From assembly GCA_965644295.1 (NCBI GenBank), contig CBFFRP010000145.1:100610-164609 (forward strand): a stretch of DNA of 64,000 bases. The letters run 5' to 3'. This document shows positions 1 through 64,000 of this stretch, piece by piece; position 1 is the first letter of the stretch; the number at the start of each line of letters is the position of its first letter. Below the pieces are notes generated by a model that worked only from the letters and a program-made list of their open reading frames with translations, did no database searches and was not told the origin of the DNA. The translations under genes were made by a program, and so were the position numbers. The stretch is from Paraphysomonas bandaiensis (Eukaryota; Protista; Chrysophyceae).

Positions 1-818
1 CGTGCACCTGCAATTGGCCCAAAGAAGTCTACTATCATACCGTCCGGTGCACTACACCCTTGAAATTGCAAACAGTGAACATGATGGTGTCCATTGTACA
101 CCCGGGCTTGATTAATGTTTGGACCACTAGGCCTACATACTTCAAGTGAAGTACCATCAACAAAGAGAGCTGTGTCCAATGCGGCTGCACAGAGAGGATA
201 ACCATCCCGAGCTAATTTATCCCGTATTTTAGCATTATATATCTTGAATCGTGGTTCAAAATAGGCAACATTATCAAACACAAGATAATGATTTCGAGCA
301 ACTACTTCTCCGACCATTGTATTAAAGATACGACTAATTTCATCGTAACTTCTTCCAAAATCGCCTTCCATATCAGTTAAACGAGAATAGCTTGCCATTC
401 TATGCAACATAATCAAGAAAGCCTCTTCTGGATGGCATGTCAAACCATTATTGCACACAATGACTACATTCCTATCAATACCCAGACAATCCATCAGTGG
501 TATAGCATGATTCTGATGAAAACGAAATTTCAATCGGAAGTCAGATGCACTCCAAGTGTGGATTCTTCGATTGAGATGAATTAGCGGGTTAACCAGTAAA
601 TGTGGCCCAAATGCGCATTCCTTATACCTTTCGTAGAAATGTGCTGAACAAATCAGCATAAATTGGCTCGGTAATCCATTGTTTCGCTGGCGGATAGAAA
701 CTAATAAACATGCTCCCGCCAAACGCAAATATCGCCTCCCTGAGACTCTCCTTTCGTCATTCAAACCCTCCTGTCTCTGCCGAACAGGCAAATCGCGCAA
801 AGCTAACCTTCGGTACAT
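1..818 (-). CDS. Harbinger/PIF DDE transposase (DDE_Tnp_4), 3'-truncated by the window
   Basis: Hand translation (absent from the ORF track because there is no stop in the window): MYRRLAL...FRLKFRF...EEAFLIMLHRMASYSRLTDMEGDFGRS...LFVDGTSLEVCRP...VYNGHHHVHCLQFQGCSAPDGMIVDFFGPIAG, the typical first-catalytic-Asp region of Harbinger transposases. Confidence 0.85.
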   Translation of the reverse strand, partial: MYRRLALRDLPVRQRQEGLNDERRVSGRRYLRLAGACLLVSIRQRNNGLPSQFMLICSAHFYERYKECAFGPHLLVNPLIHLNRRIHTWSASDFRLKFRFHQNHAIPLMDCLGIDRNVVIVCNNGLTCHPEEAFLIMLHRMASYSRLTDMEGDFGRSYDEISRIFNTMVGEVVARNHYLVFDNVAYFEPRFKIYNAKIRDKLARDGYPLCAAALDTALFVDGTSLEVCRPSGPNINQARVYNGHHHVHCLQFQGCSAPDGMIVDFFGPIAGA

Positions 819-985
819 TGCAATGGTTCATAATAATCAAGCTTTGCAACCCTTAAACGAATTTTATTCGTTGAGGTTAAATGTCTAAACGAAGTTCGAT
901 TCGTTTGAAAAAATATACGGGAGAAAATGACATGATACGGGAAAACGAATCGAAAACGAATCAAAAACGAGTTTCGCAACCACAC
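1..985 (-). mobile_element. PIF/Harbinger DNA transposon, 5' part (continues off the left edge of the window)
   Basis: Contains a DDE_Tnp_4-type transposase ORF. The candidate terminus reads TTA|GTGTGGTTGCGAAAC on the minus strand (TAA at 986-988 fits a Harbinger 3-bp TSD), with AAAACGA subterminal repeats. The other end is outside the window. Confidence 0.7.
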
Positions 986-2050
986 TAATATGCATCCTAC
1001 TAGACTTGATGTTATGATGTTGTTTGTGAAACTAATCGGTACTTGTTGTTGATGCATACTTCAATCAATTTTGAATGAATGTGGTGATAGTAACATACAT
1101 CACCAATGATGGTTCAGAGAATGAGTTCGAGAATAGTTGTGACTACCTAAGCAGTAGGTAGCCTTTATGTAGCAGCGTAGTGGGTTTAGTTATCATACGA
1201 TCTTAATGACTAGTACTAAATGAGGTATCTACACAAGTGTATAATTACTGAGTAACGATACTACTATATTGCATATGTTCCCTAGCCCTGATTAAGAGAA
1301 TGGATAAGATTATTATCTTGAACCTGGACATTTGTCCTTCTCAAGCTATTCTGCATATCAAGAAACCATGCTCCGTTTTCTTCAAACTCAAACTTAAAGC
1401 CAGGAAAAATTCCTACCAACTTGCTTTCAGGTTAATCCTCTTCCCCTTGAACTAGAGGTAGCATTTGTTGCAAGATGTCAACGCGAGCTTGCAAATATTT
1501 GCAATCTTACTGTGCCTTCTCCAATTTCTTGCTCTCTCTTGCGAACCTCTACTTGTATAGCTTTAACTCTTTATATACATCATTTCTATCAAGCCTCTTT
1601 CTTACAGGGCCTCAATGAGGCTCACTATCTGAACAAAATTTGCAAATCATCCTCTTTTGGTGCAGTGGTAATGAGATATTTGAAATTGTGAATGCTTTTC
1701 AGATTGACAGGACTTTTTAAACTTTGAAAATTCAAAAAAGCCGCATCTTGAACAGGCATGTACAAATTCAAATTCAAATTCTGCTCGTTCCCACTGATAG
1801 ACTAATCATGAATACTATGCAATGGAATAATATCAAGTAAGTTGATATTATACGATGCATAGTTCTTATGATTGCACTGACTCACAGTTGAACTGCTGCT
1901 GATGCATGAGAAATGGGTCCTGTACTTCATAGAATACTACAACTACGGCTGGAATACAGACAATCAGTATCCTCCAGCACATGCAGCAGGATGCCGCTAG
2001 AGTCGCTCCATGAGGATACAAACAATCTTCAGTGTTCTCAAGTTTTTAAT

Positions 2051-3010
2051 ATGATGCAACTGTTTATACCGCTAACTCTCTGTGCAGGTCTTGCTGGTGC
2101 AGCCAAAGACGACCCTGAGGCATTCACAGGCCCATACGCCACTAAGTTGGCAGTGTTTCCACTGGATTCCGACATTAAGAACCCGGAAGAAGACAAGGTG
2201 TCGGTATGGTACCCTTCAGGCTATATGAACGACGGAGAGAAGAGTTTCAATGACTCTGTAAAATTCAAATTTATCTCTTACGCGCACGGTATGTTCGGCG
2301 GTGGCATTCTTGATGTCCCTGCATACGATGAACTCTTGAGCGCAATGGCGTCTTTTGGATACATTATTGGTGCAACCCACCAATGTGATGTGGGATGTTT
2401 CGATGATTGCATGAGCTTGCCACATGATCCTCCATGTTTTGGACACTATTATAAGAAACAGCTCGCTGTGTTTGACTGGGCCAAGAAATGCTCCGATGAC
2501 GTTAGTGATTGTGCAGAGCCTTTCATCCATGTGGACTGGTCTGATGGTGTCGGGATTGCAGGCCACAGTATGGGCGGTCAAGCAACACTTTTTTCCTCTA
2601 CTGAAGGAAATGCCTCAGCTTATGACATTCGCGCGGCGGTAATGCACCATGCCTATACACATACCTTCCCACCGCCAAGCATTCCATTTCTAGATTTTAC
2701 TAGCGAGGAGGATAGTACTGCACCACCAGATACAATGGCAGTACCTATATACACTGCAGCTGATGGGGCTGACCTTCCAAGAGGTTTAGTAGATAAGACA
2801 TACGCAGGGCACCATGAACCCGATATTACTTCAATGGACCGAAATGGTATCCAACTTTTGGCGCAGTTCTCGGCTGCTTGGTTCAAAGTATATTTGGACA
2901 AGAAAACTTCTGATTTTGGTGTTGACTTCGAGGCAATGATATATGGTTCTGGAATTGATGGAATATGCTCCGGTGGGGATGGAGCTATGACACGCTGCAC
3001 TGTTGAATGA
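2051..3010 (+). CDS. Secreted alpha/beta-hydrolase (chlorophyllase / polyesterase-cutinase-like), intronless
   Basis: Signal peptide MMQLFIPLTLCAGLAGA; oxyanion region AHGMFGG; nucleophile elbow GHSMGG; acid EEDSTAP; His in AGHHEP; C-terminal AAWFKVYL. Start placed at ATG 2051 rather than 1913. Confidence 0.8.
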   Translation: MMQLFIPLTLCAGLAGAAKDDPEAFTGPYATKLAVFPLDSDIKNPEEDKVSVWYPSGYMNDGEKSFNDSVKFKFISYAHGMFGGGILDVPAYDELLSAMASFGYIIGATHQCDVGCFDDCMSLPHDPPCFGHYYKKQLAVFDWAKKCSDDVSDCAEPFIHVDWSDGVGIAGHSMGGQATLFSSTEGNASAYDIRAAVMHHAYTHTFPPPSIPFLDFTSEEDSTAPPDTMAVPIYTAADGADLPRGLVDKTYAGHHEPDITSMDRNGIQLLAQFSAAWFKVYLDKKTSDFGVDFEAMIYGSGIDGICSGGDGAMTRCTVE

Positions 3011-3429
3011 ACGAATGAAAACCGGGAATGCATTATATTTGTACTCCACATGGCCTTGTCTGATGTGTAGGTAATCCATAGTTATTAGGGGTTACTTGTA
3101 TTTGTCGAATACGTGACGAAAAATTGCAGAGTTATGTGCAATGATGCTTGACTGACGGCAACTATGCGGTCATTCGTATTCTGTTATCCAGTTCATTTAC
3201 ACAATTCTCTGTCATCCTAGTGTGTTACAGGGCCCGATAACAATATGCTGTCAGCAAAAACAAATAATAATATAAAGACCGATAATAAATATATATATAG
3301 CTCAATCGGTAGTAACTAGGTAGTAGAGGTTACAACATGATGATGAAAACCAGACAAAGGAATTTACATAGCAGAGGCGGTCGCAGGCGTTGACTAGATA
3401 GAGGTTGCCGGCATACTAGGCCATCACAA

Positions 3430-4795
3430 TTACAAATACACTTTCTGTAAAATCAATATTTTCCATGCCACGGAACGGATTCTCACGTCAAAATATGGCA
3501 CTGCCGTCTTTCTGAAACACGCCGGCCGTACGTCACACACCCCATAATTACTGATTTTTAAACCCTTTGTGATATATGGACGCTCAAAAATACACCCCAT
3601 AATCTTGATCGCGCACCTGATTACTGGAAAGAGAGTGGTGCCTAACTTCCACATAAACTGGCTCTGACAGATTGTCTTGATTTTCCATGCGGCTCCATTT
3701 CACAGACACAAGAATCCGCCTTCCAGTGACACAAGGAGAGACCCTGGGAACTACAACGACACCCGACCTTACCAACTTGGAGTGCCGCCATTCTCAAGAG
3801 ACTATCAAGCAGAACCTGGAATGCCTCACTACCACAAGTTGAGAGATTCTGGACGGAAACAATTACCAAGGCCCAGCTGGAAAAAGTGTTTGGCGGGCAA
3901 ACACTTTTTCGTACTCTGCTTTAACCTCGCGAGGACTTCGTACTCTAGAAGTAGCAGTTGTCAAACTTCTCCAGCCGCTTAACGTTGCAGCCAAACAAAT
4001 GCTTCAAGACCGTTTGTCATTACGTTACCACACCCAGAGGGCCACATATAGAGTCTCCTCAGAATACGCCAGAAACGTAGCAACACACGATTGAAACGTA
4101 GAACACACAACTGAAACCGCTGGTTCTTCACTTACTAGGTGTAACGCAGAGACCTAGCTTACCCCACACGTCTACCTCTCTCACAATCCCTGCAAGTGTG
4201 GAAACGCCACGGTACCGTATCGGCATCCTTTGTATATTTTTGTTCAAAGATGCCTCAAATATTGAGACAACAATTATCTGTATTCCAGCCGTAGTTGTAT
4301 TTCAGAAATATTAAGTAATATTTGCTTCAATTTATTTCCGATACGACAGCCTCCGCCAGCTAATTCTCTGTCCCAGGCTCAACACGCGGCTCGCACCATA
4401 TCCAGACACGACGGCACCCCAATCCACCCCCTCGCCCATGTTTCTCAGGCTAGGTACACTCGACTCACTAATTCAGAATCCTGTGCCTCCACAGTGTCCA
4501 GCAGAGCCCTATCTCAAGGGACGCCCCCCTGACTAACCCCACCTGCACTTCCAGGACTCACGTTCATAGAGATTTTCTCCCTCACATACAAAAATGGAAA
4601 GTGGTCTCACCTTGTTGGTGCTGCGGCGACGCACAAGCAGCTTTCATAGCGTTATATAGAAGGATATGAGAAATTTTACTAGTTTTAGTTACAGGTAGAA
4701 GTCTATCTAGCTTTACTAGTTTTCATCTAACTACTTATCTGGTGCTGATTCTCGACGCCTATTGCTAATATTAAGACTTTCATATATATATGATG
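3430..4795 (+). mobile_element. Decayed retroelement-like remnant (3' part, probably non-LTR), interrupted by a MITE
   Basis: Stop-riddled coding-like sequence ending LRLGTLDSLIQNPVPPQCPAEPYLKGRPPD*, homologous to LELGALRTLIQNAEPPTKPMETHPKGRPPD near 58600-58700 (minus); shared 3' non-coding blocks at 4617-4654 and 4751-4768. No RT motif is visible, so the class is inferred and the left boundary is approximate. Confidence 0.45.
4215..4346. mobile_element. MITE of about 130 bp (Tc1/pogo-like CCGTAT termini)
   Basis: TA|CCGTATCGG ... CCGATACG(A) inverted termini; a second diverged copy lies at 12709-12839. Confidence 0.65.
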
Positions 4796-5139
4796 ATGAA
4801 ATCCCAATAACAATAATGCAGCAACTTGTACTCTAGGTATTCAACTCTTTGTCAACGTCGTCTTCATTATCGTCATGATGATTGGACGGTCCATCATCGA
4901 TGACATGTTGTATTGTCTTAGAGATCAACAAGTGTTTGTTGAAGCGAATGAAGTTAAACGCGTCGTGGGGTCATTTCTTGTCGCAAGTATGTCATGGCGT
5001 CATGATAATATATCGGATTTCACCTGCTGGGCAGAGGTTTGTCAGTGACAATGAAACAGGGAAGAAAAATATATTCGGTCAGTCTTTTGTACGAGGAGGA
5101 CAGCGTTTCGAGTAATATATGAGTTACGAGTTACGTGAT

Positions 5140-5192
5140 TATGAAGAGTAATTTATGATTAATCAAATATATTTTCAACGACACACAAGCAT
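5140..5192 (+). repeat. Dispersed repeat fragment, second copy at 49717-49769
   Basis: TATGAAGAGTAATTTATGaTTAATCAAATATATTT...ACACAAGCAT is shared with 49717-49769, and both are followed by ATTGCGAGG. Confidence 0.7.
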
Positions 5193-5716
5193 CATGAACA
5201 ATATATATCATGCATTGCGAGGTAAAATAATCATAATTATACTGTAAAAAAGTAAAAAAATTTTACTTGGACGTGGTGTATTAGAAATATATGAAGTGTA
5301 TATCAAGTCTATGAGTTGCTGTTGTCAATGAATGACTATAGCATAGGTTACAGGTACATGTATGTTGTAATCGTAAAATTTGTGTGAGCAGCAACTCGTG
5401 TAGAATTGTGGCTTCAGAAACGTACATCAAGTCAGGCATGGTATGTGCTTGAAATACTGATGGCACACTAAAAATTGAAAATCAAACAGCCGACGTCATT
5501 ACGATAACAACCAAACATAAAGTGTAGATGCACCATAGTCTACTACCTATGGAAATGAATACTGGATGGAGTTGGAGTGCAAACTAGACTGAATAAAAAT
5601 ACGTTGCAGTCCTGAAAACGCAATACACTAATAATCTAACGGTATAAATTCACAGAACGACTTTTCACAGGCACTGCTGAGGTTCACCAGTGCTGTATAA
5701 TAGTAGGACAGTCTAA

Positions 5717-6871
5717 TCAATATGTCAACGTAATTTGAACAGGAGGGTATCCCTGAAACCAAGACGTATTATTCAGAGCACAATTCATTTCGTCGATTTG
5801 ATGTATTGATAATAACATGCGGACCCAACCGGTTCCGTCGTGAAAAGAACCATCAGGTCGCCTGGTAATGCTCATATTGAGTTCGGCCCCTAGTACAGGG
5901 CCGTAAGGAGAGAAAACGTCGTATAGTAGTCGAATTGTTGCGAAAGGGGGCAGACCGCTTAACTGGGCTGACGCCTCCCTAAGCCCCGCAGGAAAGGTAA
6001 CTGCTTGAGGCGGTCCCGTGTCCACAAAGAAAGGTGTGGACAGTGTAGGAGATACAACAGCAGGGACAGCCATCCTAGGGGACGTAGGGAATGGGACGCT
6101 AATGCCTATTGCGTGTATGGGGTACGACGGGACGGAATAGGTCCACTGTCCACTTGGAATTGGGCTCAGACCTGAAGCCACACTTTCAGGTGGCCCCTCT
6201 AAGATATCACTCGAGTTTGATATGGACGGACTAATGATAGCAGGTGAGAGAGCTGGGGGAGGAGGACGAGCATAATGAACGGATATGGCCGCCCAGCCTC
6301 CCGGGAGAGTAACCCCGTGCATGGCCCGCAGGGCTGCATCACATTCTGAGGCAAGGTTATACTCTATGAATGCAATTCCCCTGGATGTCACCCGGTCAGC
6401 CTCTAGCAGCAACCGGCACTCTATTATGTCCCCATACTGCAAACAAAATTACAATATCCACGCAGTGGTATAGATATATCAACCTGTGCGAACACCTTCC
6501 GCACCTCGTCCTCTGAATATGTTCGAGGAAGTTTGGAAACGTGCAGCTTCCTGTTCTGGATGTCCTCTGGTTTGCGCCTGGCCAAGGACACTTTGAGGTG
6601 TTTGTTGCCCATCTCTAGCCCATTCTTTGCAGATATAGCGCTTGCGGCGTCTTCAGCACGATTAAATTTAACAAATCCGTAGGTGAGACTTTCGCCTGTC
6701 TCCTTATTTCTTGCAATCTTAGCTTGTAATATTTCTCCGTGTTCAGCAAACATGTTCTACACATAACTGTTACTGGCACACCACCCTCATGCCTGAACAT
6801 ACACATACCCATAAACTCGCATCATCGACATATCTAGGTAAATAATTAACAATAAGATTGCATTGATCCAT
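5717..6871 (-). CDS. ELAV/Sex-lethal-like RNA-binding protein (two clear RRMs plus a degenerate third), 2 introns
   Basis: Exon 1 MDQCNLIVNYLPRYVDDASLW (RNP2); exon 2 SLTYGFVKF (RNP1) and KLHVSKLP; exon 3 SRGIAFIEY, a Pro/Ser linker and LSGLPP..LYDVFSPYG. GT-AG introns at about 6757-6808 and 6438-6482. An upstream exon is not excluded. Confidence 0.85.
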
Positions 6872-8363
6872 AATCGAAACTCTATTAAGGGGATAATGGG
6901 ATGCTCTTCAGCCTGATGTGGTGAGATTCCCCACTGGTTGAATCAGTGAATTGTCTGGGTTGAGTTATCGTCACAGTGAGCAGATAGGGGGATTTCAGGT
7001 TAACTGTCTATCTGCCAATGAGCTGCCAGCAATCCGGATCTTTCGAATTTGTTTCGTTTTTCTACATATCTTCAGTTTCGTTGGGGATTATTTTGTAGCA
7101 CACTGCGGTATGTTATCGTGGATCTTCAACACAAAAAAATCCTTCTGGAATTCATCCCACATCAACAATGTGATCCACATTGTTGGGAGGTGACTAGGAA
7201 TTCCTACGAAAAAAATTGTAGGATTCTAAAAATCTAGGTATTTATGCACGGGTGAGATAAAAATATTGGGGCTAACTGCATAAAATATCAACAAGCAACG
7301 CACACAGAAACTTCTGCTTGCAATCATTCCTGTTGATTAAAGCAATTAGTCTATCTAGCATATTATGTTCACTTTATATAGCTTAAGCTGTCTAAACTCT
7401 AAACCGTTTATGCAGAGTGTTATGCATTAATGATAGTTTGTAGGAGGGGCCCGGGGGGTCTCCTAAAAAAACATAAATCTGCATAATTTATGCGTTTATG
7501 TATTCATGCAATTTAAAAAGAAAAAAACATAAGAGAGAAGAAAAGTAAAAAACAAAATTTGTTTTTTGTATTACCATTAGTACCTTTGAAAATGCCATTG
7601 TACCACTGTCTAGTTTCAGGACATTAGATTGTTGGTCACCCCGAGCTCTATGGTTAGGGTGGTGCTGAAACCTCAGTAGATATCGGAGAGCATGTCAGTG
7701 CAAAGCCCTCCTCATCGAAACCCCTGGATACTGGGTACAATTCATGTGTATACTGATACGTTTATTTCAGTGGAGTGATGAACCCATATCCTCAGAGGGG
7801 TATAATGTTCCATAAGTCACTTGTCTTCTTGTTACGTTAATGGGCCAGAACAAGAAAGTGTTATTAGTTTTCGTTGTTGTATGGTGCAGACGATGCGGCA
7901 ATTAAACCGAGTAGTGACATCAAGCGAGAGAGAGGATGACCGTCAGTCTTGCGGAGCACTACATCAGTACAGGGCGTGCACACGTTCACACCTCAAACTC
8001 TTGCTAGAGTTCATACGCCAGCGCCTGTTTACTACTACTAAACACTATGAGCTATGACCTAACGGCAGACTTGGTTGGGAAACGATTGAGGATAAGAGTG
8101 CAAAGCTTGAAATTATTTAGTTAAAAGTCCCTAACCCGTCAGAAACGTTCACTGTATGTTTTATGATGTTGTAAACGTACCATTTCAAACACCTTTGATC
8201 TCTAGCTTATGTAGAATTTATTATTTATTATACGTCATAAAACTTATCCTCTAACGCGTTGTGTATGTAGCATATTAAGTCTAATTTTTGCAGTTATATC
8301 AACTATACTGAAGGTATAATTGCAGATGAATAAGGTTGTAATATCAATTTAGTGTAGTTATAT

Positions 8364-8454
8364 CAGGGCTAGGAAACAATATATTGCAATACTATTGATG
8401 GAGATTTTAAACAGGCCCAACAATACAATTACAGTATATTGTTTCCTAGCCCTG
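8364..8454. mobile_element. hAT-family MITE, 91 bp
   Basis: TIRs CAGGGCTAGGAAACAATATA / TATATTGTTTCCTAGCCCTG and a perfect 8-bp TSD AGTTATAT (8356-8363, 8455-8462). A related orphan end lies at about 1265-1290. Confidence 0.9.
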
Positions 8455-9528
8455 AGTTATATCAACTTCTCCCGTTGGGATGAATTGTTTCCAACAAAAG
8501 TGTCTCGGCCATGAACTGTTCTCTCCCCTTGTTTAATTTGGAAGTTGACTTTGCGTAATAGCAAGGTATTTGTTGTAGTCATTATTCGATTACCAACGGC
8601 TTTTCTGGGTGCTTATTTGTAGTGTAGTGGTCGAATCCTTATAATGAAGCAGTACTAAAGATTAAGTCGGGCGAGTTACCTTTAGTGTACAGCATATTGA
8701 TACCTTCAATTCATATTGTGACTAGAATCTGAAATATACCCACTTATAAAGCGTATATTCAGGATTCAGGCCATAACCTCGATGCAGAATATTTTCCTCG
8801 AAGGGGGTAGAATAGCTGTCTCCTTGAAAGTAGAGAGAAGATGAGGGTATATGATCGACAGAATTAATTTCATATTTTTTAGTGAGATATACTCCTACCA
8901 CCCGGTAGAGAAATAAATTTGAGTGAAAAGTGTAGTATAGACTTTTTTCTAGCTAGTACTTACGATTTCTAAAGTACCCAATAAAGTGGTGGCAGTTGAG
9001 GGTTGAGGGTACTATGTATCATATAAGCCGCCAAAAGCACAGATGACGCTAAGTTCTTGTGCCTACTCTATGTACCCACCTCCTCAAGTCATCTTGACTA
9101 TTCATGCAAATTCTAAAATAATTTAGTTGTGGTTAGTGACAAACCATGAAACATTACTCTCCCCGCTCTATGGCAAAAAATCGTGGGACTTCTCGCTATC
9201 TGGCTTGATAGTGCAGGCCTACAAGACATCAGTTTAGCCTCCTTCAGACTACTCAGCAATTCTCGTAACGGTGATTTAGTCACACATGTATTGTGTAGAT
9301 CGAGCCAGCGCTTTCTTCGCGCCACACATAAGAAATGTCATGATCCACATATATCAGGGACAATATATTTTTATAGTACATTATAAATCGAGAAAGTACA
9401 ATGAACAAGGAAATCGAATTCAGTGGTGCAGATTGAGCGTAAAATATTCTAACTAGCAACTTGTCAATAAGATATACATTCTATTAACGAATATAGGGGG
9501 AAACTGATTTCATGAATTCTGAGTGTCA

Positions 9529-10125
9529 TCAGTCATTGTCAGTCGTCAACACCTTTAATTCAAAATACCCGCTGCCTCCTGGTCCATCGTCTATTTCTCT
9601 GACGAATATACCTCCGACTATTTCAAGAATTGTAATTTCCACTGTGGTATACACTTGGCTTCCAGAGAGTAGATGGCCACCAATTGTTGCCCCCATCTTA
9701 TCAGAGCATGAAATATGGACATGCCCACTCCCCGTATAATCGGGGGTCCTGCTTTTCTGAAAATCTAAATTTCCAACTAAACTTACGATTTCGAAAGGGC
9801 CTCTCAAGAATGTTCCATCTTCCTGATCAGCATAACGAATATTGGCCGTGAGTAACGACCCGACGGCAGATACTATAGTCGCCGCAGTCATATTCTTTAC
9901 ACGAGAATATCGGTAAAGACTCTCCAACAAGTCTTCATTCGGCGCTAATCGAAGAACGTGGTGTCTGCTCTCTGTAAATTGAGCAGTCTCATGGGATAAC
10001 TCTTTAGCTTGCAGCCACATCACATCTGCTTCATCTCCTTGAATATGGTCACTACACGCACTGTGACTGCTTGAAATTAAGAAAATCGTGATAGTGACCA
10101 GTAGAGGAAACATCTTTCGATCCAT
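9529..10125 (-). CDS. PPC/DUF296 domain protein with N-terminal signal peptide, intronless
   Basis: HVLRLAPNEDLLESL, IVSAVGSL, FEIVSLVG, HVHISCSD and GGHLL are DUF296 motifs; MDRKMFPLLVTITIFLISSSHSA is a signal peptide. The upstream part of the listed 331-aa ORF looks like promoter DNA. Confidence 0.85.
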   Translation of the reverse strand: MDRKMFPLLVTITIFLISSSHSACSDHIQGDEADVMWLQAKELSHETAQFTESRHHVLRLAPNEDLLESLYRYSRVKNMTAATIVSAVGSLLTANIRYADQEDGTFLRGPFEIVSLVGNLDFQKSRTPDYTGSGHVHISCSDKMGATIGGHLLSGSQVYTTVEITILEIVGGIFVREIDDGPGGSGYFELKVLTTDND

Positions 10126-11648
10126 ATAAGCAGCACTCAACTGGAAATATATTAAGATATATACTATGTATATATATGAATATATACATATATACACAGT
10201 GCGTGCATCTACACATGCACACCTGCTACGAAGGAATACCGCATAACGTAGTACAGTGTATCCAACAATTGCACAGAGAATACAGTGCACTCGCGTTAAG
10301 ATAGCAGATATATGGTGACGAATAGCGGAATTTTGCTTGGTACGGGCTTTTTTGCATAAAACCCCTATTTTTTTGTAGAAATCTAATTTTTGTAGAAATC
10401 TAATTATGTACGCTGTGCGTATCTGTATCTGTGGAATTGCGTCTACCAGCCTAGCCGAACACTCCAACCTTCTTGCTTCAGTTACAGTGTATAGCGAACG
10501 CCGCACTGGAATGGTTCGCAGCACATTTCATTTCAACTGATAGAGCGGAGCAGTGAGCGGATACTCCTAGCGTAAGGTAACTCAGAGTGCTATTGACAGG
10601 AGTTGTATGCTGGTGATGACATTAACGGTATGCACCCAATGCATACATGATAGCATGAAGATACATCTGAGGTCATGAAGAAGTATGTGTGAATCAAGAT
10701 TTACTGCTTTCATTGCCCTATGACGATAGAAGGCATACATCAAAAGGTCCAACGGTTGGCTGGCGCCTGTAATTTGTCGTGATGGTGGTTTTCCTTAAAA
10801 AAGTGCCGTCCTTAAAAAGTGGTTTTCTAACCATCTACAAAGGATTTCTACCCCCAGATGTACGAATTACGACTGACTCGGTAGTCATATCACTTCCTGG
10901 ACTGTTTACTAGAGAACTATATATTATATATTGTCAATAAATTAGAACAATAAATGTATGTCTTGTGGAGTATAGACGACGATGTGAGTATCATACACTC
11001 GATATAAAGAAGTTGTGACTTCTGTGAAATCACTTGTAATATTTTCCTTAATTTATAATGTCTTCTGCAGACACATGACATATAATTTAGGTTTTTATCC
11101 ACTTGACATTGTGTATTATGTATTAGACAACCTACCTCAATGTATATAGTGGTACGATTATGAAAGCAATACAATTACACTTATATAGTGAATAAATAGT
11201 AGTTTCATGTTGTACATGATAGTCATTATAGAACAGCACAAAGACAATGATTTATAGATAATAGGCTTTCTCTAATTAAATATAAGCTATTCAACTCCAC
11301 GAATACTACGCAGTATTGTTCTATTGATCACCCAATTCAATACTATGAGATTACTGCCAAATACTAATAATGCAGTGAAATAGTAAATATTTTATTAATT
11401 GTATTCGGAAAATTAGGACTGGCAAATACTCATGTGATACTGCCTTGCGCTCTAGCGCTGGAGGAGTCTGCGACTTCAAAAGCTTGATCATGCCAACAAA
11501 CACAAAGACTGAAGCGGTATCTCCAATTAAGCTCCATTCGATATATAAAATTCATATTATTTTATAACTAATATAAACTACCAATACGAGAAAACACACA
11601 GTCGCATCATAATTTCCTCTGCAGCATGCAATCATGGGACTTACGATC

Positions 11649-12419
11649 TCAAGATTTCCCACTGTTTCCACCCTTTGAATCTTCGTAGAGATCCCAGCAT
11701 GGTTTACAGACAGTCCGTTTTAAACATCCTAGAATCATTTTTCTTCCAAATGGAATAAATGAAGCAGAATACCATATGGCCGCCAGAATTTCAATCAAGA
11801 GGAGGAAGAGAACTAAAGCAATGTGTTGTTTCTAGTAATGGAACAGAAAATCGTTAGCCAGTAAAACTATCAGTAAACGTACAAACTCACCGAGACAGCT
11901 ACTGCAAGCACTACAATAAGCATTATCAAATAAAATGCAGTAGAAAAACGGCGTGTGGGGTGCCACATCTTTATGCACTGTGATTTGGGACCCAAAAGGA
12001 ACCCCGTCGCACATAGTGCAATAATGTTACCGATAACGTAGAGAATGACAAATGTCCGAATATTTTTATCAGTTGGTCCTCCAATTAATGTTAAGGTGCC
12101 CTGTGTATCATAAGATCTATCTATCATTTTATTAGAAATACAACTTACAATGAAGGATAACAAGTATCCAAATCCAGCACACACACAGAAACCGCCAACT
12201 CTCTAGATATTCAACAGCAAATTAATAGTGCTTGATACAAAAGAATCTATCAGATACCTGTTTGAATGTCAACTTTGGACAGCATTTCGCACAAGCTGGT
12301 TCATCCTGGAAAGTGGGGACCATATTTTTAGCCGACTCGGTTATTTTTTGGGTCTGTGACTTCCTGCCCATTAGATCGCCCCAGGAGCTACCACTCTCTT
12401 TTTCATTTCCACCAAACAT
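11649..12419 (-). CDS. SFT2: SFT2/Got1-family vesicle transport protein, 3 introns
   Basis: LTFKQ|RVGGFCVCAGFGYLLSFI|GTL...FVILYVIGNIIALCATGFLLGPKSQCIKMWHPTRR...WYSASFIPFGRK; GT-AG introns restore the frame; TGA at 11649-11651. Confidence 0.88.
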
Positions 12420-12708
12420 TTTAGCAAGAGTGGAATTAGTATCAGTGATATTTGGTAATTTATGGCACGGATATTTGGAAGTATATGCGCACACCAGGAG
12501 TCGTATTGGCTGTATGCACATCACTCGACATATCCATATGGTGTATACCGTATACCCACACTCTACGATGTACCATATATGGATATGTATGTGAACATAC
12601 AGCAGTATGCAAAGATTTTTTTGCTGTATACTTTTTGTACTTACCCACTTACAGTATGTACTGCTGTACTGTGCACGTATCATGTGAAAGTATACCACAC
12701 ACGCAGCA

Positions 12709-12839
12709 TCATATTGGCATCCTTTGTATATTTTTGTTCAAAGATGCCTCTAATATTGAGACAATAATTATCTGTATACCAGCCGTAGTTGTATATCAGC
12801 AATATAGAAGTATTTTGCTTCAATTTATTCCCGAAAAAT
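12709..12839. mobile_element. Decayed copy of the 4215-4346 MITE inside the SFT2/COPG intergenic spacer
   Basis: GGCATCCTTTGTATATTTTTGTTCAAAGATGCCTC...CAGCCGTAGTTGTAT...TTGCTTCAATTTATT is shared with 4222-4336; the termini are eroded. Confidence 0.75.
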
Positions 12840-12960
12840 AAGATGCTACGATATATACGTGCATCAGGTCGAGTGCTGCATGCATACAGTACAGATAGAC
12901 ACGACATCATAACATCATAGAAGCAGATATCGAACACAGCAGAATCTGTCGGGTGTTATA

Positions 12961-15940
12961 ATGGCCTCTTACAAGAGCAAAGGAAGCGTAAGGAGTCAGC
13001 ATGGAGGGAGGTCGACTGCGGGTCGTGTTGTGGATGAGAGCGATGGCCTTCAGAAGCCTCTAGCGGCTACTCTCATACAGGAGTTCCAGAACCTGAAAGA
13101 TAAATTCAAAGAAGACGATGAGTATGATAGAGGTGTGTGTCTGTATGTTTGTATAGTGAGTGAGCTGATGATGTGCGCAGAGGCCCCCTATCAGTATCTG
13201 GAGAAGGCCACTGTGCTGCAGGAGTGCCGCGTGTTTCATGATGCATCTGTTGTCACTCAGAATCCGCGCCGATGCTGTTTGCTTATCACGAAATTACTTT
13301 TTCTTCTTGTAAAGGGCGATACATTTACGTCATCTGAAATCACAGAAGTGTTTTTTGGTGTCACCAAACTATTTCAATCATCAGATGTGAATCTTCGGCG
13401 CATGATGTATCTATTTATTAAGGAGGTGGCACAAACTTGCAATCCAGATGACGTTATCATTGTTACAAGCTCTCTTACGAAAGATATGAATACGGGCGAG
13501 GATTTATATCGTGCCAATTCTATGAGAGTTTTGGCCAAGATTATAGATGCAGCCATGCTTGGCGCGATAGAGCGGTATTTGAAACAAGCTATCGTTGATA
13601 GAAATGCTTTCGTGGCCTCTTCGGCGCTCATGGCTGGACTACAACTCTTTCGCACTTGTCCAGATGTGGTTCGGCGTTGGATCAATGAAGTGCAGGAGGC
13701 AGTTACGTCAGTGAATGATATGGTGCAGTATCACGCTCTTTCCCTGCTCTACAATATCAAACAGCACGACCGTCTCGCTGTCTCCAAAACGGTACAGCAA
13801 CTTTCAAAAGGATCTCTCCGTTCTCCCTTGGCGACCTGTCTCCTTATACGATACACCAGTGGTCTCCTGCGAGAGGACATGAGCTCCACGAACGCTCGTA
13901 ATTCGTACCAGTTTCTGGAGAACTGTTTAAGGCACAAGAGCGACATGGTAATATACGAAGCAGCTAAAGCTATTTGCAACCTACCTGGAGTGGAGGCTTC
14001 GGACTTAAACCCTGCTATTACAGTGCTTCAGCTCTTTTTATCTTCTCCTAAACCCTCTTTGCGATTTGCAGCTATCCGTACCCTGAGTGAAGTAGCTACC
14101 CGCCACCCCTCTAGTCTGTCGAAATGCAATGATGATATGGAAGGCCTGGTGGGTGATTCGAACAGGTCCATCGCAACCTTAGCTATCACCACTCTTCTTA
14201 AGACTGGCAACGAATCCAGTATTGAGCGGCTAATGAAGCAGATTTCTTCATTTATGACCGAAATAGGTGATGAATTTAAAGTGGTGGTGGTGCAGGCTGT
14301 TCGTGAACTCTGTGTCAAGTATCCATCCAAAAATAGAATTCTTGTGGGCTTCCTTGCCACTTTCCTGAGGGAAGAGGGTGGCTTTGATTTCAAAAAGAGC
14401 ATCGTGGACAGCATCTTGGATCTGATGCAGTCCATTCCAGAGACGAAAGAAACATCTCTACTTCACTTGTGTGAGTTTATAGAGGACTGCGAGTTTGGCG
14501 AGCTCATCGTGCAGGTGATGCATGTTCTCGGGCGTGTAGGCCCGACCACATCTGCACCATCCCGTTATATTCGCTTCATTTTCAATAGGGTGATTTTGGA
14601 AAACGCTGCAGTGCGTGCAGCAGCAGTCAGTACTCTAGGGTCATTCGCCACACGCCTTCCGGAGCTTCGCCCCTCCATCATTATACTCCTGAAGCGATCC
14701 CTTAGTGATGATGATGACGAGGTTCGTGATCGTGCTGCGGTGCTACTCAAGACTTTTGAGGGTCGCGAAGGGGGCGACGAAGGTACAGAGGAAGAAAAGA
14801 CTGTGAAGGACATCAGTACACTCAATTTCTTGTTGGAAGAGCCTTTGCCTATGTCTTTTTCTGCTCTTGATAGGTCCGTAAGGGCATACGTATCCCACCC
14901 TTCTGCCACAACGGACCCACGCCCTCTGTCCATTGCCTCGTTACCCATTATAGAAGATACATACTCGCAGGTTGCTGCCTCCAAGGCTGCTGCAACAGGG
15001 AGATCCATTGGTAGTGCTGTGGGGGCGAGCAAGGCCAGCGGGGTGACTCAAGCAGAGAATGAGACTCACGCAGACCCAGCCAGTGCTTTATATAAGATCC
15101 CAGAGCTAGCCCACCTTGGCAGAGCATTCCGGTCCACGAAGGAGATAGCACTGACAGAGTCTGAAATGGAATATGTGGTCTCCTGTGTAAAGCACATATT
15201 TGATGCCCATGTGGTACTGCAGTTTGCAGTGGTGAACACAATTGATGATCAGCGCCTGATTGATGTGGGAGTGGCCGTAGAATTATCAGACGAGGACTCA
15301 TATTGTGTGGAAAGCGAGGTGCGTGCCCCAGTGGCTAGGTACGCGGATACTACCCACTGTTATGTCTGTATCGCCCGGGCAGATGATACCAACCCAGGGG
15401 CTACCTGTACGGTTTCATGTGAGTTGCGATTCCGTGTGGTTCAGGTCGATCCCACCACAGGGGAAGTGGAGGGTGATGAAGAAGGATACGAAGAGGAATA
15501 TGCTCTTGAGGCTGTTGATATCAACACCAATGACTTCATGGCAAAAATTTCCTTCCCTGATTTCCGTCGATCATGGTGGGTGCATGATTTGTTATTGTGT
15601 TGGTGATAGTTTTAACTGAATCACTTGTAGGGAACAAGTTGGCAACGATGGTGAGGTACTAGAGAAGTTCGCTCTACAATTTAAGAAACTTACTGATGCG
15701 GTAGCGGCAGTAGTAGACTTTCTTGGCATGCAACCTTGTGATGGCACTGGCACTGTAAGCGAGTCCTCATTAAAGAGTAAGTCGCACACACTTCACCTCA
15801 CTGGCATGTTCCTCGGAAACGTATCTGTACTGGTACGGGCTCAGCTACAGCTCGATGAGGCTGCAGGGGTTGTGCTTAAAATGGCAGTGAGATCAGAGAA
15901 CAGGGAAGTGAGTCAAATGGTGGCGGAGTGCATTCGTTAA
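12961..15940 (+). CDS. COPG: Coatomer subunit gamma (gamma-COP)
   Basis: LEKATVLQECRVF, VFFGVTKLFQS, SSLTKDMN, NRSIATLAITTLLKTG, HLCEFIEDCEF, LTESEMEYVV and a C-terminal platform (FLGMQPCDGT). Introns at about 13133-13180 and 15577-15630. Confidence 0.97.
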
Positions 15941-17624
15941 TATTTCAAAGTGTGCGTTTGTGAAGTGACTTGACTATGAAGGTGCTGTACATTAGTGTAG
16001 TCTTGCCAAATGAGGTGATGTGATAACGTAGTGATGAAAGAAGTATGTCTCATTTTGGTACTGCTGCCGTAAGTTTCAATTCATGCTGGAGTACGTATAG
16101 TTAAGAATCTTTCGGCAATTCAATTTGTGTACACTTCGAAATATCGCAAGTATCGTTTCATTGACTTTGAACAGAAATTTATGCCTTATTGCCGAAGAGC
16201 CTAAAATATATCATTTCTTATCTACACACAATGCCACATGCAGACGAAATGTGAATTACTATAAGAAAGTATAGAGCTCTTGCACACGCACTCTATCTAA
16301 CAATAGCATTGCAATATATAGTTCCCTACTACCTACTAGTCCTGGTGTAATTATTGTGTGGATTTCTAAACTTATCGAAACGGGTTGCCAGAGAACAATC
16401 CACGTCACTTAGATCGAATTTTTATTCCGTATTCTGGTTCGTTTCTATTATAAACTTCCAAAATAGTATATTTTGGCCCATATATGATATATTTGTTAAT
16501 ATTATATATTAAGTCTTTATAACGACTAACGTAAGATGTTAGTAAAATGTAGTTATGACTTAACAGTTTCTTCTATGTTGGGATAACTGCCGTAGCATAT
16601 AATTACTTATGCTTTAATATATCCCCAAAAATAAATATGAGAAATGTGATCGAGAAATAGATGACAAGAAACAAGAAACATAATTGTACACAGGACATTT
16701 TAGTTGAAAACATATCAGAATTGTACAAACTAGCAGATAGAGCTCGCTTTTAATTTGTTAATTGCGTGTAAAAGCCTAATTACCAATCCAGTCGAGCAGA
16801 ATTTACTTGTTTCATTCGTCAAGCTTAAACATTATTCTTTTATTCGTGACCAAGAAATTTACCCCCCCCCATTATTGCCACAACGAAAAGATCTCAACAG
16901 CTTAAAATTTAGTGCTTAATCTTATACAAGAGTGTTTCATGCTCAGTCAACATTATGCGCACCTGTACGAGACGTATTACGTATTACTACTAAAAACAAA
17001 CCACGTTATGCTATTTGTACTTTGTACTAAATATATATGTTGTGTACATTTTGCTGACATCGACAACTGAAATCTGAAATATTTTCATTTATCTTGCTAT
17101 CATTCATGTTGTTTGATAAACATCATTTCTTTAGTTGTATGGCTAAAGTTATTGCCTCCAAGCGATCTACTCATTAAGCTACTGTGAAACAACAGGACTA
17201 TTTAGCAATGACTACTTCTTCGAATTTAGTTGCGATAAAATACTTACGATAAAATTCACCGAAGAGTATGTTGTAGATACAAAATTTATGTAGCACGGAC
17301 CCCAGACTCTTTAGTCAGACACACATGCAAGCCTGTCGCACATATCTAGTAATTAGCAGTCTCTGTTAGAAGTATTTTAGATAGTTTTACACCACAGAAA
17401 ATATGACAAAAGTAGCAGATATATATCACAGCAGTGAAATGTATCTGATTCTAACTTTCAACGATGTGACTACACATAAAAAAGAACATTAAAAACGTGC
17501 ATGATACGAGCACATTAAACACCAAAAACAACTCATGTAGTTGTCACGAACGACAAGAGGACCGAAGAACAAAAAGATCTTTCCGGCAATATACTTTATC
17601 CAATGAGGAGGCGTAGTATAATTA

Positions 17625-20029
17625 CTACTCTATGAGACTTTCTATGTCTCCTGTATGTGGATCCAAGGTTGTCACCGCCGTGCAAGCGTAGCCTTTAGAG
17701 AATGCCATTTTTTCAGACACTGATAAACATTTAAATCGCGACTACAAAAACGCAACATAAACTTACACAATTTCTTCAAAACATCTTCTACATTTTCCAG
17801 GCTACACGGCTTAGTGATAACATCATTTGCACCAGATAGCATAAACCCTTCAATATCTTCAGGTGTAACATTTCCGGTCAAAAAAACAATCATCCCCTGA
17901 TATCCCATAGTTCGAATAAGTGCTGTGGCATCTGTACCACACATTTCCGGCATAGTGGCATCCATAAATATCAAATCAAAAGGAGAGTCAGAGTCGATCG
18001 ACTCTCGTACTTTATCCACCGCTTCAAGGCCATTCTCTGCTTGAGATATGTGACCAACTTTAGGTTCAATTAGACGGGTTAGCATCTTTCGATTCACTGC
18101 GGAGTCGTCAACCACAAGAACCTTCACATCACTTTCACTTAAAGAATTTTGTTCACAAATACCACACGTCGGAAGGAAACTCTTCTCAGTTCGCTGACGT
18201 GGAGTTGTGGCACTGAATACCTGGTTAGTCGCCTCAGAAGCAACATCCAGCTCCACAAAGAACAAAGAGCCTACGCCAGGCTTAGAAGTGACTCCTATGC
18301 GTCCCCCATGAAGGTCCATTATCTTCTTAGATACTGAATATATATAACATATTACAACGCGAGAGATGTGTGATGCATGCAAGTACACTCACTCCATAAG
18401 CCAATGCCTGACCCACCACCATTTTGCAATTGGGCTGCATTAAACTGAACAATCTCTCCAAATAATTTTTGCTGATTTACCTACAAAACAATAAAAAATG
18501 TACCCAAATAGGCTGAGTGTATACCGGTGATATTCCTACTCCGTTGTCACGCACTTCGATCCGCACAACGCTGCTGTACAATTCATGCGAAGTATCATAT
18601 ACTTTGCTTGTTCGAATTCCTGTTACCGCCCTGTGTACATTATTTTCGGGAGAACATGATGCTTTTTCAGTCAAATATGCGTAGACATCAACTTGACCCC
18701 TCTTGGAAGTAAATTTTAATGCATTTGAAATTAGGTTTCTCAGAACTTGGCTGATCTTTCGATAGTCAGCATTGACGTGAATGTTATATGTACTCAGATC
18801 AGGGTCGATGCGTGAGGTACCGGTATGTGTATAACACACTTCCTTCTGGCGAGCCTGAGTAGAGTTAGCACATAGTGCAGATGATCAACAACTATACCTG
18901 AGCACCGAAAGGGTCTGCAACATCTTGGATTAAGCGGACAACAGACACGTATTCTTTCTCTAGCATAACACTACCAGCCTCCAGCTTATTGGCTAGAAGA
19001 AACTCATTCAGGATGTCAATTGCTACTTTACAAGAAGCATTAACATCGTCAAGAATACCCTTGAAATCGGCGCAATTTTGAGCTACGCTATCCCACTCTT
19101 TGGTCAGCAGCTGAATACCCATGTAAACTGCATTCAGAGGTGTCCGGATTTCATGAGACATGTAGCTTACGTAATCTCGCTTGGTCTTAATAGTATGCTG
19201 TCATGACATAATTACAAATATATCAATGAGATGCGAAACAAACCTCAGCAATGGACTTATCATGCCTTGCTTGGCGTCCAGGGATAGTAGTCGCAAGAAT
19301 GCAGATTATCATGTCAACATATCCTGTGTTTCTTAAGTCACTGGTCACAATTAGCAATACAAATTTCAAGACAATATTCAATGTAAAAAGGAGTGGATAA
19401 AACATAGCGTACAACGCATCTACTTTGGCCTTAGGAGATAATATCATTGATTTGTGCCAGCGATGCAAAACAATCACACCAACAATGAGTGCAGTTGCAA
19501 CTGATATCCCACGACAGATTGAATTCCAAGAATATGTAACAATATCAGGTCGGAATGGTCTCCACAGAAACGACTGCATAACGAATATGGTCAATACCCA
19601 CACACAACCTACTGTTACCACGGTTTTCCATGAGCACCCATCGTATAACAAAAGGCTCAACAGCGCCCCTCGAAGCAAAATCTCTCGTGCCAGCAAACCA
19701 ACAAAAGCAAACGGAACAGCACCGGATGTTCCAGCCACAGCATATGCGATGTAAGTCATTAGTCCGGGGAGTGCTAACGAGAGAACTATCAAATATCGCG
19801 GAAGAATGTCACGAAGTGGTAAGCGGAAGTCAAGCAGCGTGTCCAGAGCCATCGGTAGAGCAGCTGAAAATGTGGCGATAAGAGATGCATTGAAGAGGTA
19901 CCCACTGTATAAGTCAACTGAGGCGAAAAACAATGAATCAGAAAAATTCTGATTGGTCAGCACAGGCAGGATGGAGGAGAGAGCAGCTAGTAGGGTCATA
20001 GTGATACATATCTCGCAGGCGTACTTCAT
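17625..20029 (-). CDS. Membrane-bound hybrid histidine kinase (multi-TM sensor + HisKA + HATPase + receiver)
   Basis: H-box MSHEIRTPLN; N-box QVLRNLISNALKFT; G1 DNGVGI; G2 GGGSGIGLW; receiver VLVVDDS...FMD...LTG...KP; hydrophobic N-terminus. About 5 short introns; the last exon ends at TAG 17625-17627. Confidence 0.92.
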
Positions 20030-20257
20030 GGTAGAGGCGCAGTGCAGTGCAGAGCATTAACTGGCGAACCAACACTGTCGAGCTATATATTGCTACAGTT
20101 TGATGGCGAATAACAAGCTCTGACTGGTGCGGTGTGACAGTGATGTGTGTCTTGTCTGTGGGAGTGAGGGGATAGTGCAGGGGCCAAGTGACAGCAGTGC
20201 GGAGTGGGACCCATACGCTGGAAGTCGAGTGTTCATACAGGAGCACACTGGATATGG

Positions 20258-22169
20258 ATGTGTTTTTTTGGGTATCTTCAACATGATGAAGTCGTGTGTG
20301 AGGTGAAAGAATTCGATTCGTCGAATGAAGCATCCTCTATATTTATTGGAGGTATATTATTGGCTTCTTACTCTTCAGTGATATGTTCAGTGTAGCAATT
20401 ACTGTATATGGCCGGCATACTCCACACTACAGCACCATATACAACAGCACTGCTGCAGCTAACGTTACGGTTCATCTTGAAACAGCGGAACAGTGAGACA
20501 TGCATAAGAGATCGTCTCAAGAGTCTCTCAGCCTGCCTATAACTGACTATCGAGAGGAATGTAGGCATAGAAGACATGTTTTCAAAACTTCGACCCACTA
20601 ATGAAGCTGCAGAGAAAAGAAGATTTTTTGCTGCCGTGAGGAGAGGAAAGGTCTACAATCCTCTATTTCAGTACTCAGATGAAGCGTTTTGTCAAGAAGT
20701 AATTGCTGCTTTTGATACTGTGTTTTATACCAATGCTTACGCGGAGATGGCGGAAAAGATTCTAGATGCGGTGATTGCCAAATACGGGGATGGCGCCCAA
20801 TACAAGGCCCTCGTTTGGGGACGCCAAATCAGGTAGATATACACTGTTTGCTTACACTTGTCTAAATTTGTATGTTAGTCCGAAGCATTCACTCAACAGG
20901 GCAAGAGAGTATATTCAAGAGCACAATCTTAGTGCCAAAGCTGTGATGGGCGATACTATGGTGACTACAATGGGAAACAAAACACTGAATCTTGTTCCTA
21001 CACCAGGATATTACAGGTAAGTGTCATCCGTTGGTCATTATATAGTATGACGAGGTCATTATAGAGATATTCGCCTGGAGAGTTTGCTTGACCACGAACT
21101 GTCAGTGCACTATATTCGACGGGTCAATCATCGAAACCTAGAGTCCAACATAAGGTATGTGATATACATTGTGAACACCACTTCTGCAGGCGTAACGATC
21201 GAAGCAATAGTTTCAAGAACTATCAACAGTGTTTTATTACTATTTTTGCTGAGATATACATTTACTTATTGTGTATTCGTATTTTTCATGCTACTAGCCG
21301 ACTACGGTGTCACTGATTTATGTAGGAAAAGTCTTCGTGGCCAGCGTGCCCAGTGGGTGTCATCCCAGCTCTCCACGGAGCATACCGTTCAGCCCAATAT
21401 CTCGCGGCTGCTGGAGAAGCAGTCTCTTACAATGGATGAGGAGGGACTGGCCTCACTTGTGACGCACGCCTGGTATACGAACTGCTATCTACTATTCCAG
21501 CCAGCGCTATGCAACTATATTGTACATCAAGCTAGAAGACTATCCTTTCATGACCTGTATCAACTCATTGTAAAGAAAGGGTATTGTGTGGACGAGGATG
21601 ATGCCTGGACACAGGTACAAAACTATGGTAGAGATTTTTTATGTGCATCAACTGTGCAGTATATATCGCGATTTGGAATCTAAAACAATTGTACTTTTTG
21701 TTGAGATGTTTTGCTTATGAGTCAATAAATATTAATATTTATTGCTCTTTGTTCAATAGGTGATGCGAGCGAAACGAGGATGCCGAGACACGTCAATACC
21801 AGGGGCATTTTGCAAAGACATCCTCTACTTTATAGGTAGCTGTTGTTGCATATACAAGTTGCTGTTCTCTGTTCTCCTGCCCGTTGAAATGTCTAGGTAT
21901 TGCTCACGTTTTCCCAATCTACAGGGGCCATAAGACTTCTTGACGAACTAGACCGCGTCGATTTACGCCTTCTCTTCCTAGGAAAGCTACGACTAGAGGA
22001 GTATTATAGTCTCTCCCGGTATTTATGTCAGAATCTTCATGATAGTATTTCTTCTGATGAACAAGGAAAAGCATGTTTACCACATTTTCTGGCTACTCCA
22101 AGTGACGCAGAAAAGTATATGGAGAGACTACAAGCAGTGAAACGCGAAAACTTTAAATTTTGTGTTTAA
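20258..22169 (+). CDS. MATCAP/KIAA0895 (DUF1704)-like zinc metallopeptidase, multi-exon
   Basis: YNPLFQY, HExxxH motif LLDHELSVHYIRRVN, EEGLASL, LSFHDLY, W..VMRAKRGCRDTSIPGAFCKD.LY..G and LFLGKL. The start codon is uncertain (20258 or later). Confidence 0.8.
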
Positions 22170-23122
22170 TGGAAATCTAAAACCATAACCTTCGCCACAC
22201 TGATTGGTATGACTGCTGCACTATATATGCGTGAAGATTTACTGTATTAATCGGATTTTCATTGTCGTATACTGTAAATTTATTAAAGTCTGTCTATAAT
22301 ATATATATAATATATACTATTGGAAATTGAGACTATGTTAGTGTGAATTATACAGGAACATATAAGCATATGTACACATCAACTGAGTCAATTGGCTATG
22401 TGCCCAATCCCAAAGTGCATTTAAGATATTGCTTTTGAAATAGTCCACTATGACATGGTAAATGTTGAGTTGACTTTACCAATTGCACTCTATTAACTCA
22501 CTTTAATAGCACAGTATATATCGCATCATACTGCGGGACTCAACAGTAAAAATTATTTATTTCCAATCTTCCAATGCATAAGAGGCTATTTTTAGCGCTG
22601 ATTCTACATACTCACTTAAACCTTACGTGCTCAAACCCTTCGCCATGTCAACTGCTCGTGTAGTCGTGTAGATCACAGATTCCAACAATGCCATAATAGC
22701 TCTCCCCTACCTTGGATGTATACATGTATAATGTATACATGGAGCTTCTTTTCGTCTATGGTCAATGTATGCGTTAATTGGCCTGCCAAGGCATTGGTTA
22801 GCTTACTTATCCCTTAAAATACATGCATAGATCACGCATATATAATTAGCACGATCACTACACTAGGGTACTTCATAGGAAGAGGGAAACACGAATTTCG
22901 TATTTTCTCCTATCTCTTCTACCGAGGGCTCGCCAGGACTAACTATTGTTGTCAGTTTTGTGCTGGTGATACACTTTTGGCACTACACTAATATTAAGAA
23001 GAACATTTCATACACCTAAAATATAAATCGCACATACCGTAAAGCTCGCTAATATCTTTATTTACCACAAATATATACATATACAAAAAATTAGCCGCAA
23101 TGTTTTACACATGACAACAACA

Positions 23123-23509
23123 CTACGCATCGGCCGATAATAAATGACTACGCAAAATTACATTAGCACATCTTTCGACGTTGGATCTCTGAGTTTGGCA
23201 CATGTTGGGGGTCTTGATTTGACATTGCTGCAGCTTACTGATATAGCCAGCGCATTTCCTAGTAACATCACCATATGCTCTGTCGACCGACTTCCTGCAC
23301 TCCTGAAGCTTGACACTTTCTCGTTTCACACAGTCCGTATCGCCCTGGACACATGGTTTCGCGAGCTTGTTGCAAAGAGAGTAGTCGTGCTTCAAGTGCG
23401 CTGCAGCTATCTGCTGAGGCTGACTGAAAGTAACAAACGCGCTATACAGGCAGGCCATGTACATGGCAGCAAGCAGCAGAACTTTCACAACATCAACCCC
23501 ACACTTCAT
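23123..23509 (-). CDS. Small Cys-rich protein with N-terminal hydrophobic helix and twin CX9C-like motifs
   Basis: 128-aa ATG ORF divergent from the RCC1 gene; signal or anchor VLLLAAMYMACLYSAFVTF; CAGYISKLQQC and CQTQRSNVERC are both C-X9-C. Confidence 0.65.
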   Translation of the reverse strand: MKCGVDVVKVLLLAAMYMACLYSAFVTFSQPQQIAAAHLKHDYSLCNKLAKPCVQGDTDCVKRESVKLQECRKSVDRAYGDVTRKCAGYISKLQQCQIKTPNMCQTQRSNVERCANVILRSHLLSADA

Positions 23510-23922
23510 GTTTCGATCTCAGATTAGTGAGCTGGAAGCCTCCTGTGAGAACTCGCTCTGCCTGTGTACGCCTCCATGCTGCCTCAGCTCATAGTGCTAT
23601 ACTACCACCGTATACCGCGTATACCATCCCCTTCACATGTACAGCAGCATACATCAGTGTATGTGAGCAGGCGTGCATGTATGTGTATGTATGTGTGTAC
23701 ATGACTATGAGGCTCTTCAGTTACTCTTTCAGTTATTCGCTTCATACTTTAAGCAGCAGACTATCGACACACAGTGACTACATCTAGATGTCACCAGTGG
23801 TTGACTGGGCAGTCATCGCTGCGTAGGTCCATTAATATACCCAACTAGTGGCGCGGCTGCAGGGCTGTGGCGTTCTATAATCGCAATGCAGTGTCCATTC
23901 TCCGCAACGAATATATAAAATC

Positions 23923-26900
23923 ATGGTAGTAATAATTAAGCGAAAGCATGTGAAGCCACCGGCTAAGTATGACAAGGAGCCGATTGCATTCGATTTGGAT
24001 GAGTACAGTATCCGCGGGTATGATCCGCCCGATGAACAGGAGGGCAAAGGCGAGGATAGTGCTGAAGAGCTTCCCCCTATATATCCCACGGCATGGGGCT
24101 GGAATTCTAATGGAAGGTCGGGAAACATCACTGCAGATGAGGTACGAGAGCCGCGCTACACTCAGCACTCGGCAGGAAATCGTTTCATTGCCTGTGCCGC
24201 AGGAAAACATCATTCCCTGTTGGTATGCGATGATGGTAAGGTGTACTCATTTGGAGATGGGCGAAAAGGCCAGCTTGGATATGGTAACCCATTCTTTGAC
24301 AAACCTCCAAAGGGAGGACTGGTGCAGGTATTCCCTCGTGTAGTAAACCCAAGCGGCTGTTGCAAGTACAACAGAGATATTAAAGTGACTGAGGTTGCTT
24401 GTGGGTCCACTTTTTCGATTGCTCGTGAGGGCAGCGATGAAGATGGAGTAGACCTATGTCCCGGCCTGAAGGCCCTAGAGTTGTCTCTTGATCGTCTTCG
24501 AAAGATTTTTCCTGACTGTCACAACGTGCAGTATGCATGGGCCCAGGCTAGGCAAGAGAGAGCAATTTTGAGTCGTTCTTTTGGAGGAAAGTTGGTCGCA
24601 TGGGGAACAGGAGCCTATGGTGAACTTGGAATGGGACCTTACCACAAATTTTCTCCCTATCCCCAGATTATACCTAAACTAGACTTTGTATCAATCGTGA
24701 AAGTATCAGCAGGTGCGCATCATGTGTTGGCGGTGAGTAGTACCGGGGTGCTGTACTCTTGGGGTATGGGTAGGTCAGGCAGACTAGGCCACAAAAATAA
24801 TGCTGACCAGCCTTACCCAAAGGAGGTTCAATATTTCCAGTTGTATCACGTGGAAACTTGTGCAGCTGGGGACGCACATTCAGCAGTAATAATGACAAAG
24901 CGTCGGGTCAATGCTGATGGAACTCATACCAGAAGCTTGGCTTGCTTTGGAAGAGGTGCTCATGGACGGCTCGGGGTAGGGCATAATCGAAGCATTAGCA
25001 AACCAGCAATTGTCACACAATGGCCACCATCCTTTACATCTGACTATAAACTTATGCAAGTTGCTTGCGGAGGCGCACACACTTTGGCTTTGGCTTATCG
25101 AGAGGTTCCCAAAACACTAGCTAATCCCTACGGAATAGAGACATATGTTTCAGCTTGGGGGTTTGGTACCAATGGTCAACTTGGAGTAGGAAACTATTTG
25201 AAAGATAGTTTCGTACCAGTTAAAGTTCGTATGCCGAAATGGGAAATAGTGTGTGAAGTATCGGCAGGACGTTCTTGGTCGCTAGCTCGCACTGTGGCGG
25301 GGGAACTATACTCTTGGGGTAAAGGGCTGAGGGGACAGTTAGGCCATGGAAAGCGAAGTTTCTGTATTGCACCCCAGAAGGTTGAAACGTTTGCGTCCTT
25401 TCTTGCCATATCCAGTCAGTACGCTCACAATGTCTCGGTAACCACTACAAAGCGTGTGTTGAGTGCGAAGAATGCGGAGATGTTTATCGATGATATTAAA
25501 CGGAGCAAGACAGTTCCTGGCGAAGACACTCTCACCATCTTCAAGGCGGCGAAGAAGCGGGTCAATATGCGACTAGCAAATCATAGAAGTCTGTCCATGA
25601 GGGGGTTTACTTGTTGTCGTCGTGATATACATCAGAGTAGAGCTCTTATCAGGGTCAAGTGCGTTGATTGCAACCTATCTGCTGTATGTCTTGAATGTGC
25701 AAGGATGTGCCATAGAGGCCATACCCTCGTTGAAGTAATTTACAAATCGAAATCAGATATAATGTTTTGCAAGTGCGGGGTTTTTAATAGTAATTGTCGT
25801 GTTCTACCAACCATGCTGGAAGTCAATAAAGAGTCCGAAGAAGAGCAACAATCAGCCCGTGGAATGGTGTCCATTCCTGAGGAAGTAGTGGACGACGATA
25901 GCAACTATGTGCCACGCATTTACGGACCTGACGTTATTAAAGCTGTTAAGTGCATACAACTGCTTGCGCGCTCTTTTATCGGCAAGCAGCAACTGAGACG
26001 CATGATGAAGTATGTTAAGTATGTTAGACGGACTGCCTGCGAGAACTACTACAATGGAGTGATTATTAAGTCAATATGGAAAGTTATTGATAGAAACTAT
26101 GAGAGCTATAGAATAGAGCGAGAAAATATGGATATGCAGGTGGAAGATGAGAGTAGAAAGATGTATGATTTTTATCACAACCTTCAAGTTGGGCTGCTGG
26201 GGATGGATTTCTTGGTGAAAGGAATCAAGAAGCTCTTTGAGAAAACATGCATTCGTCTCCCCTCACAGAAAGATATTCTTGAGCTGACACCAACAACTAG
26301 TCAGGAGAAGATAAATGCTGTGGCTACAATTCCATCATTTATGTACAGTGTGCATACAGTGAAGATGATAGAACGTTTTAAGCACCCAACGGAGCGAATC
26401 CCAACTGCCGCCATTGTAAAGATGACAAGAGACTTCCCGCGTTTTGATCGTCACCCTGGTCGATATTTTGACCCCGATGTATGTCTACTGACAGATAAAT
26501 TTGTTCGTTTTCCTGGCCGAGAGAAGCAAATAAATGACATAATTCGCCAAATGGATGCTTACATTGAAGAGATCAAGGAGGAGGAAGCAAGCGGAAAGAA
26601 AAAGAAAAAAGAACAGCCTGTGGTTATTCCTCCCCAGAACCTTGCTCCTCCTGTGAACAGGGCGTCGGCCACTCCACCCCAGGGAACTCCTGTCAAACCG
26701 CCTGCACCTCCTGGGCCATCTGCACCAAATATTCATCCTCCGCCCCAGCCCCCTGGTGTCCCTTCTGCTCCGGTCACGGGAGCACCGAGCCTACCGAGTA
26801 CAGGAACTATTTCGAAATCGTATGTGGGAAGGAAGAATAAAACGGACAAAAAAGAACCAGTGGAGCCTGTTAAGCCTACAACTGTTCAGGGCGTGAAAAA

Positions 26901-27972
26901 ACTTCAAGAAAGTTCTATTCTGAAGCTGTACCGTCGACACTCAATTGCTGGACCGGAGGAGCTATACTCTCGTTTACAGGATATGCGTGTTAGCATGCTT
27001 CGGCGATCGAAATTTCTGCGGCGGAACTCTGTCCCTCCGAATGTTAAATGCTTGCTTGGAGACACAGCACCAACATTTAGCTACACGGATTCCATTTACA
27101 AGTCTCTGGATGTGTTTTACGCCCGTCAGGTTACAATGGATGAATTTTTGCGCAAGGAATACGCCTATGTGTGGAAGAAGATCAAGCCCAAACAAAAGAA
27201 GCATAAGATGCATGTGGCACTGAAGTATGCTTGGTGCAATCCCCGCCTCCCTATTGAGATGCGTAGACTGGTTGTTGCTCAGGGTGAACCGCAAAGGCGT
27301 CATTCTATTGGCGAACCTGAGCGACTCAGCAAGCAGGTGGGTGTCGTTCGGTTTGTAGATGTCCGTTTTGAATTAGCTGTGCTTATTATATGTCCTTTAG
27401 CTTACGCATATTATTAATAGTTTTCATAATATGAAAAATGTTTACTGTGGCTATAGGTCCATGCAATGCTGGAAACTCGTAATAATCTCCTGAAGTTGCG
27501 CCGACGTGCCGCGAAGAGAGAAAAAATTCCTGTTCGCAGAAGGTCGTTTGATTTTGGTGAAATTCAGGATGGCGAGGAGCTCATTAATTCTATACTCGGT
27601 TATGTATTCGAAGAAGATTTTGACCCGCCCACAGTACATGAGATAAAGATGGACAATGTTAAAATGGAGCGATTGATGATGGAAACCAAATTCGCAGAGG
27701 TGGATATCAACACGATGATCAAGGTTGAGCCGACACAACAGAACGAAATGAGTGCTGCATATGGTAGTGGAGAGGAAAACATCGAGGTGTGGTACGAATA
27801 CTATGATGAGGGAGGCTACCCATATTACACTCATGCAACCACGGGAGAGTCTGTGTGGGAAGCCCCCACTGGATTTAACGTGCACTTGTATAGTCAGTAT
27901 CAAGATACCAGCACCGATGAATGGTACTGGTATAACAATACGACTGGAGAGTCGTTTGCTATGACTTCCTAG
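23923..27972 (+). CDS. RCC1-repeat protein with UBR-type zinc finger, IQ-like motif, Pro-rich region and C-terminal WW domains
   Basis: Multiple (Y/W)SWG.G..GQLG / ACG..HT RCC1 blades; CVDC...CLECARMCHRGH...FCKCG; IQLLARSFIGK; WYEYYDEGGYPYYTHATTGESVWEAP and WYWYNNTTGES. One intron at about 27337-27457. Confidence 0.88.
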
Positions 27973-28610
27973 ATTTCTTTGATTTTTTACCTTCTTTTAT
28001 AACGAATTTATTATGAAATTACTGAACCGTTTCTAATTTCTTAACGGAATATGATAACAAGTTGTTTGTTCAACGCAATGTAATCGGTATCCATTATCCA
28101 TATGATCAACAGTAGAATTCAACTGCTCAACGAGAATGAGTAATAAGATATTATTCATATCGTATACGATGATATGTTGAGTTTTGCTGTTGGAGCAATT
28201 AAAAGCTGTAACTAAGGTATTGGAGTTATGACCGTTAGTCGAAGAATATAGTAGTGGTTAGCTGTATTATGAGAAATGAGAACTACTAACGACATGATAG
28301 CTACATAGCTACTGTAGTAATGAAGCTGAATATAATATATCAACACGTAAATCATAACTCTTAGTAAATCATCCAATTGTGTCATAACTTGACATGATAA
28401 AATTCTTATTGGTATTACACACTTGAACATGGATATAATACGAAACCAACAACAAAAATAAGGAACTAAGGTTCACCATATATTGACATGTACAGACTGC
28501 TACAATATCATAAATGAAGAGCATTTAATATCATTGTAACAAACACATTTCTAACTACTCTTGAACAAAGTGTTCTAGCACTTATCTGTAGTACGCTCGT
28601 AATGCAGGTA

Positions 28611-30104
28611 TTAGATATCCCCGTGATTAAATGTTTGGATTTTGCTGGAGAATAGAGCACAGCAGCAAGTCAAATTTCGCTTGGGTACTACCTCCATCAT
28701 GATACACGATGAGTCATCTACATGGCTCATGCTCTTCAATTTGAAGCTGTATGATCTAATCACCTGTCGATGTGCAACATCACTATTTGTCTGCGAGTCT
28801 TGACTATGACGACTGCCAACAGATTGAACCTTGGATTCGTGGCTGAACTTGTTCGATATAGTGAATGGAAGAGGCACATTTTCGTCTACTTTAGGCGACG
28901 TGGGTTGGCTAATACTCATACTCCGGCTTTTATTCAACAAACTCTTCACAGGGGTTAAGAACTCGCTGCTGCCGCGTGAGCTACTCACAACGATCGGAAG
29001 ATCAAAACTTCCCGATTTGTCCACTATTCTCGGGCGCTGCGTTGGCGGGGTAACCTTCGCCGGTGATATATTCGCTTTGGGATTATTTACAGGCTTTTGT
29101 TTGATAAGGGCAGTCATTGATTTCGCGTTCTTAATAGCATCCTTAGTGATATTGTGCTGTAGTGCAAAGTGCGCAGCGGTATACTCTTTCGGAGTTACAT
29201 AAATATCGTATTTAAGGGCCTCAAGTAGCGCAATTTCCAGCTCGTTTACGCGAGTGACCCTCAGCCCAGGGAATATCTTACAGTATTCAGCATTCAGCAT
29301 AGCGAAATCATCCCACACTTTGCTTGCCATCATCATGCAAGAGAGAGCGGTTCCTTTCCAGTTACTAGGAGTAATGTAGAATCCTCCATCGGACACCGTT
29401 ACCATGCGCTGGATGTACACTAGGGCCACCACCATGCACTCGTATTCCATCTGAGCGTTGAAACATATTTTGTGAGCGAACTCAGTCATAGCATCTAGAC
29501 AAGGGAGCTCCCACTGTGATTACAAAGAAGTAATTAGCGGATAGATTAAAAGAGTATCATATGATCTACACCTTTGGTTTCGGTTTCGGAGAGGGTGATG
29601 TACTCTCATCAGAAGCAGGTGCAATTTTAGGTACAGCCAATTTCGATGTTTTTCCGTGCGTTGTTGGTGTCTCAAATATACTATAAAACTCTTTAACGGG
29701 TTGATTGCTATTCTTTGATGCCGTCATCATATCCTGTAAAATGATACACAGACACTTTGACACGGTATACGGTGATACCACCACAGATTCTTTTTTGATA
29801 TTTTGCTTGGCCTCTTCACATGTACTGAAGCCCTTTTCATCCCAGGCCATCCACTCCTGCCGCTGCAACGAGAATTCCTCAAGAGTGGGTTCAACACTGG
29901 GGGAAAAACTCCTCGCGCGGGAAATGATAGGGCTTTCACACTGATTGAGAGGGATGTGCGCCATAGACCGGCAGCGGAGCAGCTTGTCTGAGTTGGAGGG
30001 AGAGGCCTCATCTGCTGGATCTTCTACACACAAAACTGAATACGACAAGAATGTGTGGGTGATCTACCTGAGTCAGAAGTCTGGGCGGATTTCTCCATGT
30101 CCAT
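28611..30104 (-). CDS. Cyclin Y-like protein, 2 introns
   Basis: Cyclin N-terminal box ECMVVALVYIQRM...NWK...MMASKVWDD...N.EY...VNELEIALLEALKYDIYV; first exon MDMEKSAQTSDS; low-complexity tail ending LTCCCALF. Confidence 0.85.
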
Positions 30105-30669
30105 AGTTGAGCAGCTCATATATATGTGTGTGTCCGCACCGGCAGCCCTTAAATCAGTCAGCTCTATTACAGGGTGCTCTCACCTGACTCATAGAGGGGT
30201 ATGCTGCGTGTACTATACTGAACCATCCTGCAGCTGGGGCTGGAGCAGTCCATGAGCTCATATGAACAACTCGCTCGACACCTGAAACAGAAGCCCTTCA
30301 CACATACACACTCAGCTCAGTGCGGTATAATGCGGTATACTTCTCTATGCTGTATACCGGTATACGGCAGTTCAAACTGAAGAAAATTTCCAACCGAATA
30401 TATTTGTATCAGCTGTATTCCGTACTGTAGTCTTGTATTCACTCTGCTCATTGTTCTCGACACCGTTTCAAAACACAGCGGACTGTGTGTGTTTTTGTGT
30501 ACATATGAAATACAAACTACACAGCAACGAACACATAGCGCACACAGTCCTCCGTCCGCAGCACTGGCTTGTTCATATTTAATTCGGAGCTTGCCAAATA
30601 ATATATTGGCAATCGCATTTCTATTGAACACTAGCTCTCGACTTAGCACTTCATTCTGTAGTTTCGATT

Positions 30670-31204
30670 ATGGCGGACGAAAAAGTGAAAATATGCTTCG
30701 ACAAAGATTATAAAATTCGAATAATGGACCCTGCGAAGTTCAGTCGTAGCGAAGAGCTTGACAGTGAATGCTCAGCATTTCTGGAGAGTAAGTGATGCAA
30801 TTAGAAGTTTTCCTTTGTTTGATTTTATTTTATGTTAGAAATTACAAGCTTCAACGAGAAGGTGTCTGATTTGGTTGAAGTGTTAGAAGCGCATGCGGCT
30901 CGCATTGACGAGCAAAAGCTAAGAGTACGTGTCACTATATTGCAGTCATATTTTAAAACAATGTATTTTGTGTCACATCATCATATTGTATTCGTATCTC
31001 ACAACTGTACAGGCGATAGGCCTGCGTATGTCGTGTGAAAACGAAGCAGATCAGCGAAACCGACAGAAGCGTGCGTTACAAGCTTTGATAAATGAGAAGA
31101 GGGCTGAGCTGGATCGCTACACATCCCAGTGCCAGTCTTTGGAACGCATTGAGACAGAACAACAAAGTCAGCTCGAAAAGCTTAGTTGCGTCCAACGAAC
31201 GTAA
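30670..31204 (+). CDS. IFT20: Intraflagellar transport protein 20, 2 introns
   Basis: MADEKVKICFDKDYKIRIMDP...EC..F..KI..F...V......A..ID.QKLR|AIGLR...LINEKRAELDRY..Q..SL..IE.EQ matches the IFT20 pattern; GT-AG introns. Confidence 0.92.
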
Positions 31205-31855
31205 TCGAAATAGATATATGTCGCAGAATCATTGTCATATTGTTGCGGATGCTTAAGTAGAAAATATTACGTACTGATATATAGTCTTGAAAGTGAAAAT
31301 TGTGAATACGCTTGGGAGCTTTAACATTGGTGAGAGGTCCGAAAGTGGTGTTGCTGTAATAAATGGTGTACTAATGATGCATTCTAAAAGCGATGATTAA
31401 GTGTGTAATACTCAACGAACTATATTTCTTATATATTACCTCACTTTTCACTCGAATAGAGATTGCTGAAGTGTTATATTGTGTCGGTCGCGATATGTAT
31501 CCATAGTTCTAGTAACATTGTCATACTTTAACATTGAAGGAGGTATTTCTGACAATTTTACCTGTCAGAAGATTCTCACTTCGATTGAACGTCGATGATT
31601 AAAAAGGTATTATAAGTTTAAGCAGACACACTTCAACTTAGCTCATCGCAATATTCCTAATGCTATGTTCACTATAATACTGCTGCAGTTTCGCAGTTTC
31701 CGTCCAGGTTCATTAAAGAGACAATTTCTGTAGTACGCTTTATCAGTTTTAAGTTTTCTATTATCATTAAGAGCACTGATCGTATTGACAATTAAGTTAA
31801 TCGAAGACAATGCACAAGTTTAAATGGCTTGCACCAAAAACCCATCATCGTGGGG

Positions 31856-31906
31856 CAGGGCTGCGTAACAATTAATTGAATTGCAATTATTTGTTACGCA
31901 GCCCTG
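31856..31906. mobile_element. Minimal hAT MITE, 51 bp, related to the 49838-51045 element
   Basis: 16-bp TIRs CAGGGCTGCGTAACAA / TTGTTACGCAGCCCTG; 8-bp TSD TCGTGGGG / TCGTGAGG (1 mismatch). Confidence 0.85.
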
Positions 31907-32751
31907 TCGTGAGGGAGACATTCGCTCATATTTTTCTTAAGAACTATTTGATTAGCGAAGTCCTTATCTAAAATATAAAAAAATATAGCAGAAACAGATT
32001 GCCTCATTCCGACAGTGTGGTCATAGTGTAGGCTCGCTGGTGCACCATATATAACACCATGAATTTGCGCTGCTTCTACGTTGTCACAGACCCGCTCACT
32101 CGTTCACTATCCCATCTCCTCAGAAAGAGTGGGTGGAGCTTCCTGTGACGACGCATGACTCCATATAGGATTAGCATGAGGGGAGCCCCCTCCTCCCCTA
32201 GAATACCCGGAAATTCTCGTAATCATGTATGGACTATGCAAGTATAGTGTAGATCTATACAGGAGCTTGTTTGGCACCACACACAAAAATTACGCCGGAA
32301 TTTTAATAAAAATCTATATATCGTTTTGTTCAATCAACACTAGTATTTTACGAGGATATGCTCGCGGAATGGGGCACAGATATTACAGAATATTATGAAT
32401 TCACACACAGTTTTAATTTTTGCTCTGTGACTTAGCAATTCAAAGGCAAAAAGTATCCTCGCGCGTCGACTAGGAGCTAATAAAGATAACTTCTTCATCT
32501 TCTTTATGAAAAAAAATACTATGCTTAAGCAAGGAGGATCTCGTAACCATTCACAGGAAGAAATAATAACATACCGCAGTGCTCCATTCTCTGCATATAA
32601 ATTATAGTGCTGGTTCCGTATTAACTTGCCTCCCTATTGTGATTAAAGCACTGTAACATCACCAGCAATGTAGCTTTCGCAGATATGTATCATAGATTCC
32701 GAATGGAACTGATATCTGCCGGAATTATCACTGTTAGACAACAGTCCAACC

Positions 32752-33028
32752 TATGTATGTATGTATGTATGTATGTATGTATGTATGTATGTATGTATGT
32801 ATGTATGTATGTATGTATGTATGTATGTATGTATGTATGTATGTATGTATGTATGTATGTATGTATGTATGTATGTATGTATGTATGTATGTATGTATGT
32901 ATGTATGTATGTATGTATGTATGTATGTATGTATGTATGTATGTATGTATGTATGTATGTATGTATGTATGCATGTATGTATGTATGTATGTATGTATGT
33001 ATGTATGTATGTATGTACGTATGTATGT
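32752..33028. repeat. (TATG)n microsatellite, about 69 units
   Basis: Nearly perfect tetranucleotide array with two substitutions; it produces the spurious MYVC/HTYI ORFs. Confidence 0.98.
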
Positions 33029-33128
33029 TGCTTTGTGAGGATCTGGAAATTGGCTCAAATTTATTGTGTTTGTTGTCTAGTGTGTTGTGGATATTGGGGC
33101 CGATCCCAACCTTTTTAACTCCATTAGT

Positions 33129-35695
33129 ATGATCACTCTTAGATGTGTGACAGTGTTTTTCTTCCAGTTGCTGGTCCTCCTGTTCATCGGTTACTCCGCC
33201 TACAGGGTGCGCATGCATGCCATCAACATTTATGGGCTCGTCATTCATGAGTTCGATCCGTGGTTTAATTTTCGGGCTACGCAGTACTTAGCGGACAATG
33301 GCATTACGAGCTTTTTCCACTGGTACGATTACATGAGTTGGTCTCCGCTGGGTCGTCCTGTTGGCACGACTATATATCCGGGCATGCAGATGGCATCTGT
33401 GGCTATCTGGAATGTTCTCAACAAATTTGGAGTTAATATGTCGCTCAATGATGTTTGTTGCTACGTTCCTGTATGGTTTGGTGTGTTGGCTACTTATTTA
33501 CTGGGCCTGGGCACATATGTTGCATCGGGGTCACAGACCGCAGGCATTGCCGCCGCTGCAGTGATGTCCATAATTCCTGCCCATATAATGCGCTCTGTAG
33601 GTGGTGGATATGACAACGAGTCGGTAGCTATCTCCTGTCTGTGTTTGACATTCTTGCTGTGGATGTATTCCCTTTCTGGTACCAACGACAGCAAGATGAA
33701 CTACGTCGGCATCTTGACCGGTGTGGCGTATACATGCATGGTTGCTACTTGGGGTGGCTATATATTTGTTCTCAACTTGATTGGTCTGCATGCGTTTCTT
33801 CTTCTTATTATGGGTAGATTTTCCAATAAGCTCTACTGGGCTTACACTCTTTGGTATGTTGTCGGGACATTTGGTGCGACTCGAGTCCCTGTAGTCGGTT
33901 TGTCTCCCCTAAAGTCTCTGGAGCAGCTGGCCCCCATGGGTGTTTTCTTCCTAATGCAGCTCTTGCAGCTGTGTGAAAACCCACGTTTCTTGAAACTATA
34001 CAAGCTGGAGGCCGACACAATGACAACCGGGCAGCGATTCAAGGTCCGTTCTCACGTCTTTACTATCGCTGCGTTGATTGCATCTTTGGTGGTTGCCCTG
34101 CTGTGGCCCACGGGATACTTCGGACCTCTTTCATCGCGTGTTCGTGGCCTCTTCGTAACTCATACACGCACCGGAAATCCTCTTGTTGACTCAGTTGCAG
34201 AGCATCAGCCAGCCAGTCCCCAGGCTTTCTGGCAATTTCTTCACTACGCTTGCCACACTTCTCCCGTTGGGTTTGTTGTGGCCCTGTACACCTCCGTAAT
34301 CAAGCCGTTCTTCAAGCCAAGGAGAGACACAGACCCTAGCACGGACCCCATGGTGTTTATAGTCACTTATGCGATCGTTGCGTATCACTTCTCTACGAAG
34401 ATGAACCGCCTGATGCTCCTGATGGGTCCCATATCTTCTGCTCTCAGTGGCATTGCTATTGCCGCCATGATAAGTTTCGTTTGGAGCGAACTTGGGGAGT
34501 TGCTGGCACTTATTAAGATCACGGACTCGAAAGAAGAAGTCATGGTGGAAACTCTCTCTGCTGCTACCCCTAAGGGAAAAAAAGGGAAGTCCGAAACTGG
34601 AAGATCTAAGAAATCTACTACATCCGCGAAAACTCCTGTCAGCAGGTCATTGACTGTGACAGATATGATTGAGTCTAAGTTGGCTGAAGTGAACTCTCTT
34701 TCCATTATAAAGATTATCCGCAAGATAGTTGCTGCAGGGATCATGTATCTAGCTGTTGTGGATATTCCAGAGTTTTATATTTACTCCAATCAGATGGGGT
34801 ATCACCTATCCAATCCCTCTTTGATGTTCCAGGCGCGTCTCGGAGATGGCACCGTGATTATGGTGGACGACTACCGCGAGGCCTACTGGTGGCTGCGGGA
34901 TAATACTCCGGACGATGCCCGGGTAATGGCATGGTGGGATTATGGCTATCAAATCACTGGTATTGGCAACAGAACTACGATTGCAGATGGCAATACGTGG
35001 AACCATGAGGTATCTTTATGTCCCTAAGTCGTGTGATGATTGTCATCATGCTTTGTATCATTTGTGAATGTGTTTTGATGGTATATTTATGACTAATGAC
35101 TGTACAGCATATCGCGTTATTAGGCCGCTGCTTGACCTCTCCAGAGAAACGCGCTCACAATATCATCAAACACCTCGCTGACTACGTACTCATCTGGACC
35201 GGTGGAGGGGGAGACGATCTTGCCAAATCCCCTCACATGGCTCGCATTGGGAACTCTGTCTTTCCTGACATATGTCCCGGTGATCCCACCTGCCAGCAGT
35301 TCGGCTTTTACAACCGACAGATGGATCCTACTCCCATGATGGCCGAGTCATTACTCTACAAACTTCACCGGTATCGCGAGAAACCTGGCGTGACAGTTGA
35401 CCAGAACCTTTTCAAAGAACGGTTTACATCGAAGTACGGTAAAGTGCGTATATACGAAGTTGTTGGCGTGTCTGAAGCTTCTAAGAACTACACCTCCGAT
35501 CCTGCGAACCGCATCTGTGATGCCCCCGGAAGCTGGTACTGTAAAGGAGTGTATCCTCCGGCACTTAACAAGCTGTTAGCCAAGCGCAAAAACTTTCAGC
35601 AGCTGGAGGATTTTAATGTTAAGAAGGATGACGATGGGCACAAGTACCACGAGGAATATATGAAAAAAATGCGTAATACAGGTAATCGTGCCTAA
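33129..35695 (+). CDS. STT3: Oligosaccharyltransferase catalytic subunit STT3
   Basis: IHEFDPWFNFRAT, RSVGGGYDNE, SVAEHQP, WWDYGYQI, DGNTWNHE|HIA and DDLAKSPHMARI; intron at about 35010-35107. The start is uncertain and an upstream exon is possible. Confidence 0.96.
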
Positions 35696-36199
35696 TAGGA
35701 TAGGGTTTGGATAGTTCGTTACAGCTCGTATTCTTGTACTTGTTTTTGGTGGATGAGTGGCTTGAATTTTCCCCATAGCTATTGTTTGGTGAGTCTTGTA
35801 ATTGTAGTGTAGCGCTGTCATTCTTAGTTATCTAGCTCGATAATAATACACTGACTATTCTTCGTGTACACTAACGATATCGGATGGTGAAATAGAATTA
35901 AAGTAGCCTACCAGATTATGATTACATATTTCTTGGAATAATAAAAGGGAATAAGTAAGCTTCCCTTACCATGTTTTTTCTCTCTTGCATATAGATCTTA
36001 AAGCAGGCCTAGAGAAGGATACATTGCAAAAGTATTGTAAGCTACAGTAGCTTCCCAGAAAAAAGATTGCTATACTTATCTAACAGGTTCAACAATACTA
36101 ATGCAATATAATAGTAGTATCAATATTCAGCAAGAATGTTATTACCCATCATGAAGCCTTGCAAGAAAATCCTGATGATGTGTAGTTCTGGAGAGAATA

Positions 36200-37305
36200 A
36201 GTACCACCGGAGATATTTCTCTGGGAAACTAACGTGAGTCGTATATATATATAGTCAGCAGATAATGCTCTGTCCACTCATAGTCAAAGGTCGAGGTAAT
36301 ACCAAAACCTCTATAGCAAAGCGATTTCACCAGGTTTCATATCTAAGTATTGAGTTATTATTTTTACTGTAATTTGTAAGTGCTTGTGTATTTTAGACGT
36401 CATTGGTCCTGTTGACGAATAAACAGGGAGCTGGGAATTGGTCCACCTTATAAATGTACCCGGCGGGGTTTAGTGTCGAATATCCGGGATGAGTTCACAT
36501 TAATAAGGACTCAAAACTCCTGCAGTATCATGTCAGCAGGTGTGTCAACACTTTGTTTGCTTTGAGTGATTGATGACAAATTTTTGGCATTTGTGCCGCC
36601 AATAACCAAGATAATGACCAAAACTTTCCTCATGGATACATTATGATTACAATATGGCAACATACATATAAGAGTGTAAGTCGGTGGTGGAGATAGTGCT
36701 GGTTGTAGAGGTGGGGTTTCGGCCACAAGTAAGGAGGAGTTGTTTCCGGAGTGGTAACGCTTGCCTCTGTTGGGTTCGGACTCTTGTAGAGGATAGAATT
36801 CTAGGGGTGGATGACGCCTGGAGTAGCTGTAATATTTTTGGTGTTGAGTGATTATCCTGGGACTGGCGTGGCTGTGAGTGTGTCGGTGTCGGTGTCGGTG
36901 TCGTGTGTCGTGTTATTCGTGTTGTGTCTGCGTTCTGGTGTCTGAGTCCCCTATTTCCAAGCATGCGGAGCCCTCCATTATATAGGGGGAGCAGGATAGA
37001 GGTGATAAATTTGTCGAGGGCCTGGAACTGATGTTCGAACAGTGAGTTGGATATGATGTGGTGTCCGAATGTGTCGGCAAATTGTGTGGCAGTAGTGTGG
37101 CCAATATGACAATATTATAATGCAATGTCTTACCACATGTCGTCTACTTTCTAGTCTTGATTTCTCCTGGCCCAGGTGATTGATGTCAGGTACATTTGCG
37201 CTGCTTATATGATATTTCTTGCTTTTATAGTAGGTTTTCATCCGAGCGGAGAAGGTGTACGGTTTCCTACTGGGTATTATAGTCACTCGCGAGAAGAGTA
37301 CAAGG
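36200..37305 (-). mobile_element. Decayed retroelement-like remnant that was the target of the Copia insertion (continues at about 42765-42900)
   Basis: Stop-riddled coding-like minus strand (FQALDKFITSILLPLYNGGLRMLGNR, then a Thr/Pro-rich tail) with an architecture similar to 58594-59056. No diagnostic catalytic motif; boundaries approximate. Confidence 0.35.
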
Positions 37306-37598
37306 TATTAGAATATGGACTGTATCCTAGTATATTCAATGTGGTACTTGAAGACAATGTACGAGAATACAGTGAAGTATGGTGATGTGTAGATGCTGTT
37401 ATGATATTGAGAAAACTGAAATAGTTTGCTCTTTCAAGATATGTTTAGTAGCGAAAGGTCTACAGAAGTAGTGATTTATGCATGGCACAAAACGAGCTTG
37501 TGTTGTTTAACACAATTGGTGTAAACGATATTAATAAATCTATCTAGTCTAACAACTTAATCTCTCTTTGATCTAAGTAAAATGAGCTTTTCCCAACA
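37306..37598 (+). repeat. 5' LTR (TATTAG...CCAACA)
   Basis: Direct repeat of 42467-42759; no differences seen by eye. Confidence 0.97.
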
Positions 37599-40500
37599 TG
37601 GTAGCGAGCGAGGAGGAGAGAAGGAGGATAGAGGAGTAGTTCCTCAGTTCAACGAGACTAACGTTGAACAATGGATTGAGGACTTCGAGACATTCCTTAT
37701 GAGGAAGGAACAAAGCGAGGTAGCGGTGGAACTGCCACCTAAGGAGAGCGACTTCGGGGAGCAGCCACTTACGTTGATGGAGGAGAAGGCGTACAGACAG
37801 GCTGTGAAGAGGTATTGGAAGGCGAACGCCATAGCTTATTCTTACTGCAGGGATGCGGTGCAGCATTCCCCGAAAGCGCTGCGTAAATTCCATCTTACCC
37901 ACAAAGCGTTCAAGGCAGAAGGGAGTGGTGTAAACAGGTTCAAAACACATGTAATGATTGATGAGTTGAAGAAGTGTTTTGCTGGAGGGAAGCAAAATAG
38001 GATCAGTGACCTCTTAACTCAATATGGTTCTTTCCGTATGCGTCCGGAGGAGACGGCGAAGGACTACGTACTACGGTTCGAACTACTGCTGAAGGAACTA
38101 CAGGAGCAGCAGCAGGATATCTCGGAGGTATCAAAAACAAGTCGACTACGAGAAGGCTTGCTCAATGAAGAGTATGCTCAACTGAGAGTTGGATTATACT
38201 TGATGGATGATGATGTTAATTATGTAACTGTATCACGTAAGATAGAAGGCTATGATGATACTATGGCTGGGAAGGAAGCGTTGGAGAAGAAGCGTAAAAG
38301 AGTGGAGGAGCTGAACCTGATAGACAGTAAGAAACGATATCGCAGAGAGAGGGATCATCGTAAGAAGAACAACGGTAAGAAGAAGCCGATGAAGAAGGAT
38401 ACAGAGATTACAGGGCAGCGACCTGGAAGTGCCGAATATACTGGGTGCAGAAATTGTAAGTCAAAGGAACATCTTGCCATCGATTGTCCAGCATCGAAAA
38501 AGAAGTACTCGCAAAGCAAGAGCAAGGCTGTGAGGTTTCAAGATGGAAGGAAACCAGACAAAAGACTACTTACAGTTGAAAACATCAGGCGTGGAGAGCC
38601 AGCGGATTTGTCTGACGAAGACGAAGCAAATATGATCGAGCAACAGGAAGAGTATCACTTGTCATGTAATGTGTATGAGACGAATATATGCAGTAGTGTG
38701 CATGAGGATATTCACTATACATACATTGATACCTGTTGTTCGTCATCAATGTTTTTGATAAATGATGTGAATATACTTGATAGTCATATGCACACATCAA
38801 AGGTTATTAATGGTTCGAAAAAAGGGTCAGAGATATGCGTCACGAGTGTAGGTTCCCGTGGAGCATGGAAGAACATTGAGGTATCAAGTCAGATAAATCG
38901 GTGTCTTTGTTCTGGACGGAAGTTGAACGATATGGGATATCGATTTACTGTATGGTATGGTATACAGATATATGACAGAAAAACGGATGAGCTGGTGTTG
39001 GAGGGACCTATGAAGAATGGAATGACTGCTGTGCCAACACAGCAGTTATTGGAGCTTCCAGACGTATCGACATCCAGTGATTCAGAAGTAAATCTCAGTG
39101 ACCGTACGGGTGAGGATGAACTGGAGCTGTTACATAGGAGAGCGGGTCATTTTAACAAGCATGCGTTGGTAGAAGCCCACAAAAGAATGCTAATTATTGG
39201 GACTGGACTGAAACGAAAACATCTCTCGAAACGTGTTTCCAAAGAACAGTGTCTATGTGATGTATGCGCCAGGGCGAAGATCACCAGAGTAAGTTTTCGG
39301 ACAAAGGATGAGGACTCCGTTCGTCCAAATTTCTCGGCCGATATAGCAGTATACTTAAATTGTCCAGCTCGAGGAGGGGAAATATATGTGCTCAAACTAA
39401 CACACCATGCCAGTCGGATGTTCTGGTCGGAAGGGCTTGTTCATAGGACTGGGTCATCGGTACTGCAGGTTTTCAAGAAGATTTTTGAAGGAGATGTGAA
39501 AAGGTACAAATTAGAAATGCATCATTACCATGCAGATGGAGCAGGGGAGCTAATATGTGATGAGCTGCGACAATATCTTAGGTCACAGGGTTGCTATCAA
39601 CATACGTGGAGCTCTACGGACTCTCCTGAGATGAACGCGATTGAGGAGCGGAAATTCAGGACCTGTGGTGAGATGACATTAGCGATGCTGATTCAGTCAG
39701 GATTGCCTTCACAGTTTTGGCTAGATGCCTACATGGCAGCCAGGTACATATTAATTCGATTGCCTACAAAGACAGCGAAGGGGTATATGTCCCCTCTTGA
39801 ATTTTTGACTGGTGAGGCTCCCAACCTGAAATATCTCAGAGTATGGGGGTGTCGTGCGTATGTCCTCACTACAAAGGCGGATCGACGGAAAGACTGGGAC
39901 GACAAGGCCCTTATCGGATATCTGATAGGATATTCAGATGAAAAGGTAGGATATGATGTATATCTACCTGCGACTGATAGGGTCGTCACGTCGGTACATG
40001 TATTAACTGATGAGTCCATACCGTCACGCTCGGAGAGCTATTTCGCTGAGATAGATGCTCTTCGAGTGAAGGAGGCCGAGAGACCGAAAATTGTGTCTGA
40101 CTATGCGGGCTTAGAAGGTACATATCATATTGATGATGAGGATGGTCTTCTCTACAAGACCACGAGAGTAGTAGAACGAAAGGGGGTAATAGTAGCCTAT
40201 CGATCTCTGGTAACTGCAGGTCGGAAGCATATCGAGCACCGGGTGCCGATTCACGTCGAGGACGTAGTGCGAATGACTGCAGAAACTCCCGGGAATACCG
40301 GATATATAGGAAAGGGGGACGCCCTGAGTACTATGCCAGCCAGGGTGCTGGACCAGGGAAGACCTGGAGGGTTACAGGAGAGTCCTGACCCAACCTGTCA
40401 GGAGACAGCTGTGAGGTTGCAGACCTCTGAAGACTATGAGTCTGGGGTTGTGAGCGGGGCTCCTCCCACAACGCACGATGTGCGTGCTCAGGATGAGCAA

Positions 40501-42293
40501 GGTACGGGTTCTTATATACCTCGTCGACCGATTGAACTAGATGGTGATGGTCGGGTCCGACGCAAACGGCTGCAGCGGAGACTGGCAAACGCGTCAGTTT
40601 TAGGAGAGATTAATATGGTTGAAGTACCGGATGCGCATAATATTGATCTTAACCATGCAGAGACAGAAGATATCAAGATACCAAATTCATATGCCGAGGC
40701 AGAGAGATCTCCACAGTATCAACAATGGAGAAAAGCTCGAATGGTGGAGAAGACATCATTGCTGAAAAGACGTGTCTTGAAGATCGTGAAAATTCCAAGC
40801 GGAGTGAAATTAGTTAGAGCGAAATATGTGCATACGGTGAAGCGAGACATACTAGGGAATATAGTAAAGTACAAGGCTCGGCTAGTGGCATTAGGAAATC
40901 TCCAAGAGAAGAAGGAGGAGGAGCCGTCCACTTTCGCTCCAGTGGTTAAGGGTATAACCATTAGACTAGTGTTAGCGATTGCGTTTATGTTACAGATGCA
41001 TGTGCATCAATTAGATGTATCATCCGCATTTTGCTATGCAGATCTGGAGGATGACGTGTATATGGCACCTCCACCAGATGAGGAATTACTAGCTGGATGG
41101 TGTTTTCAACTAATCAAGGCATTGTATGGACTGCGATCTTCACCGCGACAGTGGAATAAACATATTGACAAGTTTATTAAATCATTGCATTTTACTCCGT
41201 GTATTTTGGATACGTGTTTGTATATGCGATGGAGTAACGGAAAACTGCATTTATTATTGATATATGTTGATGATATCATAATTGCATCCGCTGATCTGAC
41301 TTACTTGGAAAGCGTAAAGCGTAGGTTCTGTGAAACATTCGAGATGCATGATCTGGGAGTGTGTAAGCGATTTCTGAACATCAGGATAACCAGAGGAGAA
41401 AATTGGTATATGTTAGATCAATCTGAGTATGCTAAGAATATTATCAAGAAATTCAGCTCAGTTATGGGAAAGAGTAGTAAGAATAAGGAGGCCCCACTAC
41501 CTACTAATGTTCAGGATCTGTTGGCAGAGGAACGTGAACTTACGGAGGAGCAGAAGCAGTGGGTTGACTCATTTCCGTATCGGCAAATTATTGGAGCAGT
41601 GTTGTATCTAGCAATGCATACTAGACCTGATCTGGCTTATGCAGTGGGGTTATTGTCTCGATTTAGTAGTTGTCCGACATATGCATCGTGCAAACTGGCG
41701 ATTCACTTATTGAAATATTTGCGTGGAACAATAGATGAGGGCATCAGATTCAGTGGGAGTGAGTTCGACTTACATGTGTTCAGTGATTCAGATTGGGCTG
41801 GTGATAGACTGACTCGGCGATCGACAACAGGATACATTGTGTTCTTATGTGCAGGCGCATTGGCCTGGCAGTCTAAACTACAGACCACAGTTGCAACTTC
41901 GAGCATGGAATCTGAATATATGGCGGAGTATGCGGCTATGCAAGAACTGGTGTGGCTTCGGGGGTGTTCAAGGAGCTCGGGCTCTTAGTTGCGAAGCCGA
42001 CTCCATTCTTTATGGATAGCAAGAGTGCGAAAGATCTCTCCGAGAATCCTGTGTATCATAAGAGGTCGAAGCATATAGACATCAAGTATCACTGGGTGAG
42101 AGAGCATGTAAATGGAAAATTTCCTACGGCAAAGTTGATTCATGTGTCGACGGATGATATGGCGGCTGATATTTTCACGAAGGCATTGTCAACGAAACTT
42201 TTCAGTCGTCATGAGAAAACTATTACCGGGGTTAAGAGAAGTGTGTCAACCAGAGTTGAGGAGCAGCAGAAGAAGCGACCCCGAAGAGGTTAA
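37582..42293 (+). CDS. Copia gag-pol polyprotein with one frameshift in RNase H (about 41960)
   Basis: Zinc knuckle CRNCKSKEHLAIDC; protease YIDTCCS; integrase HRRAGH...CDVC, ADIA, ADGAGE, IEERK; RT KYKARLVA, LDVSSAF, YVDD; RNase H FSDSDWAG, then DSKSA, RSKHIDIKYH and ADIFTK in the next frame. Confidence 0.95.
37599..37612 (+). promoter_or_regulatory. Primer binding site TGGTAGCGAGCGAG (probably initiator tRNA-Met)
   Basis: Immediately follows the LTR; complementary to a tRNA 3' end ...CGCUCGCU-A-CCA, whose U72 fits the A1:U72 initiator signature. Confidence 0.7.
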
Positions 42294-42466
42294 AGGTGTG
42301 TTTTAGTGGGTGAGAATCCCACATAACTATATATCTAGTTGACTGCTAGTTATATATGTATCTTGATAAGATTTCACATCTATTTTACCTATGAGACTAG
42401 TTTATAGCATGAAGATCACTGTACTCATTGTTGTTTCGTATCACTGCATTCTACATTGAGTGGGAG

Positions 42467-42759
42467 TATTAGAATATGGACTGTATCCTAGTATATTCAA
42501 TGTGGTACTTGAAGACAATGTACGAGAATACAGTGAAGTATGGTGATGTGTAGATGCTGTTATGATATTGAGAAAACTGAAATAGTTTGCTCTTTCAAGA
42601 TATGTTTAGTAGCGAAAGGTCTACAGAAGTAGTGATTTATGCATGGCACAAAACGAGCTTGTGTTGTTTAACACAATTGGTGTAAACGATATTAATAAAT
42701 CTATCTAGTCTAACAACTTAATCTCTCTTTGATCTAAGTAAAATGAGCTTTTCCCAACA
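42467..42759 (+). repeat. 3' LTR, preceded by PPT GAGTGGGAG (42458-42466)
   Basis: Direct repeat of 37306-37598, followed by the TSD CAAGG. Confidence 0.97.
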
Positions 42760-43228
42760 CAAGGTAGATGCATGTGCTGGACGAGTGCACAAAATGGAGG
42801 GAAGACATTATTGGAGTCAGCTTGATTTGTAACATTCACTACTACTGTACTAAGTCTTAGCATTCCATCGTGCAATATCTAGGTTACGCGTGCGTATGAT
42901 GAGCTACTGCGCCTAAATGAACTATATGACGATATAATATCGTAAATTGGTACCAACTTCATATATATTCTATTCTACTATTCCCTTTAAGAATTCTAAA
43001 TAATATTAAGTTAGGGATAAATAATACTTTAGCTTTCACAAGCGAACGACCTCTGCATCTCAAAGACAGCGAGCAAAATGCACCAAAGAAACTATTCTAA
43101 ATGTAACGCTGACATGAATACAGACTATACAATGCTAATATCCTAATGAGCACTTAAACCCAAAGTAAAAAATCAGATATGATATCAATACGTAAGCACT
43201 CATTAATGCCACACTCAATGAGCACGCA

Positions 43229-46200
43229 TTAGAAATTGGCGCTATACCCACGCAATGCTGCGGCAAAGTCGCGGGCGATCTTTTTAACTTCATTTGAAAC
43301 ATGATTTCCTCCGGTTTCGTTGGCGACAGGAGAAGCTGTTGTGGCCACTCTAAGGTTACTCTGGGATCTTGCCATATCCCAGGGCACACAGAACCACGGG
43401 GTATGTGCTTTCTCTGCCATGGCGTGGAACATAACACAGAAGGACACATACCGCTCTATTGCGGCCACACGACACTCATAGAACTGCTGCACCACTTGTT
43501 GATAGTCTTGCACACGTTGTGCTTGTCTATCTAGTCGACCAGCAAATGCAGTGCGTACGGCAGGGTCGAATGACTTGGACTGCGTCTTAGAGGATACCCC
43601 CGCCTTTAGTTGTTTCATGGTAAGCATTCCTGCTTCTTTAGCATTGAGCACAAAATCAGTGAACATATCCCCGTGTTCCACATTAGGATTGATATGCTGG
43701 GCGCCGTACGGAATATCTGCCCACTCGGCGCGGCCCTTCACTGCAGCAGAGTAGGCGTTGCTAAGCTGTCGTAATATCGCGCCTGTGAATGGCTTTGCGG
43801 CCAAATACAACCGTTCGTATAGGTACTCGTCCACAAACTTACGTCGATTGTCACTCTTTAACACCACATGCCTCGCAAGTCCCAAATTCGGAACGTAAGG
43901 ATTATGTCCAACGGTTATGACATCGGGCCCAGCCCCCATGCCAGAGTATGCTGGGTTCTCAATAAACACTGCCTGCTTCACAGCCAGTAATACAGCGGCT
44001 TCAGACTTGGCTATAAAATATCATAAAATTATATTTCCTCAAAAATTGTAATGTGATGAAGTCTTACCAAGGACACAAAGTCTACCATCTGGGCGACCAA
44101 CAGCAAGCAATACTCCCCGTACAACGCGATGAGTGAATCTATGCACAAAGTGATCCAATCCCGAGGCACCATGTACGTTAGGCATGCAAAAGGAATAAGC
44201 CTGGGAGAATAGCTTCGAAGCAAAGTTTTCTGTGAGCTGGTGAATGCAGGGGGAGTCAACGACAACAATGGTGCGTCCTCCCATTCGCGCCGCAATTGGG
44301 CGACCAGTCACCCACCTCAAAAGCCAGGTCAAGTTTTTCCCAATGTAAATAAACCATACAGCATCAACGATCTGAAGAGTGAGTCCAACAAGCGTCCAGC
44401 CGATCCCTTGATTTACCATAGTACGTGGATATCGAGGGCTCCATGCGAGAACACCATTACCGATGTCAACATTCGCCGCCTTGAGAATCTCCACAATTAC
44501 CGTTCCTAAAGTCCCGAAAAGTGGTAAACCGAAGCCAACAGACACAAAGAGATATACGGCGACGAATATAACTACCATCCAGGGCTCCCTAACATGGTCC
44601 CCCCATGCCTGCCCAGCCTGACGTAGCTCCTCATTCGTCTGCTTCTCGTCCTCATCAAGAGGGTCGCCATACTTATCAAACCCAACGATGCGCTCAATGT
44701 TCGGAATCATGGATGTAGCCATGATGGTATGAATATCGTCAATACAACCATCTGTCAAGTTCATTAAGATTGTCTGTCTTCCCTGCTCGTACCAAGTAAC
44801 GAATTCCTTTCCTGTATCCTGACGACTATTGTCAGGCTCTTCTGGTGGAGGATGGCCGGCTGCTTCTGCTTCCTCGCGAAGCCTCTTTCGTCGGGCTGCG
44901 GTTTTTCGCCGGACCAGCTTCCGGAGCAAGTCTGTCGCAGCTGAGTATTCCCACTTGTGGATTAAACGACTACCGGCGAACTTTTTACGTGTAGCCACCA
45001 CTAAATGAAGGATCAGTCGCGTAAGAGTATGAAAAGTTGCAACAATAGCCGCAGAGGTTGGTTCAGCTGGTCGGTATCCGGAATAGTTATTGAAAACACG
45101 GTTCTTGCCGTACACCTTTCCACGCATTTGATAATCTTCCTTCATGGCCACCTCCATTTTACTGTTAAAACACCCCGTTAGAAGAAACATACGATCGCCA
45201 ACTAGAGATGCGATCTTGCGAGTTGCATGGAGAGTAGCGAAGGTCTGTCCAGATTGAGAAATCAATAGTGCACATGTGTGATTATCAATGCGACGGGGTA
45301 AAACTGCGTCGGTTCCAGGAAAAAAGACTTTGCCAGGTGCATCATCCGCCAGGCCGAGCAGTTTGTTAGCACTGACTGTAACAATGTTGAGTTGGGGAAA
45401 TATGGTACGCAGATCAGCTGCGAACTGCTCCGCCACCCATAACGACGCCTCCACTCCACCTATTGATACAATATTAAGGCAATGAAAAACTCACGAAACT
45501 GTATACCTATGAGCAGATCAGTAGAATCCGTCTGTGTGTCGACCCTATGTTTCATACAACGAATCATGTACTTGCAGAACTCTTCTGCCACGATATACTC
45601 GACAGACTTGGTGTTCGACCACGCTACAAATAACACGCAGATTAGCAATGAAAAAGTAGAAGCTCTTACAGTGTTATACCCCTGTCAATAGCATCCAGTA
45701 TTCCAGGAGTCATTGCCAGATCGGCAGCCACTAAATCAGCCTTTGGATCATATGGTATAGGAGCGGAAGTGATAGTGACTGCACGATCCACTAACTCTTG
45801 TCCCATAGCCTCGCAATCAGTTACAAGTGAGTAGGAAAGTATCTCCACCCCTCCACGCATGCGTATTCCTGCTCGTTCTCCGAATTCCTTCCCTCGCGTG
45901 ACATTACCCAAAGTTTTGCGGATAACGGGCCCCTCATATATACTGGGGGCGGCAGGCTGTTTTTCAAAATTATCTCCCTCTTTCTCCTCCTCTGTCTGTT
46001 TCCGAATGTGGCCAAAGCGTCCCTCAATAAATAGCCGAGGCGTACCCAAGCGCATAACCTCACCTTTGGAGTCCAAGTCTATGCGCTCGGGGAGCCATCC
46101 CCCATCAACATCTACCGGCACCGCAATAGCTTCTGCCTCCGATCCGTATAAGCATAGCGGAAGATCCGGGCCAAACGACACCGACATCGGTTGACCCTTG

Positions 46201-47522
46201 CTGGCTATCACAACAACACCGGGTTCGATGGTGCAGTGGCACTGAATGCCGAACGAACCTTCTGCACGAGACAATACCTCAGTGAGAGTAGTATACAGAT
46301 CATTGCGGAGAAATGACCGAATAGTAAGACTCACAAATGCCAGACGTTCCTTCCTACTCCACGTATTGGCATTGAAGCGGTCCGCATAAGAATCAAATTG
46401 AGAAAGCACAGCATCCACAAACTGAGCTTCACCGGCAGGATCAATGCTGTATTCCACGATCTTCTTCTTCGACCCCATAACATCTTTGTCCTGTCTAACC
46501 TTGATGATGTTGTTTTTATGCATATGGAAAACTGGTTCAAATAGTGCTTCTGCCCAATCCTGAAAAAACTCAAAAGTTGGAAATACATTAGGCGCCTCCT
46601 TGCATAGCTGCTCGCCATCGCACACATCATTGACGGACTTGAGCACACGAACATATCCCAGACGACAGGCCGGTCCCCACCTACCCTGTACTCGCATTAC
46701 ATCCATCAAGCCAGCCAACTTTGGAGAGTCCCCTTTTGTTAAATTTTCTGTCCAAAGGACTCGCTCAAGCCATAGACCTAACTCTCCATTCACCACAGTG
46801 GAAGAGTACATCTCAAAAGCGTCAAAATCACCGTTGTGTGTCAGATGCAGACAGTAGCTCACATTTGTTGACTCAAATTTACCCGTAATAGAGTTCAAGC
46901 GCCAAATACGCTCCACTCGGGGGGGAACCCACTCATGGGGGTGGAGCTCAGACTCCACATTTTTAGAGGACGTTGCAAAACGTGTATGCCCAACGAATGT
47001 AACTGCGAATGACGGGTCAGGTTGTCTGCCAAATTTCTTCAAAAATTTCTTGGCCAAATCGGCGGCAAGAGGGTACCGTTTACGAGCTACACATCTTGTG
47101 CGAAACATGTTAGGGATCGGCTCGAATGCGCCGGCAAACTTAGCCTCATATGACGACTGCGCTGTCCTTGTGCTAGTCTCTTTACGGTACTCGATACTGC
47201 TAATACCACCCGCTTGCCCTCCTCGTACCTCTGTGGCCGCTGTCTGAGCCTCCAAAATAAAGAGCGGTTTCAGCATCTCCGCATTACCCGCATGCGCACT
47301 GGTGGACTCGATTACATTATACTTCCCGCTGCTTGACTTGTTGTGCGTCCAGTTGGCGTCCCCCACAACTCGCAGGCCGTGAAGTTTACTCACCTCATGA
47401 AGTGTCTGGTGCAGAGAGGCATCCATCGCATCCTGAGGAGCGCTCTTCTTCTCGAACTCATCAGCTGCACAGCCCGTGGAGCCTTCTTTCCCCAACATTA
47501 TCAAACCGAAGTTACCGCACAT
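43229..47522 (-). CDS. Large GlmS-like protein: class-II (Ntn) glutamine amidotransferase + SIS domain + transmembrane hairpin + SIS-like C-terminus, 3 introns
   Basis: MCGNFG (Cys2 nucleophile), RGGQAGG, GHTRFATS, HPH, THNGD; SIS motif ISQSGQTFATL; two hydrophobic helices. ORFs 45666-47522, 45460-45648, 44039-45454 and 43229-43981 join through short GT-AG introns. Confidence 0.85.
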
Positions 47523-48095
47523 GGTTATGATTATGACACTCTATCTGGAGCTTTATTGATACATGCAAACGATCAGATATCCTATCCGCATATACAACTA
47601 TACACGCAGCACATATGGAGTCCCATACACTGCAGTGTACGCACAGAGAACAATGCGCTGTGGCTCTCTTTAAACACATGCACACAGCACACTGCACACA
47701 GTCCTACACAGCACAATGGAAAGAATACTGCGGTCTACAGCCGTACAGCACCTGGAGTATACAGGTACTGTATACCGTACAGTTTCTACAGTGTTCGTTC
47801 GCAGTGTGGGTTGGTATTCCAGAGTACAGTGAGAATCCTACAAGCATATAGAGTACACATACAGCAGTATCTTGTTCTCTGATCTGTGCAATATACGAGG
47901 ATCTATCTGCTGTAGCGAATACCATGGAATACGGTAACTACCAGCAGTATACACAATATACGAGGACGCACAGAGGGGTGTCTGTTGCAACATCTCGTTC
48001 ATCTCATCATCTTCTTGTTCCATTGGCATTCTACTCCTTATCAGTCCTCATGACTTGGTGAGAAGCCGCTCCTGGTATTTTCTTGAACCCGTATA

Positions 48096-49377
48096 ATGAA
48101 GAAGCGCTCCCTCCGCGACATTATCGAGCAAGGCGATGTCTCATCTCTGCAAAGAGTGTTGGATGACGCTGACGACGATATCAGTGCGATATTCAACCAA
48201 AGATTCGAGGTACATGTTGCTTCTATCCACACTGTGTCGAATTTACAAAGTGTTGAACTCTGAGTAGGAGAATAGCTCTCCGCTGCACGCAGCTGTGTGG
48301 TTTGGGCAATCTGAAATAGCAGAGGAGCTGTTGGACTGGGGTTGTCCAATAGATCTGAGAGACAATGTAACTATTTCGTATGATTACCATTCCAATGAGA
48401 CGTTGTATGACTAAACAGGCTGGAGCAACTGCATTTCATTATTCTGTTTGGAAGAATAACATTGATATCATGATGATGCTACTTGAAAAGGGAGCAGACG
48501 TGTATGACCTTGATAATGTTCGTATCCAGTAATTTTACCGTAGATATAGTCATTGTCATTTACTTTTACAGAAAGATAACACAGCGCTTCATTTGGCTGC
48601 TCGTAAAGGATTTAAAGCTATTGCTGTTATGCTTATTGCTCGAGGACTAAATGTAAACAGCGCTGACGTTGTACGTAGTTTATATTGTGTACGCTGTCCC
48701 ACACTGAGTGTTGCTCAATAGGATGGCAACACACCGCTTCACAAGGCCGCTATGGAAGGTCGTACGGTAATGGTACTAGAGCTTCTTGAACATGGCGCCA
48801 GATTGATGGCAACTAATAACGTATGTGAGTTGTAATAGTTTTTTTGTTGTAATACTGCGCAGGAGGGAATGACAGCGCTACACCTGGCGTGTCTAAACGG
48901 AAATACGGAAACTGCAGAGGCACTTTTAGATGCTGGAATTCCTATTGGAGAGTTAGACACGGTATATGATCAGGTTTCACCTTCATTGTGTCTTACTGGA
49001 TTCGCTAGCATGGTCGCACTCCGTATCATATGGCATGTCTTAGGTTCAATGAAGAGACTATCACAATGTTGCTGAATCGAGGCTGTGACATCGACGTAAA
49101 AGCAGCGGTTAGTGGAATGTTGTGCGTGAGGCTCCTTCTTCTCTTGATAATTTGTGCAGGATGGCCGTACTGGAGCTGAGTCGGTTGCGATTCGTGAAGA
49201 CCGGTCGAAAATGACAGCAATGTTGGTACGTATGATAACATTGCTGTGCTTAGGTCATTGACTTATGCGAATAATCAGAGCCATATCTTCAATGAGAGGG
49301 AACAGAAGGCCAAAAACGTGGCGAGAAAAAAGCAGCAGCTCAGCGACCTCAAAGTTGCTTTGAAAGATGGTATATGA
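48096..49377 (+). CDS. Ankyrin-repeat protein, at least 9 exons
   Basis: Exons encode SPLHAAV, TAFHYSV, TALHLAA, TPLHKAA, TALHLAC and TPYHMAC repeats separated by 42-54 nt GT-AG introns. The 3' end may splice once more to about 49461. Confidence 0.9.
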
Positions 49378-49837
49378 GAAGACCTCATATTGTTGGTTCG
49401 GTGCACATGTATTATATATGTTGTGGTTTATGTAGTGTGGCGACTTTGGTGTGAAAAATTAAAATAGTATTTATTGAGAAATAGTAACCAACTTATAAGC
49501 TCTTAGAATACTGCACACATTCTGGCGCACCCTTTCAGATATAATTAGATATATATAGAGAAAATGACAGCATCAATTTAAACAGTTTGGAATTTACTCT
49601 TTGGTGAATAGCTTGGCAGAGACAGACGACAGACAGTACAAATTCTAATATGAACATGAATAGCGTTCTTCGTTGCAGGTATGTATCAGAATTGTTCGAT
49701 GTTAAAATAATAGATGTATGAAGAGTAATTTATGGTTAATCAAATATATTTCTAAGAGACACAAGCATGAGTAATTTATCGCAAAATTGCAATATATTGC
49801 GAGGCCAAATTTTGCTTAAATAATAATCAATATATTG

Positions 49838-51045
49838 CAGAGCTGCGTATCAATTAATTGTCAATTAATTGACGCAGGTTGTAGTTGATTACAATTGCAA
49901 TTATTACTTGCTATCTCAATTTCAATTATTGCAATTGACTGCAATTATTTAGTACTAAAATACACCAGCTGTGAATATAGCTACCTCAACTGTCATATCA
50001 TTCCAGAGGCAACGATTCATGCGTAAAAACATAATTAGCACTAAATGTTGAGGAGTCAAGCTCTTGCGCAAGCCCGTCATAACAATCGTAGCTCTACTGA
50101 ACAACCTCTCAACCTTATTGGTTGTGCTATGCAAGTGTTTCATCCGTAACGAATTTGCTGGTTAAGTCTTGCTCGCTTGTGCTGCCTGCTACCATCAAAC
50201 AAACGTTGCGCTGCGTCGTCATTCGGAGCTAGACTCGCACCGTCATAATCTTCTTCTTCCTCATCGAACAAATATATTTTAGTTTGATCCTTTGCCGTCC
50301 GAGTTACGGCTTCGTTGCCACACTGAATCTTCACGACTGCCTTTTCGAAAGCAGCGTTGTGAGTAATAGCAGCACTGTCGCCCAGATGACGCTCAACAAT
50401 CGGGTGCATTATGAAGGGTTCGTCAATCAATGTACAAACGTCGTGGAGGTCAAGCTGGTGTTAACCTTACTTCTGTAATTGTACTACACTTATTTATATA
50501 ATACAGGACATAATATACATATACTATATACTCTGTATATAGAGGTGGATATAGTCCTATAATTAGACTTTTAACACGTCGGAACCAAACTCGAATGTCG
50601 CATATATGATTAGATAGAAGCAAGTAGCGATCAATCACGGAAAATGTGGAGCCCCTTTTCCTGCAGGACAAACCTCTATCGCAGCCTCTTCGTTATTATT
50701 ATCATCATTTACTTTCTCAAATAACACTCGTGCAATGACTTCTGGTGCCAGTTTGCCGCTCATATCGCTAATTCATTACTTGAATTACTATGTGAGATAA
50801 TCCTATGGATATTATAGTCTTTCACCAATCTTCGATTTTTATCCTAAAAATGCCGTTTTTAACAATACTTCAGCATAAAAAAGTGGCATTTAAAATATCA
50901 ATTAATTGAAGCTAGCTGGAGTCAATTATAATTGCAATTATGAATAGATGTCGCTTGAGTCAATTATAATTGCAATTATGAATCGATGTCCCAATTTCAA
51001 TTATTGCAATTTCAATAATTGACAATTAATTGATACGCAGCCCTG
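49838..51045 (-). mobile_element. Non-autonomous hAT transposon with decayed transposase
   Basis: TIRs CAG(A/G)GCTGCGTATCAATTAATTGTCAATTA; perfect 8-bp TSD ATATATTG; AATTGCAATTA subterminal repeats. Inserted into an older AT-rich repeat. Confidence 0.93.
49955..50700 (-). pseudogene. hAT transposase remnant (C-terminal dimerisation domain)
   Basis: TTNKVERLFSRATIVMTGLRKSLTPQHLVLIMFLRMNRCLW and HLGDSAAITHNAAFEKAVVKIQ; frameshifted and internally deleted. Confidence 0.85.
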
Positions 51046-51462
51046 ATATATTGTAGCAAGCAAAAATAAATAATCGCAATATTTATATTGCAATCCAATA
51101 TATTTTTACCTGGCCTGAGAATATAGAACATAGCTTCAAATAATAGTGATATGATATAAGCTAATTTTTGAACCAAGGAATCATCCCTTCTCTTGAACAC
51201 TACGGTGAAGTTTTACACACAATTTTATCACATTGTGATAAATTTCATGGAAGAAATAGAGTTATCCAGTATACTTGGAACTATTTTTTATTATAAACTA
51301 ATTGCGTCAGATTCCCGCTGAAATACTACACTAGTAAGAGTGTAAGAGTACCATAATGGCCACCTCATACATAGCGCATGCACCCATATCAAAAACAGTA
51401 ACAAGAACACATCTGATCGAAAATACATCAGCAACACATGAGTACACAATGACACTGTCATC

Positions 51463-54400
51463 CTAACGATATTTGCTCGTGCAGGCGACGGAGTATAAAC
51501 TCGCCCGAAAGAGTACCCTTGTACTGACCTCCAGATGACAGAGGAACCTGCGAGGCATCATAGTGGTGTCATATTATACTTACTACCTCTACATAAAACT
51601 TACCTCCACGGAATAAGGTGTTCCGAGCATATCTGGCTGTAAGAGATGCGACAAACTAACAACAGCCTGTCCCATATCTGTACCATCTGTATCAACGAGC
51701 TTCAGTAGAGCATCAACTCCAAGACTCCTATCCCCGCAGCTATCCAGCTAAAGCACATGCTAGTTCAAATGCCACAACAAGGAAGCACAACTGAATACCT
51801 CTATTCCCTGTGATGTCGCCTGCTTCCAGGGATAAGAGCGTTTCGACTTCAGCAACTCATCTTTTAGTTTCGCGTTACGATGCTGCAAAATTCTGTACAC
51901 AGAGTTACAATACATGCCAGGAAAAAAGTTTACATTACTTCAATATTCCAGTGTCACTGCCAACATGAAAGGCCTGTACGAAGTTATACATCTTTCTATA
52001 CTCCAATAAAGGGTCTTTTCCGGGCAGAGGAAAAATCACAATAACTTCTGCTACAGTGGGGGCCGCAGTTTGTTGCCCAAACACAGATATTCTTTTATCA
52101 GTCTTGCTTCTTCTTGAAGGTGAGATTGCAGCAGGCGGCGTGGAAATTATTGATGTGCGTGACTGACTCTTGGGCACAGTGTTACCGCTCACACTGGCAC
52201 CTTGCAGTGTAGTAGACCCGCTACTGTCCTCTTCATCCTCCGTTATTGCTGCCATAGATGAAATTGGAGCCTTCTTGGGAGTCGTTTCTGACAGAGAACG
52301 TGTTAACCCACGACTGGGAGTGTATTCCTCATCCCCATCGCCATTTTCACTATTCGCCTCTCTAATAAGCTCCTTGGTACCTGCACCCAGACTCGAGGAA
52401 GCCTCACCGAGCATAGGATTCAGCACAGCGGATTCCTGAGTGAGGGTGGCTTTCAAATTCTTAATTTTGAGCGATAATAGTACAATATGTGGATTTGTAA
52501 TCTCCCCAGAATCAACCTCGGCAGCACTTGGTGGATCTACGTTCGCATTAACCTATTATGGCACAAGTGGTCAAGCAATGATAAAGGAATTAACGTGAAG
52601 CAACAAACCTCCAGAGTCATGGACATACACACAGGTCTATGGTCACTGGCCCTGAGGCTATCACAAAATCCATACGCGGTCGGCATAAGTTTTTGGTTTT
52701 CCACAAGTGAGTGCACAAGTATCCTGTCTGTATAAGAAGGTGGACGTAGCTTCGATTTATCCTTTTCTTTGTCGCGATCGACGTGACCGCTTGACCTGCG
52801 AAGAGGTAAAGAAAACACCGACGATCGCCGGGGGCCTTTTTTAGGAGATACTTTTTCAGCGTTGATTGCCGGAAAGCCTGACTTGTCAAGCCCCCCCACA
52901 GACCATGACAGTCGGTGAGTGTCGGTGTCAGGTACGGACATCGACGGAATAGGTGGATCGGAAGTAGAAGGACGTCGGCCGACTTCTGTGTCCCCATGGG
53001 AGGACCCATCCTCTGCACCCTCTCGCGATTCTCCACTGATGGCAGTTGTCGTACCAGATGACCGTGCATTTACATAGTCCTCACTCACGCTGGAGTCTGT
53101 GGAATGGCGAGAGTCGTCAACGTCTCCCTCCTTGGGTTCCTCGCCAGTGTGAGAAAACCCTTGTACAAGGTCGCTGACAGAGGTGTAATCACCACAGTCC
53201 CCAGCAGGGCCTATTTTACGCTTGTATGTGGGAGGAAACCTGGGAGGTACTTCCTTAAATCCGAAGAATACTTCGCCTAGGTTCATCATCTCTGTCATCT
53301 CGTCATGCTTTAGCACCGAGTCCCAATGTGCGGCTGCCTGATCAGCCGCCTGTAAAACTTCTACTCGCTCGGCATCCGACAGACACCGTTCCGACCTAGG
53401 GCCGTAAAAAAGTTCATACTTGCGTTTGAACCAGTTCGGATCGTCCCCCATTGCACGCTTCTCTGCTGCTGAGGCCGCTGCAATTCCAAATAGAGCGCTC
53501 TGTCCCTCTCCCACCCCGCCTTGTGGTGGGGTGTTCATGCGGTAGTTGAGATCCCCAAGTATAATAATATGGTCATGCTGGAGCTGCATATCACACCCCA
53601 CATCCTCGCTAGCCAACACAACGTCCCGAAGCATGCTCTGAGCAGCGTTGTTCCTCCTACCTAGCTTGGACTTTCCCTGCGAGAAAGAATCATTAATCGA
53701 TGTTTCATCAATATACAACACCACATGCCTTGGAATCAGAGGGAAGATGGGCGGTGACAAAGCCAATAGACGTGTCATGGATCTGAAAGGGGAGCCCAAC
53801 AGCACCCTTGTTGGCGGCAGTAGTCACTATTAAATCAGTACCGCTTGCGACATCATTGGCTGAGGACTCTGTCATCTTTATCGCGCCACTATTTATATCT
53901 TCTGTTCGCACAAAGACAGTGAGAGCGATAAATCCATGAAATCCCAGTCGTGTATTATTGCTTCCTATTTCACAAGTATGCATTATAAATTTCTCTGGAC
54001 CTCCTAGGTGAGTGTGCATGGCCTCCCTGAATTCCTCCACACACATACACTCCTGTACCCCAATGGCATAGATATCATGTCCTTCCACCAACCATTCAGC
54101 TAGACCCTCACTGAGCTCAGAGAATGGGGCTTCTCCCAGATTGTAAGAGGACACAAATATTGAGTACTTCTTAGCTACGTAAGCAAGGCCCGACGAGCCC
54201 CTCCGCACGGGAGTCTTAAAAGCATTAAAGCTGGTCCCACGCATCGGGCTGTCTTCAACAGATGGGGGTCTCGAAACCGTTTTGCGGATACGCCTCATCA
54301 ACCTTTTGAGGTCAGAGATGATTCCCCCATAGCATGCAGCGTTCATAAATCCCTGTAGTGGAACAAAAAAGGCATGAAGCAGAGAAGTGCCGAATACAGG

Positions 54401-55139
54401 TTCTCCAACGCAAACTTCAACGAAGCGATTTAGCAAACCGAAAAACCACGCTATCACAAACACCAGAATGTATTGTCGAAGCTTCTGCTGAATACCAGCC
54501 TCTGCGGACGACAAACTACTCTTTCCACCTTCCCTTGTCGAGTTGCGCGACTTGAGTGAATCAGAAACTGATTTTATAATGTAAGCGTTGTAAAACCACG
54601 CAATCAGCAGAATCATATAGAAGAAAACGAATCTAGCCCATTCATATTCGTCTGCTATCCAGCACCACATGTACGCTGGGCCATATACACCCCCGGCAAG
54701 TAGCATTAGAGCAAGAAACAACGATCCACCAATGCTGGTAATAGCAGTCTTCCTGAGCTTCTTATGTAGTTTGTCTTCATTTTTCTTTAGGGATATCCAG
54801 TGATACAAATGCAGTGCCATAGCAGAATTCCAACATATGTTGGACAGTCCTCCCCATTGAATCATAAATCCCTAAAGCAAGGTAACCCAAGAAAAAACGG
54901 ATTAATAAGCATACCTGAAACACACAAAATCCTTCATTTCCTTGACCAGCGTGGCCAACACCCCAGAAGAATGCAGTCACTAAATCCACAGAGCACAGAA
55001 CGCATAGTTGTTTATTCGTTAAGTTCCAAACTCTATCTGTTAAAAATAATTTTGCTAAGACGACAGAACATCCTACGACAGATAACACTGATGATAAGGT
55101 CTCCACAGTCTGGATAGCCGCTATCTCATCATTCTTCAT
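51463..55139 (-). CDS. GPCR (cAMP-receptor/GCR1-like 7TM) fused to inositol polyphosphate 5-phosphatase, with a C2-like C-terminus
   Basis: 7TM: LSVVGCSVV, FCVFQG, WNSAMALHLY, WCWI, QYILVFVIAW, PLQGFMNA. The same ORF (53708-54865) runs into SYNLGE, IGVQE and AHLPSD; later exons give GDLNYR, PPTYK, PSYTDRIL and SDHRPV. About 6 introns; stop TAG at 51463-51465. Confidence 0.9.
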
Positions 55140-55902
55140 TGACGCCAAAGATACACAGTGATATTGCAACTACTCTAAATAAAAAAGAGACACACTACTT
55201 TGAAATCATTTATACGACTGTGTTCCGCTGGGGGTAGTTGGTGGGTTTACGAGCTATGGTTACCTGCGAGTTTGACCGATCGCAAGATTGTAGGCTATCT
55301 ATCACTGCTGTATTGTATATGGTATTGTAAATGTATACGTGTTTATCTATTGTGTTGCTGCTGTAGCCTGGGGCCGTACCGCGTACCACATCTACACACT
55401 GTGCTGTTGAAAGCTGCTGTAGCCAACATATCAAAAACACAGGAGATTTATGTCAGAAAAAAGAGATATACAGCTGTGCAGCAGAACAGCACCAACTGTG
55501 ACAGTGGTTCTATATACGTAGTACTACTATGAAATACGTACGTAGGAATCCTCAATCATCGTTGTGTTCAGTTGTGGACCACAAGATTCCCAACACAATT
55601 GTACTCAGCAGCAGCAGTATGCACAGTTGTGGCCGTATTAAAAAGACTACATGCGTATAACCTGAATGTTCTCCCTACGTTGTGTGCTCTGTATACTACG
55701 GTATAGGCATACCTGTATACCATGACGTATAATATTGTATACGCATTGTGTGCTGCTATACATGTATATATACAGCTACATGATGCATCTATCATGCTGC
55801 ATGCGACAATGAGCGTCATATTCCATACCTCCCTGTCAGTGAAGTGACTCGGCTATACTTCTTACATCAGATTCTTTGTAGAGCACATCGCGACCGAGAG
55901 TT

Positions 55903-57998
55903 ATGCTCAACCTGAGAGATCGTCAGCTGCACGCCCTCAGCAACGTCCTGTCTCTCAATGGAACAGGTAAAAATATCCATAGCTTGCATGTGCACTGATG
56001 ATTCCATTCTAGGAATCGAATCAAGTGAAGATTTTACTGACCAGTGGAAGGTACTTGTGTATGACCAGGACTGCAGGGATATCATATCTCCCCTAATGAA
56101 CGTTGGAGCGCTTCGCAGTAGAGGAGTCACACTTCATCTGATGGTAATGTACCCGCTATACTGAACAATATCGGTTTTACCTAACCTCTTATCAGCTACA
56201 TAGTGACCGTGAGGCTATACCTGAGGCTCCGGCTGTTTATTTTGTTAGGCCAAACAATGAAAATATCAAGCGCATAATCGATGATTGCTCAAATCAGGTT
56301 AATGTAAGTCGCCGTTGATGATTTTCTCTAATTATCTCGCAGTTGTACCGGTCGTTTCATCTCCACTTTGTCACTAGAATTGATCGACCTCTAATGGAAA
56401 ACATGGCACATGGTCTTGTTACCAATAATGCTGCCGGGCTTGTGTCGAAAGTGTACGATGAATATCTTGATATGATTTCCCTGGAGCCCAATCTATATAC
56501 CCTAAACGTGCCCCATTCTTTCGTGGCCTACAACCTCCCTTCCCTCACAGAATCAGACATACGATTATATATATCTCGGCTGACGAGTGGATTGGTTAGC
56601 CTTGTGCGAGTGCTTGGTGTATTGCCGATAATACGAGCCCCAGGTGGCGGGCCAGCAGAGATGGTGGCGCAGGAGCTCTGCAGTGCTTTGCGAGAGAATC
56701 TCAGTCCAAGAGGAGCTGCGCACTCTATATTTGGAGATTTTCTCGTATCTGATCGCCCGCGTCCCCTGCTGCTTGTACTAGACCGTACAAGTGACCTTGC
56801 AACCCCTCTAATGCACTCCTCTTCCTACCAGTCACTCGTTGATGACCTTCTGGAATACAAACTTAATAGGGTCAGCGTAAGCGTACCAGACCGAGCAGGG
56901 GGTCCTCCCCGCAAGAAAACCTACGATCTCAATACACAGGTAGATCCTTTCTTCAAAAGGTACGCTGGATCACCCTTCCCTGAAGCTGTGGAAGCAAATG
57001 AAACAGAGCTTGCATCGGTTTGTAAGCGAGAGGCTGAAATACGATCATCCCGACCGTCTGCTACTGGTAGCGGAGAAGGTGCCGGTGATCTCAGTGAAGC
57101 AATTACAAGCCTGCCCGAGATATTGAGCAAGAAAGCGAACTTAGAAGCGCACACAAATATTCTACAGGCAGTGATGAAACAAGTTGCTGCCCGGGAGGTA
57201 CCGTCTTTCTTTGAACTAGAGCAAACCATGGTTCAGTCGGGAGTTGACCGGGCAGCTGTACTAGAGTTGCTGTCTGATCCTGCAAAGGGGACTTTGGAGG
57301 ACAAGGCCAGATTGTTGGCCATGGTGGCTTTGCTCCTTCCAGATAAGAGTGCAGCAGCTGCAGAGGAGTATATAGCAGCCTTCACAAGAGGATGCAAGCA
57401 CGAGAAACAGGAGGATGAGGGAAGGCAAGAAGTTGACACCAATATCGAGCGGATAATTGGAGCGGTCTCCTTCCTTCGTCGACTGCAGAAAATTCAGAGT
57501 CCCATCGGCACTGGGGGGTATGTGGGAACAGGGGGGGGGGATGGTGGCAAACGTGGAGCCATCATATCATCATTCCTTAATACCGCTACGTCTAGTGCCA
57601 CTACTTTGATGGCGAGAGCATCTGCACTTTTTGCAAAGTTTTCTCCATTGCCCGTGACTAGAGTGGTAGATAACCTCGCTGAGGGACGCTCATGTCCAGA
57701 GGATGACACATACTGCTGCTTGGACCCCAGACAGGCGAAGGGTGCATCTGGTGAGGGACGGGGAAGAAAGTTTGCGGAGGTCATAGTGTTTATTGTTGGT
57801 GGTGGGTGCTTAGTGGAGCACTTCAACCTGCAGGAACTAGTGAAGCAAAAAGGGGGAGGTGGAGGAGGGGGGCAAGTTGCTGGTGGATCCGCTCTCACAA
57901 ATGTTATCTACGGTGGATCAGAGCTTCTTTCAAGCGCAAGTTACCTCGAACAGCTGCAACAGTTAGGTGTTGCTGCTGATATGAATACAGGTAAATAA
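55903..57998 (+). CDS. SLY1: Sec1/Munc18 family protein SLY1 (SCFD1)
   Basis: MLNLRDRQLHALSNVLSLN, WKVLVYD..CRDIISPL, LRSRGVTLH, PAVYFVRP, RPLLLVLDR..DLATPLMH, HTNI, VFIVGGG and YGGSELL; 3 short introns. Confidence 0.95.
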
Positions 57999-58339
57999 TA
58001 CGTGTGTTGTGGACAATAGTACTGGACCAACGGTCATATTTTATCAATAAATATTAACTAATCTGTACTTTTTGGGGATAAATGGCCATCGTTGATACAT
58101 GACATTCAGGATTCAGGTTATGTTCCCGTGTCAAATGCGAATCCTGAAAACCATTATTTAAGCTACACAAAGCTAAACACTGTTAGAATTGGACATTTCA
58201 CTGAAGTTAGCTTTGCTCTACACGTAAACCTTAACCTTGCTATGTTGAACACAATGCACTTTCACGTAAGAAATTATAATTATTATTCTGAACACTTCAC
58301 TACATATTCGTGTAACATATGTCGAAACATCTGTTCTCA

Positions 58340-59056
58340 GCAGCATCTGTTTATCATATGTAGTGAATGTCTGATTATTTAGCAATAGGCGTTGAGACCT
58401 TGCATCAATTAGTGGCTAGAAGAATGCTAGTCATACTAGTTAGACCACTACCCGTAACTAATCAATACAAACTCTTTTATCCTACTATTTAACGCTACGA
58501 AAGCTGCTTGTGCGTCGCCGCAAGCACCAAGGTGCAACCACTTCCGTTCTTTTTGTGTGATATGAAATTCGCCTTTATCGTGTGTCCGTGGACTCACCGG
58601 CGCTTTTGATCTGGGGGTCTCCCTTTGGGATGTGTCTCCATTGGTTTTGTAGGGGGCTCAGCATTCTGAATTAGGGTCCTGAGTGCACCTAGTTCCAGAT
58701 GTGTGGGTTGGGGGTGGTGGGGATTGTTGGGAGGAGGAGTTGGGTTTGCAGTATGTGTTACTGTGCTCCTGTGGGGCCGCGGGTGTAGATAGAGTTGTCG
58801 AAGCCGTCGGCGTTGTGGAGGTCTGGGCAGTCCAGTGCTCTGTCGGGTAGGACCTGTGAGGTGTGCACGTGTGTCTGGAGTCGGATACGCTGTGGGGGGT
58901 CTTCGTTGGACCCCTAGTAGTCGAAGGACTCTCGGACGTTGTCTTGACTGACTGCGTTTCGGACGGGGTCTCGGGAGTAGCCTGGGCGGCCTTTTGGACA
59001 TGGTGATATAGCGACAACCGCGATCCTGTAACATAAGCTTCGCTGCAGTAAGTAAA
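58340..59056 (-). mobile_element. Decayed retroelement-like 3' remnant, same family as 3430-4795, cut off by the TIR element at 59057
   Basis: The ORF tail LELGALRTLIQN...KGRPPD and the non-coding blocks 58490-58528 and 58379-58396 match 4441-4535, 4617-4654 and 4751-4768. Confidence 0.55.
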
Positions 59057-59674
59057 CAATATGCAAACGTGGGAAATTTTCAGAAATTTGGGAAATTCTA
59101 GTAGATTTTACTAGACTTTTAAGAATTGTTGTAGAATGGTTCTAAAAGTGCTTGAATGCAATAGTATAGTGTTAATAATTATTTTTATTAATATTTAGGT
59201 CCTATAGGACACACCAACAGCACGTTTCCTTTAACCAGTAACTACGTTGAATGCCCTAATACTACTACTAATAGCCATCATAAAACACCAATACACGTCG
59301 CGTCACACAAATCCTATGCTAGAGTATTCACTACGTTCAATATATCCATCACTCAACCAATACAAGCCATACACTACTATCGCTCGGCGGTAAAACCTGA
59401 GCATACTAGAGTATTCACTCAGCTCAACGAGAGAACATACATAGCAGAATAACTGTACAACATATAGGCATCACATATAACCAATACACGTAACGTCACA
59501 CATATCTTATATTCGAGTATTCGCTCAGTTCAACATGTTCACCACTCAACCAATACACGTCACACATATCTTATACTCGAGTACTCACTCAGTGCAACAT
59601 ATTATATCCATCACACAACCAATACACGTCACGTTACACCTATCTTATACTAGAGTATCTACTCCGTTCAACAA

Positions 59675-61300
59675 ATAGCCATCACACAAAGCCTACACAA
59701 GTCATACACTGCTATCTCTCGATACAACATGAGCCTAGCATTCAATTAGCACAACGAGAGAACACAAGTGTAGCATAACAATGTACTGCTACACGTATAT
59801 TCACTCAGCTACTGTACACGAGAGAACACACATAGCAGCTGTATAACTGTATAACATATAGCCATCACACAACGCCTACACAAGTCATACACTGCTATCT
59901 CTCGATACAACATGAGCCTAGCATTCATTAGCACAACGAGAGAACACAAGTGTAGCATAACAATGTACTGCTACACGTATATTCACTCAGCTACTGTACA
60001 CGAGAGAACACACATAGCAGCTGTATAACTGTATAACATATAGCCATCACACAACGCCTACACAAGTCATACACTGCTATCTCTCGATACAACATGAGCC
60101 TAGCATACATTAGCACAACGAGAGAACACAAGTGTAGCATAACAATGTACTGCTACACGTATATTCACTCAGCTACTGTACACGAGAGAACACACATAGC
60201 AGCTGTATAACTGTATAACATATAGCCATCACACAACGCCTACACAAGTCATACACTGCTATCTCTCGATACAACATGAGCCTAGCATACATTAGCACAA
60301 CGAGAGAACACAAGTGTAGCATAACAATGTACTGCTACACGTATATTCACTCAGCTACTGTACACGAGAGAACACACATAGCAGCTGTATAACTGTATAA
60401 CATATAGCCATCACACAACGCCTACACAAGTCATACACTGCTATCTCTCGATACAACATGAGCCTAGCATACATTAGCACAACGAGAGAACACAAGTGTA
60501 GCATAACAATGTACTGCTACACGTATATTCACTCAGCTACTGTACACGAGAGAACACACATAGCAGCTGTATAACTGTATAACATATAGCCATCACACAA
60601 CGCCTACACAAGTCATACACTGCTATCTCTCGATACAACATGAGCCTAGCATACATTAGCACAACGAGAGAACACAAGTGTAGCATAACAATGTACTGCT
60701 ACACGTATATTCACTCAGCTACTGTACACGAGAGAACACACATAGCAGCTGTATAACTGTATAACATATAGCCATCACACAACGCCTACACAAGTCATAC
60801 ACTGCTATCTCTCGATACAACATGAGCCTAGCATTCAATTAGCACAACGAGAGAACACAAGTGTAGCATAACAATGTACTGCTACACGTATATTCACTCA
60901 GCTACTGTACACGAGAGAACACACATAGCAGCTGTATAACTGTATAACATATAGCCATCACACAACGCCTACACACGTCATACACTGCTATCTCTCGATA
61001 CAACATGAGCCTAGCATTCAGTAGCACAACGAGAGAACACAAGTGTAGCATAACAATGTACTGCTACACGAGAGAACACACATAGCAGCTGTATAACTGT
61101 ATAACATATAGCCATCACACAACGCCTACACACTCATACACTACAATCTCTCGATGCAACATGAGCCTAGCATTCAATTAGCGCTACGAGAGAACACAGG
61201 TGTCAGCTACACGAAAGAACACACGAAGCAGCTGTATAACTTGTACAACATAAATCCATCGCGCAACCACTATACGTCATACATAGCAGCTGTATAAACA
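59675..61300. repeat. Tandem array of a 182-183 bp unit, about 9 copies
   Basis: GCCATCACAC recurs at 59678, 59861, 60043, 60225, 60407, 60589, 60771, 60954 and 61111. Inner units are nearly identical, the last ones are deleted or diverged, and related shorter subunits occupy about 59250-59675. Confidence 0.97.
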
Positions 61301-61569
61301 ATTCTTGCACACGCCCTCTACTTAACCTTGAGAAACATCATCAACTTTCCAGTTGAACTCAGAGTATAACGCTCCACTACCAGTTCTGTCAATACTGATC
61401 ATGGAATCTCAGTCCAGCATCTCAATATAATTTCCTTTCCACGAAGATAGCCGACAGAGTTCAGAAGGCAGAGATCATTGCAACAATGAAAGCGTGTTAT
61501 GACATCAGCCCGATTCAAAAGCCAACGCACACTCTAAAACACACACAAAGAAACTAGGTATTAGAAACA

Positions 61570-62352
61570 CATATATAATCATTAATAGAATAGCATTTAT
61601 ATACATACTTCATGCATTACAGATACAGTGAGAAGGTACAACTAAATCGGTTCGTCATTAACTCGAGATGACATACTACGAAACAGTGATGCGGGGGTGG
61701 TTTTCTGATTGCTCAATACACACCTCTTAATTGCTGCAATGAAACTCACGTCACATGCAACAAAGCCCCGTTTAGGTGGGAACCAGCTCAAATCCAGTGC
61801 AAAGACTAGAGAGCAGACCCTAAATCATCAAGCTTCTCGGTTTGTATCAAAAGTGATCAAGCAATTGAACAAACCGAAAGCGATGAACCCCCACTGTGCC
61901 CCCACTTGACTCACACGTATCATTTATTACATCAATGAGCACAGTGTTGATAAGGCACATGCAACATATAATCATTAATAGAATAGCATTTATATACATA
62001 CTTCATGCATTACATATACGGTGAGAAGGTACAACTAAATCGGTTCGTCATTAACTCGAGATGACATACTACGAAACAGTGATGCGGGGGTGGTTTTCTG
62101 ATTGCTCAATACACACCTCTTAATTGCTGCAATGAAACTCACGTCACATGCAACAAAGCCCCGTTTAGGTGGGAACCAGCTCAAATCCAGTGCAAAGACT
62201 AGAGAGCAGACCCTAAATCATCAAGCTTCTCGGTTTGTATCAAAAGTGATCAAGCAATTGAACAAACCGAAAGCGATGAACCCCCACTGTGCCCCCACTT
62301 GACTCACACGTATCATTCATTACATCAATGAGCACAGTGTTGATCAGGCACA
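61570..62352. repeat. Tandem duplication with a 393-bp period, 2 copies
   Basis: Identical 66-aa ORFs at 61709 and 62102 (offset 393); only a few substitutions between the copies. Confidence 0.95.
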
Positions 62353-64000
62353 GAACGCACATACGAGCACACAGTACTAGCAAACTAACCTTGTCGTGGG
62401 AAGACATCTGCTGTCGAAAAACATACACTTTCGACATGAGGTAGGAATAGATGCATCGCGCATCTCTCAGCACAGCCTGCATCCCGAGTGTTACTGTGTT
62501 TGTTGTGTTGTGTATGATGTGCGCATTTCAAAATGTGTTCCTCGCACCGGATACATTCATGCACACAGCACAGCGCGGCATAACATATAGAAAAACACGT
62601 ACAAAAAAAATTGAATTGACAAAAACACCCCACAAGAGCATCGAACACGCGTCATGAGTGTGTGGTGAGGACGCGGTGTGCATACACTACACCGCAACCA
62701 CACTGCACGAGCAGTGACTACAACACGCACATCTTGACCATAATACATATGCATAACTTAACACACACACACACATACACATACATATAGAGGGATGGAT
62801 CTTCTGAGTCAGTATCTTCTGGTGCTTAGATGGTGACATTGTTGATGACAGTGAGGAGTGCTCAGGAGGTGTGGTTTATCGGATGAGGTGTTCATTGTTG
62901 TGTGGATCACACCTCCTGAGCACACAGACAGACAGACACACACATACATCCGAATGCTGCAGAGCTGATACCAGTCTCAGATGATACTCTTACTGAGTGG
63001 TTCAGAGTTGCAGGCTTATAACTGCCTTCCAGGAAAGTCACATGTGTCTTCATGACAGCGTTTGGTCACGAGGCTGTAGCACAGAGCCTCATACAGTGGA
63101 TTGAGGAGAGTGGACATGCACCTTCGGTCACTCTCCTTGGGGTTGCCAACAATACACCTACTGCTGGTATGTAGCACTATACACGATCTCATATGCTGCA
63201 ATTCATTTATGTATATGTCTACTTTACAATATCAGAATGATTGATTGTGTAGATTACATGATGCAGAAGAAAGGACTGCCACTACGGAAGCTTAGTGCTT
63301 CAAAGGCATTTCATTTAAGCTTTTAACCTGCCGTAAGTAGCTAGAATAGCATGTCCTGTCTAATTCTAAACCTACTTGAAGAAAGAGTCGTCGGAAGAAA
63401 GAGATAGAGAGCTCTGAGGAGTTCCCTGCATGCATTGATGGGCATTCCAGCAGTCGTTAAGAGGAGGAATCATTCAGTGCTAGAACACAGCTTCGTCGAA
63501 AGATGAGACCTCCCCGTCAAAAACGAAGCAAAGATAGAAAGAAGAGCACGAAGAAGAGCACGAAGAACTCCTACACAGAAAGTCTTCTTGTGGACACGTT
63601 CGTATGGCTTATGAACGTGACAACTTCAAAGCTGAAGCCCAGCCCCTCGAGCTTCAGAATCGGAAGGAGAAGAACAAGGAATTCTGTAGAATGTTATTGA
63701 ATATAGAGAAGAGTAGAGTATGCATTGTATGTTTATTGCTCTTCTTTTCAATAATTATGTGGTGTTATGTTTATACAATGACTAGCTAGAACTAGTTTGT
63801 AGCTCATTCACGTACATAGCAATCAAACGGTTAGTTGAACTCATTTTTATACTGAAAATAATATTAATTTGCAATATTAGTCAGTAATATATCAATACAA
63901 ATGCAGAGAACTATTTATTAGCACTCTAGTAACTAGCTAGCTTTAACGAGGAATGTACGTCAAAAACGTGGGAAATTTTTTTTCCCACGTTTGCATATTG

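Follow-up and report, generated by a model that had tools for sequence, protein, structure and literature searches.

Few amidotransferases have been studied as thoroughly as GlmS/GFAT (EC 2.6.1.16; glutamine--fructose-6-phosphate aminotransferase, isomerising), which controls the entry to amino-sugar synthesis. The chain combines an Ntn glutaminase, two SIS domains and a C-terminal tail. In GlmS, His504, contributed by the partner subunit, acts in ring opening; Lys603, on the C-terminal tail, forms a Schiff base with fructose-6-phosphate (Fru6P); and Glu488, on the first helix of SIS2, is the catalytic base. The same tail seals the ammonia channel. Other two-SIS enzymes, namely NagB-II GlcN6P deaminase, the FrlB/FraB deglycases and the AgaS-type isomerases, are soluble, contain no glutaminase domain and retain a catalytic Glu/His pair. 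PurF, AsnB and GltS carry acceptor domains unrelated to SIS.

The window analysed here, 64,000 nucleotides of Paraphysomonas bandaiensis DNA, contains a gene whose protein is a member of a large, old sister family of GlmS/GFAT. This hairpin family matches GlmS/GFAT in its Ntn glutaminase, two SIS domains and C-terminal tail, with the same domain order and fold over the whole length. It differs in having only 10-13% sequence identity to those enzymes; in a helical insertion within the glutaminase (~115 residues in the cyanobacterial homologue P0079 and larger in the Paraphysomonas protein); in a two-helix hydrophobic hairpin between SIS1 and SIS2; and in clusters of its own, comprising four Arg, an Asp within a hydrophobic helix, and an Asp/His/Arg group.

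Gene structure and expression

The coding sequence runs from ATG to stop at positions 43229-47522 of the minus strand, on which all features below lie. It comprises 4134 nt in four exons encoding 1377 residues, as defined by the ORFs, the sequence, a spanning transcript contig and identity to a public gene call. Exon 1 (45680-47522) specifies residues 1-614 plus a single base of codon 615, covering the Ntn (class II) glutaminase with its large helical insertion, and a linker. The 117-nt exon 2 (45507-45623) completes the linker and adds strand 1 of SIS1; it is established by sequence reading, by the transcript contig, and by 100% identity to residues 608-645 of the public gene call, P0274. Exon 3 (44068-45459) contributes SIS1 along with a eukaryote-specific helix, then the hydrophobic hairpin and SIS2 strands 1 to 3. 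Exon 4 (43229-44010) completes SIS2, which contains a eukaryote-specific insertion, and then encodes the last long helix and the conserved C-terminal tail up to and including the stop codon.

The introns all have GT..AG borders. Intron 1 (56 nt, 45624-45679) is absent from transcript contigs of runs X1 and X4; intron 2 (47 nt, 45460-45506) is absent from X1 and X5, with a 2-base ambiguity at the joint; and intron 3 (57 nt, 44011-44067) is absent from X1, X4 and X5. The spanning transcript contig, 4422 nt long, covers 43100-47547 and lacks exactly these three introns. The same splice joints were recovered from a second study as well as from a marine polyA metatranscriptome, and the unspliced form is present in a DNA run. 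The gene is thus expressed as one mRNA of four exons. P0274 (1369 aa) begins at Met9 and is 100% identical to the four exon translations joined in order. The initial annotation had proposed a single spliced protein of about 1380 residues, and this stands; its exon count does not, as it overlooked the exon at 45623-45507 and counted three ORFs in place of four exons.

An in-frame stop lies 7 codons 5' of the ATG, and Cys2 therefore directly follows the start Met. Searches with the protein were run exon by exon or with P0274, the joined form minus the first 8 residues. Exon 1 alone gave 88 homologues in a protein search. Because homologues of the protein match at E=0 to 1e-100, a chance origin of the ORFs is ruled out. 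A neighbouring gene in the same DNA encodes a GPCR-phosphatase fusion.

A sister family of GlmS/GFAT

Established profiles do not recognise this protein. Scanned exon by exon against Pfam, NCBIfam and PDB sequences, it gave nothing significant, and a Pfam scan of full-length P0274 gave no match, with the GATase_6/7 and SIS (PF01380) models silent. For exon 1, an Atlas feature search pointed to GATase_6 (0.90). TIGR01135 scored exon 1 at 12.8 bits, P0274 at 18.9 and P0079 at 21.7, within an overall range of 13-29 bits versus a cut-off of 418; NF001484 gave 21-33 bits versus a cut-off of 381; and a TIGR01135 scan of the host genome did not pick up the locus. Family members carry no annotation beyond 'hypothetical', and neither Pfam nor NCBIfam detects them; literature searches found no published description of the family. 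NCBI names P0079 a 'restriction endonuclease, SacI family', an identity for which current NCBIfam gives no support.

Profile-profile and structural comparisons place the family beside GlmS. Aligned by hhalign, the family profile matches the GlmS profile at 97.9% (E 3.4e-13) and is colinear with it, positions 1-852 corresponding to 1-600; the only PDB sequences that this profile retrieves for the family are those of GFAT and GlmS. The AlphaFold model of P0079 (pLDDT 93.6, pTM 0.92) retrieves human GFAT-1 and E. coli GlmS as the top Foldseek matches over its whole length (6r4j, 2j6h, 1jxa; E ~4e-19, TM 0.71-0.76 by target). PurF, which together with AsnB and GltS shares the N-terminal Cys nucleophile and glutaminase fold, is also matched (1ao0, E 1.7e-7). 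A model of the Paraphysomonas protein's own residues 593-1377 (P0274 585-1369; mean pLDDT 90.4) aligns by VIA-align with the GlmS/GFAT isomerase domains at Z 26-27 and rmsd 2.8-2.9 Å over ~350 residues, reaching the last residue of GlmS. The same C-terminal half matches the NagB-II, FrlB/FraB and AgaS-type enzymes at Z 19-25 (8fdb, 8glr, 9ou6, 3c3j, 2cb0); the catalytic Glu/His pair of these enzymes is incomplete in the hairpin family. When SIS2 and the tail alone were compared with GlmS SIS2, hhalign was not significant (E 0.27). The different SIS2 register that it suggested was dropped, as both models contain five strands equivalent to the five of GlmS and the structural aligner reaches GlmS residue 608. 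The GlmS-like architecture proposed in the initial annotation is therefore borne out by both the colinear profile alignment and the fold match.

At E<=1e-3 the family comprises 2617 cluster representatives; tightening to E<=1e-30 leaves 731. Its range extends from cyanobacteria and other bacteria to many algae and protists, heterotrophic ones included, the named relatives being ochrophyte, haptophyte and red algae; named members include Ectocarpus, Tribonema, Diacronema, Porphyridium, Chromulina and many cyanobacteria. A quick unrooted FastTree tree puts the labelled eukaryotic sequences to one side of a branch and separates them from the cyanobacterial ones, among which they are not nested. 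A plastid origin, from the cyanobacterial endosymbiont, was considered as one possible source of the gene.

Members of the family do not replace GlmS. The host genome carries two canonical multi-exon GFAT loci besides the four-exon gene, and the family-bearing bacterial genomes that were checked (5/5) likewise encode a glmS above the curated cut-off; canonical glmS/GFAT thus coexists with the family in every genome checked. Most members have an N-terminal extension of 60 to 1400 residues, which makes the catalytic Cys internal.

Upstream sequence was available for ~60 cyanobacterial loci. In 14 of them, the immediately preceding gene, on the same strand, encodes a hybrid histidine-kinase/response-regulator. 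The gap is mostly <=61 nt, and often two or three such genes stand in a row, the last of them adjoining the family gene. At ~7 loci, the upstream gene is a Ser/Thr kinase fused to a periplasmic-binding domain, and 11 have a diverging GGDEF-like gene. Other neighbours or fusion partners in the family are NB-ARC, WD40 and CHAT-TPR proteins. The cyanobacterial neighbours are mostly signalling proteins and not pathway enzymes, a context no less compatible with regulation than with catalysis. A PADLOC scan for defence systems found nothing, and a defence-system role was rejected. P0118, a giant bacterial member, ends in a domain of the glucosamine-6-phosphate isomerase / 6-phosphogluconolactonase type (E 1.6e-7). 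The gene context of P0118 was uninformative, as was that of the eukaryotic members.

Active-site positions and the hydrophobic hairpin

The motifs quoted in the initial annotation (Cys2, GHTRFATS, HNGD, SQSGQT, ENFASKLFSQAY and SQSNLRVATTASPV) are all found on the minus strand, and their conservation was counted over 89 diverse family members. Across these, 81 positions are conserved in >=90% of members, including the Asp of hydrophobic helix 2, four Arg and the TTA.P of the tail, and the Paraphysomonas protein keeps all 81. In the alignment itself 78/81 are identical; the other three (Cys2, Gly3, Asn4) are misaligned there and were read directly from the MCGNFG start.

The glutaminase positions follow those of GlmS closely. 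Cys2 (47517-47519; Met1-Cys2 at 47522-47517), Cys in 86/89, would become the N-terminal nucleophile after removal of Met1. GHTRFATS at residues 178-185 (46968-46991) corresponds to the GlmS Q-loop, Arg73 to His77, at hhalign confidence 9 (H 89/89, R 87/89, T 89/89), and HNGD at 229-232 (46827-46838; N 88/89, G 89/89, D 89/89) corresponds to the oxyanion-hole residues Asn98 and Gly99. The hhalign confidence is 9 at GlmS Cys1, Arg26, Gly27, Arg73, Thr76 and His86, and 7 at Asn98 and Gly99; Arg100, Gly101, Asn230, Gly231 and Asp265 are present in the protein and in 88-89/89 of the family. Asp265-Ser266 (46725-46730; D 88/89, S 89/89) lies just before a helix, as in GlmS, and Asp265 is probably the equivalent of Asp123, in a stretch where hhalign is unreliable. 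GlmS Asp29 is replaced by Gln, and His77 by Ser.

In SIS1, SQSGQT at residues 721-726 (45242-45259) forms the phosphate-binding loop, equivalent to GlmS Ser347 to Thr352 at hhalign confidence 9 (S82, Q64/H23, S86, G88, T83 of 89). GlmS Ser303, Ser347, Gln348, Ser349 and Thr352 are conserved in the family, as is Lys485. SIS2 has PDGR where SIS1 has this loop. Both the class II (Ntn) glutaminase catalytic set and the SIS1 phosphate loop are thus intact and near-invariant, in agreement with the original reading of these motifs.

The isomerase positions are distinct. The segment ENFASKLFSQAY, residues 1064-1075 (44195-44230), corresponds to the helix of GlmS Lys485 and Glu488, with the register taken from secondary structure. 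Lys1069, the Lys485 equivalent, is conserved (84/89), and there is no acidic residue after Glu1064, with no Asp or Glu at 1065-1075. Family columns 832-838 read S78, K84, L78, F81, S57/A29, L59 and S74 of 89, and the lone acid is one Glu at K833. Judged by the secondary-structure register and aligned ranges, GlmS Glu488 appears to have no counterpart. The Glu488 site could be reached by a conserved acid located elsewhere in the protein (Glu786, Asp1089 or Asp1111).

Following this helix is a family-specific cluster at 44081-44173: His1083, Asp1089, His1090, His1093, His1097, Arg1098, Arg1101, Gly1102 and Pro1110-Asp-Gly-Arg1113 (D 82, H 73, H 80, H 83, R 80, R 88, D 86 of 89). It occupies the region of GlmS His504, with His1090, His1093 and His1097 a few residues from the expected place, as located by sequence position.

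The conserved C-terminal tail spans Arg1332 to Val1346 (43325-43369) and contains SQSNLRVATTASPV at residues 1333-1346; against E. coli GlmS, the aligned ranges place 744 opposite 601 and 751 opposite 608. By these structural aligner ranges, Arg1338 lies opposite Lys603, at a position that is R61/K19 of 89. No invariant Lys occurs in the tail; the other basic position is K39/R39, followed further on by T81, T86 and P84 of 89. The proposal that the isomerase residues are lost is supported in substance, as there is no acid near the Glu488 position and no invariant tail Lys, while the register at Lys603 is revised from Val1339 to Arg1338. The missing Glu488 and Lys603 are the defining state of a large old family that exists alongside canonical GlmS/GFAT, and not a lineage-specific loss.

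The hairpin lies between SIS1 and SIS2. Hydrophobic helix 1 (residues 947-969; 44513-44581) reaches a Kyte-Doolittle 19-aa maximum of 2.46 inside a modelled 41-residue helix and is preceded by conserved Trp939, His942 and Glu945 (E 87/89). Hydrophobic helix 2 (1006-1027; 44339-44404), also modelled as a helix, is only marginally hydrophobic (maximum 1.64) and carries Asp1019, conserved in 86/89. Helix 2 is followed, ahead of the first SIS2 strand, by four near-invariant Arg, at 1035, 1040, 1045 and 1049 (44273-44317; R 89/89, 88/89, 89/89, 86/89). The membrane hairpin postulated before the second SIS domain is therefore a family-wide feature, two long modelled helices, and its insertion into the membrane is predicted from hydropathy and models. 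No amidotransferase of the PurF, AsnB or GltS type is known to carry such a hairpin.

Candidate functions

Taken together, these data are best explained, with somewhat more than even confidence, by a membrane-bound glutamine amidotransferase whose phosphorylated acceptor is not handled as GlmS handles Fru6P. Such a protein would sit on the cytosolic face of the membrane and hydrolyse glutamine at Cys2. The ammonia would pass into a GlmS-like channel, closed by the conserved tail, and would be delivered to a phosphate-bearing acceptor held by SIS1 and an arginine-rich, membrane-proximal site. This acceptor would not undergo the GlmS-type ketose-to-aldose isomerisation, and the product is therefore probably not glucosamine-6-phosphate. 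It is tentatively possible that this represents a new class of membrane-embedded glutamine amidotransferase, in which the ammonia would go to a phosphorylated acceptor that is lipid-linked or otherwise associated with the membrane, or would be moved into or across the membrane via the hairpin with its buried Asp. If so, the members with an internal Cys would need self-cleavage of a very large pro-domain in order to become active.

The main rival reading is a sensor of glutamine and/or sugar phosphate, or a signalling component, in which glutamine binding or hydrolysis, together with a SIS1 ligand, would change the conformation of the hairpin or of a partner and any metabolic product would be irrelevant. 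The upstream kinase genes (14 histidine-kinase/response-regulator, ~7 Ser/Thr) and 11 diverging GGDEF-like genes at the ~60 cyanobacterial loci, the NB-ARC, WD40 and CHAT-TPR associations, and the missing GlmS Glu and Lys are consistent with such a role. However, the 14 operon-like cases come from related lineages, representing few independent events, and filamentous cyanobacteria are rich in signalling genes; the eukaryotic context is uninformative and the PADLOC scan empty. The full glutaminase catalytic set, beyond the binding residues, is near-invariant in bacteria and eukaryotes, which exceeds the need of a sensor, and the tail that seals the GlmS ammonia channel is near-invariant as well. 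The sensor reading is accordingly rated as rather doubtful, and of the two proposals in the initial annotation, a different acceptor is favoured over a sensor.

A membrane-tethered protein that still makes glucosamine-6-phosphate, with other residues, for instance the His/Asp cluster and Arg1338, replacing Glu488 and Lys603, would account for the GlmS architecture, the retained SIS1 phosphate loop, Lys1069 and the His residues near the His504 position, and the C-terminal domain of P0118 hints at hexose-phosphate or amino-sugar chemistry. This is improbable: each genome checked already has a canonical glmS/GFAT; TIGR01135 scores stay far below cut-off; the Glu/His pair retained across GlmS, NagB-II and FrlB/FraB relatives lacks its Glu here; and Arg, at the Lys603 position, cannot form a Schiff base. 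Least credible, and very improbable, is a decaying paralogue or pseudoenzyme, or a set of ORFs from separate genes. The failure of Pfam, NCBIfam and PDB sequence searches to recognise any exon would fit this explanation, but one spliced transcript joins the four exons, also in polyA metatranscriptomes, and P0274 is identical to the joined form. All near-invariant positions are retained, the family is conserved from cyanobacteria to eukaryotes, and both models are confident.

This sister family of GlmS/GFAT, with hundreds of sequence clusters and expressed in marine plankton, has retained the costly glutamine-hydrolysing machinery and the ammonia-channel tail, has apparently exchanged the acceptor chemistry and has gained a predicted membrane hairpin. 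Confident models and family-specific invariant residues make its function directly testable. The family points to an unrecognised nitrogen-transfer reaction, or a nitrogen/carbon sensing device, at the membrane in cyanobacteria and many eukaryotic lineages.

Gene structure and transcript

The gene occupies the minus strand from 47522 to 43229, where three long open reading frames are present and the sequence revealed a further, short exon separating the first from the second. Both the sequence and a transcript contig define the exons on this strand at 47522-45680, 45623-45507 (the short exon), 45459-44068 and 44010-43229. The introns of 56, 47 and 57 nt are all GT..AG (3/3), and the resulting CDS of 4134 nt encodes 1377 residues. 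Public sequencing runs were placed on 43100-47700 to test this exon model. A 4422-nt transcript contig from run X1 covers 43100-47547 with precisely the three introns absent. Identical splice joints are found in X4, from a second study, and in X5, a polyA marine metatranscriptome; the unspliced sequence is present in DNA run X14. One spliced transcript across all exons makes the reading frames a single gene, as the initial annotation of a spliced protein had supposed; the refuting case named there, reading frames that belong to separate genes, does not hold.

An in-frame stop lies seven codons upstream of the ATG at 47522, so that the protein begins Met-Cys, as class II amidotransferases must. 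P0274, a public 1369-aa gene call on a transcript, matches the translations of all four exons, taken in this order, with 100% identity. This entry starts at Met9 and so lacks Met1 to Ile8, and with them the catalytic Cys2; used as is, it would lead to the false conclusion that the nucleophile is missing. Searches were made with the four exons separately, and with P0274 where a continuous sequence was needed. No N-terminal targeting sequence was found in the window protein.

A second copy on another contig (G000:C116:31562-35858 (+), loci L094 and L096) shares the four-exon layout at 88-92% protein identity; it may represent either a paralogue or a diverged haplotype. Immediately downstream of the window gene, 41837-42306 (+) encodes the C-terminal part of a Ty1/copia-type retrotransposon polyprotein, in ORFs of shifted frame; the flank at 42250-43250 is AT-rich. 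On the other side, short ORFs with ankyrin-repeat-like sequence at 48096-49075 (+) are probably exons of a neighbouring spliced plus-strand gene.

Fold and active-site residues

No Pfam family was matched by any exon or by whole P0274, a PDB search with the window protein sequences gave no match, and the NCBIfam GlmS models reach only 13-27 bits (exons, P0274) against cut-offs of 381-418. The by-eye resemblance to GlmS thus required a real test. For this, 89 diverse members were built into a family profile and compared with a GlmS profile made from E. coli and five glmS genes of genomes in which the family is also present. The two align colinearly over family positions 1-852 and GlmS 1-600 (97.9% probability, E 3.4e-13), and GFAT-1 and GlmS are the only PDB sequence matches of the family profile. 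The AlphaFold model of P0079, a compact cyanobacterial member (pLDDT 93.6, pTM 0.92), is most similar in structure to human GFAT-1 and E. coli GlmS, along its entire chain (11-12% identity; E about 4e-19; TM 0.71-0.76 by target). Likewise, the model of window residues 593-1377 (P0274:585-1369; pLDDT 90.4) aligns with GlmS/GFAT isomerase domains over about 350 residues (Z 26-27, rmsd 2.8-2.9 Å), up to the C-terminal residue of the E. coli enzyme. An ESM Atlas search agrees. Taken together, the profile alignment and the fold matches of both models bear out the GlmS-like identity. The analysis as a whole shows a GlmS-fold protein with an intact glutaminase, an intact phosphate site in the first phosphosugar-binding domain (SIS1) and an inserted hydrophobic hairpin, without the GlmS-type Glu488 and Lys603.

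The glutaminase and SIS phosphosugar motif read as intact by eye have conserved GlmS equivalents across the 89 members. These are Cys2 (GlmS Cys1; 86/89), Arg100 and Gly101 (Arg26 and Gly27; 88/89 and 89/89), Arg181 (Arg73; 87/89), Thr184 (Thr76; 89/89), His194 (His86; 87/89), Asn230 and Gly231 (Asn98 and Gly99; 88/89 and 89/89), Asp265-Ser266, probably corresponding to GlmS Asp123 (88/89 and 89/89), Ser659 (Ser303; 83/89), and Ser721, Gln722, Ser723 and Thr726 (Ser347, Gln348, Ser349 and Thr352; 82, 64 with His in 23, 86 and 83 of 89).

In GlmS, Lys485 and Glu488 lie on the first helix of the second phosphosugar-binding domain (SIS2). The former probably corresponds to Lys1069 (84/89). Window residues 1065-1075 contain no acidic residue, the family columns at the Glu488 helix read Ser, Lys, Leu, Phe, Ser/Ala, Leu, Ser, and neither plausible register supplies an acid. 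At the C-terminus, the aligned ranges of the window model against E. coli GlmS entries (744 to 601, 751 to 608) place Lys603 opposite Arg1338. The apparent replacement of both isomerase residues, read by eye, stands, with the position of the second shifted by one residue. The Arg1338 column holds Arg in 61/89 and Lys in 19/89, and the other basic tail column is evenly split (Lys 39/89, Arg 39/89), so neither column offers an invariant Lys that could form a Schiff base.

Other features are conserved specifically in the family: Glu945 directly before hydrophobic helix 1; Asp1019 inside helix 2 (86/89); Arg1035, 1040, 1045 and 1049 in the stretch from helix 2 to SIS2 (89, 88, 89 and 86 of 89); an SIS2 cluster of Asp1089, His1090, His1093, His1097, Arg1098, Arg1101 and Pro-Asp-Gly-Arg 1110-1113, its three histidines near the GlmS His504 position; and a tail motif ending Thr-Thr-Ala-x-Pro-Val. 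Judged from these sequences, the acceptor side looks remodelled rather than decayed.

The sole strongly hydrophobic stretches of the window protein are 947-969 (Kyte-Doolittle 2.46) and 1006-1027 (1.64). Members from cyanobacteria, red algae, haptophytes and other groups have a corresponding pair, and both models place the two stretches within long helices between SIS1 and SIS2 (41 and 33 residues in the window protein). The two-helix hairpin noted before the SIS-like second half is thus seen in hydropathy, relatives and models alike. It is predicted to insert into the membrane; this topology would keep both catalytic halves on one side, presumably cytosolic.

Family range, long forms and neighbourhoods

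A word search with exon 1 found 88 relatives, and the four exon parts all align in the same order along a 1497-aa protein from EukProt and one of 1273 aa from Chroococcidiopsis. The profile search for taxonomic range suggested with the initial annotation covered 1.84 billion cluster representatives and returned 2617 at E<=1e-3 and 731 at E<=1e-30, from cyanobacteria, other bacteria and algae. Cyanobacterial members are many (80 loci in species-representative genomes); other bacteria contribute one Elusimicrobiota genome and one Omnitrophota giant protein, and named eukaryotic-side members come from Ectocarpus, Tribonema, Diacronema, Porphyridium and Chromulina. In a quick, unrooted FastTree tree, a well-supported branch separates the labelled eukaryotic sequences from the cyanobacteria, and the window protein groups among ochrophyte sequences. 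All named members carry the annotation hypothetical or 'glutamine amidotransferase type-2 domain-containing'. A literature search of limited coverage, which does not prove absence, found no description of the family. P0079 and its cluster members (Oculatella, FACHB-471; 1028 aa) bear the NCBI name 'restriction endonuclease, SacI family', which looks like a misannotation because current NCBIfam yields only weak GlmS matches.

Canonical glmS scores above the curated cut-off in 5/5 tested bacterial genomes carrying the family, and two canonical multi-exon GFAT loci are present in the host genome (G000:C214:24669-27477 and G000:C80:381766-384639); the family therefore does not replace GlmS. Both canonical GFAT genes are split into many short exons, compared with three short introns in the window gene.

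The Cys-Gly-Asn-Phe-Gly motif is internal in 115/159 full-length members (P0112, P0324, P0187, P0116, P0118 and others). In many cyanobacteria about 190 residues precede it, and an aromatic residue is conserved at the second position ahead of the Cys; the extension measures 60-300 residues in many eukaryotic-type members and 600-1400 in giant bacterial proteins. To free an N-terminal nucleophile, such forms would need to self-cleave a very large pro-domain. No Pfam domains were found in these extensions, and the window protein has none. The two fusions observed are a C-terminal glucosamine-6-phosphate isomerase/6-phosphogluconolactonase-type domain in bacterial P0118 (2332-2450, E 1.6e-7) and a WD40 propeller in cyanobacterial P0314 (1200-1590).

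A survey of bacterial neighbourhoods, also proposed at the outset, used about 60 cyanobacterial loci with usable upstream sequence and found signalling-type genes frequent upstream. In 14, the nearest upstream gene is a hybrid histidine-kinase/response-regulator lying on the same strand, mostly within 61 nt and frequently closing a run of two or three such genes; among these kinase genes are one Tll0287-like sensor domain, one ParA-like ATPase and one PAS domain. A Ser/Thr kinase fused to a periplasmic-binding domain precedes about 7 loci and a diverging GGDEF-like gene 11. Remaining neighbours include NB-ARC, WD40, CHAT-TPR or PNKP genes. PADLOC has no model for the family.

Possible function

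Two explanations are excluded: separate genes, by the transcript contig that joins all four exons, and decay, by the presence in the window protein of 81/81 positions that at least 90% of members share, a degree of retention indicating a protein that functions and is under selection. The main rival, and a distinctly less probable one, is a role in sensing or signalling. The cyanobacterial neighbourhoods are suggestive of such a link, which is weakened because signalling genes are abundant in these genomes and the lineages are related. That the protein is a tethered but genuine GlcN6P synthase is possible but unlikely.

The reading we somewhat favour is hydrolysis with ammonia transfer, the most economical because the hydrolytic machinery and the channel-sealing tail are near-perfectly conserved. 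Here, the glutaminase half would still hydrolyse glutamine, and the released ammonia would still be transferred, to a phosphorylated acceptor that is spared the GlmS isomerisation and may bind at a site adjoining the membrane.
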